In this document: positions 1 through 40,865 of the stretch, piece after piece
How positions within the stretch are numbered: position 1 is the stretch's first letter
How the letters are laid out: each line of letters opens with the position of its first letter
Origin: a virus
Length of the DNA: 40,865 nt
Direction: 5' to 3' (one strand)
IMG/VR virus record: IMGVR_UViG_3300045988_119870
Position numbers and translations under genes: made by a program
The notes under the pieces: model-generated
What the model saw: the letters and a program-made list of their open reading frames with translations, nothing else
Databases searched by the model: none
Told to the model about the DNA's origin: nothing

Positions 1-55
1 CCCGCATAAACACTGGATTTTTTCGTATCATCTGGTACGGAACTCCGGTCCACCG
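1..55. repeat. Direct terminal repeat, copy 1 of 2 (identical to 40811..40865)
   Basis: Bases 1-55 (cccgcataaacactgg...ggtccaccg) recur exactly as the last 55 bases of the window. The exact length of 55 suggests a k=55 assembly overlap of a circular molecule. Confidence 0.95.
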
Positions 56-113
56 GAATGCAATAACAGATGATATATTGTAACTGTAAATATTTCGATG
101 ATACAATATGTTT

Positions 114-139
114 CCCGGGTAATTTGCCCGGGATTTTTT
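114..139 (+). terminator. Rho-independent terminator candidate
   Basis: cccggg-taatttg-cccggg hairpin (6-bp GC stem) followed by a T6 run on the plus strand. Confidence 0.5.
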
Positions 140-219
140 ATTGCATTTCTTCTATATATATGTTATCATAACACGTGACCAGAACACACAAAATGGTCAG
201 AAAAAAGAACAATTCTTTT

Positions 220-246
220 CGCCGCGTAGCTGCGGCGTTTCTTTTT
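220..246 (+). terminator. Rho-independent terminator candidate
   Basis: cgccgc-gtagct-gcggcg hairpin followed by tttcttttt on the plus strand. Confidence 0.45.
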
Positions 247-272
247 GCCCCGGAGATCCCCGGGGCTTTTTT
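247..272 (+). terminator. Rho-independent terminator candidate
   Basis: gccccgg-agatcc-ccggggc hairpin (7-bp GC stem) followed by T6. On the minus strand it is followed by A residues, so it is oriented for plus-strand transcripts. Confidence 0.6.
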
Positions 273-281
273 GTTGGCCGA

Positions 282-1376
282 TTACTGGCGATTGCACCAT
301 TCCTGCAGGGCGCGTACCATCGCGGATGGATTGCTGATCACACCATCAACCTGTGTGCCGAGCTTGCGCTGCATCGCGCGGATGGTCTGTGGTCCGATGT
401 ATCCGTCAGCAGTTACCCCCGACCATTTCTGGATGGCCTTGATCAGAGCTGATCCGCCGGACAGTTTTGTGGACCACTCAGCAACTGTAATGCCGACACA
501 GCATTCTCGATTGGATGTTGGCTGATTACTGATCCTGCCATCCTGTGGTGTCCCGAAGATCTCCTGCAGGCGGCGTGTCAGTTCTGGCCCCCATACTCCG
601 TCAACTGAGATCGCTTTTTCGGCCGGCTTCTGAGCGGATGCTGTACCGCCGTAGGTACAGTATTTTTTATGACAATTGATCCATCCTGCGCCCGAGAGCA
701 GTTTTCCCCAACTTCCATTCTGAATTTTGGTGATAGTATAGCTGCCCTGATCCCGGATTACTCCGACGATCTTACTGTCTGCATTCGGCGCGATACGGAT
801 GTTTAATTCCGTGTCATTGACCTTGTAAACTCCTGGCTTATATATCTCCTCTCCAGACGTATTTCCGTTTCCGGAAGATTCGGAGCTACCGCTGCTGATC
901 AACTTCTTGAATCTCGTCCAGTCGCCTTTTGCAATGATCTGCGACGGGCAGTTTTTGCTGCAGATATCGAGATGTCGATAGACTTTGGATGCCGGGATGC
1001 CTGTTTCTTTCATGAGCTGCCGTACAAGCTCCACGGTGTTCTGAAACGCTTTCTCATAGTTATATCCGCCCTGCACGCACATTTCCACACCGATGCTGTT
1101 CCGGTTGCCATAAGAGCCGAACAGGTTGCCGTTTCCGTAGTTGATGCCAACGTGCCAGCATCCGAGGTTGTGCGGTGCCGCCTGATAGGCAACATCTCCG
1201 TCATCTGTGTAATAGTGTGCCGACATGCCAGAAAAATTCCCGTCATGCTGTGCTCTGGCATGAGCGCGGGCATTGGCAGTTGGCTCAAAATTGTCGGTGT
1301 TATGTACAACAATACACTGTGGGTTGTTGTACGGATAGGTGTTCTGGCTGCTGATGTATGATCTATCAATCTTCAT
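282..1376 (-). CDS. Endolysin: N-acetylmuramoyl-L-alanine amidase (Amidase_2/PGRP type) with SH3-like and PG-binding-like repeats
   Basis: 364-aa ORF. The N-terminus (CIVVHNTDN...HYYTDD...CWHVG...DICSKNCPS) has the zinc amidase pattern. A central SH3-like segment (YKVNDTELNIRIAPNADSKIVGVI) follows. Two C-terminal DG-x-WGP/IGPQT-x-R-x-LQ repeats complete it. SD GAAGGAG lies upstream and the holin is adjacent. Confidence 0.9.
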   Translation of the reverse strand: MKIDRSYISSQNTYPYNNPQCIVVHNTDNFEPTANARAHARAQHDGNFSGMSAHYYTDDGDVAYQAAPHNLGCWHVGINYGNGNLFGSYGNRNSIGVEMCVQGGYNYEKAFQNTVELVRQLMKETGIPASKVYRHLDICSKNCPSQIIAKGDWTRFKKLISSGSSESSGNGNTSGEEIYKPGVYKVNDTELNIRIAPNADSKIVGVIRDQGSYTITKIQNGSWGKLLSGAGWINCHKKYCTYGGTASAQKPAEKAISVDGVWGPELTRRLQEIFGTPQDGRISNQPTSNRECCVGITVAEWSTKLSGGSALIKAIQKWSGVTADGYIGPQTIRAMQRKLGTQVDGVISNPSAMVRALQEWCNRQ

Positions 1377-1411
1377 TGTCTCTCCTTCTGCCAGGCGAAT
1401 TGCGCCGGCGT

Positions 1412-1436
1412 AAAAAAGGACGGTTATCAGCCGCCC
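1412..1436 (-). terminator. Weak hairpin plus U6 between holin and endolysin (possible attenuator)
   Basis: Minus strand reads GGGCGG-CUGAUAA-CCGUCC followed by UUUUUU, immediately after the holin stop. The stem is only 6 bp and includes one G-U pair. Confidence 0.35.
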
Positions 1437-1730
1437 TCACTCTGTTTTCTGTGTCTGCTTGATAATCTGATTCACATAGTTGCTCAACCCAGCGACGAGG
1501 ATTCCCTGCGTGACCGCCGTAAATACTGCCATTGCCGCCTGCTGACCGGTGCACACCTCACTGGTGGCCAGCACCCAAATCGCGCAAAGTACAATGCTCA
1601 CACCACCCAGAATCAGTGGAATATACTTGTCCTTTACAGCCTGTGCCTGTTTCAGGCCCATGCCCAGGAAGTACAGGACAATAGCTACAATGATCAGTTC
1701 CGGTTTTACATAATTCATAATCTGTTCCAT
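1437..1730 (-). CDS. Holin
   Basis: 97 aa with hydrophobic helices (LIIVAIVLYFLGMGL, PLILGGVSIVLCAIWVLA, AVFTAVTQGILVAGL) and a charged C-terminus (KQTQKTE). It sits directly upstream of the endolysin. Confidence 0.8.
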   Translation of the reverse strand: MEQIMNYVKPELIIVAIVLYFLGMGLKQAQAVKDKYIPLILGGVSIVLCAIWVLATSEVCTGQQAAMAVFTAVTQGILVAGLSNYVNQIIKQTQKTE

Positions 1731-1731
1731 G

Positions 1732-2055
1732 TCAATCGCCTTTCTTTTTTAAGTGTAATTCATCAATTTCCTGCTTCATCTTTGTGATCATACCGTTTCC
1801 ACCAAGCACATGATAGGCTTCGTACATCTCGCAGAAGTTCTGGTATGCATAGGATGGGATGTCTCCAAGCTGTGTGTACTTGCTGTGGTACTCAATCAGC
1901 TGGACTCTGAGTAGTAACATAGTTCCCTTACTGTTCGCGTCTCGATCCCTTTTCTGATTTTTTAAGAGCCAGACGATGTAGCCCAGCAGCACTGGAAGTG
2001 CTATCGTATATGTCTGCATTAATATTTCATTCACTGCTCTGTCTCTCTTTCCCAC
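1732..2055 (-). CDS. Hypothetical single-pass membrane protein of the lysis cassette (start uncertain)
   Basis: 107-aa ORF with one TM segment (YTIALPVLLGYIVWLL), tightly packed against the holin gene. The annotated start is GTG without a clear SD, and in-frame GTG/ATG alternatives lie downstream. Confidence 0.5.
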   Translation of the reverse strand: MGKRDRAVNEILMQTYTIALPVLLGYIVWLLKNQKRDRDANSKGTMLLLRVQLIEYHSKYTQLGDIPSYAYQNFCEMYEAYHVLGGNGMITKMKQEIDELHLKKKGD

Positions 2056-2087
2056 TATTGAACGCAGAAGAAGGACCGTTTCCGGCC

Positions 2088-2351
2088 CTACTCAGTTTTT
2101 TCCTTTTCTTCCAGCTCTGCAGTGTACTTATCATACTCGTCCCAGATGTCATTCTCAAATTTATCAACAACATCATCGATATCCTTTTTATTGGCACGAT
2201 ACTTTCTACCGTTGTTGATGTAGCGATTGACAATTGGAACATCCGGATGTTTTGCATCCATATTAGCGTCCATAGACACAACGGTCTCGCCGTCAACTGT
2301 GATGATTCCAGAATAATGAATGTCCTTTGTGTAAGTTGCTGATACTGCCAT
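2088..2351 (-). CDS. Hypothetical protein (between tail fibre and lysis genes)
   Basis: 87-aa ORF with a strong SD (AGGAGGACAAAAATATG), co-oriented and tightly spaced with its neighbours. Confidence 0.6.
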   Translation of the reverse strand: MAVSATYTKDIHYSGIITVDGETVVSMDANMDAKHPDVPIVNRYINNGRKYRANKKDIDDVVDKFENDIWDEYDKYTAELEEKEKTE

Positions 2352-2370
2352 ATTTTTGTCCTCCTAAAAA

Positions 2371-5300
2371 TTAATTTGTATCTCCAGAGATATTATCTCT
2401 CATGGATTCAAGTTCACTTCTTAGATCCGCAACCTCTATTTCAAGGTTCGATCTTCTTTGCTTTTCGAGTTGAAGCTCATGCGTTATTATCGCAATCAAA
2501 TTGGTATATACCATACTATAAGTATCAATATAGCTATCCTCAGTGTTCTTCCTGTCGTGGTGTACCAGATCCAGCTCGTCTTCTCGGATTCCGAGTTCTC
2601 GCATGGCTTCTACGACATCCTGTGCGACGAACCCATAACAAATGCGCCCATCACCGTCAATCATCCGATACTGAACTGGTTTTAAGCGATCGAACAGCTC
2701 TGAATGAATATCCGTCTTATTGATCTTGCTCTCACCGAGTGGAAATATGTTTGTTTTGGCGCGGCGATCGGATGTGACCTGTGGGGAGTTTTTAACAATC
2801 AAACGCTCCCATACTCTTCCACTATCTCCTAACATAATCTTTTCGGAGTACGCCTTGGTCGGTGCGAACGCTCCAGTATACACTCCTCCAGACCAGCCAC
2901 AGCCATAAAATTCGACCTCTGCCTGATAACCTTTCTTCTTTGATTCAAGAATAATGCTACCGTTACCAATATCGAAGTTTGCTTTGTTGTTGGCATCCGA
3001 GTAAGTATTTACAACAAAAGAATCGTCAACAGCTCCGGCTATACAGCTTCCAGAAGAACTTGATGTCTCCAATACAGATTCGTGGACACCTTTAATATCT
3101 ACATATTCGCTCTGGATTGACAGAGCCGCATTGCCGGATTTTGTTTCAACCAAAATCTTACCGACACCACCACATAACTCAATAACCGCATCTTTTGCGT
3201 TCTTTCCAAGCTGGATCAACTTATCACCATAATATGCGAGTGTCGTTCCTGCCCGGTTAAGAATCTCAAATGCTGATGCTGAAATCTTAGTCCGATAGCC
3301 AGACCAAGATCCGCTGGTTTTATTTCCAACTTCCAATCCGGTCCCATCAGTAAACTGCATAAAGTTGGTGGCTGTTTTTGCTGCTTGTAAAGGATTCGCA
3401 TTAATTGAACCAGATGGTAAAGAAGCTAATTTGGTTGATGTCCACGTCACTGTATATGGACCAGAACCTTGAGTATAGTTAAATACTCTCAGCTGTCCAT
3501 ACGGTTCACTTAATCTTGTTATAAGGCCCCACGTTGAAGTAGTCTTTTTATAAATCCATAACGACCATCCGCCTGAAGATCTTAGGAAATCCAATCCAGG
3601 ATCTGAGTTATTTGCAGAGATAAAACTAAACTGGACATCTGTTGTCTCAAAACCTCTGCCACCAAGTTTAAATGTTGTTGGCTGATTTGCATACGAACCT
3701 GTGATCTTTATTGTAGCAAATTCGACATAAAGATTTGACTCACCGTTTCCATTTACCGTATGCACTACCTGATTTGCGTCCTTACCTGCAGCGCCCTGTG
3801 GACCTTGAGGACCTGTTGCGCCGGTTGCACCTTTATCTCCCTGAGGACCTTTATCGCCTTTTACACCTTGAGGACCTTGTGGTCCCTGAGGACCAGTTGC
3901 TCCTTTATCCCCTTTATCACCTTTGGCACCGGTTGCACCTGTGTCGCCTTTGCTTCCCGTGACGCAAACTGCTGTTGTCGTTGAAGTCGTGTTGTCAGTA
4001 TAGGTAATCACCGATCTCGTCCAAATATATTTACTGTTCTCCCATCCAGGATAAGTCGTGCTCCACGATCCGCCGGACATGGCTGTTGCTGACGTTGATT
4101 TGTAATACTGTTCTACAATAGATTTAACGCCTTTACCGGTTGCACCAGTCCCTCCAGTATCTCCTTTGTCACCTTTGGCTCCGGTTGCTCCCTGTGCTCC
4201 TGCAATGCAAACTCCATTTTGATTTGGCGAATACGTTCTGTTACCAGCTCCGTCCGTTGTTACCGTACGGCTCCACATATACTTTCCATTAACCCATGTC
4301 GGCGCTGTCGTCGACCATGATCCACCAGAAAGTGATGTTGCCGATGTTGAAAGATAATACTCAACATCAACAAAAGATACATAATCCTCTGGAGCTGGTG
4401 TCCAGTCCGTGGCCATATTGCCTTCTTCTAATTTTTCCCATTGAAAAGTAAGTGTTCCGGTGCCAGTAACGTCTAGACCTAATCTCGGAATTATAACACT
4501 TCTCGTGCTATTTCCACCTTTAGGTATCGTATATGTAACCCAATATTTTGTCATTGTAGTAGTAAGAACGAAGTCGCACAAACCATCGATGGCGGTTGAT
4601 CTTTGTCCTTGACTGCCAACTACAGAAATAATATTTGACGGATTATAAAAATGCACTCGTATTTTATCGCCATTGACAGATGACTTTGCCCAGAAGGATA
4701 ATGTATATACACTTCCATTTAGTAAGACCGTTGTTTTCCATGAGCATTTATCAGCATATCCCGATGTTGGATAGGTATACGTTATGGGAGATTTATGTGT
4801 TCCCACCAATAAATTTCTTCCGCCGACGACAATTCCTTCCGGTGTGCTGCCGACGTTGTAAGCAGTTGAAGTTGTATTATCCGTATAGATGATGATCGTA
4901 CGAGTCCAGAAATATGGTTTGTCCGCACTTGTCGCCGGAGGAGTTGCTGACCATACTCCAGTAGGGATCGTAGTTCCAGACGAACTTGCCTGATATGTAA
5001 CCGCTGTGGATTTAACGCCTTTTCCAGTTGCCCCGGTATCGCCTTTATCCCCCTTACTACCTGTAGCTCCTGTTGCACCCCTCGGGATAATTGTATGGCT
5101 TATGCATAAACCTTTCAGATCTCCAGATGCAGTATTACTCCGATAATAAGCAACATGAGCATTTTTTGTATCTGTTGCCGTTCCAACGATCGCGAACATA
5201 TCCCCGATTCGGCAGCCATTACGGATACCAGATGTACTAGACCAAGTTTCTTCGTGATTAATAGTTCCGTATGCCGTCCACTGAGACTCGGTGAAGGCAT

Positions 5301-8235
5301 CTCTGACTACATTTGCTACAAGACTATATCCCTGTGAACCAGTGGCACCAGTAGCACCTTTGTTACCATATACACCGATAACTCGTTTTGTTGTGTCTAC
5401 AGTTGTCCCATTTGTATAAGTAATTGTCTCGTAGTTCCAGAGATATTTATTGCTCTCTGTCATTGTCGGAACCGTAGACGACCATGAGGTAGGAACAGTC
5501 GAATTTGACGCGGAGACTGCATAATGCTCGGTAATACTCTTAATACCATTTCCGGTTGATCCGGTATCACCTTTATCCCCTTTACTTCCCCGATCACCGT
5601 ATGATCCAATGATGCAAGGCGCAGTTGTACTCGCCACGGTTCCGTCGGTATACTTCACAACCTCATAATTCCAAAGATACTTCTTAGCCGCAGACACCGA
5701 CTGGACAGCTGTTGTCCATCCACTCGTCGCCGTTGTAACTCCGCTGGAAGATGCCGTTGCCAGGTAATAATTGACTACTGATCCAATACTCTTTCCATTG
5801 GTGCCATTTGCACCATTGGTTCCCATACGGCCGACACTATATATCGTGGATGTTGTGTTGTCAGTGTAAGTGATGATTGTACGTGTCCACAGATACTGCC
5901 CCGCGGATGCAGATGGCACAGACCCAGACCATGTGCCAGTTGGAACTGTTGTTCCGGAAGTTGAAACCTGGTATGCAACAGATGTCGATTTAACCCCCTT
6001 ACCCGTATCACCCTTATCACCTTTGGCTCCAGCCTCGCCTTTGATTTTCGCCCACTTATACATTCCGACACTTGTAGGATCATCTTTTGCATAGTCCACG
6101 CATGTTCCGATATAAGCGCCAATATCCTCACCACTGTTCCCGGTGAATGTCTTCCCACCGTCATTACTATATTTGATGTGCAGATAACTGGTTTTCCCGT
6201 CTGCTCCATTGGTACCTGAAATTCCCTGTTTTCCCTGTGGCCCCTGCGAACCTTCCAGCTGCTGCCAGCTGTACTTCTTCGGATCATCCGAATCCGTCTG
6301 TGTAAAATCCACATACGTTCCAATGTATTTTGACGGTGTCTCTGTCATCTGAGACGCATAGGTCGGATTCGAAACCGCAGAATATTTGATGTGAAAATAC
6401 GTCGTTTTTCCATCTTTTCCGTCAGCGCCTTTGGGTCCCTGGATTCCCTGATCACCCTTATCGCCCTGCAGGCCGCGCAGTCCTTGCTCGCCCGGATCTC
6501 CCTTATCTCCTTTCGGCCCCTGAAATTTGCTCCAATGATACTTCGCCGGATTGGTGCTGTCAGCCTTGGTAAAATCCACGTATTGGCCTATATACGTTTT
6601 ATCGACGGCGTTGGTTGTCGAAAAGCCTGTCTTTCCATCCGCGCTTGTTGCATAAGCGATATGCAGATAACTGGTTTCACCATTCGCACCGTTTTCTCCA
6701 GGGGTTCCATCGGCGCCGTCCTCTCCGTCATCGCCCTGAAATTTTCGCCAGGTGTACTTGGTCGGATCTGTACTGTCCTCCAATATATAGTCCACGTAGG
6801 TACCGATATATTTTCCTGTATCCTTCCGCAACTGATTTGCTGTCGGGTTCGGAACATCAGCATATCTCACATGGAAGAAACTAGTCAGACCATTCTTTCC
6901 GGGCTCTCCCGCAATTCCCTGCTCTCCAACAACCTTTACCCAGGTATAGATGCTCGGGTCTGTAAGTACCGGCTGTTTTGTCGTCTGATTGTATGCGATA
7001 CCCATGTATGTCTTTCCAGCTGATTTGAGCGATATTCCGCCGCCCGTTTCCGTATCAGCAAACACAACCCAAGTGTAAAACGTCCGGTTCTTTGCCAGTT
7101 TTTCAAACTGTGCAGCCAGGCTCTCCATCTTCTCGGAAATTCCACTTGATTTAAGCTGATATTCGCCCAGTGTCGCTGTGTACTCATCGTTGCAGATGGA
7201 AGATTCCAGCTTCATGATCCGCGCGGACAGATACAATTCTCCGGTGTCATCTACGATATTGACTGTATCGCCGATCTTGATTCCATCCGGCAGATATGCC
7301 AGCTCCACTTCATAGGATACCGCAGCATCATAGATCTTTTTCAACTTGGATACAGCACGGTTGCACAGCTCCGACTGGCTTAAAGTATCATAAGTATACG
7401 TCTGGACGATATGCCCAGTTCCATTCCCTTTCTCGGAAAGATACCGGCTCCATTTTGCCACCGCGCTCCGGGAATAAATCGTGCTGCCGGACAGATAAAT
7501 ATCACCGTCATCATACTTATACCCTTTCAGATTGATCGGCGTTTCACTGTCTTCCGGATATCCGCCGGTAACGGAAAGTGCCGTAGCCAGATCTTCTACT
7601 GAACTTTTTACAATGATATTTTTCACTTCCCGGTTGATCCGAAGTTCTCGCCCCTGATCTACGCCGCGCTTCTTATGCAGGTTGATATATTTGTGCTTGA
7701 TTTTCAACCGGTCGATTTCAAAAGTATAGGAAACTTCCGCGTCAAACTGCGTGGCAACGCTCAAAATACGCTCAGAAGCGGTGGTCTCACCCTCCCAGGA
7801 CAGTTTCCGGTTATAATTGCTGACCTCATTGATTCCAATTTCAAAGCCGGAATCGTCGCTGAATTTTTCAACATAGTAGCTCGCTGGATATGCCTTGTCT
7901 GCTTTGTATTCGCCAACTGTCTCGTTCAGGAGATCCATACCGGCATCCTCGGCATAGATTTCTACTTCCTGTTTGAAAATATTTTCTTCGCTGGTAATGA
8001 TCGTATAAAATTCCTGCTCATCGCCATTCTTCCGAAGAATATAATTGCCAACAGAACCATACTGTTTCGCATCATTCCGCGTGCTCGCCGTGTAATTCAG
8101 CGTAAATTCTAGTGTAGCAACACCTGCTTCCACCTCTTCTGTTTTCAGATCATCAGAAATGTACAATCCCTTCGGTAGCTCTGTGCTTGCCTGCCCAAGG
8201 ACATTCATATGTCGGTCCGCAAAATATAAAATCAT
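2371..8235 (-). CDS. Giant tail-associated / tail fibre protein (Tal-like N-terminus, collagen-like repeats, repeated beta modules, CBM-like insert, C-terminal S74 intramolecular chaperone)
   Basis: I trimmed the ORF to the ATG at 8235 (MILYFADRHMNVLG). That start has SD GGAGGTG 5 nt upstream and an ATGA overlap with the Dit stop. The N-terminus resembles the phage minor structural protein / prophage tail endopeptidase family. There are many G-x-y runs, e.g. GPQGPQGPQGVKGDKGPQGDKGATGATGPQGPQGAAG. The C-terminus (SDRRAKTNIFPL...YGFVAQDVVEAM...YSMVYTNLIAI) matches the S74 chaperone pattern. Confidence 0.9.
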   Translation of the reverse strand: MILYFADRHMNVLGQASTELPKGLYISDDLKTEEVEAGVATLEFTLNYTASTRNDAKQYGSVGNYILRKNGDEQEFYTIITSEENIFKQEVEIYAEDAGMDLLNETVGEYKADKAYPASYYVEKFSDDSGFEIGINEVSNYNRKLSWEGETTASERILSVATQFDAEVSYTFEIDRLKIKHKYINLHKKRGVDQGRELRINREVKNIIVKSSVEDLATALSVTGGYPEDSETPINLKGYKYDDGDIYLSGSTIYSRSAVAKWSRYLSEKGNGTGHIVQTYTYDTLSQSELCNRAVSKLKKIYDAAVSYEVELAYLPDGIKIGDTVNIVDDTGELYLSARIMKLESSICNDEYTATLGEYQLKSSGISEKMESLAAQFEKLAKNRTFYTWVVFADTETGGGISLKSAGKTYMGIAYNQTTKQPVLTDPSIYTWVKVVGEQGIAGEPGKNGLTSFFHVRYADVPNPTANQLRKDTGKYIGTYVDYILEDSTDPTKYTWRKFQGDDGEDGADGTPGENGANGETSYLHIAYATSADGKTGFSTTNAVDKTYIGQYVDFTKADSTNPAKYHWSKFQGPKGDKGDPGEQGLRGLQGDKGDQGIQGPKGADGKDGKTTYFHIKYSAVSNPTYASQMTETPSKYIGTYVDFTQTDSDDPKKYSWQQLEGSQGPQGKQGISGTNGADGKTSYLHIKYSNDGGKTFTGNSGEDIGAYIGTCVDYAKDDPTSVGMYKWAKIKGEAGAKGDKGDTGKGVKSTSVAYQVSTSGTTVPTGTWSGSVPSASAGQYLWTRTIITYTDNTTSTIYSVGRMGTNGANGTNGKSIGSVVNYYLATASSSGVTTATSGWTTAVQSVSAAKKYLWNYEVVKYTDGTVASTTAPCIIGSYGDRGSKGDKGDTGSTGNGIKSITEHYAVSASNSTVPTSWSSTVPTMTESNKYLWNYETITYTNGTTVDTTKRVIGVYGNKGATGATGSQGYSLVANVVRDAFTESQWTAYGTINHEETWSSTSGIRNGCRIGDMFAIVGTATDTKNAHVAYYRSNTASGDLKGLCISHTIIPRGATGATGSKGDKGDTGATGKGVKSTAVTYQASSSGTTIPTGVWSATPPATSADKPYFWTRTIIIYTDNTTSTAYNVGSTPEGIVVGGRNLLVGTHKSPITYTYPTSGYADKCSWKTTVLLNGSVYTLSFWAKSSVNGDKIRVHFYNPSNIISVVGSQGQRSTAIDGLCDFVLTTTMTKYWVTYTIPKGGNSTRSVIIPRLGLDVTGTGTLTFQWEKLEEGNMATDWTPAPEDYVSFVDVEYYLSTSATSLSGGSWSTTAPTWVNGKYMWSRTVTTDGAGNRTYSPNQNGVCIAGAQGATGAKGDKGDTGGTGATGKGVKSIVEQYYKSTSATAMSGGSWSTTYPGWENSKYIWTRSVITYTDNTTSTTTAVCVTGSKGDTGATGAKGDKGDKGATGPQGPQGPQGVKGDKGPQGDKGATGATGPQGPQGAAGKDANQVVHTVNGNGESNLYVEFATIKITGSYANQPTTFKLGGRGFETTDVQFSFISANNSDPGLDFLRSSGGWSLWIYKKTTSTWGLITRLSEPYGQLRVFNYTQGSGPYTVTWTSTKLASLPSGSINANPLQAAKTATNFMQFTDGTGLEVGNKTSGSWSGYRTKISASAFEILNRAGTTLAYYGDKLIQLGKNAKDAVIELCGGVGKILVETKSGNAALSIQSEYVDIKGVHESVLETSSSSGSCIAGAVDDSFVVNTYSDANNKANFDIGNGSIILESKKKGYQAEVEFYGCGWSGGVYTGAFAPTKAYSEKIMLGDSGRVWERLIVKNSPQVTSDRRAKTNIFPLGESKINKTDIHSELFDRLKPVQYRMIDGDGRICYGFVAQDVVEAMRELGIREDELDLVHHDRKNTEDSYIDTYSMVYTNLIAIITHELQLEKQRRSNLEIEVADLRSELESMRDNISGDTN

Positions 8236-9800
8236 AGAAACACCTCCCTGTATTTCATTGTGTATGTTGGCTGTGTTGCCCAGTCCGATGCAATGCATTG
8301 GATCTGATTCATTCCAGGCTGTAGGCAAAAGTTCTCCCAATCGTTGCCCAACGCACCAAGATCCTGTCTCGGAAGTCCCTGTAACATGACCTCTCCATTG
8401 CTACAGTCAGCTGTCAAAACCTGATTTACCGAAAATTTATTCGGAATATCACGCCATTTTTCTACATTGTCAATTCTCACGAAGATGCCGCGGAAATAAT
8501 TTCTGGTGACAAGCTGATTTCCTGTATTTCGACTTCCCCACTGTCCCAAATACAATTTCACTGTTGCCACTTTCACATTTTTTAATTCTGGAACTGTAAA
8601 TTCCGGATAACTGCCCTTCCAGAAAAAACGTATTTTCTCTCCATGTTTCATCATGTCGCTTGCGCCATACGTTTGGCTGTATGGGTTTGCATCTTTTCGA
8701 TGGCAAGGTTCAAAAGTATATGTTTTGACGATACGCGGGTTGTTTCCACCTACCCACATATTCATGTGCGCTGTGTTTCCGATCGTATCGGTTTTGTATA
8801 TCTCCTGGCAGCAGATCATTTTTCCGTTCGCATCGCAGAAAGCAATCGCCTGGCAGCCCGTCTGCCCCATAAGACCAGTTTCAAACCAGCTGTTCATGTA
8901 ACAATAGAGGTGCGTCGCTCCCTTTGCTCCATTGGAATCTACCACATCAATAGATTTCATAGCTCCATTCCAGCCGTTTGTGTTTGGACTTACATATCCA
9001 CTGCTGGCCAGATACAGACCTTTGATGCTGTCTACGCTCATGACACCCAGCTTTCCAGCCGTCTTGCTGTTACTGTATAAGAAGTTGCTCCCTGTATCAT
9101 CTTTCCACGCCGCATCCTGTGACCAGACATATTGGTCAGCATAGCTTGTTATCAGTTCGCTTTTTTTGTATGTTTCTCCGTTCAACTCATCCGGATCACC
9201 GAACTGAAGAATTTTCTTGGAGTCATTTACAAAACCTACTACTCCATTTTCACTGTGCATTACTGCCTGAAGCTTTGGAAAGGCCCGATAAGTGCCGTTG
9301 TACGACACAATGAACGTTTTTCCGTCATCCGCAGTCGGATTCACCGTAAATTCTTCCACCGAATACTTGAATGGATCCGCGCAGTAAAATTCCAGCTCCG
9401 CAGTGATCGCATTTCTTCCCGCCGGCACTTCACTCGTTCCCTGCTTTGTTCCGATATAATATTTGTCCGGTTCATCTGCAAAAATAAGGGTTGCCTGTTC
9501 TGCATCCAGAAGAGCATTCAGTTTGTTGTAAGCACTGCGAAAAGCTGCATTATCTTTGGCTACCAGCTGATATCCCACCACAATAGTCCTTGGCTGATAA
9601 CGCTTTCGTCGATACTTTGTACCGTCAGACACGCCTGTTTCCAGATCTGTAATCTCCGTACCCAAAATTTCCCGGCCGGACACATAAAGTGTCCGATAGC
9701 CGGGAATTACGTTCTCAAGATAACTTCCATTAAACATGAGAGCCTCCGAAGGCAGGTTCTGCCCTGGGTATCGCTCTGTGGTATCTACAAAGTTATACAT
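8232..9800 (-). CDS. Distal tail protein (Dit), long 'evolved' form
   Basis: I trimmed the ORF to the ATG at 9800 (MYNFVDTTERYPG), which has SD GGAG and an 8-nt overlap with the TMP stop. The N-terminal ~180 aa (LYVSGREILG...YQPRTIVVGY...AELEFYCADPFKYS) resemble the siphovirus tail component family. Its position between TMP and Tal fits a Dit. At 522 aa it is about twice the length of a minimal Dit. Confidence 0.85.
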   Translation of the reverse strand: MYNFVDTTERYPGQNLPSEALMFNGSYLENVIPGYRTLYVSGREILGTEITDLETGVSDGTKYRRKRYQPRTIVVGYQLVAKDNAAFRSAYNKLNALLDAEQATLIFADEPDKYYIGTKQGTSEVPAGRNAITAELEFYCADPFKYSVEEFTVNPTADDGKTFIVSYNGTYRAFPKLQAVMHSENGVVGFVNDSKKILQFGDPDELNGETYKKSELITSYADQYVWSQDAAWKDDTGSNFLYSNSKTAGKLGVMSVDSIKGLYLASSGYVSPNTNGWNGAMKSIDVVDSNGAKGATHLYCYMNSWFETGLMGQTGCQAIAFCDANGKMICCQEIYKTDTIGNTAHMNMWVGGNNPRIVKTYTFEPCHRKDANPYSQTYGASDMMKHGEKIRFFWKGSYPEFTVPELKNVKVATVKLYLGQWGSRNTGNQLVTRNYFRGIFVRIDNVEKWRDIPNKFSVNQVLTADCSNGEVMLQGLPRQDLGALGNDWENFCLQPGMNQIQCIASDWATQPTYTMKYREVFL

Positions 9801-12800
9801 TAGTTCTCCTGCCTTTCTTTCGGTTCTCCCTTGTCTCCTGTTTCTCAATTTCTTCTCGTGTATACGTTGCAGTCGCTTTTCCAATCTCTCTTCCGTCCAG
9901 ATTAACCGGTACGTAGATGGTATACTTTCCGCTGCTGCTGTACTGGTAACTGTCGTTCAGATCTTCATAGCCTGTTCTAAGGCTCATCCCGATTTCCGGC
10001 ACAGGTGCAAGCTCTGGAATTTGTATCAGTTCCATAGTTGCCTGTTTTGCTTCCTGGACATGATCCATAAGCCCGTTGATCCAGCCGATTCCAAAATAAC
10101 TACCAAGCTTATCCGCAACCCGTGACGGACTGTGAATCTGTGCTTTCGCGCGGATTGCCGCCTCTGCAGCAGCCGCAAGCTGTGCCGCCACTGCTCTTAC
10201 ATAGCCAACCTGACTTGCCATACCGTTAGCGAGACCCATTCCGATGTAAGCGCCGTAAGAATAAGTGTTTATATTGCTCAAAGGCGCCTTTGCCGCATTT
10301 GCAAGTGCGCGTGATGCACTCGTTACAGTACTGTTTTTTGACCGGATTCCGTTTGCCATACTGTTTCCAACGCTCTGTCCACTGCGAAGTGCCGCCGGTT
10401 CTGTCGTTTTCAGAGCGGCATTCACTGCTTTTGAAACATTTTTAGCGCTGGAGACTGCTTTCGTTCCGCCACTCGAAATTGTGCTTGAAAAATTGCTCAT
10501 TGATGTGGACGCAATATTGTTCAATGGTTTCAACCCAGTATCCATGCTCTCTGTAACTGCTGTTCCTGCGCTCGTGCCCGCTGAGGTCAAAGCTCCGCTG
10601 CCTCTATTGATGCCGGATGTAATCGCGTTGATTGCTGTGTCGCCTATACTGCTGGCGGACGCAGCAACGCTTCCGATTCCAGACTGAATTCCGGCCGCCG
10701 TACTGCTTGCCGCAGTATTCCCGAGTGCATTCGCCGCGCTGGATACCTGCGAGCTTCCGGCATTAATTCCAGATGCTGCACCAGACGTTACACTCTTGCC
10801 GCCTTTTTCTCCTCCAGCGCACCAATCGCTGATATCGCCAAAGAACTTTCCAATTTTTCCACCAAACTTGGAAAGCCCACCGAAGATTCCTTCTCCAATG
10901 GCCAACACTACCTGCTTTCCGACTTCCAGCCAGTCTGTCGCCATAATTGTGTCAATCATAGCAGACAGCACCTGCGGCAATGCTTTCAAAAGCTGTGGAA
11001 TCGCACCTATAATTCCCTGTGCCAATGTTCCGATAATCTGAGCTGCTGTCATCAAAATTGTAGGAAGATTCTGTAAAATTCCCTGTACAAAAGAACTTAG
11101 TGATTGAATTGCAGCATCAATCAGTGATGGTAAATTCTCAGTAATTCCTTGTGCCAGTGCCAGTAAAAGCTGCATGCCAGTCATAATGAGCTGTGGTAGT
11201 GCAGAAGCAATTCCTGTAATAAGCGTTGTTACCATATTGACTGCTGATGGAATCAGTTCCGGAAGGGCACTGATCAAGCCGGATACAAGAGATTGAACCA
11301 GCGTTACTCCGCCCGCAATCAAAGCTGGCAGATTGGCCGTAATCGTATCCAGCAATTCAGAAACCAGATGTCCGCCCTGCTGAATGAGCTCCGGCAGCCT
11401 GCTTGTTATTCCGTTGACCAGGTTCGTGATAAACTGAGGTCCTCGTGTCTGCGCCAGCTGTAAAATACTGTCAATCTGCGATCCAAAAGTCTGATAGAGC
11501 AGTCCAAGTCCGGCGAGCACGACAGCAATCAGTGCCGCCGGCATCAGTGCCTTCATAGCAAGACCCATGATCTGGGTCAGACCGCTAAACATTTTTGATC
11601 CTACACCAAAAATCAATTTTCCAACCGTCTGTACGGTTGATGTAACTGTCTGTGCAACTTTTCCACCCAATGCTCCAATTTTCTGTATCCCATTAGCACC
11701 ATCTAAAGTGGCGGCATCCAGAATATCTTTAAATGGATTTTTTATTTTTCCAACTGCGGACTGTAATATTCCACCAAGCTTCGAATTGCCAAACGCCTTT
11801 CCAAGGCTTTTTCCGGCATTTTTTGCCCATTGCGGCACCTCTTTCAAGGTTCCGTTTATCCCCCCAATACCCGTAGAAACCAGTTTCCATGTATTACCCT
11901 GAAAGAAATCACTTGCTTTGGTAACAATACCCAAAGCTCCAAGAACCGCTCCAAGAGCCTTTACCTTCTCCCCGGTTCCATCCAGAATACCTCCAATTTC
12001 TTTCAATCCGCCTTCCAGACCACCATCTTTAAACGCAGATCCAAGATTTTGAATCCACTGGATTGCTTTTTCAATGTACTTTCCATCGGATAACTTTTGA
12101 TTAAGATTATTTATCACGGAAATAGCATTTTCCGCAAAACCTTTAAGGCTTTCACTTGCCTGTTCGAAAGCTGTAATTCCAAGTCCTTCCATTCCAGACT
12201 TAAGTTCATCAACAGCTCCCTGCAAGTTATCCATTTTGATTCCAGCCATTTTCTCGGCAGAACCAGCTGCATTATTGATCGCATCGGAAAGTTTATTAAA
12301 ATCTTCATCACTTGCATTTGCAATCGCCAAAAGTCCAGACATTGCTTCCTGACCGCCAAGCATAGCTGCATAGGAGGCCTTTTCATCCTCTGTCATCCCT
12401 TGCATGCTTTTTCGCATGTCTTTCATGACCTCTCCAAAAGACTTCATATTTCCATTGGTATCAGTAAGACTAAGACCCAATACAGACATTGCCATGCTGG
12501 ATTCTTCCGTTGGCTTTGCCATACGCGTAATAGTAGAGCGGAGGGCCGTACCGGCGGCGCTTCCTTTGATGGAACTATTCGCCATAAGGCCAGTGGCAAG
12601 AGAAATGTCCTGAATCGAGTAGCCCATTGCGCCAGCTACGGAACCGACATATTTAAAGGTTTCACCCATCAAATCGACATTCGTATTTGCATTTGCAGAA
12701 GCAGCTGCCAATACATCAGCAAATTCTCCACTGTCTTTAGCCTGTTTTCCAAATGCTGTCAAGGCATCCGTCACAATATCCGACGTTCTTGCCAGATCAC

Positions 12801-13245
12801 TGCCAGATGCTGCGGCCAGATTCATGATTCCGTCAATACCAGAAAGCATGTCCGCAGTTTTCCATCCGGCCATCGCCATATACTCCATTGCATTAGCCGC
12901 TTCTGTAGCTGTATATTTCGTGCTTGCGCCCATTTCTTTAGCTTTTTTAGACAAACTCTCAAAATTTGTTCCTGTAGCTCCAGAAATGGCCGCCACGGAA
13001 GACATCGCATTTTCAAAGCTCATACCTGCGCTTACTGCACTTGTTGTCACACTTTTAAGTGCGCTCCCGACAGCTGTAACTGCCTTACCTCCAATCGCCG
13101 CCATTGCGCCGAATCCAAGTCCGCTGGATATGGTACCGCGCAGCCGTTCTGCTGTATCGCTACACGATTTCATCGTCGAAGAGAAATTGTTATCTACCGC
13201 CGATAAAACTGCTTTCACACTATAAGACTCTGCCGTTTTCACCAT
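9793..13245 (-). CDS. Tail tape measure protein
   Basis: 1150 aa. It has a TP901-type core motif (AMSSVAAISGATGTNFESLSKKAKEMGASTKYTATEAANAMEYMAMAGW) and long Ala/Gly/Ser/Leu-rich helical and TM-like stretches. It lies downstream of the chaperone pair. Confidence 0.95.
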   Translation of the reverse strand: MVKTAESYSVKAVLSAVDNNFSSTMKSCSDTAERLRGTISSGLGFGAMAAIGGKAVTAVGSALKSVTTSAVSAGMSFENAMSSVAAISGATGTNFESLSKKAKEMGASTKYTATEAANAMEYMAMAGWKTADMLSGIDGIMNLAAASGSDLARTSDIVTDALTAFGKQAKDSGEFADVLAAASANANTNVDLMGETFKYVGSVAGAMGYSIQDISLATGLMANSSIKGSAAGTALRSTITRMAKPTEESSMAMSVLGLSLTDTNGNMKSFGEVMKDMRKSMQGMTEDEKASYAAMLGGQEAMSGLLAIANASDEDFNKLSDAINNAAGSAEKMAGIKMDNLQGAVDELKSGMEGLGITAFEQASESLKGFAENAISVINNLNQKLSDGKYIEKAIQWIQNLGSAFKDGGLEGGLKEIGGILDGTGEKVKALGAVLGALGIVTKASDFFQGNTWKLVSTGIGGINGTLKEVPQWAKNAGKSLGKAFGNSKLGGILQSAVGKIKNPFKDILDAATLDGANGIQKIGALGGKVAQTVTSTVQTVGKLIFGVGSKMFSGLTQIMGLAMKALMPAALIAVVLAGLGLLYQTFGSQIDSILQLAQTRGPQFITNLVNGITSRLPELIQQGGHLVSELLDTITANLPALIAGGVTLVQSLVSGLISALPELIPSAVNMVTTLITGIASALPQLIMTGMQLLLALAQGITENLPSLIDAAIQSLSSFVQGILQNLPTILMTAAQIIGTLAQGIIGAIPQLLKALPQVLSAMIDTIMATDWLEVGKQVVLAIGEGIFGGLSKFGGKIGKFFGDISDWCAGGEKGGKSVTSGAASGINAGSSQVSSAANALGNTAASSTAAGIQSGIGSVAASASSIGDTAINAITSGINRGSGALTSAGTSAGTAVTESMDTGLKPLNNIASTSMSNFSSTISSGGTKAVSSAKNVSKAVNAALKTTEPAALRSGQSVGNSMANGIRSKNSTVTSASRALANAAKAPLSNINTYSYGAYIGMGLANGMASQVGYVRAVAAQLAAAAEAAIRAKAQIHSPSRVADKLGSYFGIGWINGLMDHVQEAKQATMELIQIPELAPVPEIGMSLRTGYEDLNDSYQYSSSGKYTIYVPVNLDGREIGKATATYTREEIEKQETRENRKKGRRTNV

Positions 13246-13612
13246 CTCCTTTCCGAATCAGTTTTGAAATTCCAGTAAAGCGAGGGTCTGTCCTTTTTGC
13301 TCTGTGTTTTTTCAAATTTTCAAGTTCCCGTTCATAATCGAAGAATTTCCGGAACTTTTTATAGACCGGAACCGTCTTTTTACCGGCTTTACGCTCTGCA
13401 CGCACAGCGAAATCAAGATACGCCTGCCTGTGCGCTGCGAAATTTTGATCAAACATTTTCAATCCCAGAGCCTCCATCATGACGTTATACTGAGCTACCG
13501 TCAGCTGATCCACTTGTTCGAATGATGTAAAATTGAAGTACCGGAAGCAGTTTACCGCAACATCATGATAAATTTTCTGAAAATCTACTGTTCCTTCTTG
13601 CTCTGCGCTTTT
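13220..13612 (-). CDS. gpT-like extension of the tail assembly chaperone, reached by -1 frameshift from 13585..14016
   Basis: The frame stays open from inside the 3' end of the upstream chaperone ORF and is -1 relative to it. It has no SD or ATG of its own; the listed 'M' at 13513 is GTG. An A6 run (13609-13614) lies at the frame overlap. Confidence 0.6.
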   Translation of the reverse strand, partial: KSAEQEGTVDFQKIYHDVAVNCFRYFNFTSFEQVDQLTVAQYNVMMEALGLKMFDQNFAAHRQAYLDFAVRAERKAGKKTVPVYKKFRKFFDYERELENLKKHRAKRTDPRFTGISKLIRKGDGENGRVL

Positions 13613-14016
13613 TTCTGGAATTCTTCCAGAGTCTTTTTCAGCGTCTCCTGACGTTCCTTCTCCTCCGCCACTGCTTTCTCGATTTCTGCAACCGTCTTCT
13701 TCGTAGCATTGGCTGTCTTTAAGAAACCCAGCGTATCCTCGAAAAGTTTATCAATATCCGTTTCTGGGTCATCAATATACCCGTCCAGCTGGTCTCTTGT
13801 CACTCTCGGATTCTGCCCATTGTTTGCCGCATCCAGCAGGTCTACAAGGACTTCTATGTCGCCGTCCATGATTTCTGCAACTGCGTATTTCAGACCGATA
13901 TTCTTTCTAACATCTTTGACTCCGTCAACCGGCATGCTTACCTTCTTGTTCATTTCTCTCATGAATCCCATGCCAAAATTAAACTGATACACCTGTCCAT
14001 TGATTGTAAGTTCCAT
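13585..14016 (-). CDS. Tail assembly chaperone (gpG-like)
   Basis: 143 aa, acidic, located between the major tail and TMP genes. SD AAAGGAG lies upstream. Its 3' end overlaps an open -1 frame. Confidence 0.8.
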   Translation of the reverse strand: MELTINGQVYQFNFGMGFMREMNKKVSMPVDGVKDVRKNIGLKYAVAEIMDGDIEVLVDLLDAANNGQNPRVTRDQLDGYIDDPETDIDKLFEDTLGFLKTANATKKTVAEIEKAVAEEKERQETLKKTLEEFQKKAQSKKEQ

Positions 14017-14038
14017 ATCGTTTTTCTCCTTTACTTTT

Positions 14039-14064
14039 CAAAAAGAGGACGATTTCTCGCCCTC
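14039..14064 (-). terminator. Intra-operon hairpin plus U-run after the major tail gene
   Basis: Minus strand reads GAGGGCGA-GAAA-UCGUCCUC (7 of 8 bp paired) followed by UUUUUG, 10 nt after the major tail stop. Confidence 0.45.
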
Positions 14065-14074
14065 AACTGTTCTT

Positions 14075-14605
14075 TTACGCTTCTGTTTTTGTTGTATCCT
14101 TAAACACATAGGAAGCAATTTCCTGCTGTTCGGTCGTTACAGTTACGTCACCTTTCTGACCGGTTCCATTGATTCCAAAAGTAAGGGATACTTCCACCAT
14201 GTCTTCGGCGTTCGAAGTCTTTTCCAGCTCAGTGATATAGCCCTGGAAGTATTTTCCCTTAAATTTATTGGCTCCGGCAGATGCCGGTTCGTCAAGATTG
14301 GCTTCCCAGATCTCGATTTTTTCATCATTCACCATGGCGTCTTCAAGGGAATCTAGCAAAGTATCACCTTTTGCAAGGATACTGGTCGCTGTAATCTCAA
14401 CCTCTGTTTTTCCCGGTGTTCGGATCGAACCATCTTTGGTTTCGGTAGTATCGGCATCTTTGCTTACAGTCCGACCGTTTTCCGTGGTGAATGCCAATGC
14501 AGCAGCTGCATTTTTGGCTGCATCCTTTTCAATTCTGTACAGGTATACGATCTTGTTACCGCGTACCGCATCTGCAAATAACTGCAAATTTATTGTATTT
14601 CTCAT
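14075..14605 (-). CDS. Major tail protein
   Basis: 176 aa with SD AGGAGAACAGC-ATG. Its position before the chaperone/TMP genes is canonical. Composition resembles phi13-type major tail proteins (KIVYLYRI...AFTTENGRTVSKDADTTETKDGSIRTPG). The N-terminus is MRNTINLQLFA. Confidence 0.85.
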   Translation of the reverse strand: MRNTINLQLFADAVRGNKIVYLYRIEKDAAKNAAAALAFTTENGRTVSKDADTTETKDGSIRTPGKTEVEITATSILAKGDTLLDSLEDAMVNDEKIEIWEANLDEPASAGANKFKGKYFQGYITELEKTSNAEDMVEVSLTFGINGTGQKGDVTVTTEQQEIASYVFKDTTKTEA

Positions 14606-14614
14606 GCTGTTCTC

Positions 14615-15001
14615 CTAACTGAATAAAAAAGTCACTTCTACGATTCCGTGAAGAAGTGGCTGGTTGGTAGTTGTGTCCGGCAATATTCTCTGATTCAAGT
14701 CCTGCACGGACCAGGAGAAGCTGCCGGTATGTTCCAGTTGTCTGCAAATCTGCTTGATCTGCAGAATCATCTGTGAAACTGTGCCTCGCTGCCGCGGATT
14801 GTCGTGCCAGACGTGGATTGTCTGGCTTACAATGCCGAACACAGCCGTTTTATTGGCTTTATCGGTTAAATCGCTGTCCGCCAGATAGATAAACGGGTAT
14901 GGCGTACCTTCCGGCGGTAAAAACGTGTCATACACACTGTCTGGATACTGTTTTTTTAATTCCAGAAGCAACGTACTGAATAATTCCTGCTGTGGGTCCA
15001 T
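14615..15001 (-). CDS. Tail completion / tail terminator-like protein
   Basis: 128-aa ORF with SD GAGGTGA, between the gp10-like gene and the major tail gene. The call rests mainly on position. Confidence 0.6.
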   Translation of the reverse strand: MDPQQELFSTLLLELKKQYPDSVYDTFLPPEGTPYPFIYLADSDLTDKANKTAVFGIVSQTIHVWHDNPRQRGTVSQMILQIKQICRQLEHTGSFSWSVQDLNQRILPDTTTNQPLLHGIVEVTFLFS

Positions 15002-15005
15002 CGTG

Positions 15006-15374
15006 TCACCTCGTAAGCTTTTTCAAATCGGATTTGAACTTCTCTTTCTGTGCCGTATAGGAAGGACGCATATACGGCTGTGCGTTCATATAACGGGTTC
15101 CATACTCCACATACGCCGCATACTCTGCCGTCGGCTCTACTTCCGCAGTCATGCCGCCGTCTGTAATGTCCAATCCGATGCTACGCTTTAATGTTCCACC
15201 CACATATCCAGGTATCCCTGTACTTTGTGGAGTTCCTACCGGTGCATTCTTCTGTGCTTTTTTCTGCAGTTCCGATCCATTTTTTCGTACAACCCGCTTT
15301 ACATCGCTCATCTGCACGTTTTTCTTCAATTTGACCTGCAGTTTTTCCATTCCTTCCAGCTTGATTTTCGGCAT
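15006..15374 (-). CDS. HK97 gp10-family head-tail joining protein
   Basis: 122 aa with motifs typical of the family (VKRVVRKNGSELQKKAQKNAPV...GTLKRSI...EVEPTAEYAAYVEYGT). SD is GGAGGTG and the start overlaps the upstream stop. Confidence 0.8.
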   Translation of the reverse strand: MPKIKLEGMEKLQVKLKKNVQMSDVKRVVRKNGSELQKKAQKNAPVGTPQSTGIPGYVGGTLKRSIGLDITDGGMTAEVEPTAEYAAYVEYGTRYMNAQPYMRPSYTAQKEKFKSDLKKLTR

Positions 15375-15676
15375 CAGACCACCTCCGATAGTATGAATGT
15401 CTGTTTTACACGCAATTTCCGTGTATAGTCCACTTTATAGTTTGTGTTCCCGATCCGGATCCGATCAAACGGCTTCTGATAATGATTCTGGAGCTGCACT
15501 GTCACGCTGCCCTGACGGATCCCACCGTATACGATCTGCATGATTTCCGCCCGCGTATCCATCACAGATGCCATTTTCCGCACCTCTGTTACCTGATCGT
15601 CGGCATAGTTCCCAGTCGTTGGATCATACTCACCCGGCAGGACTCGCCGGAAGAAAATTGGCGTATCGTATCTCAC
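15374..15676 (-). CDS. Head-tail adaptor / head closure protein (SPP1 gp16-like)
   Basis: 100 aa. The GTG start has SD AAAGGTGA and a GTGA overlap with the upstream stop. The sequence pattern (TPIFF...YDPTTGNY...) and position match head closure proteins. Confidence 0.75.
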   Translation of the reverse strand: MRYDTPIFFRRVLPGEYDPTTGNYADDQVTEVRKMASVMDTRAEIMQIVYGGIRQGSVTVQLQNHYQKPFDRIRIGNTNYKVDYTRKLRVKQTFILSEVV

Positions 15677-15999
15677 AAAAACTTCACCTTTCCCTTCCTT
15701 GCCTCCCGCTGGCTGTCCAGATAAGACTGAATATCATCCATGTACCCGGCAAAATCATTTTCAGACCAGGAAAGGCTCTCGCCCTCAACACTGTGAGAGG
15801 AGAGCCCTTCTGATCCGATTCGGTTGAATCGAATGACTGAAACATCCAATATGATGTATTCCATTTCTTCCGGCGGCTCCAGACCGCCAAGAAGAAATTT
15901 CAACCGCTGTTTCGTGGCATTCAGAATCAGCTGTAGCTGCTGTTCTGTCTTTTTATCTGTGTCTTCCAGTCCAAGAAGCAGTTTCAGATCTTCGAGCAT
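15673..15999 (-). CDS. gp6-like head-tail connector protein
   Basis: 108 aa. The N-terminus MLEDLKLLLGLEDTDKKTEQQLQLILNATKQRL is typical of this connector family. SD is GGAGG. Confidence 0.75.
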   Translation of the reverse strand: MLEDLKLLLGLEDTDKKTEQQLQLILNATKQRLKFLLGGLEPPEEMEYIILDVSVIRFNRIGSEGLSSHSVEGESLSWSENDFAGYMDDIQSYLDSQREARKGKVKFL

Positions 16000-16009
16000 C
16001 GACTGCCTC

Positions 16010-16189
16010 CTACTTCTCTGGTTCTTTTACCAGTTCGATCACCGGGGTTCCACGCAGGTTTTTATCCGAAGCAAGCTCTTCCAGACGCTCTTTCGAGACC
16101 TTGATTCCCTCGCGTGGGAAAACATCACCCTCTCGGTACTCATGGTCATCGTCATGAAGATCCGTAAAGTATTCAATCACCCTGTACAT
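16010..16189 (-). CDS. Small conserved-looking phage protein (59 aa, below the ORF-track cutoff)
   Basis: AGGAGGAACCT-ATG, translating to MYRVIEYFTDLHDDDHEYREGDVFPREGIKVSKERLEELASDKNLRGTPVIELVKEPEK. It fills the capsid-to-connector gap exactly. Confidence 0.55.
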   Translation of the reverse strand: MYRVIEYFTDLHDDDHEYREGDVFPREGIKVSKERLEELASDKNLRGTPVIELVKEPEK

Positions 16190-16202
16190 AGGTTCCTCCT
16201 TC

Positions 16203-17405
16203 TCAGCTCTTCACAGCTACTGTTACATCGCCGGAACGGACTGCTTTATAATTCTGATCACACTCAACCAGCGTGATGTGATGGGTTGCTGTAGATGCGA
16301 TTTCGGATTCTCCATCCCATTTGCTCCAGTTTTTCACGTCATCGCCGTATTTCACGGCAGTCGCGGATGCCGCATCTTTGTACTTCCAGCAGTTTTTCAT
16401 AGACATCAGCTGCTCTTTTACGGAGATCTTTGTTTTTCCTGTTTCAGATCCTTCTGCCGCCGTTACGGTCAGTTTTCCAAGAGTCTGTGTATCCGCGCCA
16501 CCAACGGAGATGTAGGCGATGGCATCCAGGTACTCACAGAATAAGCGCAGACCCATAATAGCGTACAGATCCGAAATTGCTCTCTCGTAGGTACCCTGTG
16601 CATGGAAACCGATAAAATGAGTAGTCGGGTCCGTTGTATAGCTGAGGCCAGCTTTTACGAACTCAGAGTCGCCCGGATCGATGTAATATCCGATGATGTT
16701 GTTGAGTGGAGTAGCAATGACGACGTTTTCCGGGACTTCAGAGCTTACGAAGACAACATCAGCACCAAGAAATTTCTTCATGTACTCAAAGCCGAACGCT
16801 GTCTGCAGGGAGATATCCGCGGCACCGACATGTTTATACACATCCAGTGTATTTACCCATACTGCTACGCCGGTAGCCGTTCTTCTCATCTTTTTGAACT
16901 TATCTTTAACCTTTCCGATTGCCATAGCAACCGCCATCTGCCAAGTGCTTTCATGGCCAGTCAGAGAACCTGCTTTCAGCTGTGCGTACAGCTTATCCAT
17001 GACAACGTTTTGCAGATCGGTTTTGAACTCTTCGTCGGTATCCTGTACTGCGGCATCATATCCCTTTTCCGCGATTGCCTCCAGGGTTACTCCCTTACGA
17101 TACTTGCTGATTTTAATAGTATCAAACGGAATTTCTTCCACAGCGTACTGGGAATACGGGATCTCTTCGCCCTCTGCGACCTCACCGGACTGCAGATTTC
17201 CTGTCACCTTTTTTGTCTTTAAAACGGTGTTGTTATCTTTCTTGATCATTCGGATAATGCCCAGGACGTCAAGCAGCGCCTGAATGTTTTTACCGAAAGA
17301 TGTTACGAAATCAATCTCGCGGGCTTTTACCTGGACCTGTTCCTGACCTGTCATGTTATCCGGTGCCGCAAATACCTGCAGCCCTAATTTTCCAATTCTA
17401 TGCAT
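16203..17405 (-). CDS. Major capsid protein with a C-terminal Ig-like extension
   Basis: 400 aa with SD AGGAGG, directly downstream of the scaffold gene. The last ~90 aa (GKLTVTAAEGSETGKTKISVK...ITLVECDQNYKAVRSGDVTVAVKS) look like an Ig-like decoration domain. The N-terminus is MHRIGKLGLQVFA. Confidence 0.9.
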   Translation of the reverse strand: MHRIGKLGLQVFAAPDNMTGQEQVQVKAREIDFVTSFGKNIQALLDVLGIIRMIKKDNNTVLKTKKVTGNLQSGEVAEGEEIPYSQYAVEEIPFDTIKISKYRKGVTLEAIAEKGYDAAVQDTDEEFKTDLQNVVMDKLYAQLKAGSLTGHESTWQMAVAMAIGKVKDKFKKMRRTATGVAVWVNTLDVYKHVGAADISLQTAFGFEYMKKFLGADVVFVSSEVPENVVIATPLNNIIGYYIDPGDSEFVKAGLSYTTDPTTHFIGFHAQGTYERAISDLYAIMGLRLFCEYLDAIAYISVGGADTQTLGKLTVTAAEGSETGKTKISVKEQLMSMKNCWKYKDAASATAVKYGDDVKNWSKWDGESEIASTATHHITLVECDQNYKAVRSGDVTVAVKS

Positions 17406-17417
17406 GCTGTTTTCCTC

Positions 17418-18053
17418 CTACTGAAATAATGCAATATTTTCTGCAATCAGCCGCTGCCGTTCAATTGGGTTGCTGACTGCAAGAATCTGTTCTTTTGTCA
17501 CAGCGCCTTTTCCGCCGGATCCGCCCTTTGGGGTATTTCCTTTCAGGGCATCTTTTACGGCAGCCTGTACTGCATCCTTGTACATCTTTGTGAAAGCTTC
17601 GACTGCCGTCTTGGTATCCTCAGCGCTTTCCGATACCAGATGTGCCAGAAGTTCATCCGGGATGTTGATTTCTTCATCTGCCAGCATCTTTCTGGCCGTC
17701 TTTGACATTTCCGAGAGCGAATTCTGCCGTTTCAGATCTGCCAGTTCCTTTTCCAACTTCCGGTTTTTATACTCCGCTTTCTCTTCCTTTGTCATCTTCG
17801 CCAGCTTTTCCGCCTCTGAAAGCTTATCATCAGTCAGTGCCTGCCACTTTTCCTGCGCTTTGGTCACTGCTGTATTTACCGCTTTCTGCACTCTGAGGTC
17901 GAACTCCGCGCGATTCTCTGCCTGCCCAAGAAAATCGTCAAATGACATCTCATTTCCGCCATTTCCAGAACCTGCTCCGGCTCCGTCCTCGTTTCCGTCT
18001 CCGGCTCCGCTGCCGTCTCCTTCGCCTTCTGCAAATAACTGCAGGTTCATCAT
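17418..18053 (-). CDS. Capsid scaffolding protein (GP20-like)
   Basis: I trimmed the ORF to the ATG at 18053 (MMNLQLFAEGE), which has SD GGAGA 7 nt upstream. The protein is Gly/Asp-rich and then a highly charged coiled coil (KLSEAEKLAKMTKEEKAEYKNRKLEKELADLKRQ). Confidence 0.85.
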   Translation of the reverse strand: MMNLQLFAEGEGDGSGAGDGNEDGAGAGSGNGGNEMSFDDFLGQAENRAEFDLRVQKAVNTAVTKAQEKWQALTDDKLSEAEKLAKMTKEEKAEYKNRKLEKELADLKRQNSLSEMSKTARKMLADEEINIPDELLAHLVSESAEDTKTAVEAFTKMYKDAVQAAVKDALKGNTPKGGSGGKGAVTKEQILAVSNPIERQRLIAENIALFQ

Positions 18054-18184
18054 TGGGATTCTCCAACGATAATGGTTGTTTTTGTACTTCATTATTTTTT
18101 TGTCCTTTCTGCCCCGTCCCGTTCTGTAATAGCCCCGTGCCGTTGCTCCGGAATCATAGTTTAACGACATTTCGGTCACATCAG

Positions 18185-18472
18185 TTACATGATCCGGACA
18201 TGTTCCGGAAATTCATCGGTCATAAGACAGATGCCGACAAAAAAGGAATCCACCAGCGTTTTTGCTTTCTCTGATAGATTCCCATACTGTATATCGACCA
18301 ATCCGGGCGATACTTCGTATTCTATTTCGTCCCTTGTCAGATCCTTGATCGAGCGGATCAGTGTCCGCACAAGGCTGGAAACACCTGCGCAGACGATGTC
18401 CTGCCCGTGCGGTGCGTACATTGCATGACCGGACACCTTAATTTCGTTTTTACGAACGCGCACCTCAATCAT
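18185..18472 (-). CDS. prp: Prp-like cysteine protease (ribosomal-processing protease / YsxB family homologue)
   Basis: 95 aa. SGHAMYAPHGQDIVCAGVSSL matches the His...Cys dyad region of Prp (S. aureus Prp reads GHADHGEYGHDIVCAGASAV, recalled from memory). It lies immediately upstream of the scaffold and capsid genes. Confidence 0.8.
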   Translation of the reverse strand: MIEVRVRKNEIKVSGHAMYAPHGQDIVCAGVSSLVRTLIRSIKDLTRDEIEYEVSPGLVDIQYGNLSEKAKTLVDSFFVGICLMTDEFPEHVRIM

Positions 18473-18504
18473 TCTCTGATCCTCTCTTTCTTAACAAATG
18501 GGCA

Positions 18505-18535
18505 TAAAAATACCACCGGCCTCTCAACTGGTGGT
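18505..18535 (-). terminator. Rho-independent terminator after the YjcQ-like gene
   Basis: Minus strand reads ACCACCAG-UUGAGAGG-CCGGUGGU followed by AUUUUUAU, 4 nt after the stop at 18539. Confidence 0.55.
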
Positions 18536-18538
18536 TAA

Positions 18539-18871
18539 TTATACAAATGGAACCATTTCTTTTACGTCTTTCAATGTCCTTTTTGCCTTTTCGATCAATG
18601 AATTCTCAAACAGATATGAAATACCTTTGGGCGTGATAATAGCATCCGGCAGATCGCCTAAAAGGACGCCACCTTTCGTATGATTGACGACAATGCCTTT
18701 TACATACTCTTCCGTAATCAGGCTTAACATGATATACTGCCAGTAATTCTCAGGAATATTATAAGCCGATGCTGTAAAGTAACACGCTTCTGGTTTTTCA
18801 CCCTTTTTCAAGCATTCATACAGATATTTCAGTACCTGGTATACAATCACGAAATAATCATTTTGTGCCAT
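18539..18871 (-). CDS. YjcQ-family protein
   Basis: I trimmed the ORF to the ATG at 18871, which has SD AGGAG 9 nt upstream. The C-terminus (IITPKGISYLFENSLIEKAKRTLKDVKEMV) parallels B. subtilis YjcQ (LTEKGENYLKENGTWSKAYKTIKEIKDWI, recalled from memory). Confidence 0.7.
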   Translation of the reverse strand: MAQNDYFVIVYQVLKYLYECLKKGEKPEACYFTASAYNIPENYWQYIMLSLITEEYVKGIVVNHTKGGVLLGDLPDAIITPKGISYLFENSLIEKAKRTLKDVKEMVPFV

Positions 18872-18890
18872 TTGCACCGTCTCCTTATCA

Positions 18891-19061
18891 TCAGTTGATA
18901 ATTAACTGATTCTTGCAAGAATCGCAGTAAAAAGTATTGGTTTTTTCGCGGTCGCCAACAGGAATCATAATTCCTTTTTTACATTTCTTGCACAAAACTT
19001 TTTCGCCTTTTCTCAAGAGCTTTACTCTCTCATGAGGCGGAATATTCAGAGTATTCGTCAT
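18891..19061 (-). CDS. Small zinc-ribbon protein (56 aa, below the ORF-track cutoff)
   Basis: Translates to MTNTLNIPPHERVKLLRKGEKVLCKKCKKGIMIPVGDREKTNTFYCDSCKNQLIIN, with two CxxC pairs. It starts 7 nt after the MuF stop, with GGGAG upstream. Confidence 0.5.
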   Translation of the reverse strand: MTNTLNIPPHERVKLLRKGEKVLCKKCKKGIMIPVGDREKTNTFYCDSCKNQLIIN

Positions 19062-19067
19062 AAACAA

Positions 19068-20474
19068 TCACTCCCATTTCAGATTCGGATATCTATCATT
19101 TATATGATTAATTATATCCTGGAGCACTTTCTCTGTCAATTCAATGTTTTGATGCCTGTACTCGTTCACATAGCATTGCAGTTCTTGACTTTTGGTATTT
19201 GGCTTGTTGATTTTGGCATGCGTGGCCTCGTGAATCACCGTAATAGCCGTTTCACGAACCGTTTTGGTATTATCAGCATAAATGTTGATTTCTCCATCTT
19301 CGAAAAGTCCGTCCAGTCCTTCATCAACATCAACTCCGTACCATACCTTTATTTGAATATCATTTTCCTGAAGATATTCCAACATTTCCGTTCCGATGCT
19401 GGACTTTTTCATTTCTTTCATGATATTTCGAGGTTTGATAACGTCTCGCCCCTTTGATCTGCCATCCAATGTTTGGAATATTCCTTCGTTGTCTTTATAT
19501 CTTGCCTTTCTGTTTTTCGATGCTTCCCATTCTTCTGTGGTACCACCCTGCTCCAGAAAGTCCAACCATTTCTCATATTCTGCACTGTCTTCATAGGCTG
19601 CCGTGGAGCAGTGACACCGCGGATGCATCGGCGGCGCGTTCGTCCCCGGCATCATGTCCTGAACTTTGAAATGCCTGCCATCCAACGCCTGGCACCGTTC
19701 GCAGACATCTGCATTCCCGCAGGCAACGTATGTATACTCCTCGAATCCGTTTCGAAGGTAGGACTGTTTCTGCGCTTCTGTCTGGACTCTGGCAAGCTCC
19801 GTGACCATGAGCCGCTCTGCATCCTCCCTGCTTGCGCCGAAGCGTTTCTGCAGGTGCACCGCAAGCTCCCGCGGGTTCTTGCCCTGGATTAGCCCTGTTT
19901 TCAGCAGCTTGTCCAGCTCTGCTTTCAGCATATCCTGATACATCCAGATTCGATCGGAATAAGTGGCGTTATGGAATGACGCATCGACAATTGCCCGCGC
20001 CATTTTCCCATTTTCCTGCACGGAATTGCCAAGAATACCCGCCTGTCTGCGAAACTCTTCTATTGTCTGCTGTGTCAGCGTCCGATCGAAATATTTCTGC
20101 AGTTCATCGAATCCGGATACCATTTCCAGCCCAATATTGGCTTTCAGCAGTTCCAGACGGTTGATCTTCATGGTTGCATTGTACAGCCGCATCTCTTCAT
20201 TCGCCTGGTCGGAAAAATCTTTTTCTTTGACGTATTTCGCCGCTTTCCTGCCATACTCTTCGATATCGAGCTTGGAAACCCTTCTCTTTGCTTCTGCCAG
20301 CGAAATCTTCTCAGCATTGGCGTATTTTGCGTAAAATCCATCGATTTCCTTCTGAATCTGATCCGCCATATACGCATAGGTCTTCCGGATCTCTTCTGCA
20401 TAGGTCTGCTCAGACATCTTATTCTTCTTGGCATGTTCCGTCTCACGTTTCTGCCAGTATTCCTTACTCGTCAT
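19068..20474 (-). CDS. Head morphogenesis protein (SPP1 gp7 / Mu F family) with a ~178-aa C-terminal HEXXH extension
   Basis: The MuF core ends at the conserved PPMHPRCHCS. The extra C-terminal domain carries VIHEATHAKI (HEATH at 19218-19232). I chose the ATG at 20474; the ORF track's TTG at 20492 is the alternative. Confidence 0.85.
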   Translation of the reverse strand: MTSKEYWQKRETEHAKKNKMSEQTYAEEIRKTYAYMADQIQKEIDGFYAKYANAEKISLAEAKRRVSKLDIEEYGRKAAKYVKEKDFSDQANEEMRLYNATMKINRLELLKANIGLEMVSGFDELQKYFDRTLTQQTIEEFRRQAGILGNSVQENGKMARAIVDASFHNATYSDRIWMYQDMLKAELDKLLKTGLIQGKNPRELAVHLQKRFGASREDAERLMVTELARVQTEAQKQSYLRNGFEEYTYVACGNADVCERCQALDGRHFKVQDMMPGTNAPPMHPRCHCSTAAYEDSAEYEKWLDFLEQGGTTEEWEASKNRKARYKDNEGIFQTLDGRSKGRDVIKPRNIMKEMKKSSIGTEMLEYLQENDIQIKVWYGVDVDEGLDGLFEDGEINIYADNTKTVRETAITVIHEATHAKINKPNTKSQELQCYVNEYRHQNIELTEKVLQDIINHINDRYPNLKWE

Positions 20475-21798
20475 CCTGTCCACCGCCGCCAAACATCTGC
20501 TTCATCACTGGATCCGCTCTCACCTTATCCTGGTCTGCATCGATTTTCTCGATTTCATTCTGCACATTATCCACGATTGACAGCACGCCGAGCTGTGTTT
20601 CCTGGCTGACAACGCCTTCCAGATTCTTCGCGATCTCTGCCTCTTCCTGCAGGTTTGCCGGGAAATTTGGTGTAAAATGTGGATGGATCTTCACCCAGTC
20701 ATCTTTTTTCATTCCTGAGACCGGATTTGAAAAAATCAGACGATACCTCCGGTTCATACCGCTGGTAAATTTCCGCTCTTTCGTTTTTTCCAAGTTACTC
20801 ATTGCCTGCAGCTTATATTTCATGGCGATGCCGGAACTGGTGCCAAAATTCTCATCCGAGATATTGGCCACCATGCTGATATGGAAAATGAGCTTTTCCA
20901 GACGATCGATCAGATGCTCCTGCGTGGTATCACCATCCGGTTTCTGAAGAAATTCGACAATCAACCGTTCGGTGTCCCCGTCGAAATTAATGATTCTGTC
21001 ATCCCGGATATGCGCCACATCGTCTTCTTCCAGCTTGGAACCAAGAACCTTGAGATAGGCATCCGCGAAATAGTCAACATCATTGGCTTTCTCGCTGATC
21101 GCCTTGTTGTATGCATTAATCATCGTAAGGACCGGCTCGAAGATTCCCATACGCTCCTTGTTTTCTACGTACTCCGATGCCGGAACGCCGTCGAAGCCGT
21201 GTATCTTCTCGTCTGCATCCCAGAGCAATTTTCCTTTGATTGTAAACCAGCGGACCTTCGTCTCGTCCGATACGCTTCCATGAAGGATCTGATTCGAATC
21301 GTAATACAGCCGCACGAAATATCGTTCCCTTTCCAGCACGGAATCATCGTAGATCATGAATGCATCCAGCGGGCTCAGGTATGTAATACCGATATTCCCA
21401 TTCTCATCCACATAATACATTTCATAACCCTTGCCAAAGATACTGCAGATTTTGGACAGTTCAGCATTGTTATCGTCCTGATCGTTGTACTGATCCAGGA
21501 ACTCAACATATTTCTCAACCACTTCGTTTCCACCATCAACCAGTAGCTTAATTGGATGCCCGATGAAGAAACCATTCATCGTATCCACGATATATTTTGC
21601 AAAATTGACCATGATTCGGTTGTCCGGCTTCCACTTGGGCTTTAACGGCTCATGCAGGATCGGGTAATCCGTCTCGTAGGCCTCCTGCAGCCTGCTGTAT
21701 CTAAATGCGCACTCTCCGGAATGCCGCATGATAAATTCGTTCAATTTGGCATCTGTCAGCGTCTCTTCCGACGGCAGCCTATACAAATTCGTTTGCAC
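20464..21798 (-). CDS. Portal protein (SPP1 gp6-like)
   Basis: 444 aa. The GTG start has SD AGGAGGGA. N-terminal motifs (RYSRLQEAYETDYPIL...PDNRIMVNFAKYIVDTMNGFFIGHPI) are typical of SPP1-type portals. It sits between terL and MuF. Confidence 0.92.
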   Translation of the reverse strand: MQTNLYRLPSEETLTDAKLNEFIMRHSGECAFRYSRLQEAYETDYPILHEPLKPKWKPDNRIMVNFAKYIVDTMNGFFIGHPIKLLVDGGNEVVEKYVEFLDQYNDQDDNNAELSKICSIFGKGYEMYYVDENGNIGITYLSPLDAFMIYDDSVLERERYFVRLYYDSNQILHGSVSDETKVRWFTIKGKLLWDADEKIHGFDGVPASEYVENKERMGIFEPVLTMINAYNKAISEKANDVDYFADAYLKVLGSKLEEDDVAHIRDDRIINFDGDTERLIVEFLQKPDGDTTQEHLIDRLEKLIFHISMVANISDENFGTSSGIAMKYKLQAMSNLEKTKERKFTSGMNRRYRLIFSNPVSGMKKDDWVKIHPHFTPNFPANLQEEAEIAKNLEGVVSQETQLGVLSIVDNVQNEIEKIDADQDKVRADPVMKQMFGGGGQDDE

Positions 21799-21800
21799 TT

Positions 21801-23045
21801 CTATATCCCTCCTTTCACCTTTCTGTTCAGCCGTGGTTTCGCCTTGCGTTCTTCCTCAATGGAGTACCGAAGCATCGCCATGGCATCATCAAAAAATGGA
21901 ACTGGCTCTTCGAGATAAGTGTTGGTACGCTCATCCTTCTTCCACTTCCATTGCTGAATTTCTTTTATTGTATTGACGCAGGACGGGTAAATATGGATTC
22001 TGTGCTGTTTCAGGTAATCTATCTGGGCATGCACGCTGTTCGGCTCCTTCTGCACGCCTTTTGCGCGGTATCCCGCCTTCTGCCACATCTTGATACGGTC
22101 CGGCTCCGCAGAATCGCACCACATGCGCAGGCGCTTGTTGAACTGCCCCTCCGCCAGCCGGATGATCTCGTCCGTGTCCATCTCATACACGTACAGTTCC
22201 CGGCATAGATACAGATCACCATCCTTAAAGCCAACCTCACCGATGCAATTGGCGTGATTGAATCCGAAATCCTGTGCATTGACCATGTAATCGAATCGTT
22301 CCGGTGAACAGTCAAATTCTTCGACAACATAGTTTTTGAGGATCAGTCCGGCGACCTCGCCCCATTCCCCCAGGCCATACACCCGATACCCCTCTGGATC
22401 CACTTCCTTACGCCGCATCATACGTCTTCGGTAGGCATCATCGATAAAGCGGTTCTGCTCGTAGGTTGACTGATGTGTCAGAACATCCGGATCTGACCGG
22501 TCAAAGAACACACGCTTAATCCAGTGGTACGCCGATACCGGGTTGAACGTCATCCGGATCTGATAGAACTGTCCATCCGGCAGTTCACCACGGAGACGGT
22601 CATCAATGATCTCGAAGTCCGCCTGCGTAATTTCCGTGGCTTCTTCGATCCAGACATCCGTCAGCTTGCCACGTTTGAATGTAATGGATTTCAGTTTTTC
22701 ACGCTGCTTTTCATCGTTGACGCCTCGGAAAATGATCTGATTGCGGTTGATTTTACACTCCACAATCATGTTGGAGCTGTTAATATGCCAATATTTCTTG
22801 TACTGCTCCCCAAACATGCGAAAAATAGCACCTTGCAATTCTGCAAAAGTGCTATCCCTGTTGGTCACGTCCGCCTTTCGAACGCATAGAAGATTTCTTC
22901 CCGGATCCTGCATCAGCCGCAGGATATAATTCTGCGCCGTATCAACACTCTTTCCTGATCCAGCAGAGCCTTTCATAACGATATATCTTTTCCGGGAACG
23001 GTCAACTTCTTTGAAGCCCGGATTCATCTGGACGTTTATATTCAT
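21801..23045 (-). CDS. terL: Terminase large subunit (PBSX/Terminase_3-like)
   Basis: 414 aa with Walker A GSAGSGKS and Walker B-like LTDVWIEEATE. The C-terminal nuclease region includes DFGFNHAN. The start forms an ATGA overlap with terS. Confidence 0.95.
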   Translation of the reverse strand: MNINVQMNPGFKEVDRSRKRYIVMKGSAGSGKSVDTAQNYILRLMQDPGRNLLCVRKADVTNRDSTFAELQGAIFRMFGEQYKKYWHINSSNMIVECKINRNQIIFRGVNDEKQREKLKSITFKRGKLTDVWIEEATEITQADFEIIDDRLRGELPDGQFYQIRMTFNPVSAYHWIKRVFFDRSDPDVLTHQSTYEQNRFIDDAYRRRMMRRKEVDPEGYRVYGLGEWGEVAGLILKNYVVEEFDCSPERFDYMVNAQDFGFNHANCIGEVGFKDGDLYLCRELYVYEMDTDEIIRLAEGQFNKRLRMWCDSAEPDRIKMWQKAGYRAKGVQKEPNSVHAQIDYLKQHRIHIYPSCVNTIKEIQQWKWKKDERTNTYLEEPVPFFDDAMAMLRYSIEEERKAKPRLNRKVKGGI

Positions 23046-23491
23046 CCGGAATCGTCCTCCCCGTAGTCAATCGTGATGTTGAGATCCATATCGGTTGCCA
23101 CATCAACTTTCTCTGTATACAGTCCGTATCGCTTGCCGAGAAGCTCCGCAGCCTTTAAGCGCTCTTTCTCAGACGGTGCCTTTTCGATGGTTCGTGCCTC
23201 GGAGCAGCCGTCGCCGGTTCCTTCAACTACAATTTCTGTGGAACTGCTTTTTCCGCGAAGCACGGAAGTCAGATACTCTATTACTTCCTGGGCGTCCGCC
23301 GTCTTCTCGTTGTGGATCTCTTCCATCCGATCAGCTATATATTTTTTAACGTTAACATTAGTTAACAATCTGCTTGCCGCCGCTTTAGCTACTTCATCAC
23401 TTTTCACGCCTTTATACACTGCTTTATATGCCCGAGTGGCGTTCAAATCACTCAAATATTCATCGCAAAACTTTTTCTGTTTTTCCGTCAC
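23042..23491 (-). CDS. terS: Terminase small subunit
   Basis: 149 aa. MTEKQKKFCDEYLSDLNATRAYKAVY is the hallmark N-terminal HTH of the Terminase_2 family. The GTG start has SD GAGGTGA. Confidence 0.9.
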   Translation of the reverse strand: MTEKQKKFCDEYLSDLNATRAYKAVYKGVKSDEVAKAAASRLLTNVNVKKYIADRMEEIHNEKTADAQEVIEYLTSVLRGKSSSTEIVVEGTGDGCSEARTIEKAPSEKERLKAAELLGKRYGLYTEKVDVATDMDLNITIDYGEDDSG

Positions 23492-23590
23492 TCAAGCTCA
23501 CCTCATTTCTGCACGCAAAAATTCCCCGCATCTCTGCGAGGAATCCTTGTATAAGAGTAACAAATCGGAGAATCTCCATCCACTGGAGAG

Positions 23591-23674
23591 TTGGAACGGC
23601 AGGACTCGAACCTGCGCCCTTGTCGACTCATGCGAATAGCATGCGACTGCTTCTTCCTTCTGAGCTACGTTCCA
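23591..23674 (-). tRNA. tRNA-like element with a non-canonical anticodon region (possible pseudo-tRNA or tRNA mimic)
   Basis: On the minus strand the 7-bp acceptor pairs perfectly (TGGAACG / CGTTCCA). A D-arm (GCT..AGAAGGAAG..AGC) and a perfect T-arm (GCAGG-TTCGAGT-CCTGC) are present. The 32 nt between them do not fold into a 5-bp stem with a 7-nt loop. That stretch carries a TCGCATG direct duplication. No CCA is encoded. Confidence 0.4.
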
Positions 23675-23881
23675 GGTGGCGCAAGGTACCAAGCTGCGCC
23701 GTGCACCATTCGATTACTCGGACATTTTCCGCGGGCTGATGCCGCCCAATCAGCGGCCAGGCTGTGACACCTGACCGCCGCTCAAAATATATCTAAGGAG
23801 TTTTGCAAGAAAGTGTAGGAAATGTTGATCCCTTATCCATTCTCTGGCTCTTACAGCATATCACATGTATAGTATGACATT

Positions 23882-24304
23882 CTATGACATCTTAAAATTT
23901 CTTAATGCTTTTTTATGTATTCTTTGAACATGTTCCGAACTGTACCCCATTCTCTCTGCGATCTGCTCCCACTTCATCCAGCGAATGTACCGCAGCCTCA
24001 AGACCGTTTTTTCGGTTTCGTCTCGCATTGCCTCAATCCGCTGCGTAATTTCTCGCCGGATTCTGATCCGCTGCTCCATCTTATCTTTCAACTCTGTCAG
24101 CAGCTCATCAAGTTGTGCGGCATACTCTGAAAGATCCATGCAACTGCTCCCATGCGGCATCCCGTCTTGGATCAGCGCCGGAAACATTTTATTCATCCGC
24201 AGATCATCGATCTCTTCCCGAATCTCTTTTTCTGCCAATTCTGCCGCATGGTATCTTTTTAAATATGCTTTTTTTCTGTCATTCTCTTCTTTGTACTGCT
24301 CCAT
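23882..24304 (-). CDS. Sigma-70 region-4-like transcriptional regulator (probable late-gene activator)
   Basis: I trimmed the ORF to the ATG at 24304, which has SD GGGAGGTG. The C-terminal HTH (TVLRLRYIRWMKWEQIAERMGYSSEHVQRIHKKALRNF) looks like sigma region 4. It is the last gene before the terminase/structural block. Confidence 0.7.
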   Translation of the reverse strand: MEQYKEENDRKKAYLKRYHAAELAEKEIREEIDDLRMNKMFPALIQDGMPHGSSCMDLSEYAAQLDELLTELKDKMEQRIRIRREITQRIEAMRDETEKTVLRLRYIRWMKWEQIAERMGYSSEHVQRIHKKALRNFKMS

Positions 24305-24512
24305 CGGTTTCACCTCCCTGTGTATTTTCATATTAGCTGTCATTTACTTTTTCACAAGATCATAGTATTTTGAATCATCAGCATTGCCAGAATAAAATCC
24401 AGCATTCCTAAGATCTGATCTTCTTTTGACGGGATGTACGTCTTATTTCCGTCACGATCTTCAATCGTCACTGTTCTCTTTAAACCCAAATACACTTCTA
24501 CTACTGCCAAAA

Positions 24513-24713
24513 TTATGGTGTGAGCCTTTGAACTGCTTCTTCCACCTCTCCCGGATCCAGCCCAGTCTCTTCGTAATCTTTCAATTTTGCAAGGGCTCCA
24601 TAGATTTTTTGACTCATATCCTTGGTAATCACATGACCTTCCTGCAGCTGCTCCCAGCTTACACCTCTCAGGTGCCATAATCCTCTTTCACTTTTTTCCG
24701 TTAGTCTTACCAT
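24513..24713 (-). CDS. Hypothetical protein (66 aa)
   Basis: The ATG at 24713 has SD GGAGTGA. The sequence is MVRLTEKSERGLWHLRGVSWEQLQEGHVITKDMSQKIYGALAKLKDYEETGLDPGEVEE. Confidence 0.5.
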   Translation of the reverse strand: MVRLTEKSERGLWHLRGVSWEQLQEGHVITKDMSQKIYGALAKLKDYEETGLDPGEVEEAVQRLTP

Positions 24714-24909
24714 GCTTCTCACTCCATTCTCTTAAGTATTCCATCTGTTCTTCATCCTCCCGCGGATCCTTTGGACGCTCTGTCCGGTTCAGTAGCCACG
24801 CCGCTGCTCCGATTACCAGCGCACAAAATACTACTATACATTTGGTAGCAGTGTTAAATCCTCTCTCTGTACTCTTGTGATGTATGAATATTGTCCGCAA
24901 TGTGGGCAT
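24688..24909 (-). CDS. Small single-TM protein, paralogue of 25064..25228 (start unresolved, possibly degenerate)
   Basis: The C-terminal 50 aa (IVVFCALVIGAAAWLLNRTERPKDPREDEEQMEYLREWSEKHGK) align with the 54-aa paralogue. There is no start codon at the equivalent position. The only ATG (24909) overlaps the upstream gene by 76 nt. Confidence 0.35.
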   Translation of the reverse strand: MPTLRTIFIHHKSTERGFNTATKCIVVFCALVIGAAAWLLNRTERPKDPREDEEQMEYLREWSEKHGKTNGKK

Positions 24910-25067
24910 TTCTCCGTTTTAATTGTCAGCCCTTTTCCGCGCACAACCTCCGTGATTGTAACTGTCGCCCCTTTCCCTATCGCTACGCCTGCCACATTTC
25001 TTATATCGCGTTCCAGCGTTGCTTTTCTTCCTTTCAGCATTTCTCCAGTAAATTTTCTCGGTATCAT
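24834..25067 (-). CDS. Hypothetical protein (77 aa) with a CPHC motif
   Basis: An ATGA start/stop overlap with the upstream small TM gene indicates translational coupling. No family was recognised. Confidence 0.55.
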   Translation of the reverse strand: MIPRKFTGEMLKGRKATLERDIRNVAGVAIGKGATVTITEVVRGKGLTIKTEKCPHCGQYSYITRVQREDLTLLPNV

Positions 25068-25228
25068 TTTTCTTTGTCCGTCCTTTCATGTTTTTTCTTC
25101 CATGCTTCCAAGTATTCCATCTGCTCCTGATCTTCCCTCGGATCCTTCTCACATTCCGGGCGGTTCAGCAGCAACGCCGCCGCACAGATGATCCCCCCGC
25201 AAAACACGATAATTCCAATGATTTCCAT
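25064..25228 (-). CDS. Small single-TM protein (54 aa)
   Basis: I trimmed the ORF to the ATG at 25228 (MEIIGIIVFCGGIICAAALLL...), which has SD GAGGAGGAG and starts 2 nt after the upstream stop. It has an acidic C-terminus. Confidence 0.6.
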   Translation of the reverse strand: MEIIGIIVFCGGIICAAALLLNRPECEKDPREDQEQMEYLEAWKKKHERTDKEK

Positions 25229-25229
25229 T

Positions 25230-25439
25230 CTACTCCTCCTCTCTGCCCTTCCAGCAGCGTTCCAGTTCTTCCAGGACTGCAATGCATACCCGGTCTACAA
25301 AATCCCCATTACCGAATGATTTCGCAAGCTGAGAGCATTCCTGGACGCTCTCAGCATAGTCCTGTTCTTTTCCTGGCCGATTATAATACTTCTTGAAGAA
25401 TCGCCAGACCTCTGTAAAGAATTTAAAATAATTCATCAT
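25230..25439 (-). CDS. Hypothetical protein (69 aa)
   Basis: ATGA overlap with the RusA stop. No family was recognised. Confidence 0.6.
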   Translation of the reverse strand: MMNYFKFFTEVWRFFKKYYNRPGKEQDYAESVQECSQLAKSFGNGDFVDRVCIAVLEELERCWKGREEE

Positions 25440-25837
25440 GGCAGCTCCTCAATCTTGATGTAAATGCCTGGGATGCGCGCCCAGAACTTTTCCACGATCT
25501 CTGACGCAACCAGTGCATCATCTTTCCAGAAGCCTACCGTCGTCATGCAATCTTTCAGCAGCTTCTGCAGATTATCGGTGTCAGGCTTTGTAGTCCGGTA
25601 TTCTCCGTCCTTATGTTTCTCTCCCTGCGGGAAGCACCACTTTGTAACCAGGCGTACCCCTTTCTGGTACGGTTCCATGTCTTCTGGCTTATATTTACAC
25701 AGATGCCCAATCAGTTTCTGTCGGGCTCTTTTTAATTCTGGTGTTTCGTAAAATACCGGTTTCCCATTTACGATTGCAACTTTATGTTCCTGATGTGTTA
25801 TCGTCGGCGGGTTCATCGCCATAAAAAAATCAATCAT
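25436..25837 (-). CDS. rusA: RusA-family Holliday junction resolvase
   Basis: I trimmed the ORF to the ATG at 25837, which has SD GGAGAGGGG. KPDTDNLQKLLKDCMTTVGFWKDDALV matches the RusA catalytic Asp motifs. Confidence 0.85.
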   Translation of the reverse strand: MIDFFMAMNPPTITHQEHKVAIVNGKPVFYETPELKRARQKLIGHLCKYKPEDMEPYQKGVRLVTKWCFPQGEKHKDGEYRTTKPDTDNLQKLLKDCMTTVGFWKDDALVASEIVEKFWARIPGIYIKIEELP

Positions 25838-26048
25838 GATAATCAGCCCCTCTCCAAGTACCAGATTTTTTATCAAATGTGATGCAACCCCAAGATCTTA
25901 ATTTGTCAGCAAACAAATTCAAAAGCTCCGGCTGTTCTTTCAGCCACAGAAGAACTTCGTCTTTCGATGCGTCATAAATTTCTCCAAAGGGGATTCTTCT
26001 AAGCGGAGGCATCTGTCCCGCAATTTTGAGTCGTTTGTCGTGTGACAT
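25830..26048 (-). CDS. Hypothetical protein (72 aa)
   Basis: SD AGGAAAGGAA lies upstream. The gene is co-oriented and overlaps the RusA start by 8 nt. Confidence 0.6.
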   Translation of the reverse strand: MSHDKRLKIAGQMPPLRRIPFGEIYDASKDEVLLWLKEQPELLNLFADKLRSWGCITFDKKSGTWRGADYHD

Positions 26049-26080
26049 GTTTTATCATTCCTTTCCTGCGCGTCTGTGCT

Positions 26081-26340
26081 GGGTGGGTATGCTCCTAACC
26101 CGTTGTGGGGGCGTACTCAATCGCCCCACACTTAGGGTGGGCATGCCCGCACATTCCCGCCCGATTAGGGTATATATTTATATACAGGTGCCGGGCGGGC
26201 ATTCCTGCCACCTAAAAAACAAGGTGTCGGGCAACTTTCTGCCCGATGCCCGTTACCATGATTACGGGCATTCCCGTGACCTATGTTATTTTAGGTGTCG
26301 GGCATTTGCCCATGACCTAAAATGTTTCAGGTATCGGGCA
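26081..26340. repeat. Iteron- and hairpin-rich non-coding region (putative replication origin)
   Basis: AGGT(G/A)(T/C)CGGGC occurs 4 times (26186, 26222, 26293, 26329). GGGTGGG(T/C)ATGC(T/C)C occurs twice (26081, 26135). There is a 9-bp inverted repeat at 26104-26130 and a 7-bp hairpin at 26227-26246. An AT block (tatatatttatatac) lies at 26171-26185. Confidence 0.5.
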
Positions 26341-28584
26341 AATACAACGTGTATCTTTATTTACCATAAATCCGATTTCTTTTAATGAATTTCGAACCGT
26401 TTTTTCCTCCGGATATTTCTCGCCGGTTGCTTCTGCATCCGATTTCAGGACTTCATACAGCTCCTTTACCGTCGGATATTTATCCTCATGAGTAAACCGG
26501 AAATTTTCTATCGCCATCTTATATTTTTCCTTTTTGGCTTTACGCGCTTGCTCTCCTTGTTTCTTTCTGGCTTCTCTACCTTTCTGCCATGCCGGTTTGT
26601 CTGCTTCCAGCTCAAGATCTTTCAGCACGCCGATCTGATCCAGGCAGTGAACCGGATACTCAAACCACATGTTGACCGGTTCGAACTTTGGAAATTCCCG
26701 AAGTGTCCCTTCGATTCTCCATGCCGTATGGGCCTGTACTGCCGCTTTTGCCTCGACGATCTGCTTATCCAGAGCTATCTTCTGCCACCGGTCCAGATGC
26801 GCCTCGCAATAGCTCATCATCTGCGCACTGCTCAGTAAATCGTCCTGGGAAAGATCTTCCTCCCACTTGAAATGCGCATCCAGATAGTCCGTACACGCTT
26901 TGCAGATCGCTTTATTTTCTTTCTGTTTCATCAGCGCTTCGGTAGGCTCCAGCTCGATCAGATCCAGCAGGGCATCCGGATCACGGGCAAATACCCCGGA
27001 CCCAGAAGCACGGTCCATGGACTTCTTTCCGCCCTGGTTTCCTTTACTGTGATGATGGCAATAAATCACCGCGCATCCAAGCTCTGTGCAGACTTTATCA
27101 AATTGGTTACAGAAATTTGCCATCTGATCCGCGCTGTTTTCATCTCCCGTTATGACTTTATAAATCGGGTCAATGATAATAGCCACATAGTTTTTCTTTG
27201 CAGCACGGCGAATCAGCTTTGGTGCCAGCTTATCCATAGGGACTGATTTACCACGCAGATTCCAAATATCAATATTCTGCAGATTATCCGGCGTAAAGCC
27301 CATTGCTGCGTATACATCCTTAAAACGGTGCAGGCAGCTTGCCCGGTCAAGCTCCAGGTTGACGTACATGACCCGTCCCTGCGCACAGTGCCACTGCAGC
27401 CACTTCTTTCCTTCTGCTATGGCTATACACAGCTCGATCTGCAGGAATGACTTTCCCGCCTTGGATGGGCCGGAAATGAGCATCTTGTGGCCTTTTCTCA
27501 GGATCCCATCAATCAGACACGGCGACAGCTCCGGCAGATTATCCCATACACTTTCCAGCCCTTCCGGCTCCGGCAGATCATCGTTGACACCCTCAATCCA
27601 CTCGTACCATTCATTCCAGGACTGTTTTCCGATGTTGGTATCTACGATGAACTGTTTCTTTTCACCACGCTGCACTCCTGGCATTCTGGAAAGTCTCGAT
27701 GGATTCCGGTTCTGTGTATCCACGTCGATTCCGTTTTTCTGGCAGACTTCATACAGATAATCAACCCGTTTTCGATACTCGTTGTAATCTGCCGCATCTA
27801 CCCGCACAATAGCATGCAGGCTCTTTTTTCCGGAATATACCAGGCAGGCGATCGGAAGTTCTAGCTCCCGCAGGATAGCATTCTGCTGTTCCAGCTCCAT
27901 ATGATCTGACTCTACTAAAGCATACCGGTACTCTGTTACATTTTCATTTTTACAGCCGTTTCCGTCCAACGGATTGAAGCGGATCCACGCCCCGGCTTCC
28001 GGATTGTAGTCACCAAGTACTGCGCCAATGTCCCCTTTACAGTCGTTCAGCAATTCAATCAACTGTCCTGCAGTACGGTCCCAGCTGCCTTTTTGTGGCA
28101 GCCAGCGCGTACCTTTTTCATCTGTCTTTTCCCAGCTTCCAGTGACGTATCCTACGTTTTCTCCTGCTTCAAACAGTGTTTCCAGATACGTGATCAGCTG
28201 CTCCGCCGGATTCCAGTTGACAGGTTCCTGAATCTCTTTTCCTTCTAGCCAGTTCTTATCAACAACAACACGGTCACTGTCCACCGCGATACTGTCGTTC
28301 CAATCCAGTTCATGGCCCTTCTCCGGAACCCATCCATGATCCAGGGCAAGCTGTACGATCGTGCCGCCGGTTACCGGTGAGGATGAGCCGGAAAAGGTTC
28401 TCCATTTTTTCTCACATTCATTTGCATGATATCTGCCGTAATCTTTCTGGCTCCAGGCATCCCACACAGAAACCGGATACCCTTCCTGTTTCAGAGCCAT
28501 TCCAACAGAACACCATTCCTGATAAGTAAGCTCGGATGGATTGATATGTTCTATAATTTCTGTAAGGCTCGTCCTCTGTTCCAT
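26317..28584 (-). CDS. Replication protein: PriCT-like N-terminus, primase-polymerase-like core and RepA/DnaB-like (AAA_25) ATPase
   Basis: 755 aa. The N-terminus (YQEWCSVGMALKQEGYPVSVWDAWSQKD...CEKKWRTF) resembles a primase C-terminal-like domain. The central region includes YALVESDH...LVYSGKKSLHAIVRVDA. Walker A is ISGPSKAGKS and the Walker B region reads VAIIIDPIYKV...IYCHHHSKG. Confidence 0.85.
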   Translation of the reverse strand: MEQRTSLTEIIEHINPSELTYQEWCSVGMALKQEGYPVSVWDAWSQKDYGRYHANECEKKWRTFSGSSSPVTGGTIVQLALDHGWVPEKGHELDWNDSIAVDSDRVVVDKNWLEGKEIQEPVNWNPAEQLITYLETLFEAGENVGYVTGSWEKTDEKGTRWLPQKGSWDRTAGQLIELLNDCKGDIGAVLGDYNPEAGAWIRFNPLDGNGCKNENVTEYRYALVESDHMELEQQNAILRELELPIACLVYSGKKSLHAIVRVDAADYNEYRKRVDYLYEVCQKNGIDVDTQNRNPSRLSRMPGVQRGEKKQFIVDTNIGKQSWNEWYEWIEGVNDDLPEPEGLESVWDNLPELSPCLIDGILRKGHKMLISGPSKAGKSFLQIELCIAIAEGKKWLQWHCAQGRVMYVNLELDRASCLHRFKDVYAAMGFTPDNLQNIDIWNLRGKSVPMDKLAPKLIRRAAKKNYVAIIIDPIYKVITGDENSADQMANFCNQFDKVCTELGCAVIYCHHHSKGNQGGKKSMDRASGSGVFARDPDALLDLIELEPTEALMKQKENKAICKACTDYLDAHFKWEEDLSQDDLLSSAQMMSYCEAHLDRWQKIALDKQIVEAKAAVQAHTAWRIEGTLREFPKFEPVNMWFEYPVHCLDQIGVLKDLELEADKPAWQKGREARKKQGEQARKAKKEKYKMAIENFRFTHEDKYPTVKELYEVLKSDAEATGEKYPEEKTVRNSLKEIGFMVNKDTRCICPIPETF

Positions 28585-28589
28585 ACTCT

Positions 28590-30179
28590 TTAAGCTCCTT
28601 TATATTCTCTCGGGTTGATATCCATTGGAATCCGCCAGCCATTCGCTGCGATCCTGTCGATCAGATTCTTTGCTGTTTCAAACTGCCAAGTTCCTACATG
28701 CTCAAATCCCCTGCTTTCCAGAAAACGGATCTGTTTTGGTGTCGTCAGCCCCTCCGTGCGTCTTTTACTCAATCGATCCAAGATCTTTTCTGCTTTTCCT
28801 GCATTCTCGATTTCATCCGGCATAATGCCCAGCTTTTCCAGTGTCTTTTTCTGCTTCTCAGATGGCGGTCCCATTTCCCACCCAAAAGAGGGAACATAGC
28901 TGGACAGGTCTTCCGCCTGGATGGACATCTCAAACTGCAGCGGATCCACCAGTTTCTTTTTGCGCTTCTTCATTTCTGCAAGCTGCTTTGCTAAAGCTTC
29001 TTCTCTTTGTGCTACGACATCCTCAGATGCTTTCTGTTCTGCTTCTTCTAAATCAACCGGCATGCCTGCTTCTTTTTCCAGATTTTCTGTCATCTGCTGG
29101 GCTACTTCTTCATTTTCGCAGATCAGGCTCGCCGGATGGCACAGCTCATGCCGCTCTGTGTGCCACAAAAAATCAAGCAACAGTAGATGGTCTTTTCCTG
29201 TTTCCGGGGACAATCGGGTACCGCGCCCCACCATCTGACAATACAGGCTTCGCACCTTAGTTGGTCTGAGAACCACGATACAATTCACCGACGGGCAATC
29301 CCAGCCCTCTGTCAGAAGCATTGAATTACACAAAACGTTATACTTTCCAGCATCAAAGTCTTTCAAAATTTCAGCTCTGTCCTGGCTGTCTCCATTTACC
29401 TCTGCAGCCCGGAATCCATACTGATTCAGCAAGTCACGGAATTTCTGGCTGGTCTTTACCAGCGGAAGGAATACCACTGTTTTCTTATCCATGCAGTATT
29501 TCTGCATTTCTTCTGCGATCCCCTGCAGATATGGATCCAGTGCGGTGCCGATTTCGCTTGCTTTAAAGTCTCCAGCCTGCACTGATACACTACTCATATC
29601 AATTTTGAGCGGAATAGTCAGTGCCTTGATTGGGGACAGATACCCTTCTTTGATTGCTTTTGGAAGCGTATATTCATAGGCCAGCGATTCAAAATAAACT
29701 CCAAGATTCCGCATATCGCCGCGGTCCGGTGTCGCTGTTACTCCCAATACATGCGCATGCGGGAAATGCTGCAGCACTCTCTGGTAGCTGTCCGAAATAC
29801 AGTGATGGGCTTCGTCGATGATGATTGTATTAAAATAAAAAGGATCAAAGCTGTTCAGGCGTTTTTCTCTCATCAGTGTCTGCACAGAGCCAACTACCAC
29901 GCGGAACCAGCTCCCCTGACAGGAACTCTCTGCCTTTTCAAGCGCACAGCCAAGACCGGTTGTCTTCATCAGCTTATCTGCCGCCTGTTCCAGCAGTTCC
30001 CCTCTGTGTGCCAGGATCAGGACACGATCACCCTGCCGGACACACTCTTCTGTTACTTTAGCAAAAACTACTGTCTTTCCACATCCAGTAGGAAGGACCA
30101 GCAGGGTTTTTAACACCCCGCTGTCCCACTGTTCAAAAATAGCTTCTTTTGCTTCTTTCTGATACGGTCTCAGTTCCAT
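28590..30179 (-). CDS. DEAD/DEAH-box superfamily-2 helicase
   Basis: 529 aa with motif I (LPTGCGKT), motif II (IIIDEAHH), motif III (GVTATPDR) and motif VI (QMVGRGTR). Confidence 0.9.
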   Translation of the reverse strand: MELRPYQKEAKEAIFEQWDSGVLKTLLVLPTGCGKTVVFAKVTEECVRQGDRVLILAHRGELLEQAADKLMKTTGLGCALEKAESSCQGSWFRVVVGSVQTLMREKRLNSFDPFYFNTIIIDEAHHCISDSYQRVLQHFPHAHVLGVTATPDRGDMRNLGVYFESLAYEYTLPKAIKEGYLSPIKALTIPLKIDMSSVSVQAGDFKASEIGTALDPYLQGIAEEMQKYCMDKKTVVFLPLVKTSQKFRDLLNQYGFRAAEVNGDSQDRAEILKDFDAGKYNVLCNSMLLTEGWDCPSVNCIVVLRPTKVRSLYCQMVGRGTRLSPETGKDHLLLLDFLWHTERHELCHPASLICENEEVAQQMTENLEKEAGMPVDLEEAEQKASEDVVAQREEALAKQLAEMKKRKKKLVDPLQFEMSIQAEDLSSYVPSFGWEMGPPSEKQKKTLEKLGIMPDEIENAGKAEKILDRLSKRRTEGLTTPKQIRFLESRGFEHVGTWQFETAKNLIDRIAANGWRIPMDINPREYKGA

Positions 30180-30626
30180 TTAAAATCTCCCTGGCGTAAA
30201 TGCTGGCTTATCCGAGTCTTTCGGATACAGCTTTTCGATGTAATTGAACTTCTTATTTGGATCTTTGATTCCCGGCTTCACGCCGATTTTTGCTCTTGCC
30301 GTTTTTCCCGGAAGTGAATTCCAGTCCATTCTGAGCTCTTCGCCCTCTTTTTTCAGGCCAACACCACGGAACAACTCCGACAGCTTCCATTCCAGACTGC
30401 TATGTAAGATATAGTTCTCGCGAATTGTAATCTCACGGTCTTGTCCGTGTACAATAAAGTACACGACTGCCATATTGCATGGCGGGAGCTTTCCTTCTCC
30501 TTTGGATCTGCTGCGGTCATATTTCTCGATGGTTACGTTGTAATCCCCCTCCGGGATTGGATCAAAGTTCTGGGAATCCTGTTTAATAGAATCATCCCAT
30601 CCAAGTTCTCTTCCTTCTACTGACAT
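30180..30626 (-). CDS. DUF669-family phage protein (ssDNA-binding-like)
   Basis: 148 aa with SD AGGAGG. FDPIPEGDYNVTIEKYDRSRSKGEGKLPPCNMAVVYFIV fits the DUF669 pattern. Its position between the AAA_24 gene and the helicase is typical. Confidence 0.75.
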   Translation of the reverse strand: MSVEGRELGWDDSIKQDSQNFDPIPEGDYNVTIEKYDRSRSKGEGKLPPCNMAVVYFIVHGQDREITIRENYILHSSLEWKLSELFRGVGLKKEGEELRMDWNSLPGKTARAKIGVKPGIKDPNKKFNYIEKLYPKDSDKPAFTPGRF

Positions 30627-30640
30627 AATCGTTTTCCTCC

Positions 30641-31780
30641 TTAATTAAATGGAATTTCCTGTTTTTCTTTCATTTCTTTGATTGCAGCATAGACCTGGTC
30701 CCAGCAGGCTACCAGAAGCCCCTCGATAATGCCAGGATTTACGACATCGTAATCTTTGATCTTTGTGCCGACCGGAACATACCCTTTCGCTTCTACGACG
30801 TTCTCCACGTCCCATTCATCTACGTGATAAGTTTCCATCAGGTCTCGCAGTGCCTTCGGGATTTCCGGATCCAGACTGTTCTCCCCTGCAGGATCCGGCG
30901 TTTTAGGCGGCTCATCCAGTGGAAGATTCATCTGTTCCCCAGTTACTTCTTCTGGCGTTGTCGGCTTCGGAGCTTCCGGAACGGGCTCAGGAGCTGACGC
31001 CGTTTTAGGTACTTCTGCAGCTTTGTACGGTTTCATATCTGCGGAAGCTTTTCCCTGTTCTATAATGCTCTGAATGACTTTGTAGTCAAACGGAACCTCA
31101 TCCGGCAGACCGAAACGGTTCTTTGCATCCCAGCAGGCGTTATGTGACGTGTACATGACACGCTCACCGCCCTGCGCTTTCCTCTTCTTTCCCTTGTCAT
31201 CAACTGCAATGGAAAACGTTTTGTAGTTGGCAAACAGCAGCATGTCCGCCCATTCCTTGATCAGCGGCGATGTCTGGGATGTTGTTTTCTTTCCAAGCTT
31301 CAGTTCCCATCGGTCATAAGCTCCCAGCTCATCCGGCTGTTCAAATTTTTTAATCTGCGCATGTGCTGTAAGAACCACGTTGACGCCCGCTTCCACAACT
31401 TCTGAAAGCCGATTCAGGAACCGGCCAATCTCCTCTTTTACATAGGTATAGCCGTTTCCATACCCGAAATCCTCGATTCCAAACTTCCGATGCTTATCGC
31501 AGATAAACTGGATGCACATAGACTCCGCCCAGTCGATCGTGTCAACCACAAGCGTTTTACACACGTCCGGATGCGTCCGGATGTAGTCCACCTGGTCAAG
31601 AAGGTTCTGCCAGCTTGTAGCTTTTGGCAACCGGGCAACATCCATTGAGTTCGTGCTACCCTCAGTATCAATGAACACCGGATCCGGGAATTTACTGGCA
31701 AACGTAGATTTGCCAATTCCTTCCGGACCATAAACCACAACTTTTTTTGCACAGGGAATTACACCTTTGATAATTTCCAT
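30641..31780 (-). CDS. AAA_24-family ATPase (Sak4-like recombination protein) with a Pro-rich linker and a C-terminal domain
   Basis: I trimmed the ORF to the ATG at 31780 (MEIIKGVIP...), which overlaps the upstream TAA by 1 nt. Walker A is YGPEGIGKST, followed by DPVFIDTEGS. Confidence 0.85.
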   Translation of the reverse strand: MEIIKGVIPCAKKVVVYGPEGIGKSTFASKFPDPVFIDTEGSTNSMDVARLPKATSWQNLLDQVDYIRTHPDVCKTLVVDTIDWAESMCIQFICDKHRKFGIEDFGYGNGYTYVKEEIGRFLNRLSEVVEAGVNVVLTAHAQIKKFEQPDELGAYDRWELKLGKKTTSQTSPLIKEWADMLLFANYKTFSIAVDDKGKKRKAQGGERVMYTSHNACWDAKNRFGLPDEVPFDYKVIQSIIEQGKASADMKPYKAAEVPKTASAPEPVPEAPKPTTPEEVTGEQMNLPLDEPPKTPDPAGENSLDPEIPKALRDLMETYHVDEWDVENVVEAKGYVPVGTKIKDYDVVNPGIIEGLLVACWDQVYAAIKEMKEKQEIPFN

Positions 31781-33072
31781 TAAAATACACCTGCCTTCCA
31801 TGATTTTTGCTGTGGCTGTTCAGCCTGCGCCTGTCCAACCACATAACCGTCTTCGATTATGATGCTGCACTCATCACCGGTACTTACCCTGGTAGCGATC
31901 GCCTGCAGACCTTCGTGCTCCAGCCAGGAGCCAAACTCCTGCAGTGTCTGCAGATCCATCTGCTCCAGCTTATCCAGAAGGACAAAGCCACACTCTGGAT
32001 TTAATTTCCGGACAATGGCTGTTGATACCATCAATCGTTCAGAACCGGACATGTTGTCCCATTTCTGTCCTTTATACACCAGCTCGCCTTCCTTTACAGA
32101 AAGCCCCGGAAGCGGCAGTTCCGCCGATGAAAGCAGATTGGCTTTCTTTTCCCGGACAGAAGTAATTTTCTCCGAAAGCTGATCATACTGACGGCGGTAT
32201 TCTTTTGCATCATCCTCCGCCTTCTCCTTGTCCAGATTTGCGCGTACCATTCGATTGATTTCCTCAATATTGGAAATGCTGTCTTCCAGTTCCTTGGTGG
32301 ACTGATCCACCAGATCAGCGGCCGACTTTTCGGCAGTTTCCAGATCTTTTACCAGCTGCAGGTGATGCTGCTTTGCAGCCTCCAGCTGTTCAGACAACCG
32401 TTTCACTTCGTCATAAGCGCGTTTGGTCTCTTCCCGGATCTTTCCTGCCTGTTCTCTTTTCCGTTGATTCTCGCCATTCTGAGCAAGGATGTCCTGCTGC
32501 TGTCGGATCAGCTCCGAGGCTGACACCAGATCTTTCGGAGCATCCGGATAATACGGCTGTTCTTTTGCAAACTTCTCTTTCTGATCCGCGGTCCGGCCGA
32601 TGTACAGCCGGTCCTGGTACAGCTCTTTCTCGTCATTCTCCAGTTCAGCCAACTGATTACCAACGCCGATGATCTGCAGCAGCGTCTGTGCCTTTTCCTT
32701 TCCGGAGCTCTCCATGAACTTCGGAAGATTCAACGCCAGAGATTCGACAAAAGTGTTCAGCAACGACTGTCCGGCTTTCTGACCACTTGGATCTGTTACC
32801 TTCAACGCGCTGTTTTTGCCTTTACGCTCAACGATCAAACCGTTATTTAATACGATTTTTAAGTTGGGCGGAATGATGGATCCCTCACGCGTTGCATCTG
32901 ATGGTCTGAAGTTTTCGCCACCCAGTGCCCATGCGATGGAATCCAGCACCGATGTCTTACCCTGGTTGTTTCTGCCGCCGATGACGGTCAGACCGTTTGC
33001 CGTCGGTTCCAGTTTTACTGCCTTGATTCGCTTGACATTTTCAATTTCAAGCTTATTGATTTTCACTGACAT
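31780..33072 (-). CDS. SbcC/Rad50/RecF-like AAA ATPase with a coiled-coil insert
   Basis: I trimmed the ORF to the ATG at 33072, which has SD AGGAGG 8 nt upstream. Walker A is GRNNQGKTS. A long coiled coil follows, then an ABC signature-like MSGSERL and Walker B FVLLDKLEQMD. Confidence 0.8.
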   Translation of the reverse strand: MSVKINKLEIENVKRIKAVKLEPTANGLTVIGGRNNQGKTSVLDSIAWALGGENFRPSDATREGSIIPPNLKIVLNNGLIVERKGKNSALKVTDPSGQKAGQSLLNTFVESLALNLPKFMESSGKEKAQTLLQIIGVGNQLAELENDEKELYQDRLYIGRTADQKEKFAKEQPYYPDAPKDLVSASELIRQQQDILAQNGENQRKREQAGKIREETKRAYDEVKRLSEQLEAAKQHHLQLVKDLETAEKSAADLVDQSTKELEDSISNIEEINRMVRANLDKEKAEDDAKEYRRQYDQLSEKITSVREKKANLLSSAELPLPGLSVKEGELVYKGQKWDNMSGSERLMVSTAIVRKLNPECGFVLLDKLEQMDLQTLQEFGSWLEHEGLQAIATRVSTGDECSIIIEDGYVVGQAQAEQPQQKSWKAGVF

Positions 33073-33235
33073 CTTTCTTATCCTCCTTGCCTTTGTTAAA
33101 GTAATTCCACACGGTCCCCGCACTGCAGCCCATTTCGTCTGCAATCTTTTCATAGGACCATCCGGCATTTCGAAGCGCCGTCATTTTGCCGGTATCCAAT
33201 TTTTTCTTACGGCCCTGTCCTGCAGGGCGCTTCGG
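33053..33235 (-). CDS. HTH domain segment in the -1 frame of 33181..33456 (no ATG/SD at its natural N-terminus)
   Basis: Translates to PKRPAGQGRKKKLDTGKMTALRNAGWSYEKIADEMGCSAGTVWNYFNKGKEDKKDVSENQ. The frame is entered across the C7 run at 33234-33240. Stand-alone starts would be only a TTG (47 codons) or an ATG that truncates the first helix. Confidence 0.45.
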   Translation of the reverse strand, partial: PKRPAGQGRKKKLDTGKMTALRNAGWSYEKIADEMGCSAGTVWNYFNKGKEDKKDVSENQ

Positions 33236-33456
33236 GGGGGCGTTGGTTTTGCCTCTGCTTTTGGATCCGGCTCTTTCTTTGGCCGTTCTTCCGACTTGGT
33301 CTGCATTACCGCAAACACAGCACCAGCCTCAGCGGCCGCGCGCACATCCTGCATGGTCATACTGCTGATGGCAACCGGATGCATGACGTAGATATCATCA
33401 CGCATTCCGTGCATCGTCAGATCCACGGCCTCCGTATATTCAACAATCTGCATCAT
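33181..33456 (-). CDS. Hypothetical early protein (91 aa in the zero frame)
   Basis: I trimmed the ORF to the ATG at 33456 (MMQIVEYTEAVDL...), which has SD AAGGGTGAG and starts 2 nt after the upstream stop. The Arg-rich 68-aa N-terminal extension in the ORF track overlaps a better gene in another frame. Confidence 0.55.
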   Translation of the reverse strand: MMQIVEYTEAVDLTMHGMRDDIYVMHPVAISSMTMQDVRAAAEAGAVFAVMQTKSEERPKKEPDPKAEAKPTPPRSALQDRAVRKNWIPAK

Positions 33457-33458
33457 TC

Positions 33459-33707
33459 TCACCCTTCTTTCAACGACCCTGAGCGGATCCACGCCGCAAA
33501 CACCTCGTCCCGGCGCTCTTCTTCCCGCTCTTCCTGCTCCTCGCGGCACTCTTCGACGTAATCGCCGATCTTCTTTGCCACGAGCGCCAGAAGGAACATT
33601 CCAGCTCCCAGGGCGGCGCGTCCCCACAGGTCGGAATCCACGCCGCCGATGTAGATCCATGTACCAACCGCGCCGATTGCCAACGCAGCTCTATCTGATG
33701 CTTTCAT
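33459..33707 (-). CDS. Small two-TM membrane protein with an acidic tail
   Basis: 82 aa with SD AAGGAG. The TM segments are AALAIGAVGTWIYIGGV and AALGAGMFLLALVA, followed by EECREEQEEREEERRDE. Confidence 0.6.
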   Translation of the reverse strand: MKASDRAALAIGAVGTWIYIGGVDSDLWGRAALGAGMFLLALVAKKIGDYVEECREEQEEREEERRDEVFAAWIRSGSLKEG

Positions 33708-33853
33708 TCCTTACTCCTTTCATACCCCATCGACTCCACCGCGGCTTCCATCCGCTGGCGAACGATCTCTTTTGCTTTCTCTTCTCCGAGTTCCTCTGCT
33801 GTATACTGCTGTCCTCCGATTGTGATCCGAGTAACAACCATGATTTCTTTCAT
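33704..33853 (-). CDS. Small hypothetical protein (49 aa, below the ORF-track cutoff)
   Basis: Preceded by GAAGAGGTGGTG (SD-like). Translates to MKEIMVVTRITIGGQQYTAEELGEEKAKEIVRQRMEAAVESMGYERSKE. The stop overlaps the next ATG (ATGA). Confidence 0.45.
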   Translation of the reverse strand: MKEIMVVTRITIGGQQYTAEELGEEKAKEIVRQRMEAAVESMGYERSKE

Positions 33854-34082
33854 AAGGCACCACCTCTTCCTTATCGTATGCAACCCGTCTCCGTAATGAT
33901 TTTCTATTGATTCATAACCATTTTTGAGCTATTATGTAGTTGCAAATTGTTTTTTTGTATTCGTCCCATGGGAATTGGTCCTTCCTGTGGGACTTTTTCT
34001 TTTTATTGACTTTTTACTGTTCCACTCCTATTCTGGTTATACAGGGCACTGCCATGCCCGAGTTTTTTGAAAGGAGATCATC

Positions 34083-34529
34083 GTGAATAGCTCTGTTATT
34101 GTTTCTGTAATCACTGTAATTGGGTCGTTTACCCTTGTTTATCTAAACTCGATAAAAGACTCATCCGACAGAAAATACAACGTCAGAAAAGAACAGCTTT
34201 TAAAATTTTATGTCCCGTTTTATCAGAGATATCGCATGGGATTCTTCCCTCAAAATCAGTTGAGCACTATGTCTATTGAAGTACGTTCCACATTTTTGGA
34301 TATAATGACTCAAAACATCCATCTCATGGAACCACTATCTCAGGCAATGTATTCTGATTTCTATTTAGCATTCCTAAACTTGGCGGAAGCTGAAAATGGC
34401 AATCCAGAATATCCATATGAAGAATGTGCTCAAAAAATGGACGAGATTTTTGAGGACCTGTCAAAAACAATCTTCATCGAGTACAGACAAATATTAAAGA
34501 AATGCCATCTGCCAGTGCCTTTAAAATAA
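34083..34529 (+). CDS. AT-rich accessory gene: N-terminally anchored protein of unknown function
   Basis: 148 aa. The GTG start has SD AAAGGAG 6 nt upstream. A possible promoter is TTGACT-17-TATTCT. One N-terminal TM segment is present (SVIVSVITVIGSFTLVYL). The gene is on the opposite strand to the surrounding early operon. Confidence 0.65.
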   Translation: MNSSVIVSVITVIGSFTLVYLNSIKDSSDRKYNVRKEQLLKFYVPFYQRYRMGFFPQNQLSTMSIEVRSTFLDIMTQNIHLMEPLSQAMYSDFYLAFLNLAEAENGNPEYPYEECAQKMDEIFEDLSKTIFIEYRQILKKCHLPVPLK

Positions 34530-34626
34530 GGCCTGTACGTTTCTTTTCTCTTGAATAGCACAATGCGGAAAGTGCATTCATTCCAAGTACAGTAATTACT
34601 ACTGCTATGTCGAACATCAGCATCAC

Positions 34627-34818
34627 CTAAAGCTTGCATCTCCAAAATCCAAACGGATAAGTCGTGCTGTTTCTCCGGAAGAGATCTGCATATTTTTTTT
34701 CCAGCTCTCTTCTGGAGAAATCAAACTGCATATCAATCCCAGTTCTCAGCTTTACCCACTGCGGATACGTGATCCCGTCCAGAGCTTCGATGTACTCACT
34801 CAATTTTTTTTGGCTCAT
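34627..34818 (-). CDS. Hypothetical protein (63 aa)
   Basis: ATGA overlap with the antirepressor stop, indicating translational coupling. Confidence 0.55.
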   Translation of the reverse strand: MSQKKLSEYIEALDGITYPQWVKLRTGIDMQFDFSRRELEKKYADLFRRNSTTYPFGFWRCKL

Positions 34819-35552
34819 ACTGCCTCCTTATTCTTCAAATACTTATTCAGGAAATACTGCTGGCCTTTTCCGGTTACCTTTGTGGTTTTAGTCATCCGCA
34901 CGCTGCCGTCCGGATTGGAAATCACGGTTTCTTTGATCTGGAACAGGCCGTCTGCTACATATCGCTGCGTCGGCATGTTCCGACTGGATCCAGTCTTCAT
35001 AAGGTAACCTTCGTTTCGGAGCTGTTCAAACAGTCTTTTCTGTCCGGTATCTACGCCATTCTGACGCAGGAGCTTCGCAAGGTCGCCGATCAGGATGGAG
35101 CTGGTGCTTGCGCTCACCGCGTCCGCGAAGATTTCCTTCGGCTTCATGCGCTCGTTCTCATCAATCAGTTTCTTGTTATCTTCTTTCAGAGTGTCGATGG
35201 TTCTGTCTGCGAGCTTCAGCGCCCTTGCCATCACCTGCTCCGGAGTGTTCCAGGCTTTCTCCAGATCGATGAAGTACTGACGCATGATTTTTCCTTTTTC
35301 GGTTTTTGTCATCATGGAAATGTGTTTCGCCATATCCGTTGACAATAAAAAATCATCCAGAACTCTTTTTGCACCATTGTTTACAACCGTAGGTTTGCCT
35401 ACGCTTTGATAATCCGTGCCTTTTTCAAAAACATCCACATACCTTGAAAACCACAAGCTGAATCTCTCTCTAATTTCCAGTGCTTCATGTAAATCTCTTG
35501 CTGATACGGTCGGCTGTTCTGCCTCGTAGTTAATTTTTAACAACTCGTTCAT
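34815..35552 (-). CDS. Phage antirepressor (AntA/ORF6N-type N-terminus plus KilAC C-terminal domain)
   Basis: 245 aa. The N-terminus reads PTVSARDLHEALEIRERFSLWFSRYV. The C-terminus reads ILIGDLAKLLRQNGVDTGQKRLFEQLRNEGYLMK...QRYVADGLF. Confidence 0.88.
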   Translation of the reverse strand: MNELLKINYEAEQPTVSARDLHEALEIRERFSLWFSRYVDVFEKGTDYQSVGKPTVVNNGAKRVLDDFLLSTDMAKHISMMTKTEKGKIMRQYFIDLEKAWNTPEQVMARALKLADRTIDTLKEDNKKLIDENERMKPKEIFADAVSASTSSILIGDLAKLLRQNGVDTGQKRLFEQLRNEGYLMKTGSSRNMPTQRYVADGLFQIKETVISNPDGSVRMTKTTKVTGKGQQYFLNKYLKNKEAV

Positions 35553-35628
35553 CTAATTCCTTCTTTCTATCTTTATTTTTGATTTTGTGTTATACTTCTT
35601 TCAAAATATTTTGAAAAGGAGAATTGCC

Positions 35629-36363
35629 ATGAATAGTGATGTAACCATTATCCAATCTCGCTTTCACTACACCGAAAAAGCATATGTGCCAAACACTTCG
35701 AACATCGTAGTTATCATTGACGAGCTGATCAAATTGATGGAACCGTATTTTCACAAACAAGCCCCTACATTCCGACTTATAAATGATATTCGCTTTGAAC
35801 ACCCAGAAACCGCTTCTACTTACGATAAAATTCATATCTGCTGTATGGACACTTCTTGGTCTCAAATAGCCTATCAATTTTCCCATGAATTCTGTCACCT
35901 TTTAATTGGAAATCCAGTTCCACAAAAGATGCGATGGTTTGAAGAAAGCATTTGCGAACTTTCCTCTTTGTTTTTCATGGAACAGCTGGCCATTGTTTGG
36001 GCGAAAAGTGGAATCCTCGGTCATCCCGAATACGCGGGATCTTTTATCTCCTACTGCGATAATCGCATGAATTCCGTATCTAACCTTCAAAATCTTTTGG
36101 ATGTCTCCGATCCATCTTCTAATATTTGGGTTCATGCTGTTTCCGAATGCTATGACAGAAATTTCAATTTGCAAATTGCCAAATTACTTCTACCAATTTT
36201 TCGCAAATACCCTGCATTATGGGAAACTGTTCCCCTTTTAAGCAGGTTACCAGAAGATGAACGCTCACTTACTCGGTATTTAAGTTATTGGAGCATCCTT
36301 TCTGGAGAATCATTCCGGCAGCCTTTTGTAGAACTCGCTGAAACTCTTCATTGTTCCATATAA
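35629..36363 (+). CDS. AT-rich accessory gene: putative HEXXH zinc metallopeptidase (possibly ImmA/IrrE-like)
   Basis: I trimmed the ORF to the ATG at 35629, which has SD AAAGGAG. QIAYQFSHEFCHLLIG contains HEXXH in a context resembling COG2856-type proteases, with downstream Glu residues (RWFEESICE). The gene lies antisense within the early operon. Confidence 0.65.
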   Translation: MNSDVTIIQSRFHYTEKAYVPNTSNIVVIIDELIKLMEPYFHKQAPTFRLINDIRFEHPETASTYDKIHICCMDTSWSQIAYQFSHEFCHLLIGNPVPQKMRWFEESICELSSLFFMEQLAIVWAKSGILGHPEYAGSFISYCDNRMNSVSNLQNLLDVSDPSSNIWVHAVSECYDRNFNLQIAKLLLPIFRKYPALWETVPLLSRLPEDERSLTRYLSYWSILSGESFRQPFVELAETLHCSI

Positions 36364-36605
36364 GACCAATTTACCCACTGATTCTCACGCCATAACCAAA
36401 ACTCAGCCGCGCCACCGTTGTAATAGATATAAACTTTATATCCTGTTACCTCTGGTGGCTCTGGTTTCCCGCCAAGCAAGATCTCTTCTCTTTTCGCCAT
36501 GAACTGATGCATAGCAAAAGAAATTGTTTTTTCAAGCTGTGCATAGTCAACGCCCATAGCTCCCGGTGCTCCCTTAGGGCATCCGTAATTCTTGAACGTG
36601 TTCAT
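36348..36605 (-). CDS. Hypothetical early protein (85 aa)
   Basis: I trimmed the ORF to the ATG at 36605, which has SD AAGAAGGTGAG. Its 3' end overlaps the convergent plus-strand gene by 16 nt. Confidence 0.5.
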   Translation of the reverse strand: MNTFKNYGCPKGAPGAMGVDYAQLEKTISFAMHQFMAKREEILLGGKPEPPEVTGYKVYIYYNGGAAEFWLWRENQWVNWSYMEQ

Positions 36606-36753
36606 GTAACTCACCTTCTTTCTTTTTTCTGTCATCCTGTTTCTGGCTTACCATGGCTTCTCCCATACCCAAGAGATAACCCTTGTCAAAATCAGACATT
36701 TTGGGGATTGCCGTTGCGATTGTTTCCAGAATCTGTTTTTCTCTTTCTGACAT
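36574..36753 (-). CDS. First early-operon ORF (59 aa, below the ORF-track cutoff)
   Basis: AAAGGAAGTGAAACGAG-ATG, translating to MSEREKQILETIATAIPKMSDFDKGYLLGMGEAMVSQKQDDRKKKEGELHEHVQELRMP. It starts about 36 nt downstream of the consensus promoter. Confidence 0.5.
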   Translation of the reverse strand: MSEREKQILETIATAIPKMSDFDKGYLLGMGEAMVSQKQDDRKKKEGELHEHVQELRMP

Positions 36754-36788
36754 CTCGTTTCACTTCCTTTCTTTGTTGGTATATTGCG

Positions 36789-36817
36789 ATTATATGCTGG
36801 TTAATCTCATTTGTCAA
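36789..36817 (-). promoter_or_regulatory. Consensus sigma-A promoter for the early (lytic) operon
   Basis: Minus strand reads TTGACA, a 17-nt spacer, then TATAAT (-35 at 36812-36817, -10 at 36789-36794). The -35 box sits in an inverted repeat, ttgtcaa-N8-ttgaca (36811-36831). Confidence 0.7.
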
Positions 36818-36830
36818 TAGTATTTTTGAC

Positions 36831-36863
36831 ATTTACCAACTTTTTGCAATTTACCAACTTTTT
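36831..36863. promoter_or_regulatory. Two 15-bp direct repeats (candidate operators) between the divergent promoters
   Basis: atttaccaacttttt occurs at 36831-36845 and again at 36849-36863, with 18-bp spacing. Confidence 0.55.
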
Positions 36864-36866
36864 ATA

Positions 36867-36895
36867 TTGATTTTCTTTTATTCATGCGTTATAAT
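36867..36895 (+). promoter_or_regulatory. Promoter for the repressor gene
   Basis: TTGATT, a 17-nt spacer, then TATAAT (-35 at 36867-36872, -10 at 36890-36895). SD AGAGGTGA and the ATG at 36925 follow. Confidence 0.6.
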
Positions 36896-36924
36896 CAAAA
36901 TCAAGAAAAGAGGTGAACACATAA

Positions 36925-37305
36925 ATGTATAAACGTCTCAAAAAATTAAGAAACGAATTGGAAATGACTCAGCAAGAATTTGCTGATGTATTAGGAACCG
37001 CGCGAGGAAATATCAGTGCTTATGAAGTAGGAAAAAATGCACCCAGTGATGCTGTTATCTCTCTTATATGTAAGACAGACTTCCCAAAAGGAAGAGTCAA
37101 TGAGACCTGGCTACGCACTGGTGAAGGGGAAATGTTTATCGAAGCGTCCCGTGACGAACAGATCGCCGCTTTTGTCGGCGGCATTCTAAAAGACGAAGAA
37201 GATACCTTTCAGAAAAAGTTTATATCCATGCTGGCTGCATTGGATGAATCAGACTGGGAAGTTCTACAGAAGATGGTTGAATTATTGCAAGAAAAAAAGG
37301 GCTGA
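36925..37305 (+). CDS. CI-like Xre-family repressor without a peptidase S24 domain
   Basis: 126 aa. The N-terminal HTH reads LKKLRNELEMTQQEFADVLGTARGNISAYEVGKNAPS. The short helical C-terminus has no Ser/Lys autocleavage module. The gene is divergent from the early operon. Confidence 0.85.
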   Translation: MYKRLKKLRNELEMTQQEFADVLGTARGNISAYEVGKNAPSDAVISLICKTDFPKGRVNETWLRTGEGEMFIEASRDEQIAAFVGGILKDEEDTFQKKFISMLAALDESDWEVLQKMVELLQEKKG

Positions 37306-37317
37306 TTACTTCAGCCC
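37292..37317 (-). terminator. Rho-independent terminator for the 34-codon ORF transcript
   Basis: Minus strand reads GGGCUGA-AGUAA-UCAGCCC followed by U7. It overlaps the last codons of the convergent repressor gene. Confidence 0.6.
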
Positions 37318-37410
37318 CAAGATCGCTTTAACATACGTATAGATCAGGAATAATCTCCTATCATCGGCATGATCGAGCATTTCAATTATAAGTTTCTTGT
37401 AATCATCCAT
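37306..37410 (-). CDS. 34-codon ORF under a LexA-box promoter (candidate small antirepressor or SOS-induced peptide)
   Basis: GGAGGG, 8 nt, then ATG, translating to MDDYKKLIIEMLDHADDRRLFLIYTYVKAILGLK. It is flanked by its own promoter and terminator and is far below the ORF-track cutoff. Confidence 0.5.
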   Translation of the reverse strand: MDDYKKLIIEMLDHADDRRLFLIYTYVKAILGLK

Positions 37411-37435
37411 AATATGTACCCTCCGATCTGGTTTT

Positions 37436-37464
37436 ATTATATACGAACATTCGTTCGATTTCAA
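37436..37464 (-). promoter_or_regulatory. Sigma-A promoter with an embedded LexA (Cheo/SOS) box
   Basis: Minus strand reads TTGAAA-TCGAACGAATGTTCGTA-TATAAT with a 17-nt spacer. The spacer contains CGAAC-N4-GTTCG (37444-37457), which matches the Firmicutes LexA consensus arms perfectly. Confidence 0.65.
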
Positions 37465-37569
37465 TATCTTTTCTCGAACACTTTGTTCTCTATATTAATA
37501 TTACGGATCAAAAGGGCGAAAATTAGTAAATTTTGGAAATCGTCCGAAATCTCGGACACTTTTTAAAAA

Positions 37570-37764
37570 TCACTTATAAGGGCTGTCATATAAATCGTGC
37601 ATCCGCACTTGCAAGCCCTTGGCGATCTGCTCCAATGTATCCAATCGCGGTATGCTTCCCTTGCACAGATCATTGAGCGTGGACTTCGGGATTCCGGTCA
37701 GAATTGACACCTGCCGGAGTGAGAGGTTTTTCTTATAGATGATTTCTGCAATTAATATCTTCAT
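37570..37764 (-). CDS. Xre/Cro-type HTH regulator (64 aa)
   Basis: LSLRQVSILTGIPKSTLNDLCKGSIPRLDTLEQIAKGL is a canonical HTH_3 motif. The gene is divergent from the 37891 gene. Confidence 0.85.
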   Translation of the reverse strand: MKILIAEIIYKKNLSLRQVSILTGIPKSTLNDLCKGSIPRLDTLEQIAKGLQVRMHDLYDSPYK

Positions 37765-37890
37765 GCAGACAGTATCTGTATGTTGAAAAAAATTATTCCG
37801 AAAACAGCCAAAACTATATAATTCGATTTGTTCTATCTTTGCAGCTGATGTAATTCGAGAATTATCAATACAAAGAATCGAGGTAAACGT

Positions 37891-38457
37891 ATGGGGCTTT
37901 TCTCAAAACTTTTTTCAAAACAAATTTCATTTGAACCTAATTTTACATTGACCGAATACGAAAATTGGCTTGAATATCTTCATTTAGGCGGGAATGATAA
38001 CGAATGGGCTAGGTTAAAGAGAGAACACAATTGGCATTTTAAATATGATCCAATAGATACGCATTTAAATTATGAAAAAGAAATGCGGCCTATATTTAAG
38101 AAATATTATTCTATATCGGAAAACATTGAACATCTATGGTCTGAATTATATAATTCTAAGAATTATCATGGTTTACTTGCGAAGGAAATTGAAAAAAACT
38201 GTTATAAAGCACTTGCCTTTTACGACCAGCTCTGCAAGGTAGACCTAAAATATGGTGAGGTTCCCTTAAAGACAAACCTTTTCAAAAGACTGGCTCTATT
38301 ATATGAACGCCAAGATGAGTACGAAAAATCTATTGAAACGTGTAAAAAAGCCTTCACTTATGGCATCGACGAAAGAAAACGTATGATGCGCATGATAAAA
38401 AAGGCTGGGCGGACGCCTACCGCCGAGGAATTAAAACTCCTCAACACGATTATATAA
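37891..38457 (+). CDS. AT-rich accessory gene: hypothetical protein with a TPR-like C-terminal helix pair
   Basis: 188 aa with SD GAGGT. FKRLALLYERQDEYEKSIETCKKAF looks like a single TPR. GC content appears visibly lower than in the structural genes. Confidence 0.65.
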   Translation: MGLFSKLFSKQISFEPNFTLTEYENWLEYLHLGGNDNEWARLKREHNWHFKYDPIDTHLNYEKEMRPIFKKYYSISENIEHLWSELYNSKNYHGLLAKEIEKNCYKALAFYDQLCKVDLKYGEVPLKTNLFKRLALLYERQDEYEKSIETCKKAFTYGIDERKRMMRMIKKAGRTPTAEELKLLNTII

Positions 38458-38557
38458 TTTGTAATACTCAAAATGACATGTAATTTTTCAGTATTCCTCA
38501 CGTATATAAATGGGATATTATATCCTACACATTAAATACATTTCAAAAAGGAGAACA

Positions 38558-39184
38558 CATATGAAAAAGAAAATTGTAACCCTTATGCTGGCCACGGTGC
38601 TTACTGCTTCTGCGCTGACCGCGTGCGGATCATCAAGTGATTCATCTGCTTCTTTCTCTGCCAGCGCCTCTTCTGCATCCGTTGAATTCTCAGACTCTTC
38701 TACCGAAACCACAAGCAGTTCTGTTATTGCTGACGTTTCGGCTATTTCGGATTCTACCGCTACAGAAAATATCTCTGAAGAATCTGTTTCAGCAAGTAGT
38801 GAATCTTCCGAAAATTCCGTTGCATTCACGCCGATCGGCGATAGTCTTGCAATCGATTTCGACTTAAACGGTCCATTAGAGTTCCCTGACGACGCAACTG
38901 GAAAGTGGCGCAAAGTTACTTTTGCCAAGGGCGAAGTAGAGTTTCAATATTACACTTTATGCTATTACGATACATATTTCGAGTCTGACGACGAAGTTCA
39001 TGTCTTATACAATTTCTCGAATAAAACCGTAAACTGCATAAATTGCTTTGGCAGTTTCCTTGACCTTCGTGTGCTTGACTATGTAGATAAAGAAGAGCAT
39101 AGCGCAAAGGCTGCTTGCGGCGGTACTTTGCTTGCGGAGTATCACATTGACATTGCCACAGGTGTTGTAGAACAGATTCAGTAA
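38558..39184 (+). CDS. Prophage lipoprotein (candidate superinfection-exclusion factor)
   Basis: I trimmed the ORF to the ATG at 38558, which has SD AAAGGAGAA. The signal peptide plus lipobox reads MKKKIVTLMLATVLTASALTAC. A Ser-rich linker and a ~110-aa C-terminal domain follow. Confidence 0.8.
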   Translation, partial: HMKKKIVTLMLATVLTASALTACGSSSDSSASFSASASSASVEFSDSSTETTSSSVIADVSAISDSTATENISEESVSASSESSENSVAFTPIGDSLAIDFDLNGPLEFPDDATGKWRKVTFAKGEVEFQYYTLCYYDTYFESDDEVHVLYNFSNKTVNCINCFGSFLDLRVLDYVDKEEHSAKAACGGTLLAEYHIDIATGVVEQIQ

Positions 39185-39232
39185 ACTAAAAAACCGCCCC
39201 GGTGCGCCAACACCAGGACGGCTCAGTAACAT

Positions 39233-39280
39233 TCCGAAGAATGATACCAGTTCGACAAAACATATTGTATCATCTTCGGA
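39233..39280. repeat. Imperfect inverted repeat upstream of the integrase gene (candidate attP or int operator)
   Basis: The arms are tccgaagaatgatac and gtatcatcttcgga, 14-15 bp long with one extra base in the left arm, around a 19-bp spacer. Confidence 0.5.
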
Positions 39281-39356
39281 TACGTCAGACAAGCAGAACG
39301 TTTGTTTTGGCGTTTTTTCTTATATTCAAAATTGAAAACTTAAAGAAGGTGATATT

Positions 39357-40787
39357 ATGTCAGCACTTAAAAATGGTGCTCTCTACATCCGCGTCAGCAC
39401 CGCGGATCAGACCGAACTCTCTCCGGATGCGCAGCAGCGTCTGCTCCTGGACTACGCGAAGAAGAACGGGATTGTCATCGCAAAAGAGTTTATCTTTGAG
39501 GAGTCTGTTTCGGGCCGGCATGCCGACCGGCGGCCAAAATTTCAGGAGATGATCGCTCTCGCAAAGCAGGATTCTCACCCGATCGACGTGATTCTGGTCT
39601 GGAAATACAGCCGTTTCGCGCGCAACCAGGAGGAATCCATTGTCTACAAGTCGCTCCTCAAAAAGAATAATATTGATGTAATCAGCATCTCCGAGCCGCT
39701 GATTGACGGCCCGTTCGGTACGTTGATCGAGCGTATTATCGAATGGATGGACGAATACTACTCGATCCGTCTATCCGGTGAAGTCCTGCGCGGTATGAAG
39801 GAAAAAGCCCTGCAGCATGGCTACCAGGCAACGCCATGTCTTGGATACCAGGCGGCAGGCGGCGGCAAACCGTTTGTGATCGATGAAGCGGAATACCAGA
39901 TTGTCAAATACATCATGGATCAGTATGACTTCGAGCATCTTGACCCGACAGCAATTGCCCGCAGATGCAATGACCTCGGATACCGCACCAGACGCGGAAA
40001 TCTCATGGAGCGCCGCTCGATCGAACGTGTACTGCGTAATCCTTTCTACGCTGGTGCCGTGGTCTGGAACGGGATCTCTTTCGACGGCACACACGAGACG
40101 CGGCTGGATCCGGCACGCTATCAGGAGCGTATCAAGCGCATGGATGCCCGCAGACGCTCTCCTAAGAGCCGCAACCCATCAACCTGCCGCCACTGGCTCT
40201 CCGGTCTCTTAAAGTGTCCAATTTGCGGCGCTACGATGACGGTAACAGCCGGAAACACATCTTGTCCGTACTTTCAATGCTGGAAATACGCAAAAGGTTT
40301 CCATAAAGGCTCCAATTCAATCACCGTTGCCAAGGCAGAGCGAACCGTCTACCGCTACTTCGATGATATCCTCGCCGGTGCGGATTTCTCCTTCACTGTC
40401 CGCGACCGGAAGCAGGAACAGGAAGACGATGAGACCATCCAGCGGCTGCAGCAGGCCCTGGAGCATCTGGCTGTCCGCGAAGCCCGCGTGAAGATGGCTT
40501 ATGAAAATGGGATTGATACGCTGGAGGAATACGGTGCCAACAAAAAAAGGCTCGCCGAAGAACGACAGAGCCTGCAGAAAGAACTGGACCGCGTGCTTAC
40601 GCCCGCCGCCCCGCCGGAAACAATCTCAAAAGAAGATTTCCGGAAAGAGATAAAAAACATCAATGATATTCTGAAAAATCCTGAGGAACCAGCCGAGAAA
40701 AAAGGACTTCTGCTCCGCTCCATCGTGGATCGTATCGTCTATGAAAAAGCTTCCGGGACCATGTATTTCGACTTTTTCGTTTCCTGA
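39357..40787 (+). CDS. Large serine recombinase (integrase)
   Basis: 476 aa. The resolvase-type catalytic N-terminus reads ALYIRVSTADQ...VILVWKYSRFARN. A recombinase domain, a zinc ribbon (CPICGATM...CPYFQC) and a C-terminal coiled coil follow. Confidence 0.95.
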   Translation: MSALKNGALYIRVSTADQTELSPDAQQRLLLDYAKKNGIVIAKEFIFEESVSGRHADRRPKFQEMIALAKQDSHPIDVILVWKYSRFARNQEESIVYKSLLKKNNIDVISISEPLIDGPFGTLIERIIEWMDEYYSIRLSGEVLRGMKEKALQHGYQATPCLGYQAAGGGKPFVIDEAEYQIVKYIMDQYDFEHLDPTAIARRCNDLGYRTRRGNLMERRSIERVLRNPFYAGAVVWNGISFDGTHETRLDPARYQERIKRMDARRRSPKSRNPSTCRHWLSGLLKCPICGATMTVTAGNTSCPYFQCWKYAKGFHKGSNSITVAKAERTVYRYFDDILAGADFSFTVRDRKQEQEDDETIQRLQQALEHLAVREARVKMAYENGIDTLEEYGANKKRLAEERQSLQKELDRVLTPAAPPETISKEDFRKEIKNINDILKNPEEPAEKKGLLLRSIVDRIVYEKASGTMYFDFFVS

Positions 40788-40810
40788 TTTTTGTTCCGAA
40801 AGTCCGTAAA

Positions 40811-40865
40811 CCCGCATAAACACTGGATTTTTTCGTATCATCTGGTACGGAACTCCGGTCCACCG
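40811..40865. repeat. Direct terminal repeat, copy 2 of 2 (identical to 1..55)
   Basis: Exact 55/55 identity with bases 1-55. It lies 23 nt after the integrase stop codon. Confidence 0.95.

What the first reader, a model, noticed from the sequence alone, without database searches (positions are those of the whole stretch)
37292..37488. LexA-box promoter driving an unannotated 34-codon ORF next to a non-cleavable repressor
On the minus strand there is a complete miniature transcription unit:
- -35 TTGAAA, a 17-nt spacer, then -10 TATAAT.
- The spacer is TCGAACGAATGTTCGTA, which is a perfect CGAAC-N4-GTTCG palindrome. This is the Firmicutes LexA/DinR 'Cheo box' arm consensus.
- SD GGAGGG follows, then a 34-codon ORF (MDDYKKLIIEMLDHADDRRLFLIYTYVKAILGLK).
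- A GC hairpin plus U7 terminator closes the unit and overlaps the repressor stop codon.

The adjacent CI-like repressor (126 aa) has no S24 autocleavage domain. SOS induction would therefore need an intermediary. LexA-repressed small antirepressors are known from coliphage 186 (Tum) and the Gifsy phages. I am not aware of an equivalent 34-aa factor in Clostridia-type phages, so this could be the induction trigger. The unit is invisible to ORF callers.
Basis: partly seen in the sequence, partly recalled or inferred. Interest (0 to 1): 0.75.

Follow-up and report, generated by a model that had tools for sequence, protein, structure and literature searches.

The report
SOS-controlled mini-gene beside a prophage repressor
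A real, conserved 34-codon gene sits behind a DNA-damage (LexA) controlled promoter, tail to tail with the repressor of a Blautia gut prophage, and is most likely the small protein that switches the repressor off, a mechanism recently shown in Bacillus phages but not described for this gene family.

Summary
The minus strand carries TTGAAA, a 17-nt spacer and TATAAT. A perfect CGAAC-N4-GTTCG box lies in the spacer (0.02 expected per window). GGAGGG, a 34-codon ORF and a hairpin plus T7 terminator follow, and the ORF stop abuts the repressor stop.

The ORF is a real gene:
- A profile search found 85 cluster representatives, mostly 30-36 aa.
- Synonymous sites are saturated and dN/dS is about 0.17.

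In 39 non-redundant related loci:
- 30 keep a LexA-type box at the promoter, against 2.6% of control windows.
- 36 keep a homologous 120-130 aa HTH repressor convergent to the ORF.
- The terminator stem shows compensatory changes.

The peptide is predicted to be a helical hairpin. Its profile aligns to the repressor's last two helices (0 of 300 shuffles score as high). Its divergence co-varies with repressor residues 67-90 (partial Mantel r=0.70).

Best reading: a LexA-repressed small antirepressor. It is analogous, not homologous, to AimX/AimC of Bacillus phage phi106 and works like SinI/SinR. No binding or induction was tested. A conserved 64-aa HTH gene upstream may add a second input. I class it as a new member of a known kind, of moderate interest.

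The parts
37459..37464 (-). -35 hexamer TTGAAA of the small-ORF promoter
   Evidence: Promoter scan, 11/12 match with a 17-nt spacer. Sequence read.
37444..37457 (.). LexA (Cheo/DinR-type) box CGAACGAATGTTCG, a palindrome inside the promoter spacer
   Evidence: The only perfect match in the window, with 0.02 expected. A box scoring at least 8/10 is conserved at the promoter in 30 of 39 non-redundant homologous loci, against 2.6% of control windows. It matches the clostridial LexA operators GAACnnnnGTT[CT] (PMC4234289).
37436..37441 (-). -10 hexamer TATAAT
37419..37424 (-). Shine-Dalgarno GGAGGG, 8 nt before the ATG
   Evidence: Conserved in close relatives.
37306..37410 (-). 34-codon gene for a helical-hairpin peptide, the putative small antirepressor
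   Evidence: Homologues found. A profile search gave 85 cluster representatives. dN/dS is about 0.17 with saturated synonymous sites. AlphaFold2 predicts a hairpin, helices 3-14 and 17-31, pLDDT 86.
37291..37318 (-). Intrinsic terminator of the small transcript (8-bp stem plus T7). It overlaps the last codons and the stop of the repressor gene.
   Evidence: Across 16 loci, 100% of 106 cells pair. Three of 7 pairs show compensatory changes, and 0 of 500 shuffles score as high.
36925..37305 (+). 126-aa CI-like repressor: an N-terminal HTH_3 domain plus three C-terminal helices (76-87, 93-104, 111-125), with no autocleavage domain
   Evidence: Pfam and PHROGs hits. AlphaFold2 pLDDT 85. Homologous repressors lie convergent to the peptide gene in 36 of 39 loci.
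37570..37764 (-). 64-aa HTH_26 (Cro/C1-type) gene directly upstream of the small ORF and in the same orientation. Probably a third member of the module; its role is unknown.
   Evidence: Pfam hit. Homologues lie 146-208 nt upstream of the peptide gene in 35 of 63 loci, including loci where the gene was not called.
37542..37557 (.). Conserved hairpin GTCC..GGAC just after the HTH gene's stop. Read on the + strand it looks like a terminator (followed by T5) and could end read-through repressor transcripts.
   Evidence: Conserved in loci of several groups. The function is inferred.
36823..36858 (.). Two 18-nt direct repeats (..ATTTACCAAC) between the repressor promoter and the early promoter: the putative repressor operators
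   Evidence: The half-site GTTGGTAA recurs in and after the early promoter. That these are operators is inferred.
36789..36817 (-). Early (lytic) promoter TTGACA-17-TATAAT, the presumed target of the repressor
   Evidence: 12/12 match.
36867..36895 (+). Repressor promoter TTGATT-17-TATAAT
   Evidence: 10/12 match. SD AGGTG and the ATG at 36925 were read.

Best explanation
The 34-codon gene encodes a small antirepressor that host LexA keeps silent in the lysogen.

Proposed sequence of events:
1. LexA binds the CGAAC-N4-GTTCG box between the -35 and -10 hexamers and blocks the promoter.
2. DNA damage activates RecA, LexA cleaves itself, and the promoter fires.
3. A roughly 140-nt mRNA is made. 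It ends at the hairpin/T7 terminator, so little antisense transcription enters the repressor gene.
4. The product is a two-helix hairpin that binds the C-terminal, non-DNA-binding half of the adjacent 126-aa repressor. Covariation points to residues 67-90, which include helix 76-87.
5. The hairpin resembles the repressor's own last two helices. It probably takes the place of a partner subunit, as SinI does with SinR and AimX with AimC.
6. Repressor oligomers fall apart and leave the operators at 36823-36858, and the early promoter at 36817-36789 opens.

Shown here: the sequence features, that the ORF is a real gene, the conservation of the box, the synteny with the repressor, the covariation and the fold predictions.

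Inferred: LexA binding, damage inducibility, the peptide-repressor contact, the direction of the effect (derepression) and the oligomer-disruption step.

The conserved 64-aa HTH gene upstream may provide a second regulatory input.
For: Real gene:
- Homologues of 33-36 aa exist.
- A profile search found 85 representatives of 50%-identity clusters.
- Between diverged loci pS is 0.45-0.90 against pN 0.07-0.34, with a median dN/dS of 0.175.

LexA control:
- The box is perfect, with 0.02 expected per window.
- A box scoring at least 8/10 lies within 130 nt upstream in 30 of 39 non-redundant loci, and at least 9/10 in 25. Control windows give 2.6% and 0.9%.
- The box persists while flanking sequence, repressor operators and the upstream gene all change. 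The factor that binds it must therefore be common to all hosts.
- The GTTC and GTTT variants seen here are the clostridial LexA operators (PMC4234289).

Coupling to the repressor:
- A homologous repressor (42-100% identity) lies convergent in 36 of 39 loci. In 34 the two stop codons are within -4 to +19 nt; the other two gaps are 71 and 114 nt.
- The pairing holds in prophages with serine or with tyrosine integrases.
- Starting from two repressor homologues recovers the peptide gene in both cases.

The protein, not antisense RNA, is the likely effector: the terminator is conserved with compensatory changes.

Contact with the repressor:
- Peptide identity correlates with repressor helix 76-87 at r=0.80, against 0.36-0.54 for other segments.
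- The partial correlation controlling for the rest of the repressor is 0.57-0.62 for residues 67-90 and mostly near zero elsewhere (range -0.34 to 0.29). The partial Mantel test gives r=0.70, p=0.0005.
- L050 and L051 share the helix 76-87 type and the peptide type, but differ in the last two helices.

Mimicry:
- hhalign places peptide residues 1-33 ungapped on repressor residues 92-124, P=0.003.
- None of 300 column-shuffled controls reaches that score; the null mean is 10.2 and sd 2.3, against 19.8 observed.
- The predicted helices coincide: 3-14 and 17-31 in the peptide, 93-104 and 111-125 in the repressor.

Precedent: AimX (29-80 aa) is convergent to the non-cleavable HTH repressor AimC, has a LexA site upstream in phage phi106, and blocks AimC oligomerisation (10.1101/2025.11.23.689978). 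The phi106 AimC-AimX complex 9sf2_A ranks third in the fold search, though not significantly.
Against: - No experiment of any kind: LexA binding, damage-inducible transcription, peptide-repressor binding and induction are all untested.
- BLASTP finds no similarity between the peptide and the repressor. The hhalign probability is only 10%.
- No Pfam, PHROG or PDB match for the peptide, so it cannot be assigned to any tested antirepressor family.
- The covariation rests on 27 related sequences. It points to helix 76-87 rather than to the two helices the peptide resembles, so the geometry of any complex is unclear.
- Nine of 39 loci lack a good box. L051-L053 carry different repeats in the promoter, so LexA control is not universal.
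- Three homologues sit in other elements with no repressor nearby.
- Sequence alone cannot give the sign of the effect (inactivating or assisting the repressor).
- The LexA motif of Blautia itself was not determined here.
Confidence: 0.6

Rival explanations
1. The peptide is an SOS-induced phage protein with a different target, such as LexA, RecA, a host function or another prophage's repressor. On this view it lies next to the repressor only because the lysogeny module is inherited as a block.
For: No direct evidence of binding to the adjacent repressor. Small phage proteins that act on LexA exist in Firmicutes (GIL01 gp7, cited in PMC11323111). Homologues occur without a neighbouring repressor in L021, L022 and L037.
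Against: Divergence of the peptide tracks repressor residues 67-90 specifically. It does not track the physically closest part of the repressor gene or the whole protein. The peptide profile resembles the repressor's C-terminal hairpin beyond what composition explains. The stop-to-stop arrangement holds across prophages with different integrases and early genes.
Confidence: 0.14
2. The effector is the transcript, not the protein. SOS-induced convergent transcription or antisense RNA would lower repressor expression, and the ORF would be secondary.
For: The unit is convergent with the repressor gene and overlaps its 3' end. Antisense control was the original hypothesis for aimX. On the + strand the shared hairpin has no T-run after it, so repressor transcripts probably read antisense through the small gene to the terminator-like site at 37542-37557 (inference).
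Against: A strong intrinsic terminator stops the small transcript after only about 15 nt of overlap. It is conserved with compensatory changes. The peptide is under strong purifying selection at saturated synonymous divergence. In the analogous AimX system, stop-codon and recoded alleles showed that the protein, not the RNA, is the effector.
Confidence: 0.07
3. The peptide binds the repressor but assists it. It would act as a co-repressor or stabiliser that damps or delays induction during SOS, or sets immunity specificity, rather than as an antirepressor.
For: Covariation and similarity indicate an interaction but not its sign. Small co-repressors and lysogeny-promoting small proteins exist, such as P1 Lxc and Listeria AriS.
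Against: A LexA-repressed promoter is silent in the lysogen, exactly when a co-repressor would be needed. Every characterised LexA-controlled small partner of a non-cleavable repressor derepresses: Tum, GfoA/GfhA, AimX of phi106 and Sar (PMC3121763). A non-cleavable repressor otherwise has no SOS link in this window. The Ant homologue at 34815-35552 lies inside the early gene block that the repressor is presumed to control, and it has no LexA box.
Confidence: 0.07
4. The peptide is a LexA-regulated type I toxin-like or membrane-active peptide (TisB-like), with the repressor read-through transcript acting as antisense antitoxin.
For: Its small size, LexA control and likely antisense overlap resemble tisB/istR-type loci (general knowledge).
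Against: The N-terminal half is highly charged (DDYKK..E..DHADDRR). The hydrophobic stretch is 14 residues long and is interrupted by a lysine, which is too short for a membrane helix (read directly from the sequence). The prediction is a soluble amphipathic hairpin. No Rfam family matches in the region. The covariation with the repressor protein is unexplained by this model.
Confidence: 0.03

Closest known systems
AimX-AimC of 'extended arbitrium' Bacillus phages (phi106, phiW23, BMBtp14; bioRxiv 10.1101/2025.11.23.689978; PDB 9sf2, 9iaq)
   Same: A small ORF (29-80 aa) is convergent to, and abuts or overlaps, the 3' end of a short (80-140 aa), non-cleavable, single-HTH repressor with a helical C-terminal oligomerisation domain. 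Phage phi106 has a LexA site just upstream of the small ORF. The small helical protein binds the repressor's C-terminal domain and prevents oligomerisation. The HTH half of the repressor here matches 9sf2_A at E=1e-6. 9sf2_A and 9iaq appear among the top, non-significant, fold matches.
   Different: There is no AimR receptor or AimP peptide here; a 64-aa HTH gene occupies the upstream position. The peptide has no detectable sequence similarity to any PDB chain. The C-terminal domains do not match by sequence. The first early gene has no Pfam (including HTH) match, so there is no evident AimL/Cro-like regulator. The host is Lachnospiraceae, not Bacillus. A strong terminator limits antisense overlap.
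SinI-SinR of Bacillus subtilis (PDB 1b0n)
   Same: The antagonist is a small helical protein that resembles the C-terminal helical multimerisation region of an XRE-type HTH repressor and forms a heteromer that prevents DNA binding. Here the peptide profile aligns to the repressor's last two helices. 1b0n_A appears in the fold-search list.
   Different: The similarity here is weak (hhalign probability 10%) and no complex is known. SinI is not LexA-controlled and is not a phage protein. Covariation here points to the helix preceding the mimicked hairpin.
LexA-repressed antirepressors of Gram-negative phages: Tum of coliphage 186, GfoA/GfhA of Gifsy prophages (PMC3121763)
   Same: Same logic: a non-cleavable repressor is inactivated by a small protein whose promoter is held off by host LexA (one search lists the paper; the mechanism is general knowledge).
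   Different: No Pfam or PHROGs family, antirepressor families included, matches the peptide; direct similarity to Tum or GfoA/GfhA was not tested. They respond to the E. coli-type CTGT-N8-ACAG box rather than the Cheo box. They are larger proteins, are not placed tail to tail with the repressor, and act in trans on several prophages.
Sar-SroF of SPbeta-like phages (bioRxiv 10.1101/2025.11.27.690993)
   Same: A small antirepressor in a Firmicutes phage, expressed from a LexA-controlled promoter upon SOS.
   Different: SroF is an integrase-fold repressor and Sar works by mimicking DNA. Here the repressor is an XRE-type HTH protein and the peptide looks like a mimic of a protein helix hairpin.
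Transcription factor + small-protein induction modules (Silpe et al., Nature 2023, PMC10432266)
   Same: A small HTH gene lies next to a small ORF that is proposed to inactivate cI. The 64-aa HTH gene is conserved upstream of the peptide gene in 35 of 63 loci. In L051-L053 the LexA box is replaced by other repeats.
   Different: Those modules act independently of DNA damage and were defined mainly in Vibrio and other Gram-negative phages. Here the promoter of the small gene carries a LexA box, and whether the HTH protein controls it is untested.

Membership tests
LexA (Cheo/DinR box) SOS regulon of Firmicutes | Operator matching CGAAC-N4-GTTCG (core GAAC-N4-GTT[CT]) | tested here: met
   10/10 match at 37444-37457. 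The variants seen in relatives are the clostridial forms.
LexA (Cheo/DinR box) SOS regulon of Firmicutes | Operator overlaps the core promoter of the regulated gene | tested here: met
   The box lies within the 17-nt spacer of an 11/12 promoter match. In relatives it lies in the spacer, overlaps the -10, or flanks the promoter.
LexA (Cheo/DinR box) SOS regulon of Firmicutes | Operator conserved upstream of orthologues | tested here: met
   30 of 39 non-redundant loci score at least 8/10, against 2.6% of control windows. The loci are related, so the counts are not independent, but the flanking sequences have diverged.
LexA (Cheo/DinR box) SOS regulon of Firmicutes | LexA binds the site and transcription rises after DNA damage | not testable with these tools
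   Needs EMSA or ChIP and RNA analysis with and without mitomycin C.
AimX/AimC extended arbitrium module | Small ORF convergent to and abutting a short non-cleavable HTH repressor with a helical C-terminal domain | tested here: met
   The stop codons abut. The repressor has only an HTH domain, followed by three C-terminal helices. The arrangement is conserved in 36 of 39 loci.
AimX/AimC extended arbitrium module | AimR receptor and AimP propeptide genes upstream of the small ORF | tested here: not met
   The upstream gene is a 64-aa HTH_26 protein. The next genes are a 188-aa protein with only a sub-threshold TPR match and a 224-aa putative lipoprotein, both on the other strand. There is no AimR-sized TPR receptor.
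AimX/AimC extended arbitrium module | Sequence homology of the small protein or of the repressor C-terminal domain to AimX/AimC | tested here: not met
   The peptide profile has no PDB hit at E<=10, although AimX complexes are deposited. The repressor profile matches 9sf2_A only over the HTH, positions 4-66.
AimX/AimC extended arbitrium module | The small protein binds the repressor and prevents oligomerisation and DNA binding | not testable with these tools
   Only indirect support: the covariation and the profile similarity.
SinI/SinR-type antagonist | The antagonist is homologous to the repressor's C-terminal helical multimerisation region | tested here: inconclusive
   hhalign gives P=0.003 but probability 10%, with an ungapped alignment to residues 92-124. 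0 of 300 column shuffles score as high. BLASTP finds nothing. The predicted helices are congruent.
Transcription factor + small-protein induction module (Silpe 2023) | A transcription factor gene adjacent to the small ORF, which it activates | tested here: inconclusive
   Adjacency is met: the 64-aa HTH gene is conserved upstream in 35 of 63 loci. It is absent from the other loci that still keep the LexA box. Activation is untested.
Type I toxin (TisB-like, LexA-regulated) | A hydrophobic membrane-spanning peptide with a dedicated antisense sRNA | tested here: not met
   Charged N-terminal half and no hydrophobic run of 18 residues or more (read from the sequence). Predicted amphipathic hairpin. 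No Rfam match.
Phage antirepressor families in Pfam and PHROGs (Ant/KilAC, AntA, Bro-N and others) | Significant profile match | tested here: not met
   No Pfam family even at E<=10 and no PHROG at E<=0.01 for the peptide. The window's Ant/KilAC homologue is a different gene, at 34815-35552.

The most novel reading that the evidence does not exclude
The peptide is a 'microprotein' derived from the repressor's own C-terminal helical hairpin. It would act as a dominant-negative switch in a three-gene cassette: a 64-aa HTH gene, the small ORF, and the convergent repressor. The cassette is widespread in Lachnospiraceae prophages of the human gut. Its promoter input would be exchangeable: a LexA box in most loci, other repeats in L051-L053, and a second LexA-driven paralogue as the first early gene in L041. 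Repressor-less copies in primase-carrying, satellite-like elements (L021, L022, L037) might be used to trigger or sense resident prophages in trans.
Probability: 0.25. Interest if true: 0.7.

Novelty: new member of a known kind. Interest (0 to 1): 0.55.

Why it matters
How prophages of the dominant gut Firmicutes are induced is largely unknown, and their repressors are often short HTH proteins that cannot cleave themselves.

This module is common. The exact repressor sequence is on at least 1000 contigs. One peptide variant is indexed in 1636 blocks of public assemblies from Blautia, Fusicatenibacter and related genera.

If the 34-aa product is the SOS-dependent antirepressor:
- It gives a concrete, testable trigger for induction by DNA-damaging drugs and genotoxins.
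- It gives a handle for inducing or locking these prophages experimentally.
- It gives a sequence and context signature (LexA box, small ORF, convergent repressor) for annotating a small gene that pipelines call inconsistently.
- It would extend the recently described AimX/SinI-type logic beyond Bacillus and beyond arbitrium systems.

Tried and rejected
- GenBank phage records: blastn with the 1.2-kb region and tblastn with the peptide found nothing.
The 52-aa over-extended ORF was used instead.
- The broad 50-sequence alignment was too diverse to scan the collections, so the narrower A1 was used.
- BLASTP of the peptide against the repressor gave no alignment.
- Pfam, PHROGs and PDB sequence searches with the peptide gave nothing.
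- The fold search with the repressor model gave no significant hit. The best E-value was 0.014, because the two domains are flexibly linked.
- The Rfam scan of 36000-38500 gave only a sub-threshold chance match elsewhere.
- Rejected idea: that the conserved element upstream of the promoter (CCAAAATTTACTAATTTTCG, about 37516-37535) is a third operator for the phage repressor. It stays the same between the window and L001, although their operators differ (GTTGGTAAAT against GTGGCATAAG).
- Rejected idea: that the box is the operator of the phage repressor or of the 64-aa HTH protein. It is conserved across loci with different operators and across loci that lack that gene.
- Rejected idea: that the 258-aa HEFCH protein (35587-36363) is an ImmA-like protease offering a rival induction route. 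It has no family match at any threshold, so this stays unsupported.
- The 52-aa TTG-start ORF is an artefact, because its start codon is the -35 hexamer.
- Not attempted: complex prediction (the structure tool takes one chain), and a LexA weight matrix built from the host's own SOS genes (no host genome was held).
Full report
**1. The observation**

- -35 TTGAAA (37464-37459).
- A 17-nt spacer, TCGAACGAATGTTCGTA.
- -10 TATAAT (37441-37436).
- GGAGGG 8 nt before the ATG at 37410.
- A 34-codon ORF ending at 37306.
- An 8-bp GC-rich hairpin (37318-37298) followed by T7.

The small ORF's stop codon abuts the stop codon of the convergent 126-aa repressor gene (36925-37305), which lies inside the hairpin.

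The promoter scores 11/12. It is one of only three sites in the surrounding 4 kb that score 11 or better.

The perfect CGAAC-N4-GTTCG palindrome is unique in the window. The shuffles expect 0.02. Allowing one mismatch raises the expectation to 0.92. The site alone is therefore only moderately improbable, and its meaning depends on position and conservation.

The repressor has an HTH_3/HTH_19 domain and nothing else by Pfam. Its AlphaFold2 model (pLDDT 85) shows the five-helix HTH followed by three helices at 76-87, 93-104 and 111-125, with no peptidase domain.

**2. Context**

The window is a prophage:
- A serine integrase lies at 39357-40787.
- The repressor is transcribed rightwards from a promoter at 36867-36895.
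- A perfect TTGACA-17-TATAAT early promoter at 36817-36789 points leftwards into the early genes, which include an AntA/KilAC homologue at 34815-35552.
- Two 18-nt direct repeats lie between the two promoters (36823-36858) and are the likely operators.

The exact repressor sequence occurs on at least 1000 public contigs and is annotated from Blautia. Relatives come from Fusicatenibacter, Mediterraneibacter, Acetatifactor, Oliverpabstia and other Lachnospiraceae.

**3. The ORF is a gene**

A search with the over-extended 52-aa frame returned 17 proteins. Many are exactly 33-36 aa and are called as hypothetical proteins by NCBI, JGI and UniRef. A profile search of 1.84 billion cluster representatives found 85 at E<=0.001. 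Most are 30-36 aa and share the motif DYKKLIIEMLDkADeRkLkLIYxYIKAlLGL.

Across 32 distinct coding sequences the synonymous sites are near saturation (mean pS 0.73) while pN stays at 0.07-0.34. The median dN/dS is 0.175. Column entropy by codon position is 23, 14 and 37.

The longer 52-58 aa calls merely translate the promoter; their start codon is the -35 hexamer. The claim that the unit is invisible to ORF callers is only partly right. The gene is called in many records and missed in others, for example L064.

**4. The LexA box is conserved**

I collected 63 homologous loci from assemblies, reference genomes and IMG/VR. With the window itself this is 64 loci, or 39 non-redundant combinations of peptide and upstream sequence.
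- 30 of 39 have a site scoring at least 8/10 against CGAACNNNNGTTCG within 130 nt upstream of the ATG. 25 score at least 9/10.
- Random 130-nt windows of the same loci give 2.6% and 0.9%.

The site lies in the -35/-10 spacer or overlaps the -10. In one group, two sites flank the promoter. The right arm varies between GTTC and GTTT, which is the pair of forms used by clostridial LexA (PMC4234289).

The box persists while several other things change:
- The flanking sequence.
- The repressor's presumed operators: GTTGGTAAAT in the window, GTGGCATAAG in L001 and others elsewhere.
- The presence of the upstream HTH gene.

The factor that reads the box must therefore be common to all hosts, which fits LexA. 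It fits neither the phage repressor nor the 64-aa HTH protein.

The exceptions are informative. L051-L053 carry direct repeats (ATTGTGGAAA) in place of the box. L056 has neither.

**5. The module**

A homologue of the repressor (42-100% identity) lies convergent to the peptide gene in 36 of 39 non-redundant loci. In 34 of them the two stop codons are within -4 to +19 nt; the gaps are 71 nt in L017 and 114 nt in L020. This holds in prophages with serine or with tyrosine integrases and with different early genes. Starting instead from two repressor homologues (P0120, P0092) recovered an uncalled or called peptide gene in both cases.

The terminator is conserved. In 16 diverse loci all 106 stem cells pair, and 3 of 7 pairs show compensatory double changes. 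No shuffle of 500 scores as high, and slid controls pair at 21-53%. Its T-run is the complement of the lysine codons that end the repressor.

It is conserved 146-208 nt upstream of the peptide gene, in the same orientation, in 35 of 63 loci. These include L001-L008, where it was never called. The other loci lack it and have a conserved leader (..ATCGCTACTTTAG..) instead.

**6. What the peptide probably does**

AlphaFold2 predicts a two-helix hairpin, helices 3-14 and 17-31, with pLDDT 86.

Profile-profile comparison aligns peptide residues 1-33, without gaps, to repressor residues 92-124, which are the last two helices (P=0.003, probability 10%). None of 300 column-shuffled peptide profiles reaches the observed score: 19.8 against a null of 10.2 +/- 2.3 with a maximum of 19.2. 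BLASTP sees nothing, so this is suggestive, not proven.

Independently, pairwise divergence of the peptides tracks one part of the repressor:
- r=0.80 with helix 76-87, against 0.36-0.54 for all other segments.
- After controlling for the rest of the repressor, the partial correlation is 0.57-0.62 for windows within residues 67-90 and mostly near zero elsewhere, ranging from -0.34 to 0.29. The partial Mantel test gives r=0.70, p=0.0005.
- L050 and L051 share the 76-87 helix type and the peptide type but have different last helices.

The physically nearest part of the repressor gene is its 3' end, so linkage alone does not explain this pattern.

I infer a direct contact between the peptide and the C-terminal, non-DNA-binding half of the repressor. 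The most economical mechanism is that LexA cleavage releases the promoter, the hairpin peptide occupies a surface that the repressor's own C-terminal helices normally use for self-association, and operator binding is lost. The geometry remains open, because similarity points to helices 93-125 and covariation to helix 76-87.

**7. Comparison with what is known**

The closest case is AimX/AimC of extended arbitrium Bacillus phages. There a 29-80 aa ORF is convergent to and overlaps a non-cleavable 80-140 aa HTH repressor. Phage phi106 has a LexA site just upstream. The protein, not the antisense RNA, is the effector. It forms a heterodimer with the repressor's C-terminal domain, blocks oligomerisation and DNA binding, and was explicitly likened to SinI/SinR (10.1101/2025.11.23.689978).

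The HTH half of the repressor here matches phi106 AimC (9sf2_A) at E=1e-6. 9sf2_A, 9iaq, Stl, DdrO and SinR/SinI appear in the non-significant fold-search list.

Membership of that family is not met:
- There is no AimR or AimP.
- The peptide has no similarity to any PDB chain.
- The C-terminal domains do not match by sequence.

Other analogues of the logic are Sar/SroF of SPbeta-like phages (10.1101/2025.11.27.690993), Tum of phage 186 and GfoA/GfhA of the Gifsy prophages (PMC3121763). The transcription factor plus small-protein modules (PMC10432266) are the nearest analogue for the HTH gene next to the small ORF.

I found no paper in the held library describing this peptide family or this mechanism in Lachnospiraceae or Clostridia.

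**8. Rival explanations**

- *Another target, with adjacency due only to synteny.* This is disfavoured by the segment-specific covariation.
- *An RNA or transcriptional-interference mechanism.* This is disfavoured by the conserved terminator and the purifying selection on the peptide. However, repressor transcripts probably do read antisense through the small gene to the terminator-like site at 37542-37557, because the shared hairpin has no T-run on the + strand. That could add a safety catch in the lysogen (inference).
- *A co-repressor role.* Sequence cannot exclude it, but it fits poorly with a promoter that is silent in the lysogen.
- *A TisB-like toxin.* This is unlikely given the charged N-terminal half and the amphipathic hairpin prediction.

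**9. Verdict**

My estimates for the individual steps:

| Claim | Estimate |
|---|---|
| Real gene | about 0.97 |
| LexA control | about 0.85 |
| Action on the adjacent repressor | about 0.6 |
| Oligomer disruption by mimicry | about 0.4 |

The kind of system is known: LexA-controlled small antirepressors, with the same architecture shown in Bacillus phages in 2025. The gene family, its host clade, its independence from arbitrium and its 64-aa HTH companion are not described. Nothing here demonstrates binding, inducibility or induction.

Noticed in passing
window 37570-37764 (-); homologues in L001-L008, L012-L014, L024-L036, L050-L055, L057, L058, L060, L061, L063: A 64-aa HTH_26 gene lies 146-208 nt upstream of the peptide gene, in the same orientation, in 35 of 63 loci. 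Gene callers did not call it in L001-L008, and most copies lack an obvious Shine-Dalgarno sequence. It may be a second regulator of the small ORF, or the phage's Cro equivalent.
   Followed up: partly
window 37542-37557; same position in L001, L012, L028, L054, L057, L058, L063: A hairpin GTCC-loop-GGAC followed by GATT(T)TCC sits directly after the 64-aa HTH gene's stop and is conserved across groups with varying loops. On the + strand of the window it reads as a terminator (T5).
   Followed up: partly
window 37476-37488: A second GAAC..GTTC palindrome lies about 12 nt upstream of the -35, but with 5 rather than 4 spacer bases (GAACAAAGTGTTC). It is kept in L012 and degraded in L001. Whether LexA could use it is unknown.
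   Followed up: no
L041, about 400-600 nt downstream of the peptide gene, on the far side of the repressor: A second LexA-box promoter (TTGACA-ATCGAACAAACGTTTGA-TAAAAT) with the same leader drives a paralogous small ORF (MDYKKLIIELLDKLNDKRYLKYIYQLIKTL..). It is divergent from the repressor, in the position of the first early gene.
   Followed up: no
L021 2998-3108, L022 561-662, L037 2998-3099: Peptide homologues with no adjacent repressor and no LexA box. All three lie near a 632-637 aa ORF that I took to be a primase/D5-like protein; no family search was run on it. In L022 and L037 a further small ORF ends in a similar motif (..LDERKQRLILVHIRALAGKN), and L021 and L037 share a homologous 118-126 aa ORF. 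These may be satellite-like elements.
   Followed up: partly
L051-L053, 60-110 nt upstream of the peptide ATG: The LexA box is absent. The promoter region instead carries two direct repeats, (T/A)CCAT(G/A)ATTGTGGAAA, which suggests a different regulatory input to the same peptide-repressor pair.
   Followed up: no
L009-L011, L015-L020, L041-L049, L064: between the -10 and the SD of the peptide gene: A conserved 45-50 nt leader containing ATCGCTAC(T/C)TT(A)G appears in the loci that lack the 64-aa HTH gene. Its function is unknown; it could be a structured leader or a binding site.
   Followed up: no
window 35587-36363 (+): A 258-aa ORF with an HEFCH (HExxH-like) motif lies on the opposite strand inside the early gene block. 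It has no Pfam hit even at E<=10 and no PHROG hit at E<=0.01. It could be a metalloprotease or a moron/defence gene.
   Followed up: partly
window 39296-39307 (+): GAACGTTTGTTT, a core LexA-type match, lies about 50 nt upstream of the serine integrase start codon. No convincing promoter surrounds it, and core matches occur at chance level (5 found, 2.8 expected).
   Followed up: partly
window 37291-37305: The T-run of the small gene's terminator is the complement of the lysine codons that end the repressor (..EKKG). One stretch of DNA therefore serves as both the coding tail and the U-tract, which may explain the conserved K-rich repressor C-terminus.
   Followed up: no
L014 (CAVLAW010000039.1): A 97%-identical peptide and the repressor module sit on a contig binned as Tidjanibacter massiliensis (Bacteroidota). 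This is most likely a binning error for a Lachnospiraceae prophage contig.
   Followed up: no
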